Part shown: positions 1 to 16,425 of the stretch, in pieces
How positions within the stretch are numbered: position 1 is the first letter of the stretch
Layout of the letters: each line of letters begins with the position of its first letter
Assembly (NCBI GenBank): GCA_040225955.1
Contig: JBECUL010000048.1
Coordinates: forward strand, 1 to 16,425
DNA: 16,425 nt
Direction: 5' to 3'
Source of the DNA: Candidatus Asgardarchaeum abyssi
Lineage (GTDB): Archaea > Asgardarchaeota > Asgardarchaeia > Asgardarchaeales > Asgardarchaeaceae
Notes under the pieces: generated by a model
Databases searched by the model: none
Told to the model about the DNA's origin: nothing
What the model saw: only the letters and a program-made list of their open reading frames with translations
Translations under genes and position numbers: made by a program

Positions 1-2014
1 ATAAATATTTGAAACTGTCAATAGTAAGAATTTTAGCCAAGCGTTTATTCAAAACTGCTACAATATCGCCCACATATTCTGAGGGAGTGGTAATTTCAAG
101 CTTTTGCCAAGGTTCCAATAAGGTTGGTTCACTCTCAAGAATTAAAGTCTTTACTTCACTGAAGACCTCATTTAATTCTATCAAATCTATTTTGTCAGTG
201 GGTAATAAAGAGCCGAATTCGGATATTTCAATAAGAATTCCATAACAAGGTTCTCCTACCAGCGGTCCTTTTTGAAGTATGAGATCTATAGTTGTTTTTA
301 TTTGTGGATATAAAGCTTCCGGTACAGTCTCTGAGTTATCAATAACTATGTTCTTATATTTTGGATTATAACCAATGATTGTTCCTTTCTCTAAAATTCC
401 ACATTCGCTAAGTATTTTTCTTATATCACCCGCTCTCTGAGATTCTATTTTTTGAATAAAACACTCATTTAAAGGAAGTACTCTGTATGTAAACTTTGTT
501 CCTTCTTTAGTTTCTTTACTGAGAAATCTACTTGATCTTAAAATACCTTCGCGATATAATACTATTGGACGACCTACCTCTACATATATGCCGGCTCTTT
601 GGAGTTTTTGTAAGAATATTTCTATTTGCAATTCACCCATCCCAGAAAGTAGCATTTCACCAGTATCTTTATTTATTGAAAATTCGATACCTGGTTCGGT
701 TTTAGCGAACTGCGAGATCATCTGCTGAACATAGTCATACTGTGAAAAATCAACAGGTTCTATAGATACCGTAACCACAGGTTCGGACACATAGCGTAAT
801 CTTTCAAATGGTTCAATATTTTTAAGTTCCGGAGAGACTATTGTTTCACCTACAATTATATCTTTAATACCTATAAAGACTACATGATTACCAGAAGAGA
901 CTTCACGTACTGGAATTTTTGATTTACCTATCACTACAGCAAGTTGATTAACTATGAAATCGTTTCCAGCATGAACCATATGTAATGCCTGTTTAACTTT
1001 TATTGTACCAGAAAAAACACGACCGGTGGCAATGAAACCGGCTTTTAAATCGTATTTAACATCATAAATGAATACAACAGGGGGCGCGTTTAAATCGCAC
1101 TCTATTAGAGCTTTTCCTATCTCTGAGGATAAATCCCCTTGCCAGATAATTGGAATTCTGGCCTTTTGAGCTTCTCGAGGATTTGGGATATGATCAATTA
1201 TCATCTCTAACACTGCTTTTCCGACAGGAAATCTTTCTGATAACTCCTTTACATTATTTTCTTTATATTGTGAATATACATATTTTAAGAAATCTTTTAA
1301 TATTTGTAAGAGCTCACTTGTTGATTTAACATCATTAATGGATTTTCCAGCCCATTCTAGAATATCTATCAAACGTACGCCCCATTTATCTTTCGCCGAG
1401 CCGAAAGCCACATTAAGTCTTAAAAAGGATACTCTCCAATTTTCTGATATTTTACTTTCTGAATACTTTTCTAATAAGATATTAAAGTTTCTAACAATAT
1501 CATTGATAGCTTTTAAAAAATCATCAGGATTTAGTCTCTTTTCCTTAATTAAGCGGTCTACTTTATTTATAAATAATACAGGTTTTACATATTCGCTCAG
1601 TGCTTGTCTTGTTACAGTCTCTGTTTGAACCATAACACCTTCAATGGCATCAATGACTACAAGAGCTCCATCTGAAGCTCTTAAACTACGTGTAACATAT
1701 CCAGAGAAATCTATGTGACCAGGTGTATCTATTAAGTTTATTATATATTCTTGTCCTTTGTATATATAGTGAATCACAGCATTTGCAGCTTTTATTGTTA
1801 TACCACGAGTTTGTTCAATCTGATCATAATCTAAATATCTAAGTTCAGAAGCTAACTTCTTTGAAATGAGACCTGATGCAGCTAATAAAGAATCACTCAA
1901 CGTTGTTTTCCCGTGGTCTATATGAGCAATTATAGTAACATTTCGAATGTTCTCTATGTTTTTCATTATAGGTAAGACCTTTTGCGTTATATATTTTCTA
2001 AAGAGGTGAGACAA
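1..2014 (-). CDS. Translation elongation factor 2 family GTPase, divergent paralog (aEF-2p-like); 3' end beyond the window
   Basis: Not in the ORF track. Manual translation is open for 671 codons: IRNVTIIAHIDHGKTTLSD (G1), EQTRGITIK (G2), NLIDTPGHIDF (G3), FINKVD (G4), AFGSA (G5), HIPNPREAQKARIPIIWQGD, GRVFSGT (domain II), EPVVTVSIEP and SGMGELQIE (domain III), GPLVGEP and PTLLEP (domains IV/V). The start is TTG at 2014 (the N-terminus RKYITQKVLPIMKN resembles archaeal EF-2) or ATG at 1966. Confidence 0.95.
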   Translation of the reverse strand, partial: MSHLFRKYITQKVLPIMKNIENIRNVTIIAHIDHGKTTLSDSLLAASGLISKKLASELRYLDYDQIEQTRGITIKAANAVIHYIYKGQEYIINLIDTPGHIDFSGYVTRSLRASDGALVVIDAIEGVMVQTETVTRQALSEYVKPVLFINKVDRLIKEKRLNPDDFLKAINDIVRNFNILLEKYSESKISENWRVSFLRLNVAFGSAKDKWGVRLIDILEWAGKSINDVKSTSELLQILKDFLKYVYSQYKENNVKELSERFPVGKAVLEMIIDHIPNPREAQKARIPIIWQGDLSSEIGKALIECDLNAPPVVFIYDVKYDLKAGFIATGRVFSGTIKVKQALHMVHAGNDFIVNQLAVVIGKSKIPVREVSSGNHVVFIGIKDIIVGETIVSPELKNIEPFERLRYVSEPVVTVSIEPVDFSQYDYVQQMISQFAKTEPGIEFSINKDTGEMLLSGMGELQIEIFLQKLQRAGIYVEVGRPIVLYREGILRSSRFLSKETKEGTKFTYRVLPLNECFIQKIESQRAGDIRKILSECGILEKGTIIGYNPKYKNIVIDNSETVPEALYPQIKTTIDLILQKGPLVGEPCYGILIEISEFGSLLPTDKIDLIELNEVFSEVKTLILESEPTLLEPWQKLEITTPSEYVGDIVAVLNKRLAKILTIDSFKYL

Positions 2015-2019
2015 TGGGG

Positions 2020-2610
2020 TTACCCCCTCAGTTTATTACGTTCATTCTCCAAAAGCTTTGCTAACTCTCTTACTATAGGCATCTCAGCATTCTTTAATTC
2101 ATTTAAGTCTTCCCAAAATTCATCTAAATTCTCTTTACGAATTCCACTTCTTTCATAAGTTAATGCTTGAAAGAGCATATCAAGGATATCAGAGTATCTT
2201 ACAATCTTGGATTCAATTGATTTTTCTTCTATAAGTTCGTTCCAAAGAGAATCCAAATCCTCTATGGGAAATTTACTAAATATTTCTGAAACTATCTTTT
2301 GTTCTGTTTTTATTTTATGATCCTTACCTATGTACCTTATGGCAGTATAATTTAGATCTTGGAGCTTGCTTTCAGCAATATCATGAATTAGTGCAAGTTC
2401 AATGGTTTTCTTAACATCTACGTCGTACCCATTCTTTTTAGAATACTCAGCAATTAACATTGATATCAAGGCCACACGAAAGCTGTGATCAGCTACACTC
2501 TCAACATCACATATAGGGACATTAGAAACTATCCAGCCGTACCGTGGCACACGCTTTAGTATCCCAGCAAGAGTAATTAATTCGAATATTTTAGTGGCTT
2601 CATCTGTCAA
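2020..2610 (-). CDS. HD-domain phosphohydrolase, YfbR/HDDC2-like 5'-deoxynucleotidase family
   Basis: LKRVPRYGW, ESVADHSFR, LIHDIAE and a later D (YSDILD) match the family pattern; 196 aa; TTG start. Confidence 0.88.
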   Translation of the reverse strand: MTDEATKIFELITLAGILKRVPRYGWIVSNVPICDVESVADHSFRVALISMLIAEYSKKNGYDVDVKKTIELALIHDIAESKLQDLNYTAIRYIGKDHKIKTEQKIVSEIFSKFPIEDLDSLWNELIEEKSIESKIVRYSDILDMLFQALTYERSGIRKENLDEFWEDLNELKNAEMPIVRELAKLLENERNKLRG

Positions 2611-2664
2611 ATTTCACACTTCCACTTTATATTAATTTTCAATAAAGAATTTAAGGTGAAATAA

Positions 2665-2681
2665 ATAAAATAGTTATTAAA
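2665..2681 (+). promoter_or_regulatory. Putative BRE/TATA promoter for the 457-aa ORF
   Basis: A-rich run followed by TTATTAAA (2674-2681), starting about 25 nt before ATG 2699, in a divergent intergenic region. The AT-rich background weakens the call. Confidence 0.4.
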
Positions 2682-2698
2682 GTTAACGAGTGATCCAA

Positions 2699-4063
2699 AT
2701 GGCAGAGATTACAATTGATTATCCTAATTTTCGATTTAATGACTTTATAAAAGTTCTTAAAGACAAAGTTAGAAAACTGGACTGGGCTATTATAGAGGAC
2801 TCCGAGGAAATACTTGATAGAAAATTTTCATTTGCAGCAACAAAGCATGGCGATTTAGTTGTCTTTACAGGGATACATGATATTGGTGAGGGATATAATA
2901 GAATAAAGATATTCATAATGGTTGATTTAAAAGCAATAAAGGCGACAATGACCGCCTTAGATGTAGGTACAAAGGTTTTAACAGCATTGGGAATAATAGC
3001 AACTGGTACAATAGGTTTTGCAGTAGCTGCTGGTAAATTTACATTCTCTAAGATACTGAATTTTAAAAAGAAAAAGGACTTAGAGAACTTCTGGAAGAAT
3101 GTTATTAAGGAGATTTTAGAAAAGGACTTAGAATATAAAGGATTATTAATCGAAGACTATGAAATAGGGCTTCCACAAATCAGTGATGAAGAAAGACTCT
3201 ATTGGAATAATGTTTATAAATCATACTTGGATTTACTCGAAATGAAACTAAGAAGAAAGCTTGTAAGTATGGCATTATGGGACGCAGGGAATAAAAAAGC
3301 TGATTCCAAAAGGAAAGAACCAAATGTCATGATTTATAGAGATAGATTATTTAGAGATGGAATTGTGGATATAGTTGGTTACGCAAAGCTTAAAGATGCT
3401 ATCCAGATGGTTTTTGTCTTTACGAATAGGAAGCCAACAGCAACCCCATTTACATTAGAAGAAATAGCATCTATCCTTAGAGGGGCCGATAGCTATGCTC
3501 ATTTTAAATTTGCGAATGAACAAAAACCAATTCAAACCACATGTATATTTATCTCTGCAACAACACCACCCTTCAGTCAGGATATCTGCAATTTCATTGA
3601 AACAAATTACTATGTCGTAGGAGATTTGGATAGCAAAGTTCCACTAATTTTCCTGATACCTCCTCTCGAAAAGAAAGTAGAAGAAAGAAAAAGAGTCGGC
3701 GAAAAAATGCCTTTTGGTGAAATGCTTGAAGGCATAATTCAGAAAGGCTTAGAGATTTTTTCAGGTATAGCTAAAGAAAGTATTTGGCACAATATCTACA
3801 GACCCTCAAAATACTCAATGCTTATATCAAAAATCAATAAAATACCGTTCTCAAATTTCTTAAAAATACCAGTTATGGAGGATGACACGCTTAAATATAG
3901 CTATGAGGGGCCTATAACAATAGAGAAATATCAACAGATAGTTGATAGATTTTTATTTGAGTGGGAAAATCTTCTAACACCACACACGGCTGCAAGGTAT
4001 CTTAATTTACAAAAGTTCTATGAGGCAAAATCCTTTGTCGAAGCTCAATTAAATTATGAATAA
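2699..4063 (+). CDS. Hypothetical protein with an N-terminal hydrophobic segment and a possible degenerate Mrr-like PD-(D/E)XK fold
   Basis: Long ORF filling the gap. ATG 2699 is preferred over the track's GTG 2690 because GAGTGAT then serves as the SD. The Gly/Ala-rich hydrophobic stretch is VLTALGIIATGTIGFAVAAG. The fold call is pattern-based only. Confidence 0.75.
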   Translation: MAEITIDYPNFRFNDFIKVLKDKVRKLDWAIIEDSEEILDRKFSFAATKHGDLVVFTGIHDIGEGYNRIKIFIMVDLKAIKATMTALDVGTKVLTALGIIATGTIGFAVAAGKFTFSKILNFKKKKDLENFWKNVIKEILEKDLEYKGLLIEDYEIGLPQISDEERLYWNNVYKSYLDLLEMKLRRKLVSMALWDAGNKKADSKRKEPNVMIYRDRLFRDGIVDIVGYAKLKDAIQMVFVFTNRKPTATPFTLEEIASILRGADSYAHFKFANEQKPIQTTCIFISATTPPFSQDICNFIETNYYVVGDLDSKVPLIFLIPPLEKKVEERKRVGEKMPFGEMLEGIIQKGLEIFSGIAKESIWHNIYRPSKYSMLISKINKIPFSNFLKIPVMEDDTLKYSYEGPITIEKYQQIVDRFLFEWENLLTPHTAARYLNLQKFYEAKSFVEAQLNYE

Positions 4064-4140
4064 ATATTTCTTGTAAGAACTTTAGAGTCAAATCTAATCA
4101 AGTAAGCATCGACTTAATTTACTTAAGCTTAGGTGATAAA

Positions 4141-5385
4141 ATGACAGAAAGATTATTTTTAGATAACGCATATCTGTTTAAATGCTCTGCGAAAGTGAGA
4201 ATGTTGAACATAAGAGAAGACGGGAAACTGGAGCTAATATTGAATAGGACAATATTTCATCCTAAAGGAAGTGGACAAATTAATGATATAGGATACATTA
4301 GAAGTGCCTCCTTTGAGGGGAAAGTTATCGATGTTGTAGAAGAGGGAGAAGATATCGTTCATGTGGTGGAAATTCTGAGAGGAGAAGCAAAAGAGAATGA
4401 TACAGTAGAGTGTGAAATTGATAGGAATAGAAGATATGCAATAATGAGAGCTCATACAGGGGAACATATACTAGCAAGAGCTTTTAAGAAAATAATACCA
4501 AATTCTGAAATTAAAGGAGTTTACTTAGAAGAGGACAGAGGATATATTATTGTTTCGGGTATTTCTAAGGCTGAAATTTGGAATCAAATTTCAAGAGCAG
4601 AAGAAATAGCTAATAAAGTTATTTCTGAGGGAAGAAAGGTTACTGTTAAGTATTATGACTCTCTGAGTGAGGCTATGAAGCATTATGGAAATTCTTTAAG
4701 ATGCAGGCTTGAGGAATTCGAGGGAATTAGCAGAGTTCGGATAGTTGAAATTGACAAATATGATTATACAGCATGTTCAGGGACTCATGTCAGCAATACT
4801 ATAGAAGTTCGTTTTGTAAAAATTACTGGATATGAAAAATACGACAAGACTTCATATAAACTTAGATTTTCAACGGGAGAAATAGCATTAAAGAGTGCCA
4901 TTAGGTTATCAAATTTATTATTGGAGTTATCTAGGGAGTTATCTACAAGCGAAAATCTAGTTAAAGAGACCGTTAATAATCTAGTTCTAAAGATTAAAGA
5001 TTTAACAAAACACCTAAAAAGATTATCAGCGAGTTATGTGAGAGCTTTAATTAAAATACAAAGGATTGTACATAAAGACCTGAAAATGAATGAAATTGAA
5101 ATTGAATATAGTGATTTGGGTGATTTAATTAAAATTTTAAAAGATGAACAAATTTTTGATGATAAACTACTTTGGATTTTTAGCATAAGGAACCCTAAGT
5201 CAGCAATTATAATTTCTGGGAGGTCAATTGAGGATTTAAACTTTAAGTCTCTTCTAAGAACTTTACAAGAGAACATTAAAGACGTTGGTGGCGTGAAAAG
5301 AAAAGAATTCATTCTACTTAACTTCAAAGATCCTAATCAAATGAGTAAGGCTATTCTCTTAATAAAGAAAGAATTAGAGAAATAA
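4141..5385 (+). CDS. alaX: Free-standing alanyl-tRNA editing protein, long form (AlaX-L)
   Basis: TIFHPKGSGQINDIG glycine-rich motif, zinc ligands HTGEH and CSGTH, a C-terminal helical/C-Ala-like extension and no aminoacylation domain; SD AGGTGAT upstream. Confidence 0.9.
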   Translation: MTERLFLDNAYLFKCSAKVRMLNIREDGKLELILNRTIFHPKGSGQINDIGYIRSASFEGKVIDVVEEGEDIVHVVEILRGEAKENDTVECEIDRNRRYAIMRAHTGEHILARAFKKIIPNSEIKGVYLEEDRGYIIVSGISKAEIWNQISRAEEIANKVISEGRKVTVKYYDSLSEAMKHYGNSLRCRLEEFEGISRVRIVEIDKYDYTACSGTHVSNTIEVRFVKITGYEKYDKTSYKLRFSTGEIALKSAIRLSNLLLELSRELSTSENLVKETVNNLVLKIKDLTKHLKRLSASYVRALIKIQRIVHKDLKMNEIEIEYSDLGDLIKILKDEQIFDDKLLWIFSIRNPKSAIIISGRSIEDLNFKSLLRTLQENIKDVGGVKRKEFILLNFKDPNQMSKAILLIKKELEK

Positions 5386-5386
5386 T

Positions 5387-7102
5387 TTATTCTTCTTCCT
5401 TTCTCTTCTTAAATAGAACACTCAACTTTTTTGAAAATATAGGTGTAGCAACGCCAACAGCAACACCTACAACAATTCCTATTACCAAGCCTAGCCATAG
5501 ATTGTCTTGTGCACTTTGCTTCCAGTATTCAACAAGATCATGATAAAATGTTGCATTGTTCTTAGCTTGGATATAATCAAACTTTAGATTTTCAAGTTCT
5601 TTCTTCGTTCTATCAAGCTCTTCTCTAGTCTCGTTAAGTAAACTTTGACTTTCGTTAAGGAGGGCTTTTGTTTCATTAAGTTCATCTTCTAATTGATCTA
5701 AATATGTGCCCATGGTTGCATTTGCTGCAGTTATTCTGTCTCTCATTTCGACAAGTTCTTCTCTCAAGTTTCTAAGCCGTTCAACAATATCTGTCTGGTT
5801 TAATGCTTCGGCTTCAGCAATTAATTCATCTATTGCATCTATAGCATCAGATAATTGAAACGCCACAATTTGTAATTGAACATCCAAGGAAATATGATAA
5901 GCATCTTCAAAGAGATAATGCTGTTTAACTTGGACCGAGTTTAAAAATAGATGGAGTTCAACATCATCTATATCTACATATACATTGGTTGGACTCGATG
6001 GATTATACGTTCCCGTCTTAGTTGAATTGTATACAGAGTGGGTTACTTCATCAACTATGCCCACCGTCATATAGAATTCAGATAATACCTCCGAGTAGGT
6101 TAAACTTCCATTGATAAATATTGTTGAATATCCTTTACCAGCCAAGTAAGCTTTAACTTTAGGATATCCACTTGTTCCTTTTCCAGTATCACCAAAAACA
6201 TCGATCATTTTTGCTATTCCGCCATCATATTCATTTGTAAAGTTGTCAAAGAGTATAAGATACTTAGATGCGTTAATCTCTGCATATGTTAGGACGAATC
6301 CCTTATCTGTATCTGGGTTTACTTCAAGGATTGTGTAGCTAAATATGGATGTCACTTTGCTTCCATTATAGTTGAGAAGATCATTTTGATCCCCAATTAA
6401 ATAACTATTTACGAAAATTGCTTTAGGATACTTTACAATTCTCTCAAAGAAAACATATGCTAAGAACTCAGAGCTGTTTAGAATAATATGAAGTTCGACA
6501 TCTGATGGATCAATTTCTACATTATTTGGATCAGATACATTAAAGAGCCCCGTTCCTGTTGAATTATATATCTTAAGGTCTGTATCATTTCTGAAACCAT
6601 ATGAGTAGAAAAATTCAATAGCCACATTTTCATACGCTTTTGTGTTGTTAAGATATACAGTTGCATTTCCCCATCCTGCTAAATGAGCAAATACTGTCGG
6701 AAATGAAGAGTCTCCATGACCGGTAGTTCCATGAAGTAGAATGTTTGTTGCAATACCCCCATCTTGCCAGCTTTCTTTTTGATAAAACGTTGTAACAATT
6801 ATGGTATATTCAGTTGATTCATTTTTATATTTTAAAAGTAAATAACCCTCATTTGATTTATAATCCACATTTATTACACTAAAAGCGCTAACATTCTTAA
6901 CATAAGTTGCATTCTCATCAAGTAAATTAGTTTCATTACCAAGTAATACTCCATCTTCAGCAATAATAAGAGAACCGAGAGAAATCATGTTCGTATTCGG
7001 ACTTTCATTGCTTACAGCCCAAACGTTTACCACACACGCATTTATTGTCATGAATAAAAGTAACCACAATGTTGCAAATGCGAAGATCTTTGACTTTTTC
7101 AT
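5387..7102 (-). CDS. Secreted, C-terminally membrane-anchored surface glycoprotein (two tandem domains plus coiled-coil stalk)
   Basis: Signal peptide MKKSKIFAFATLWLLLF..., internal duplication, coiled coil at aa ~410-533, TM helix LWLGLVIGIVVGVAVGVATPIF, basic tail, 22 N-x-S/T sequons by hand count; SD GGAGG. Confidence 0.85.
   Translation of the reverse strand: MKKSKIFAFATLWLLLFMTINACVVNVWAVSNESPNTNMISLGSLIIAEDGVLLGNETNLLDENATYVKNVSAFSVINVDYKSNEGYLLLKYKNESTEYTIIVTTFYQKESWQDGGIATNILLHGTTGHGDSSFPTVFAHLAGWGNATVYLNNTKAYENVAIEFFYSYGFRNDTDLKIYNSTGTGLFNVSDPNNVEIDPSDVELHIILNSSEFLAYVFFERIVKYPKAIFVNSYLIGDQNDLLNYNGSKVTSIFSYTILEVNPDTDKGFVLTYAEINASKYLILFDNFTNEYDGGIAKMIDVFGDTGKGTSGYPKVKAYLAGKGYSTIFINGSLTYSEVLSEFYMTVGIVDEVTHSVYNSTKTGTYNPSSPTNVYVDIDDVELHLFLNSVQVKQHYLFEDAYHISLDVQLQIVAFQLSDAIDAIDELIAEAEALNQTDIVERLRNLREELVEMRDRITAANATMGTYLDQLEDELNETKALLNESQSLLNETREELDRTKKELENLKFDYIQAKNNATFYHDLVEYWKQSAQDNLWLGLVIGIVVGVAVGVATPIFSKKLSVLFKKRKEEE
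5625..5685 (-). repeat. Three degenerate 21-nt coding repeats (heptads LNETKAL/LNESQSL/LNETREE)
   Basis: tcgttaag/tcgttaag/tcattaag recur at 5631, 5652 and 5673 on the + strand. Confidence 0.7.
5900..6970 (-). repeat. Protein-level tandem duplication of a ~180-aa domain
   Basis: DGGIA at aa 114/293, YNSTxTG at 179/358 and DVELH at 201/380, a constant offset of 179 aa. Confidence 0.9.
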
Positions 7103-7254
7103 TTCTTTTCCTCCATATTGATGAGTTTAAAATTGTTACAAATTGAATATAGTTAAATTATTATATTTTACTATCTGACAATTAGAAAGACACAAAACAA
7201 TACAAATTATCATATTTTAATTTTATTGCTTTAGCTTTTTAAGGAGGAAATTAT

Positions 7255-8103
7255 ATGAAAGAGAAAATTACAAGTGCAGAGGTTGTTAAAACAGCATCAG
7301 GAAGACAATATCATATAAATGTAGCACCTGGGGAATTAGCAGAATATATTATACTTGTAGGAGACCCTGCTAGGGCTCACAAAGTTGCAAAGTTTTTCGA
7401 CAAAATTGAATTCAACACTCAAAATCGAGAGTTTATAACTTATACTGGGTATGTGGATAATATAAGGATGTCAGTCATGTCAACGGGTATTGGACAGGAT
7501 AATATTGAGATCGTTTTTATTGAAACAATACAAGTCGTTGAGAATCCCACGTTTATTAGAGTTGGTAGTTGTGGAAGTTTGCAAGAACAAATAAATTGTG
7601 GTGATTTAGTTATTTCTACGGGTTCTGTCAGACTTGAGAATACATCACTTTTCTTCGTTCCAGAGGGTTACCCAGCGGTAGCAAATTATGAAGTTATAAT
7701 TTCATTAATAGAGGCTGCAGAGAAATTAGGATATAGATATCATGTAGGTCTTACTGCAAGTGCCTCTGGTTTTTATGGTGCTCAAGGTAGAAATATACCA
7801 GGCTTTCGCCTTAGATATCCAAACCTCGTAGAAGAACTTAAAGAGCTTAATGTTGTAAACTTTGAGATGGAAAGCAGCGCTCTCTTTACATTATCAAATA
7901 TTAAGAGTATAAGAGCTGGCATGGTTTGCGCTGTATATGCAAATAGGCCTAAAAATGAGTTTATAGGCCCTGAAGAAAAAGTGATTGCTGAAGAAAAAGC
8001 AATAAAAACGGGGATTGAAGCTTTTAAGATACTTGCTAAGATTGATAAGGCAAAGAAAAAGAATAATAAAAAATACTGGTATTTAGGACTAAAGTTAGAA
8101 TAA
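7255..8103 (+). CDS. udp: Uridine phosphorylase (PNP/UDP family 1 nucleoside phosphorylase)
   Basis: QYHI, VGDPARA, STGIG, IRVGSCGSLQ, FYGAQGR (uridine-type Q-x-R) and NFEMESS motifs; SD AAGGAGG. Confidence 0.88.
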   Translation: MKEKITSAEVVKTASGRQYHINVAPGELAEYIILVGDPARAHKVAKFFDKIEFNTQNREFITYTGYVDNIRMSVMSTGIGQDNIEIVFIETIQVVENPTFIRVGSCGSLQEQINCGDLVISTGSVRLENTSLFFVPEGYPAVANYEVIISLIEAAEKLGYRYHVGLTASASGFYGAQGRNIPGFRLRYPNLVEELKELNVVNFEMESSALFTLSNIKSIRAGMVCAVYANRPKNEFIGPEEKVIAEEKAIKTGIEAFKILAKIDKAKKKNNKKYWYLGLKLE

Positions 8104-8122
8104 TTACGAGAGAATTGATAAA

Positions 8123-9121
8123 ATGATAACCACTAGAATAAACTTTTCTTTATTACAGTTTTTATTAGGAAAAAAGGAACTGGATGATGTTATTTATGAA
8201 ATAGAAAAACATGCTGAATATAGCGAATACTATAAAGCTGTGTATAACATTCTTCTATTACTAAAAGAGGGTAACGTAAAACAGCTGTTTGATTCGGCAG
8301 TCTCCCTTTTTTATTCCACAAAATTTGATGACGTAACTGATATAACTAGTGATGACAATATTCCATTTCTCTTATCGCTTGAAATCATTTTATCATACAT
8401 AAATGCTCTTGATCACCTTACCCCTATGAAAAAAGAAAAATTACTAAGTGATATATTACATGGAATAGACAGAGGATATAATATTTGGATAGGACTTAGG
8501 GAGAGAAAACGTGCAAATAATTTACAGAAGATGAAAGGATATATCTATGGGATACTTGGCATAGAACTTATGAAAAAAGAAAAATATGACTTAGCGGCTG
8601 ACTGTTTTACAAGGGCATTACAAATACATAAGGCATTCAAACAAAGGGACCTAGAAAGGATCGACTTTTTTAATCTCGGAATATGTATGTTAGAGACAAG
8701 AAGATATGAGGAGGGTATTCATTTTCTTAAAAAAGCAGCTTTGGATGAGAATGATTTAATAGCTAAAAAATATTTGGGAATTGGCTATCTCTTAAAGAAA
8801 GACTATATACAAGCGAACGAAATCTTTTCGGAGTTATACTATAAAGCTGATTTAAAGACACCAGAAATAGTTTATTATCTGACCTTAGTAAATTTTGCTG
8901 GCTTTTTAGAAAAGAAAATTCCTGAGGGAGATAAGGAGGGACAAAAATTTTATAAGCTTTTACTTTCAATGGGGCCTCTTTGGACCGTCAGCGCTCACCT
9001 AATTCGGGGTATGTATTATGCAATACAAGAAGACTACAGTTCAGCTGCAAATGAATTTATAGACGCACTAAGTATAATGACAGACTATCTGAAAATCAAG
9101 AGAAAAAATAACTTAATTTAA
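8123..9121 (+). CDS. Tetratricopeptide repeat protein
   Basis: TPR-like units: LGIELMKKEKYDLAADCFTRAL, NLGICMLETRRYEEGIHFLKKA, LGIGYLLKKDYIQANEIF, RGMYYAIQEDYSSAANEFIDAL. Confidence 0.82.
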   Translation: MITTRINFSLLQFLLGKKELDDVIYEIEKHAEYSEYYKAVYNILLLLKEGNVKQLFDSAVSLFYSTKFDDVTDITSDDNIPFLLSLEIILSYINALDHLTPMKKEKLLSDILHGIDRGYNIWIGLRERKRANNLQKMKGYIYGILGIELMKKEKYDLAADCFTRALQIHKAFKQRDLERIDFFNLGICMLETRRYEEGIHFLKKAALDENDLIAKKYLGIGYLLKKDYIQANEIFSELYYKADLKTPEIVYYLTLVNFAGFLEKKIPEGDKEGQKFYKLLLSMGPLWTVSAHLIRGMYYAIQEDYSSAANEFIDALSIMTDYLKIKRKNNLI

Positions 9122-9133
9122 CTATTATACATA

Positions 9134-9152
9134 ATAAAAAGAGAAAAAAGAA
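9134..9152 (-). terminator. Putative oligo-T terminator of hppA
   Basis: The minus strand reads TTCTTTTTTCTCTTTTTAT just after the hppA stop, between convergent genes. Confidence 0.55.
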
Positions 9153-9156
9153 CGCT

Positions 9157-11247
9157 TTACATAAATAGCATTATTATTGGGTTTAGGAACAATACTGCTA
9201 ACGTCAAAGCTATTATGTTTATTAACTTGACTAAGATATGCAATGATGGACCGCTAGTGTCCTTTAGTGGGTCGCCTACTGTATCGCCAACAACTGCAGC
9301 TTTATGCGTATCGCTTCCTTTTCCGCCAAAGACTCCCGTTTCTATATATTTCTTAGCATTATCCCAAGCTCCACCTGCATTAAACATGAAAATAGCTAAG
9401 ATTACTCCAGATACAGTTGCTGATAAAAGAAAAGCGCCTAATGTTTCTACGCCAAATAATATACCAACAATTATTGGGCTAATTATGCCTATAGCGCCTG
9501 GAATTAGCATGCCTTTTATTCCTGATTTGGTAGCTATATCAACTGCTTTGTCATATTCTGGTTTTGCAGTACCTTCTCTTAGCCCAGGTATTTCTCTAAA
9601 CTGTCTCCTTACTTCTTCTACTATTTTATGTGCAGCAACTCCTACAGCCTCTATAGCATATGCTGAGAATATATATGGAACTATACCTCCCAAGAAAAGA
9701 CCAAGTATTATTAAAGGCGATGCAAGATTTATGCTGAATCCAGGAACTCTAGAGGAAACGAGTTCAAGATAAGATGCAAAAAGCACGAATGCTGAAAGTG
9801 TTGCACATCCCATAGCATACCCTTTGGTTATCGCTTTTGTTGTATTGCCTATTGAATCCAGCATGTCTGTTATTCTGCGTACATCCTCTCCAAGACCAGC
9901 CATTTCTGCAATGCCGCCGGCATTATCTGTAATAGGCCCAAATGTATCAGAAGACATTATAATGCCGGTCATCGAGAGCATTCCTAGTGTTGCCATAGCA
10001 ATACCATAAAATCCTAGTTTGTGATCCACTAGCCCTCCAGATATAACATAGGATATAAGTATTGCTGCGGATAATATTATTAATGGCAAGCCAGTACTTT
10101 TCATACCAACGGCTAATCCAGTTATAATATTGGTAGCTGGACCTGTTTTTGCAGCTTCAGCTATCTGTTTAACTGGTTTGTATTTATAACTGGTGTAGTA
10201 TTGAATTAATAAACCAACAAGCACAGCTGCTGAGATTCCTATAACTATATCTATGAAGAAAACTATGTCGGCCCTAAGAAAAACAATAACTGATATGAAG
10301 AATAGTACTGCAGCAACTACACCCATTAGAATATAACCTACATTTATTGACATCATTGGGTCATCCTTTTTCACATATCCAACAGCAAGGATGCCTATAA
10401 TTGATGCAGTTATACCAATAGCACCTGCGATTAATGGGAATATAACTCCAGCAAATCCAAATGTTGCAGCTAAAGCTAATCCAAGAATCATCGTACCTAT
10501 ATTATTGTCAGTAAAAGATTCAAAGAGATCTGCGCCTCTTCCAGCACAATCACCAACATTATCACCGACAAGATCTGCAATTACTGCGGGATTCCTTGGA
10601 TCATCTTCTGGTATTCCTTCTTCTACTTTGCCGCTAATGTCTGCGCCAACATCAGCGCCCTTTGTATAAATACCTCCACCAAGCTGAGCAAACAGACCTA
10701 CAAGGCTGGCACCAAATCCAAAACTTATAATTAATTCAGGATCAGGAGTGCCAGAAAGCATCGAGTATGCATAGTATAGAATTGTTAAACATAGGATGCT
10801 AACGCTTGTAATGCCAAGTCCAGTAACAGCACCACCACGAAAAGCAATCTTTGTGGCTTCAGGAAGATCATGATTCCTAGCAGCTTCAGTGGTCCTCACA
10901 TGTGCGATTGTTGATATGCTCATGCCAACATATCCAGCTAAGGCAGATGCTGCAGAACCTAAGATGAACGCTAAAGCATAGTATGGCATGCCCCCATGAT
11001 ATATGAAATCATAAATATAAAGCCCCACTGCAATTATGACAGCTACAATTGCTATTGTAGAATTTTGCCTTCGTAGATAAGCTTTTGCGCCTATTCTTAT
11101 AGCCTCTGCTATCTCTCTCATTTTTTCAGTACCACTAGGTTTTTTCTTTATGTATGATATCAGATAGATAATAACACCTATCGCTACGAGACTAGTAAGC
11201 AATGGAATCCATAGGAACCACCAGTTTGGCTCTATTGATACTTCCAT
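9157..11247 (-). CDS. hppA: Membrane-bound ion-translocating pyrophosphatase, K+-independent H+-PPase type
   Basis: GGGIYTKGADVGAD..GKVE, EDDPRNPAVIADLVGDNVGD, GPITDNAGGIAEM, GNTTKA, GGAWDNAKK and GDTVGDPLKDTSGPS motifs. ATG 11247 is preferred because the track's GTG lies within the SD GAGGTG. Confidence 0.96.
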   Translation of the reverse strand: MEVSIEPNWWFLWIPLLTSLVAIGVIIYLISYIKKKPSGTEKMREIAEAIRIGAKAYLRRQNSTIAIVAVIIAVGLYIYDFIYHGGMPYYALAFILGSAASALAGYVGMSISTIAHVRTTEAARNHDLPEATKIAFRGGAVTGLGITSVSILCLTILYYAYSMLSGTPDPELIISFGFGASLVGLFAQLGGGIYTKGADVGADISGKVEEGIPEDDPRNPAVIADLVGDNVGDCAGRGADLFESFTDNNIGTMILGLALAATFGFAGVIFPLIAGAIGITASIIGILAVGYVKKDDPMMSINVGYILMGVVAAVLFFISVIVFLRADIVFFIDIVIGISAAVLVGLLIQYYTSYKYKPVKQIAEAAKTGPATNIITGLAVGMKSTGLPLIILSAAILISYVISGGLVDHKLGFYGIAMATLGMLSMTGIIMSSDTFGPITDNAGGIAEMAGLGEDVRRITDMLDSIGNTTKAITKGYAMGCATLSAFVLFASYLELVSSRVPGFSINLASPLIILGLFLGGIVPYIFSAYAIEAVGVAAHKIVEEVRRQFREIPGLREGTAKPEYDKAVDIATKSGIKGMLIPGAIGIISPIIVGILFGVETLGAFLLSATVSGVILAIFMFNAGGAWDNAKKYIETGVFGGKGSDTHKAAVVGDTVGDPLKDTSGPSLHILVKLINIIALTLAVLFLNPIIMLFM

Positions 11248-11321
11248 ATTACGCACCTCTCAATATGCTATGAAGTAATGAATCAAGGAATAACAGTAAC
11301 TTTTTTGCTAAATAAGAATAT

Positions 11322-11340
11322 AATTATTTAAAGGTTTATG
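11322..11340 (-). promoter_or_regulatory. BRE/TATA promoter for hppA
   Basis: Minus strand ATAAACC-TTTAAATA (TATA at 11332-11325), implying a 5' UTR of about 50 nt. Confidence 0.65.
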
Positions 11341-11351
11341 TGCACAAATGC

Positions 11352-12530
11352 TTAACATGGAATCTTTTCAAGATCCTCTTCTAATCTATCGATCCCCTCA
11401 CTAATGTCGGAAATTGGTGTTTTTCCAAATGAAAATCTTAAATGCCCCTCTCCTACCTCACCAAAAAGGGAACCCGGAACTGTAATTATACCAAGTTGTT
11501 TTAGTAAATTAATTGCTAATTTTTTTGAATTCGTGCAGCCTTCCACCTTAGGAAATGCAAAAATTCCTCCTTTCGGCAAAGATAATTCCATCCAAGGAAG
11601 CTCATTTAACCGTTTATATATGAAATTTCTTCGTTTTTTAAGAATCTCTCTATACTCACTAATTAATGGTTTTCGAATCGCAAGAACCAAGTTAAGTAAA
11701 TATTGCGCTGGAAGAGAAGCGCATATTATGACAACATCTTGTATTCGTTTTATTTCGTCAATGATCTCTCGAGATGAGGCGATATAGCCAATTCTCCAAC
11801 CAGCAATACCAAATGATTTTGAGAAGCTACTTATCATAATAGTACGTTCTTTCATTTCACTTAAAGAGGAGATACTTATATGTTTAGTGTCATATACAAA
11901 ATACTCATAAACTTCATCAGAAATTACAAATAAGTCATTTTTTATAGCTACATCAGCTATTCCTCTTAGTGTTTTTTCATCAAATGTAGATCCTGTCGGG
12001 TTATTTGGATAGTTTATTAGAATCGCTTTTGTCTTTGGAGTTATACTTTTTTCAAGTTTTTCTACGTCCAGCATAAAACCTTTATCAGTTTCATCCATAT
12101 CTACAAAAATTGGATTAACTCCCAGAGTAAGTACTGCATATAAATGGTCAAAGTAGTATGGAGCTACAATAATTAAATCATCACCAGGATCTGCCACTGT
12201 AGCAACCGACAAAAAGGTAGCTATATTTGCACCAGCAGTAATTATTATCTCGTCAGGTGAATATTCAACATTATTGTCTTCTCTTAACTTTATAGAAACA
12301 GCTTCTCTGACTTCTGGAAGCCCCTCTGGCCTAGAATATTCATATAACTGTCGCTCAGATAATAATTTTTTAAATTTCGTAAGAATCTCTGTTGGTAAAT
12401 AAATATCTGTACCGCATTGTCCAAAGTCAATTATCTCAATACCTTTTTTCTCCAATTCCATAGCAATTTTATAGTATTCTGATAATGGAGGAGGGGGTAT
12501 CGTTCTAATTCTCTTTGACATAACCACCAT
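11352..12530 (-). CDS. PLP-dependent aminotransferase class I/II (aspartate aminotransferase-like)
   Basis: NYPNNPTG, ISDEVY, SFSKSFGIAGWRIG (Schiff-base Lys), VPGSLFG and LRFSF motifs; SD AGGTGA. Confidence 0.93.
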   Translation of the reverse strand: MVVMSKRIRTIPPPPLSEYYKIAMELEKKGIEIIDFGQCGTDIYLPTEILTKFKKLLSERQLYEYSRPEGLPEVREAVSIKLREDNNVEYSPDEIIITAGANIATFLSVATVADPGDDLIIVAPYYFDHLYAVLTLGVNPIFVDMDETDKGFMLDVEKLEKSITPKTKAILINYPNNPTGSTFDEKTLRGIADVAIKNDLFVISDEVYEYFVYDTKHISISSLSEMKERTIMISSFSKSFGIAGWRIGYIASSREIIDEIKRIQDVVIICASLPAQYLLNLVLAIRKPLISEYREILKKRRNFIYKRLNELPWMELSLPKGGIFAFPKVEGCTNSKKLAINLLKQLGIITVPGSLFGEVGEGHLRFSFGKTPISDISEGIDRLEEDLEKIPC

Positions 12531-12561
12531 GGCATCACCTTAAAAAGTTAGTTTAAGTGAC

Positions 12562-12580
12562 TATAATTAAAGGTTTTTAT
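12562..12580 (-). promoter_or_regulatory. BRE/TATA promoter for the aminotransferase
   Basis: Minus strand ATAAAAACC-TTTAATTA (TATA at 12571-12564), close in sequence to the hppA promoter. Confidence 0.65.
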
Positions 12581-12617
12581 AGCTACACTTCAAAAAGAGT
12601 TAAAAATTCTCAACAAG

Positions 12618-14393
12618 TTATACTCTTTCTAATCTTCTTCTCATAATTATCTTTATTCTATATGCTTCTAAGATGTTATTTCTTGTTATGATACCTATTA
12701 TTTTACGAGGATTTTCTGGATCAACTACAGGGATTCTACCAATATCGTATTTATCCATTAAATTTAATGCTTCTTGCGCTGTTTGATATGGAAATATTGT
12801 TATGACATTTTTCCTCATAATTTCTTCTATCTTGCTGGATTCTTTATGCTCGCGCATTGCATGCAAGATATCATCATCTGTTACTATTCCTACAAGATTT
12901 CCATTTTCATCAACAATGGGAAATCCATCAACTCTATACCGCTCCATAATCTCAATGGCTTGAAAAACTCTTATTTTTGGATCGAGGGTTATAACACTTG
13001 TATTCATTATGTCACCTATTTGAATTAGAGATAATATATCTTCACGATGCCCTCTTATGAGATATATGCCTTCTCTCTTAAAACTGAATGTATATATATC
13101 TTCGGATACTAATGAGCTGCTAATTAAGTAACTTAATGGTGTAGCTAGCATCAGAGGTATTATAAATAGATAATTGCCGCTAATTTCACTTATCAGGATT
13201 ATATTTGTTAAAGGTGTTCTGGAAGCTCCAGCAAAAAAAGCTCCCATACCAACCAAGGCATAAGCTTGCGGATTTTTAACAATATCTGGGAGAATAGTAC
13301 TAAATAGAGACCCCCAAGCTCCTCCTAACATAGCCCCAATATAAAATGTTGGAGCAAAGATTCCACCTCGCCCACCAGATCCCAAGGTTGCAGTAGTAGC
13401 GATCATCTTTAAAAACGCAAGAATTAGGAATACTGTTAATGTATATTGCCCAAGTAAAGCTTTTTCAATCTCTGTAACTCCAGTTCCCATAATCTGTGGA
13501 TAAAATATTGCAATTATTCCTGTGAGGAAAGCCCCAATTGCTGGTTTATATGTTTTAGGGATATTAAGTTTCTCAAAGAATATTTCTCCACTTTCGAATA
13601 TTTTTATCCATATTGCCGAAAAAAAACCAAACACAAGCCCTTCCAACGTGAAGATAGGCAATTCTTCAAAAGAGTATGTTATCGTATATGGAACAAAAAA
13701 TTCACTAGTTCCTCCGAAGAATAGAGTTGCTACTGCGACAGCGATTGTTGTAGAAAGGAACACTGGAATCGCTGTAGTGATTGTGATTTCTGGCAAAAGA
13801 GCCTCAAGGCCAAAGAGCACTCCTCCAAAAGGAGCACGAAATATAGCACCTATTCCTGCAGATGTTCCACAAAGAATCAATAATGACATTTCCTTATCTG
13901 TAAGTTTTAACTTCTGACCAAAACCAGACGCAGAGACTGCTCCAATTAAAGCAGCTGGCCCTTCGGGACCTGCACTTCCTCCAGAACCTATAGTAATTGT
14001 CGCAGCAAAGATGCTGACTGCTTTGGGTATGACGTCCATACGTCCTCCATAAAGAGCCATACTTTTTATAATTGAGGGGACAGCATGCTCCGCACTTTTA
14101 ATTATTATAACATTTAGTATACCAACTATTAATGCTCCTATTATTATTGATGAAACTACAGCAGCTTTACCTCCTAAAAAACCAAACTTATGTTCCATAA
14201 ATTTAAGGTACAAGTCAGCAAGATATGAACAATATGAGGTTAAAATATAAAATACAATAACACCTAACCCAGCTATTAATCCAACAATTACCGCCAATAG
14301 ATTTATTATAAATACTCGAGAATGGAATATTTCAGATATTCTTTGTTTTATTTTCTCATAGGAAATATTAATTTTACACGTAATACTGCACAT
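12618..14393 (-). CDS. CLC family chloride channel/transporter with C-terminal CBS domain pair
   Basis: GGSAGPEGP, AIFRAPFGGVLFGLE, GGIFAPT, RTPLT and DIY motifs; many TM helices; two CBS domains (IGDIMN...FPIVD...VGIVT; IEEIMR...IPVVD...IGIIT). Confidence 0.93.
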   Translation of the reverse strand: MCSITCKINISYEKIKQRISEIFHSRVFIINLLAVIVGLIAGLGVIVFYILTSYCSYLADLYLKFMEHKFGFLGGKAAVVSSIIIGALIVGILNVIIIKSAEHAVPSIIKSMALYGGRMDVIPKAVSIFAATITIGSGGSAGPEGPAALIGAVSASGFGQKLKLTDKEMSLLILCGTSAGIGAIFRAPFGGVLFGLEALLPEITITTAIPVFLSTTIAVAVATLFFGGTSEFFVPYTITYSFEELPIFTLEGLVFGFFSAIWIKIFESGEIFFEKLNIPKTYKPAIGAFLTGIIAIFYPQIMGTGVTEIEKALLGQYTLTVFLILAFLKMIATTATLGSGGRGGIFAPTFYIGAMLGGAWGSLFSTILPDIVKNPQAYALVGMGAFFAGASRTPLTNIILISEISGNYLFIIPLMLATPLSYLISSSLVSEDIYTFSFKREGIYLIRGHREDILSLIQIGDIMNTSVITLDPKIRVFQAIEIMERYRVDGFPIVDENGNLVGIVTDDDILHAMREHKESSKIEEIMRKNVITIFPYQTAQEALNLMDKYDIGRIPVVDPENPRKIIGIITRNNILEAYRIKIIMRRRLERV

Positions 14394-14474
14394 TCTTATT
14401 AATCCCCGTTGAAATTAAGTCTTAGAAAACTTTCTATAGATAAGTATTAAAAATTAGCGTTCGCATTTAATATT

Positions 14475-14897
14475 TTAAAGCTCCTCAAGAACCAAAGCAG
14501 TCACAATAAGTGCAGGAAGAAGATATTTCTTTTCATGAACTAGATGTAGGAGACGTTCTGGGTCGTATTTATCTTTAAAAACAAGTCTTAAAAAGACAAG
14601 GAAAACATCTACTGTGTAGTCTAAAAAATACTCCAAGGATATCATTTTGGGATTTAAAAGCTTTAGGTATACTATCTGAGCATCAGATAGTTCATCTTTT
14701 AACTTATTAAGTAACTTGGAATGAATATACTTTGTTTTCCCAGTCATTTTAACAAGTACATGAAAGTTTTCTTTAATATAGTAATATAGTTTTATCGTTA
14801 TATCAGGAAAATTAGGTAAAACCTTATGGTATTCAGGATATATGGTATTAAGAACATCGATTATTTTTGATTGAAGTTCTTTCTCACTCATTGGCAT
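14475..14897 (-). CDS. Hypothetical protein (140 aa)
   Basis: Fills the gap on the same strand as its neighbours, starts 2 nt after the upstream stop, and has SD GAGGA inside the upstream gene end. No recognisable motif. Confidence 0.7.
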   Translation of the reverse strand: MPMSEKELQSKIIDVLNTIYPEYHKVLPNFPDITIKLYYYIKENFHVLVKMTGKTKYIHSKLLNKLKDELSDAQIVYLKLLNPKMISLEYFLDYTVDVFLVFLRLVFKDKYDPERLLHLVHEKKYLLPALIVTALVLEEL

Positions 14898-14899
14898 AT

Positions 14900-16099
14900 T
14901 TAGTTCCTCAAGAAATATTTTGCTAAGGAAATATATCCCCCAATTGCCTTATAAATATCTTCTAATGATACATGTTCGTTTGGTTGATGAGCTAGATGTT
15001 CATCGCCTGGACCAAATCCTATTGTAGGAATCCCTCTTTCTCCAGCGGTGTATGACCCATCTGTGCCAAAACGCCAAGTAATTAGTTGAGGTTCTAACCC
15101 TATCTCTGATAAGGCACTAATTGCGAGTTTTACAAATGGAGATTCTTTATCCACTACCCATTTTGGGAAAAAACGCTCTGCCTTTAATGAGTAACCCGTG
15201 TAGCATTTTAGTTCACTTTCTATAATCTTATACTCCACATCACTAGAGTTTAGCTCATCTGATAAAGATTCGATCATTTCTTTAAGCTCTGTCAGTATTT
15301 CATTCTTTGTTGACAATGAAGCTATTCGCCTATCAAGGTATATTTTACATTTGTCGGGAATTATAGGTCCCTCTGGTGGTTCAGAAACTATTTTTGTTAA
15401 TGCAAGTGTACCTTTACCTAAAATCGGATGCTCTGGCATGTTTTTATTTATATCCTTTAATCTTTGCAAGAAGGGAAGGGCTTTGAATATGGCATTATCC
15501 CCAAGCTCGGGCATGCTTGCATGACTAGTTTTCCCATAAACTATAACTTCTATCTCTGCCCGACCTCTGTGTCCTATAGCTAAGTTGAGATTTGTTGCTT
15601 CTCCTAATATAACAATATCTGGAAGAATGTTATGATTTTCGACAATGTTTTTCATTGCTATGCCTTCTTGCAGCTCTTCAAGTACAACAGCAGCTACAAT
15701 TAATTTGCCTCTTATTACTCCTAAGTCTCTTGCTTTAGCAGCTGCATATATCATGCTTGCAACAGCACTTTTCATATCCACAGATGCACGACCATAAAGA
15801 ATGCCATTAGTAATAACAGCCTCATAAGGAGGATATATCCAATTTTTTAGATCACCCTCGGGAACGTGATCAAGATGCCCATTAAAGCAAAGAGATTTGC
15901 CTTTATTTTCTTTAATTATACCAACAACACTACCAAGTTCATCGATGAATATCTCATCGTATTGTAGTTCTTTCATTTTCTCAAAGACAAGTTTCGCTAC
16001 TTTATCCTCTTTTCCAGACAAACTTGGTGTTTTAATCAACGATCTAAGAAATTTCAAAAAATCATGAGAAAGATTGTTGTTTATCATACTTACCACCAT
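14900..16099 (-). CDS. M20/DapE-ArgE family metallo-hydrolase, YgeY-like
   Basis: GHLDHV, GRASVDMK, EELQEG, GEAT..L.IGHRGR, SHASMPELGDNAI, W.FGTDG, GFGPGDE.LAH.PNE. The start may be ATG 16087, which has SD-like GGTGGT upstream. Confidence 0.88.
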   Translation of the reverse strand: MVVSMINNNLSHDFLKFLRSLIKTPSLSGKEDKVAKLVFEKMKELQYDEIFIDELGSVVGIIKENKGKSLCFNGHLDHVPEGDLKNWIYPPYEAVITNGILYGRASVDMKSAVASMIYAAAKARDLGVIRGKLIVAAVVLEELQEGIAMKNIVENHNILPDIVILGEATNLNLAIGHRGRAEIEVIVYGKTSHASMPELGDNAIFKALPFLQRLKDINKNMPEHPILGKGTLALTKIVSEPPEGPIIPDKCKIYLDRRIASLSTKNEILTELKEMIESLSDELNSSDVEYKIIESELKCYTGYSLKAERFFPKWVVDKESPFVKLAISALSEIGLEPQLITWRFGTDGSYTAGERGIPTIGFGPGDEHLAHQPNEHVSLEDIYKAIGGYISLAKYFLRN

Positions 16100-16105
16100 T
16101 ATTAG

Positions 16106-16425
16106 TTACTCATAGGGCCACTTGGTTTCAATTATTTTTCCTGAACGGTCTAGTATCCGTTCTAATGACTTTTGTGCATTTTTCAGGATCTCTTCCTCGT
16201 TCATATGAAGTATTCTTTTATTTTCCATGAGAATCTCGCCATTAATTATAGTTGTTATAACATTTTCACTACTGGCGCTATAAACTATTGCGGCGGGATG
16301 ATATGTTATCGGAATAACGTTAGGATTCTTCAATGTTAAAATTATTAGATCTGCCTTCTTTCCCACTTCGATAGTACCAATATGTTTTTCAAGGCCTACA
16401 ATGACTGCTCCCCATGTGGTGGCCA
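16106..16425 (-). CDS. Amidohydrolase superfamily protein (MtaD/GuaD/SsnA-like), C-terminal part; 5' end beyond the window
   Basis: The frame stays open to the window edge: ATTWGAVIVGLEKHIGTIEVGKKADLII...IVYSA...VITTIINGEILM, the typical C-terminus of this group. Confidence 0.88.
   Translation of the reverse strand, partial: ATTWGAVIVGLEKHIGTIEVGKKADLIILTLKNPNVIPITYHPAAIVYSASSENVITTIINGEILMENKRILHMNEEEILKNAQKSLERILDRSGKIIETKWPYE

Follow-up and report, generated by a model that had tools for sequence, protein, structure and literature searches.

The window, namely the whole stretch of 16,425 nucleotides analysed here (contig C48 of Candidatus Asgardarchaeum abyssi), begins inside a gene for an EF-2 paralog that is read on the minus strand. 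A 671-codon open frame (positions 2–2014) starts with TTG at 2014–2012 and runs off base 1 of the window. On the basis of this frame and its family matches, it was taken as codons 1–671 of a 728-codon aEF-2p coding sequence (1–2014, minus strand), whose last 57 codons and stop codon are located on contig C75 of the same genome (G000; approximately positions 17–190, plus strand). The two contigs share a 14-nt overlap, tttcaaatatttat, across which the reading frame is continuous, and the gene order at C75 agrees with that of three orthologous loci; the join is based on this overlap, the reading frame, and synteny. The joined gene encodes an intact protein of 728 residues, so that a stop or frameshift beyond the contig edge, which the original prediction had named as speaking against it, was not encountered. 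The full-length frame is also intact in three orthologues. The orthologues at loci L023 (96% at the amino-acid level) and L024 (65%) are both 728 residues long and have a Ras-like gene downstream, as on C75. In addition, public contigs from three runs extend beyond base 1 of the window. The start codon at the matching site is ATG in L024 and TTG in the window, where a Shine-Dalgarno-like GAGGGGG (2021–2027, minus strand) is positioned 6 nt upstream; L024 has GGAGG at an equivalent distance from its ATG. A scan for sigma-70 promoters and terminators gave matches at chance level and was uninformative for an archaeon. The gene had been described as unannotated, which does not hold: it is listed at NCBI as a partial CDS whose product matches the 671 residues exactly, and an identical partial product appears in another NCBI record as "GTP-binding protein [Candidatus Asgardarchaeia archaeon]".

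Directly upstream, a gene for a 196-residue HD-domain phosphohydrolase (HD_3/YfbR-like in Pfam) occupies 2020–2610 of the minus strand, which confirms the HD hydrolase that had been read there from the sequence. A distance of 5 nt separates its stop codon from the start of aEF-2p, which follows it, and the two genes are hence probably co-transcribed. This pair was found with the same spacing at L023, L024, L025, and L050, and at L049 the HD gene adjoins aEF-2p in divergent orientation. The conserved neighbours are the HD hydrolase, a 457-residue orphan, and a Ras-like GTPase, all confined to a narrow clade. Of five distinct loci in the window's own clade, four have aEF-2p bordered by the HD hydrolase and the Ras-like GTPase, in varying orientation, and both genes are absent at the P0012 locus and at the aEF-2p loci of Thor, Loki, and Odin lineages. 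An operon with a functional meaning was rejected, since the arrangement is limited to a narrow lineage, and it was read as inherited gene order. These neighbours seem to point to no ribosomal task.

GTPase core and family membership

All five GTPase motifs were located on the minus strand of the window: G1 (AHIDHGKT, 1927–1904), G2 (RGITI, 1807–1793), G3 (DTPGH, 1729–1715), G4 (NKVD, 1567–1556), and G5 (GSAK, 1402–1391). An alignment of 47 sequences, comprising aEF-2p, aEF-2, and canonical EF-2, showed no variation at their key residues, and the original prediction was right about both the intact G1–G5 set and the EF-2-family identity. Two further motifs that it had listed were found on the same strand, GMGELQIE exactly at 643–620 and KRLAK of domain V at 46–32; the closest relatives of the window protein have KR(L/N)AK at the latter site, where domain V usually has RRG. 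The product of the window matched the Pfam profiles GTP_EFTU (2e-51), domain 2, EFG_III, and EFG_C. Against the NCBIfam aEF-2 profile TIGR00490, the 671-residue product scored 531.5 bits, which is below the curated cut-off of 738.45 bits for an equivalog. The complete protein would also stay below it, because the 57 missing residues cannot supply 207 bits.

The solved structures most similar to the window protein in a phmmer search of the PDB were archaeal EF-2s (8hl1, 494 bits; 5h7j, 485 bits), and the eukaryotic relatives scored much lower (eEF2, 268 bits; EFL1, 218 bits; Snu114, 206 bits). Descent from, or closeness to, EFL1 or Snu114 was rejected on the latter two values compared with the 494 bits for aEF-2. 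An AF2 model with a pLDDT of 88.8 gave M. nitroreducens EF-2 (6u43) as the top Foldseek match, with a TM of 0.84. The GTPase active site of the protein is thus complete, and its fold is that of a five-domain EF-2, in which domains II, III, and V are well conserved. It shares this fold and domains G, II, III, and V with the canonical EF-2s of P. horikoshii (5h7j), S. acidocaldarius (8hl1), and M. nitroreducens (6u43), but differs from canonical archaeal EF-2 in having neither the diphthamide His nor the SPNKHN loop, in an EFG_IV domain that escapes detection, and in its TIGR00490 score under the cut-off. A similar pattern is seen in the bacterial EF-G paralogs Tet(M)/Tet(O), LepA/EF4, and BipA, which keep the GTPase engine but have a rewritten or substituted domain IV tip that serves a new task on the ribosome. 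The identity to these proteins is, however, approximately 30% or less, and the NCBIfam scores are far under their cut-offs. EFL1 (Ria1) and Snu114 are likewise EF-2 paralogs that retain the GTPase for a non-translocase use, EFL1 releasing eIF6, and their likeness to the window protein is one of functional analogy only, as they are independent duplications inside eukaryotes (Narrowe et al. 2018, PMC6143161). An insertion in domain II of the EFL1 type was not seen in the window protein.

Remodelling of domain IV

Domain IV of the window protein (residues ~486–628; 131–559, minus strand) spans 156 residues between its anchors, compared with 167–168 in canonical EF-2, and has 39% identity to that of L024, an orthologue with 65% identity overall. 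The diphthamide loop is replaced at residues 598–615 (170–223, minus strand), which read SEFGSLLPTDKIDLIELN. The corresponding site of canonical EF-2 is (T/H)D..(L/I)HEDPVHRGPAQI, of which the window copy has neither the His nor the Arg-Gly. A second loop of the domain is replaced at 485–520 of the minus strand, where SKETKEG-TKFTY is present instead of the canonical KSPNKHN. In the window protein, domain IV retains neither of its decoding-centre loops.

The extent of divergence was evaluated for each domain as the mean identity to nine canonical EF-2s, comparing the window type with the genome's own aEF-2. The values for the window type and the own aEF-2 were 49% and 43% in domain G, 33% and 32% in domain II, 41% and 38% in domain III, 19% and 35% in domain IV, and 32% and 36% in domain V, respectively. 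Pfam EFG_IV gave 13 bits for the window type (E = 0.09, not detected) against 51.8 bits for the own aEF-2, while the EFG_III and EFG_C scores of the window type were normal. Domains III–V had been described as strongly diverged, which is true of domain IV but not of III and V; the special divergence is confined to domain IV, and the divergence of domains III and V does not exceed that in the co-resident aEF-2. The overall dN/dS was 0.072 at a dS of 0.22, indicating strong purifying selection, and the relaxed selection that would have told against the original prediction was not observed. By domain, dN/dS was 0.03–0.05 in G, II, III, and V, and 0.153 in IV, the highest of the five.

The co-resident aEF-2 and assignment to aEF-2p

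A second EF-2, the search for which had been proposed together with the original prediction, was found on contig C96, showing that the window copy is not the sole EF-2 of this genome. The C96 protein consists of 798 residues, contains HEDPAHTRAGQ, and scored 610 bits on TIGR00490, also under the cut-off. It is an aEF-2 of the HxDxxH-T type (R702→T), which is typical of Asgard archaea lacking diphthamide. Its domain IV tip is kept, the domain III motif is rewritten to GIDPLQIE, and the R702/E660 pair is altered. A third, canonical EF-2 was not found, as the TIGR00490 scan of the genome gave only C96, C48, and the tail on C75. In the survey of dph2/5/6, SBDS, and aIF6 that had been suggested alongside, dph1/2, dph5, and dph6 (PF01866, TIGR00522, and PF01902) were not found in this 93.5% complete genome with profiles that matched in control archaeal genomes, and aIF6 (contig C22) and SBDS (contig C69) were both present. 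Among 20 genomes of the same phylum, dph2 occurs only in the three with a single canonical EF-2. The genome is a MAG with an estimated contamination of 7.8%, and the evidence that it holds both copies comes from contig composition and from what is seen in relatives. In GC and tetranucleotide composition, C48, C75, and C96 do not stand out from the rest of the bin, and contamination as the origin of one EF-2 copy was supported by neither GC nor tetranucleotide rank.

A phylogenetic tree was constructed with LG+C20 PMSF and a bacterial root, without eEF2, EFL1, and Snu114, using SH-aLRT values from a quick search as support. The C96 copy grouped with the aEF-2 sequences, within a clade of SH-aLRT 100. 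The window protein belongs to a small clade with few sampled members, whose sister group is the aEF-2p clade of Thor and Loki lineages (SH-aLRT 100). The deep nodes are unresolved, as they were also in Narrowe et al. 2018 (PMC6143161). That study described aEF-2p as an EF-2 paralog of Asgard archaea, Korarchaeota (Kor 1/3), and some Bathyarchaeota that lack dph genes (Narrowe et al. 2018, Genome Biol Evol, PMC6143161), an account restated by Eme et al. 2023 (PMC10307638). The domain IV loops HxDxxHRG and SPHKHN are lost in the class, and the partner aEF-2 carries R702→T (Narrowe et al. 2018, PMC6143161). The window protein shares with published aEF-2p the G1–G5 motifs, the five-domain fold, the loss of both loops, and the R702→T partner, and also the long branches, the sister position to Thor/Loki aEF-2p, and a genome in which dph genes were not found. 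The gene is thus very probably (approximately 0.9) the Asgardarchaeia orthologue of aEF-2p, an EF-2 paralog which most Asgard archaea have alongside a diphthamide-less aEF-2 of the HxDxxH-T type. The class proposed in the original prediction is supported by the loop losses, the partner aEF-2, the dph survey, and the tree position.

Since the aEF-2p class was already described in 2018, this reading is correct but not new, and the window opens no new question. The new information is modest: a distinct aEF-2p subclade in the class Asgardarchaeia, with a gene that is whole and strongly constrained and whose divergence lies only in domain IV. This thinly sampled subclade, which comprises Asgardarchaeia and metagenome relatives, is separate from Thor/Loki aEF-2p (38–43% identity to the window protein). 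Domain IV consists of 156 residues in the window protein compared with approximately 140 in Thor/Loki aEF-2p, and the tip carries a semi-conserved P..IDL(I/L).L in the window clade in place of PETSW. The HD hydrolase upstream and the Ras-like GTPase downstream are specific to the window lineage in comparison with other aEF-2p.

Proposed function and alternatives

Judging from its conservation, aEF-2p would bind the ribosomal GTPase-associated centre as EF-2 does and hydrolyze GTP there. It would drive no tRNA–mRNA translocation, which the aEF-2 on C96 would keep, and probably turns the power stroke of EF-2 to another task on the ribosome. We infer from sequence that aEF-2p is a ribosome-dependent, non-translocase GTPase, the same functional inference as that drawn by Narrowe et al. 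2018 (PMC6143161). With low confidence, the task may be specified as one on the large subunit or in ribosome clearing, such as the release of aIF6 or the removal of a bound factor, or alternatively as back-translocation. The two copies would in this way divide between them what one aEF-2 does alone in other archaea, and a second EF-2 function has a precedent in Sulfolobus, where aEF-2 frees aIF6 from 50S in a GTP-dependent manner (PMC8024482). The job of aEF-2p would reveal how such cells translate without diphthamide, and would also tell if the splitting of EF-2 tasks among paralogs, as in eukaryotic EFL1 and Snu114, began in archaea.

The complementary divergence of the two copies would fit the subfunctionalisation of an EF-2 that was ancestrally bifunctional. 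It is tentatively considered that aEF-2p may be a functional analogue of EFL1, one that releases aIF6 and licenses 50S, or else a different GTPase that clears ribosomes, and that eukaryotes would have reached the same partition independently. In its strict form, as an archaeal counterpart of EFL1, aEF-2p would have taken over the GTP-dependent release of aIF6 and the licensing of 50S after the duplication and left aEF-2 a pure translocase, which we regard as doubtful. The second function was available for partition, as the single Sulfolobus aEF-2 itself releases aIF6 (PMC8024482), and aIF6 and SBDS are both encoded in this genome. The diverged domain IV faces the decoding centre, a site that is missing from the free 50S subunit, and aEF-2p is nearer than its partner to canonical EF-2 in domains G (49% vs 43%) and III (41% vs 38%), the latter being where aEF-2 has GIDPLQIE. 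However, there is no kinship by descent (218 vs 494 bits), EFL1 having arisen within the eukaryotic clade (Narrowe et al. 2018, PMC6143161), and the aEF-2p locus shows no synteny to aIF6 or SBDS, which lie on C22 and C69. The dN/dS of 0.15 in domain IV, together with the clade-specific motifs, argues that this domain is used for something. Domains II and III, moreover, are still tightly constrained. These two domains of EF-2/EF-G contact the small subunit, and their constraint equals that of the G domain; an action on the whole ribosome hence fits at least as well as a role on 50S only.

Such constraint of domains II and III suits binding to 70S, and thereby also a role in which aEF-2p offsets the loss of diphthamide on translating ribosomes, either as a factor for fidelity or back-translocation (LepA/EF4-like) or as one for rescue or protection (Tet(M)-like). 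This role was proposed by Narrowe et al. 2018 (PMC6143161), and aEF-2p strictly co-occurs with dph loss and an altered aEF-2 among the genomes searched. Nevertheless, Korarchaeum and Geoarchaea lack dph genes yet have no paralog (Narrowe et al. 2018, PMC6143161), and the 99% complete genome G007 is also dph-less with one EF-2 copy; cells that have no diphthamide can therefore live without the paralog. The tip further differs among aEF-2p clades (PETSW in Thor/Loki, xIDLLxL in the window clade), which is odd for a reader of the universally conserved decoding centre, and compensation for diphthamide loss is considered unlikely. A functionless decaying duplicate or an assembly or binning artefact, for which one could cite the contig end that cuts the gene, the MAG contamination estimate of 7.8%, and the fast-evolving domain IV, is hardly credible and is refuted as far as sequence data allow by the unbroken full-length frame over C48 and C75 and in three orthologues, the dN/dS of 0.072 at a dS of 0.22, the invariance of all catalytic residues, the bin-typical composition of the contigs, and the public contigs from three runs that pass base 1 of the window.

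The aEF-2p gene and its reading frame

The window comprises the opening 16425 bases of contig C48 in a metagenome-assembled genome, G000 (2.64 Mb, 189 contigs, 93.5% complete, 7.8% estimated contamination). An open frame of 671 codons occupies 2014 to 2 of the minus strand and is cut off by the contig end. All motifs quoted in the original prediction were recovered on this strand: G1 (1927-1904), G2 (1807-1793), G3 (1729-1715), G4 (1567-1556), G5 (1402-1391), GMGELQIE (643-620), and KRLAK (46-32). The product matches the Pfam models GTP_EFTU, domain 2, EFG_III, and EFG_C, and its best model by far is the NCBIfam aEF-2 equivalog, with 531 bits lying below the cut-off of 738 bits. Directly upstream is the HD hydrolase named earlier, verified with Pfam as HD_3/YfbR-like (2020-2610, minus strand). 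The gene had been called unannotated, but the exact 671-aa partial product is already in an NCBI record; among named records, the nearest is 'GTP-binding protein [Candidatus Asgardarchaeia archaeon]'.

Scanning the genome with TIGR00490 revealed that another contig, C75, opens with an EF-2 C-terminal fragment of 62 codons. On its minus strand, the window ends with ...tttcaaatatttat and C75 begins with tct-tttcaaatatttat-ataag..., an overlap in which the peptide FKYL is common to both and the reading frame is continuous. Uninterrupted 728-aa orthologues were obtained from two public-assembly loci, L023 and L024 (96% and 65% aa identity, respectively); at each, a 238-aa Ras/Arf-like GTPase gene follows aEF-2p, as it does the C75 fragment. 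Three sediment or marine runs yielded public contigs that likewise overrun window base 1. The gene is whole and continues on C75. Its start is assigned to the TTG at 2014, where L024 has ATG at the matching codon and the N-terminal peptide SHLF(R/K)K is kept; a GAGGGGG (window) or GGAGG (L024) motif lies 6–9 nt upstream, and the stop codon of the HD gene is 5 nt ahead.

Comparison with L023 (dS 0.22) gave a dN/dS of 0.072 overall, with 0.042, 0.031, 0.028, 0.153, and 0.049 for domains G, II, III, IV, and V, respectively, and 0.06 for the adjoining HD gene. Identity to the L024 orthologue was 73, 64, 78, 39, and 72% in the same order. The gene is under strong purifying selection, and neither the stop or frameshift past the contig edge nor the relaxed selection that would have spoken against a functional paralog was observed.

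Fold, domain divergence, and phylogeny

The 96% orthologue was modelled with AlphaFold2 (pLDDT 88.8, pTM 0.79); the model shows the five-domain EF-2 fold, with Methanoperedens EF-2 (6u43; TM 0.84, 34% identity) as its best match. Against solved structures, sequence scores were 440–494 bits for archaeal EF-2, approximately 260 for eEF2, 218 for EFL1, and 206 for Snu114. Mean identity to nine canonical EF-2s was evaluated as 49, 33, 41, 19, and 32% for domains G, II, III, IV, and V of the window type, versus 43, 32, 38, 35, and 36% for the co-resident aEF-2 on contig C96. Strong divergence of domains III–V had been claimed; it holds for IV (19 vs 35%) and does not hold for III (41 vs 38%) or V (32 vs 36%). 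Domain IV is the only specially remodelled part. The paralog is even nearer to canonical EF-2 than the C96 copy is in domains G and III, the canonical domain III motif GMGELHLE being GMGELQIE in the paralog and GIDPLQIE in the C96 copy. The replacement of RRG by KRLAK is limited to the closest relatives, while other clade members carry RRG or RREG.

Two trees, one of 47 rows (LG+G4) and one of 57 rows (LG+C20+F+G4 PMSF) that was rooted on bacterial EF-G and included named canonical archaeal EF-2, agreed on the placement of both copies (support values are SH-aLRT). The C96 copy groups within the aEF-2 clade formed by two-copy lineages (100). Together with its orthologues and three proteins from metagenomes that are 47–50% identical, the window protein makes up a clade of six rows (98–99), to which the Thor/Loki aEF-2p clade is sister (100). 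Deeper nodes were weak, as also published for these families (Narrowe et al. 2018, PMC6143161).

The co-resident aEF-2 and the aEF-2p class

The second EF-2 sought in the genome is present on C96 (798 aa, TIGR00490 610 bits) and shares 36% identity with the window protein. Pfam EFG_IV recognises its domain IV with 51.8 bits, and the sequence of its diphthamide loop is HEDPAHTRAGQ. The genome scan with TIGR00490 gave no third copy. No match to dph2 (PF01866), dph5 (TIGR00522), or dph6 (PF01902) was found in G000, while archaeal control genomes matched; aIF6 and SBDS are both present, on other contigs. That one EF-2 copy is a contaminant was unsupported by GC (0.34–0.35 for C48, C75, and C96; bin mean 0.34) or by tetranucleotide distance, which was mid-rank for all three contigs.

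Narrowe et al. (2018, PMC6143161) described aEF-2p as the second EF-2 of dph-lacking Asgard archaea and Korarchaeota, which keeps G1–G5 but no longer has the domain IV loops HxDxxHRG and SPHKHN, while R702 is universally replaced by T in the co-resident aEF-2. G000 agrees with every point of this definition: in the window copy the diphthamide loop is replaced by SEFGSLLPTDKIDLIELN (170-223, minus strand) and the SPNKHN loop by KETKEG-TKF (485-520, minus strand), and the C96 copy has H-T in its diphthamide loop. The class proposed in the original prediction is correct, and what is new is a member from Asgardarchaeia, not a new principle. Of 20 genomes from the same phylum, 14 carry two full-length EF-2 copies of the aEF-2p and altered aEF-2 kinds, and dph2 was detected only in the three (G005, G016, and G011) with a single canonical EF-2 (HEDPVHRGPAQ). 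Among Asgard archaea, only Hodarchaeales are reported to keep dph and a single canonical EF-2 (Eme et al. 2023, PMC10307638). The compared relatives share only the phylum with G000, and the subclade is therefore poorly sampled.

The C96 copy (L002:1144-3540(-)) also has an approximately 55-aa C-terminal extension past the usual RKRKG end (…PEELPTPFSFKARMYPDPNYW…), which is found in aEF-2s of two other families, L038 (G019) and L043 (G010), of 801 and 802 aa. These three form one clade (SH-aLRT 100), in which KC(T/P)E(G/S) replaces KSPN in the second domain IV loop. In two genomes of one Asgard genus (G002:C29, L020/L039; G013:C137, L021/L041), the EF-2 paralogs adjoin divergently, approximately 1.2 kb apart; the paralog there has a 919–924 aa stop-to-stop frame, far above the usual length; of its two domain IV loops, SPN(S/H)YN is retained in near-canonical form and the diphthamide loop is not.

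Possible role, neighbourhood, and inserts

Because the GTPase site is intact, domains II, III, and V are constrained, and the domain IV tip is rewritten, we infer a ribosome-docking, GTP-hydrolysing non-translocase. The rewritten tip is itself still constrained (dN/dS 0.15, clade-specific motifs). Judged from sequence, aEF-2p would dock at the ribosomal GTPase centre as EF-2 does and hydrolyse GTP, would be unable to work as a translocase at the decoding centre, and may carry out another ribosomal task. Release of aIF6 or ribosome clearing is the first candidate for this task, at low probability, with a precedent in the Sulfolobus aEF-2 that releases aIF6 (PMC8024482). Fidelity or back-translocation that makes up for the missing diphthamide, as proposed by Narrowe et al. 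(2018, PMC6143161), is the second candidate, at an equally low probability.

Orthologous loci with identities as low as approximately 50% share a gene block made up of a divergent 457-aa orphan, the HD hydrolase, aEF-2p, and the Ras-like GTPase. One clade member lacks the block, as do all other aEF-2p loci compared; it was treated as lineage synteny. The orphan (2690-4063, plus strand) is read in the opposite direction, away from the HD/aEF-2p pair; neither Pfam nor NCBIfam gave a match to it, and it contains a hydrophobic, glycine-rich stretch (TKVLTALGIIATGTIGFAVAAGKF). Since it is 50% identical to the syntenic orphan at L050, whose aEF-2p is also approximately 50% identical, it is a conserved gene of this lineage. 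The 238-aa Ras/Roc/Arf-like GTPase downstream of the aEF-2p tail (L010:284-1000 on C75) is a conserved neighbour in the clade and has an approximately 70-aa N-terminal extension with CxxC; L024 and L050 hold several more Ras/Arf-like genes clustered close by. A free-standing 414-aa AlaX-type protein (4141-5385, plus strand) with an alanyl-tRNA editing domain and SAD matches the C-terminal half of archaeal AlaRS, and its 152 bits are below the AlaXM equivalog cut-off of 300. The 571-aa protein at 5387-7102 (minus strand), whose position is kept in L023 and L025, matched no Pfam domain; its only hits were faint ones of coiled-coil type (SMC-related, E ~1e-4).

Stop-codon recoding has been reported for some Asgard lineages; in-frame TAG in EF-2 paralogs of G018 (L019, L040) and G009 (L046) may reflect it or sequencing error. 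In two same-genus, dph2-positive Asgard genomes, G005 (L022, C1:442759-447441) and G016 (L047, C4:80100-83600), a 29-nt GC-rich insert straight after DTPGHV breaks the only EF-2, a canonical one of HEDPVHRGPAQ type, into two overlapping frames, and removal of the insert restores ...DTPGHV-NFTGHVTRALRV... The G005 insert holds a short hairpin, GAGCC-GGCT-GGCTC, and the differences in G016 preserve its pairing; the insert looks like a tRNA-type mini-intron, located at the G3 motif of a canonical EF-2. A 31-nt insert also interrupts the aEF-2p of G010 (L042, C23:38000-41400), inside the switch-I RGITIK (…EEQRRG, insert, ITIKSANISL…).

Follow-up and report, generated by a model that had tools for sequence, protein, structure and literature searches.

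The window, i.e., the whole stretch of 16,425 nucleotides that was analysed, is contig JBECUL010000048.1 (C48) of Candidatus Asgardarchaeum abyssi. The genome is a 2.6 Mb metagenome-assembled genome (MAG) in 189 contigs, estimated to be 93.5% complete and 7.8% contaminated. At the start of the window lies a gene for a GTPase of the elongation factor 2 (EF-2) family in which the loop that canonically carries the diphthamide histidine is rewritten, and next to it lies an HD-domain gene. The first of these is the published EF-2 paralog aEF-2p and not the EF-2 of the cell, a context that the first-pass annotation of this DNA missed. The features referred to below are the following, with residues numbered in the aEF-2p protein:

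2–2014, minus strand: aEF-2p gene, codons 1–671, with a TTG start at 2014 and the reading frame open to the contig end
110–127, minus strand: PTLLEP, residues 630–635
125–562, minus strand: domain IV, residues 485–630, diverged in sequence and predicted to keep its fold
128–247, minus strand: stretch of 40 residues, 590–629
185–211, minus strand: SLLPTDKID, residues 602–610, the equivalent of the diphthamide loop (canonical HxDxxHRG)
248–268, minus strand: GPLVGEP, residues 583–589
491–520, minus strand: SKETKEGTKF, the equivalent of the second tip loop (canonical SPHKHN)
1391–1402, minus strand: G5, GSAK
1556–1567, minus strand: G4, NKVD
1715–1729, minus strand: G3/switch II, DTPGH with the catalytic His100
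1793–1807, minus strand: G2, RGITI
1904–1927, minus strand: G1/P-loop, AHIDHGKT, residues 30–37
2020–2610, minus strand: HD-domain gene (YfbR-like 5'-deoxynucleotidase), upstream of aEF-2p

The TTG start is directly preceded by a Shine-Dalgarno-like GAGGGGG, and the N-terminus MSHL(F/Y)K is common to all homologs aligned. The last 57 codons, up to the stop, are found in frame on contig C75 (positions 2–190 of locus L005). The ends of the two contigs overlap by 14 nt and have FKYL in common, and joining them gives a full length of 728 aa. Both the join and the length are confirmed by a 96%-identical relative (P0002, locus L007) from an independent Logan assembly, because this protein is also 728 aa long and its flanking genes are the same as those in the window.

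The stop codon of the HD-domain gene is located only 5 nt ahead of the aEF-2p start and consequently the two genes are probably co-transcribed. At the P0002 locus the HD/YfbR-like gene lies upstream of aEF-2p and a gene for a 238-aa Arf/Ras-like GTPase lies downstream. The three genes occur together in relatives whose aEF-2p is 96%, 65%, and 49% identical (with differing orientations at 49%) and the trio is absent from the locus of a 47%-identical relative. The Thor/Loki aEF-2p genes are instead found 5–6 nt after a hexapeptide-repeat gene, near genes for NrdD, ThyA, and an AsnC-type regulator. Among the window-clade and Thor/Loki loci compared, no gene with a part in the ribosome or in translation is a repeated neighbour of aEF-2p, and for this reason we draw no functional conclusion from the neighbourhood.

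The GTPase part of the protein is that of an EF-2. All five motifs, G1 to G5, are intact and invariant in an alignment of 19 sequences. Pfam models recognize GTP_EFTU, D2, EFG_III, and the start of EFG_C in the window protein. EFG_IV gives no Pfam match there at E ≤ 0.01, and in the full-length P0002 it reaches only 13 bits, relative to a cut-off of 24. By far the best model is the NCBIfam equivalog for aEF-2, TIGR00490, with 531.5 bits and a cut-off of 738.45. The nearest solved structures are archaeal EF-2s, with the Sulfolobus structure 8hl1 in first place (HMMER, ~1e-136 to 4e-136). A structural model predicted with AF2 from the 19-sequence alignment has a mean pLDDT of 86, and the whole model superposes on the aEF-2 of M. 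nitroreducens (6u43) with a TM of 0.82. The protein thus shares its length, its five domains, and its GTPase centre with the canonical aEF-2s of known structure (8hl1 from Sulfolobus, 5h7j from Pyrococcus, and 6u43 from Methanoperedens), at 33–39% identity over the structural alignments. It differs from them in scoring below the TIGR00490 cut-off and in having neither the diphthamide-site His, nor SPHKHN, nor a recognisable EFG_IV domain, i.e., both of the properties by which a canonical aEF-2 would be recognized (a score above that cut-off and the His) are lacking.

The rewritten part of the protein is the tip of domain IV. The first-pass annotation had described 40 residues between GPLVGEP and PTLLEP without a single His or Arg, and the translation agrees with the letters that it quoted exactly; the stretch contains 9 acidic and 2 basic residues. 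With 9 His and 29 Arg among the 671 residues of the protein, we estimate that a run of 40 residues would lack both by chance with a probability of roughly 10%. Taken alone, the missing His and Arg are weak evidence, and we let the sequence alignment carry the weight. In the HMMER alignment with 8hl1, SLLPTDKID stands opposite HEDPAHRGP with a single indel of one residue, and hence the spacing of the loop is preserved. The position of the diphthamide His is occupied by Asp607 according to HMMER and by Lys608 according to MAFFT. At the second tip loop KETKEGTKF stands opposite KSPNKHNKL, with ETKEGT in the place of SPNKHN. Neither HxDxxHRG nor SPHKHN is conserved in the window protein, and the second loop varies among the members of the window clade as well as among those of the Thor/Loki clade.

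Two other accounts of the missing His can be rejected. An equivalent His elsewhere in domain IV does not exist, as the last His of the window-encoded protein is residue 377, and consequently domains III to V contain none within the window. A compensated frameshift is excluded because stops abound in both alternative frames here, and an assembly error is made very unlikely by independent assemblies: the tip loop of P0002 is identical to the one in the window, and in a 65%-identical relative (P0003; loci L008 and L009) the loop is equally long and also without His. No His was found at the diphthamide position in any of the 8 members of the window clade or the 11 Thor/Loki members. In the AF2 model, a strand (residues 593–601), a loop (602–610), and a helix (611–627) are arranged in the canonical layout of the diphthamide loop. 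Two of the checks that had been proposed with the first-pass annotation, an alignment of domain IV across homologs and a structure prediction, gave a diphthamide site without His and an EF-2 fold with the canonical loop layout, respectively. Its view of the loop as rewritten and not deleted is borne out by the spacing in the alignment with 8hl1 and by the strand-loop-helix arrangement that the model predicts to be kept, and its statement that the protein cannot be diphthamidated holds, with no His at the site or anywhere after residue 377.

A second EF-2 is encoded in the same genome on contig C96 (G000:C96; positions 1333–3729 of locus L001, minus strand). This protein is 798 aa long, scores 610 bits, and has a recognisable EFG_IV domain (Pfam, 51.8 bits). 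Its tip reads VHEDPAHTRAGQ, which means that the target His is kept, in the form HEDPAHT, and that R702 is replaced by Thr, as published for the aEF-2 of genomes that bear the paralog. The GC contents of C48, C75, and C96 are similar (0.32–0.35) and relatives also show two copies; because of this we assign both EF-2 genes to one organism, with the reservation that they come from a MAG with an estimated contamination of 7.8%. Searches with models for dph2 (PF01866), dph5 (TIGR00522), and dph6 (PF01902) gave no match in this 93.5%-complete genome, and all four archaeal control genomes were matched. The first-pass annotation had also expected the protein to resist diphthamide-specific toxins, a point made moot by this lack of dph2, dph5, and dph6 matches.

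The aEF-2p family is known from Asgard archaea, marine Korarchaeota (Kor 1/3), and some Bathyarchaeota (Narrowe et al. 2018, Genome Biol Evol, PMC6143161). According to that work, dph genes are missing from most Asgard archaea, the aEF-2s of these organisms keep the target His and have Thr in the place of R702, and the accompanying aEF-2p proteins conserve G1 to G5 and neither HxDxxHRG (including its His) nor SPHKHN (PMC6143161). Eme et al. 2023 (PMC10307638) restated this for all Asgard archaea outside the Hodarchaeales, the one Asgard group in which dph genes are retained and EF-2 is both single and canonical. Six properties of aEF-2p can be examined in our case and all six are found: 1) an EF-2 fold with G1 to G5, 2) loss of HxDxxHRG, 3) loss of SPHKHN, 4) a His-keeping aEF-2 with R702T in the same genome, here a MAG with 7.8% estimated contamination, 5) lack of dph1/2, dph5, and dph6, in the sense that searches of a genome that is 93.5% complete did not find them, and 6) grouping with aEF-2p apart from the His-loop aEF-2s. 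The missing diphthamide loop is therefore a published hallmark of aEF-2p, i.e., a feature that was already known and is not new, and as a discovery it matters little.

The last of these properties comes from a FastTree phylogeny of 73 EF-2-family proteins of archaeal length with SH-like support values, a quick method that should not be trusted at its deep nodes. The study of Narrowe et al. likewise arrived at no resolved deep position for the aEF-2p clades (PMC6143161). In our tree the window protein belongs to a clade of 8 sequences (support 99). The sister group of this clade is formed by the Thor/Loki aEF-2p, with a joint support of 100, and the C96 protein is placed among the His-loop EF-2s. 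Database annotations describe the homologs as GTP-binding proteins from 'Candidatus Asgardarchaeia', Thorarchaeota, Lokiarchaeota, and Promethearchaeota; one match, 100% identical across 65% of the query, comes from an Asgardarchaeia MAG, and two members of the window subclade are named Asgardarchaeia by NCBI. The name of the class Asgardarchaeia dates from Eme et al. 2023 (PMC10307638) and Tamarit et al. 2024 and is younger than the work of Narrowe et al. 2018. Two strong EF-2 matches are found in most of 121 sampled genomes of the same phylum, including closed genomes in a single contig, and the sampled genomes that have an EF-2 above the equivalog cut-off mostly have one EF-2.

The window protein has in common with the published aEF-2p the fold, G1 to G5, the unconserved state of both tip loops, the R702T aEF-2 alongside, and the dph genes that are not found, and it forms one clade with the Thor/Loki aEF-2p in our tree. 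It stands apart from the Thor/Loki copies in a subclade of its own, with about 40% identity to them and with about 30 extra residues in domain IV. The former diphthamide site is also different. The Thor/Loki proteins have a nearly invariant PETSWRD(I/V)TQP there, although domain IV is their least conserved domain, whereas in the window subclade the tip varies and leads into (I/V)(S/D)L(L/I). Judged from these sequences, the Asgardarchaeia-type copies form an aEF-2p subclade of their own, in which the tip drifts while that of Thor/Loki is conserved, and this is one addition of the present work.

The pattern of conservation indicates which parts of the protein are constrained. Compared to its 96%-identical relative, the gene has 85 synonymous and 25 non-synonymous differences, which corresponds to a dN/dS of 0.07. 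Taken by region, the value is 0.155 for domain IV, 0.04 for everything outside that domain, and 0.01 for the G domain. Purifying selection thus acts on the gene, with domain IV relaxed and not free of constraint. Averaged over pairs of window-clade sequences, identity reaches 0.78 in the G domain and 0.50–0.57 in domains II, III, and V, and drops to 0.30 in domain IV; no other stretch that long is less conserved. The tip loops have an identity of 0.21–0.23 and fall in the 4th and 9th percentile. This low conservation of the sequence suggests relaxed constraint on domain IV and its tip loops as opposed to a new conserved interface. The first-pass annotation had proposed an acidic surface that may bind a protein. 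That proposal found no support in the comparison: only this species and the 96%-identical relative have a net charge of −7 over the 40 residues, with −1 to +1 in the six other members of the clade, which rules out a conserved acidic surface, and domain IV is the least conserved part. As far as the compared sequences go, the acidic bias is confined to this species and that relative, which is a further addition of this work.

We conclude that the gene very probably encodes an Asgardarchaeia aEF-2p in which the GTPase engine is kept and the tip is lost, and which would have an accessory, non-translocase role on the ribosome. The proposed mechanism is as follows. The His-bearing copy on C96 would be the translocase, and the window protein is set apart from that function because both of its loops for the decoding centre are lost and the genome has a separate His-keeping EF-2. 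From the conservation of domains I, II, III, and V we infer that aEF-2p would still bind at the factor site of the ribosome and hydrolyse GTP there. It would not be able to couple this hydrolysis to movement of tRNA and mRNA in the canonical manner, and its role would then be an accessory one. Our literature search found no demonstrated function of aEF-2p, including a ribosome-dependent GTPase activity without translocation. Narrowe et al. 2018 (PMC6143161) also regarded aEF-2p as a non-translocase and suggested back-translocation or regulation.

The likeliest roles would be at the level of the ribosomal subunits, where a GTP-driven wedge could act without a precise tip, for example to free the 50S subunit of aIF6 in the manner of EFL1; back-translocation and rescue are other candidates. 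Genes for aIF6 and SBDS are both present in the genome, which does not single out an EFL1-like role because the two are near-universal in archaea. In eukaryotes the release of eIF6 is the job of an EF-2 paralog, EFL1. In S. solfataricus it is aEF-2 that frees aIF6 from the 50S subunit, in a GTPase-dependent manner (Lo Gullo et al. 2021, PMC8024482). EFL1/Ria1, which acts with SBDS in the release of eIF6 from the pre-60S, resembles the window protein as an EF-2 paralog and non-translocase that has kept its GTPase, and the likeness is a functional analogy only: in Narrowe et al. 2018 (PMC6143161), EFL1 and Snu114 lie inside the eukaryotic EF-2 clade, beside the EF-2 of Hodarchaeales ('Heimdall LC3'), and going by this placement the window protein and EFL1 are not orthologous. 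The contacts that would matter for such a release are made on the ribosome, both in EFL1 and in aEF-2. An EFL1-like role of aEF-2p in aIF6 release is accordingly put forward as a hypothesis by analogy. Tet(M)/Tet(O), LepA, BipA, and EF-G2 offer another comparison, as they too are paralogs among the translational GTPases, with a rewritten or missing tip of domain IV and with an action on the ribosome other than translocation. The analogy to ribosomal protection of the Tet type was drawn for aEF-2p by Narrowe et al. 2018 (PMC6143161). These proteins differ in belonging to another branch of the superfamily, and the window protein scores only 120–155 bits with the tet_protect models, whose cut-offs are 775–1100.

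We consider it improbable that aEF-2p works away from the ribosome, with the rewritten domain IV binding some other protein or RNA in the way that Snu114 functions in the spliceosome. Eukaryotic EF-2 paralogs have been recruited to machines outside translation, the AF2 model superposes on Snu114 chains with a TM of about 0.8, and the HD hydrolase and the Arf/Ras-like GTPase are conserved neighbours of a non-ribosomal kind. However, a dedicated binding surface is expected to be conserved, and in the window clade conservation is lowest at the tip loops and across domain IV as a whole, and the acidic bias is not shared. What is conserved are domains I, II, III, and V, which in EF-2 are the ones that contact the ribosome, and the neighbourhood is missing in one clade member and different in Thor/Loki.

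It is highly improbable that the window protein is the main translocase of the organism, i.e., an EF-2 that dispensed with its diphthamide tip, which was the implicit frame of the first-pass annotation. Such a reading would fit a full-length protein of the EF-2 family that is under selection and has intact GTPase motifs. Against it stands the C96 protein, with its His loop, recognisable EFG_IV domain, and higher aEF-2 score, whereas the window protein lacks both loops for the decoding centre and falls in the aEF-2p group and not with the His-loop EF-2s. There is virtually no chance that the gene is a decaying duplicate or that its loop is an artefact of assembly or frameshift, as might be suspected from a domain IV that evolves about four times faster than the rest and from a gene cut at the contig end, since the 728-codon frame is open in independent assemblies, the missing C-terminus is located on C75, the alternative frames are filled with stops, the family is conserved across Asgard classes, and the dN/dS values, including the one for domain IV, rule out a pseudogene.

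The identification of the gene as aEF-2p is relevant to annotation, where NCBI calls the homologs 'GTP-binding protein' and JGI calls them 'elongation factor 2'. EF-2 also serves as a single-copy marker, and for this reason the paralog inflates estimates of contamination.

The nearly invariant motif of the Thor/Loki proteins leads to a further consideration. Judging from the sequences, the tip region of these proteins may have a specific partner, which the picture of a wedge ignores, and the aEF-2p family may not be functionally uniform. A bolder version, which we regard as unlikely, would divide the family into two functional subfamilies, one of the Thor/Loki type, whose tip segment looks like a specific new contact, and one of the Asgardarchaeia type, constrained only in the GTPase and in domains II, III, and V, that would act in a purely steric manner, for example in the eviction of aIF6 from the 50S subunit. 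If true, the division of labour between EF-2 and EFL1 would have been invented independently in archaea.

The gene for aEF-2p, the Asgard EF-2 paralog that lacks the diphthamide-site His loop, is split by a contig break between the window (C48, positions 1-30) and another contig of the same genome, C75 (L005, positions 1-190). The two contig ends have 14 nt in common (tttcaaatatttat), with mismatched bases immediately inside this overlap, and the final 57 codons of aEF-2p and its stop codon lie on C75, followed by a further gene:

C75 (L005), 284-1000: Arf/Ras-like small GTPase gene, 238 aa

The gene upstream of aEF-2p differs between the window clade and the following two loci:

L012, 4387-7094: aEF-2p locus on a Thorarchaeota-type contig
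L013, 4049-6724: aEF-2p locus on a Lokiarchaeota contig

In the window clade the upstream gene encodes a YfbR-like HD 5'-deoxynucleotidase, whereas in L012 and L013 it is a hexapeptide-repeat (LbH) gene of ~200 aa, with the aEF-2p start 5-6 nt further on. Genes for NrdD, thymidylate synthase and an AsnC-type HTH protein also lie upstream in L012 and L013. Both settings of aEF-2p touch deoxynucleotide metabolism, which may be a coincidence.

Four other reading frames of the window are as follows:

2690-4063, plus strand: 457-aa gene
4141-5385, plus strand: AlaX-like gene (tRNA-synt_2c and tRNA_SAD), after the 457-aa gene
9157-11256, minus strand: 699-aa frame
9215-9772, plus strand, opposite to the 699-aa frame: 185-aa frame, probably a shadow ORF

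The first two diverge in orientation from the HD/aEF-2p pair, and their order is conserved in the relatives with 96% and 65% aEF-2p protein identity; no Pfam match for the 457-aa gene is on record in relatives. The 699-aa frame, judging from sequence motifs inspected by eye, looks like a membrane H+-translocating pyrophosphatase.

The same genome also encodes a His-bearing aEF-2, with no ribosomal protein genes adjoining it:

C96 (L001), 1333-3729, minus strand: aEF-2 gene, 798 aa

This protein is unusually long, with an insert of ~16 residues after LWQGDI and a C-terminal tail that runs ~35 residues past the region covered by the aEF-2 model. Among 121 sampled genomes of the phylum, two further families (f11 and f15) likewise have open frames of ~800 aa. 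The tip of the C96 protein reads HEDPAHTRAGQ, with Arg at the position of Gly703 in most aEF-2.

Among 73 archaeal-length cluster representatives of the EF-2 family (P0122-P0269), the His loop is absent in 33, a count that leaves out the window clade and the Thor/Loki aEF-2p. These 33 fall into several distinct, well-supported clades, and His-less EF-2 paralogs therefore seem far more diverse and widespread than the two clades of aEF-2p described in 2018.
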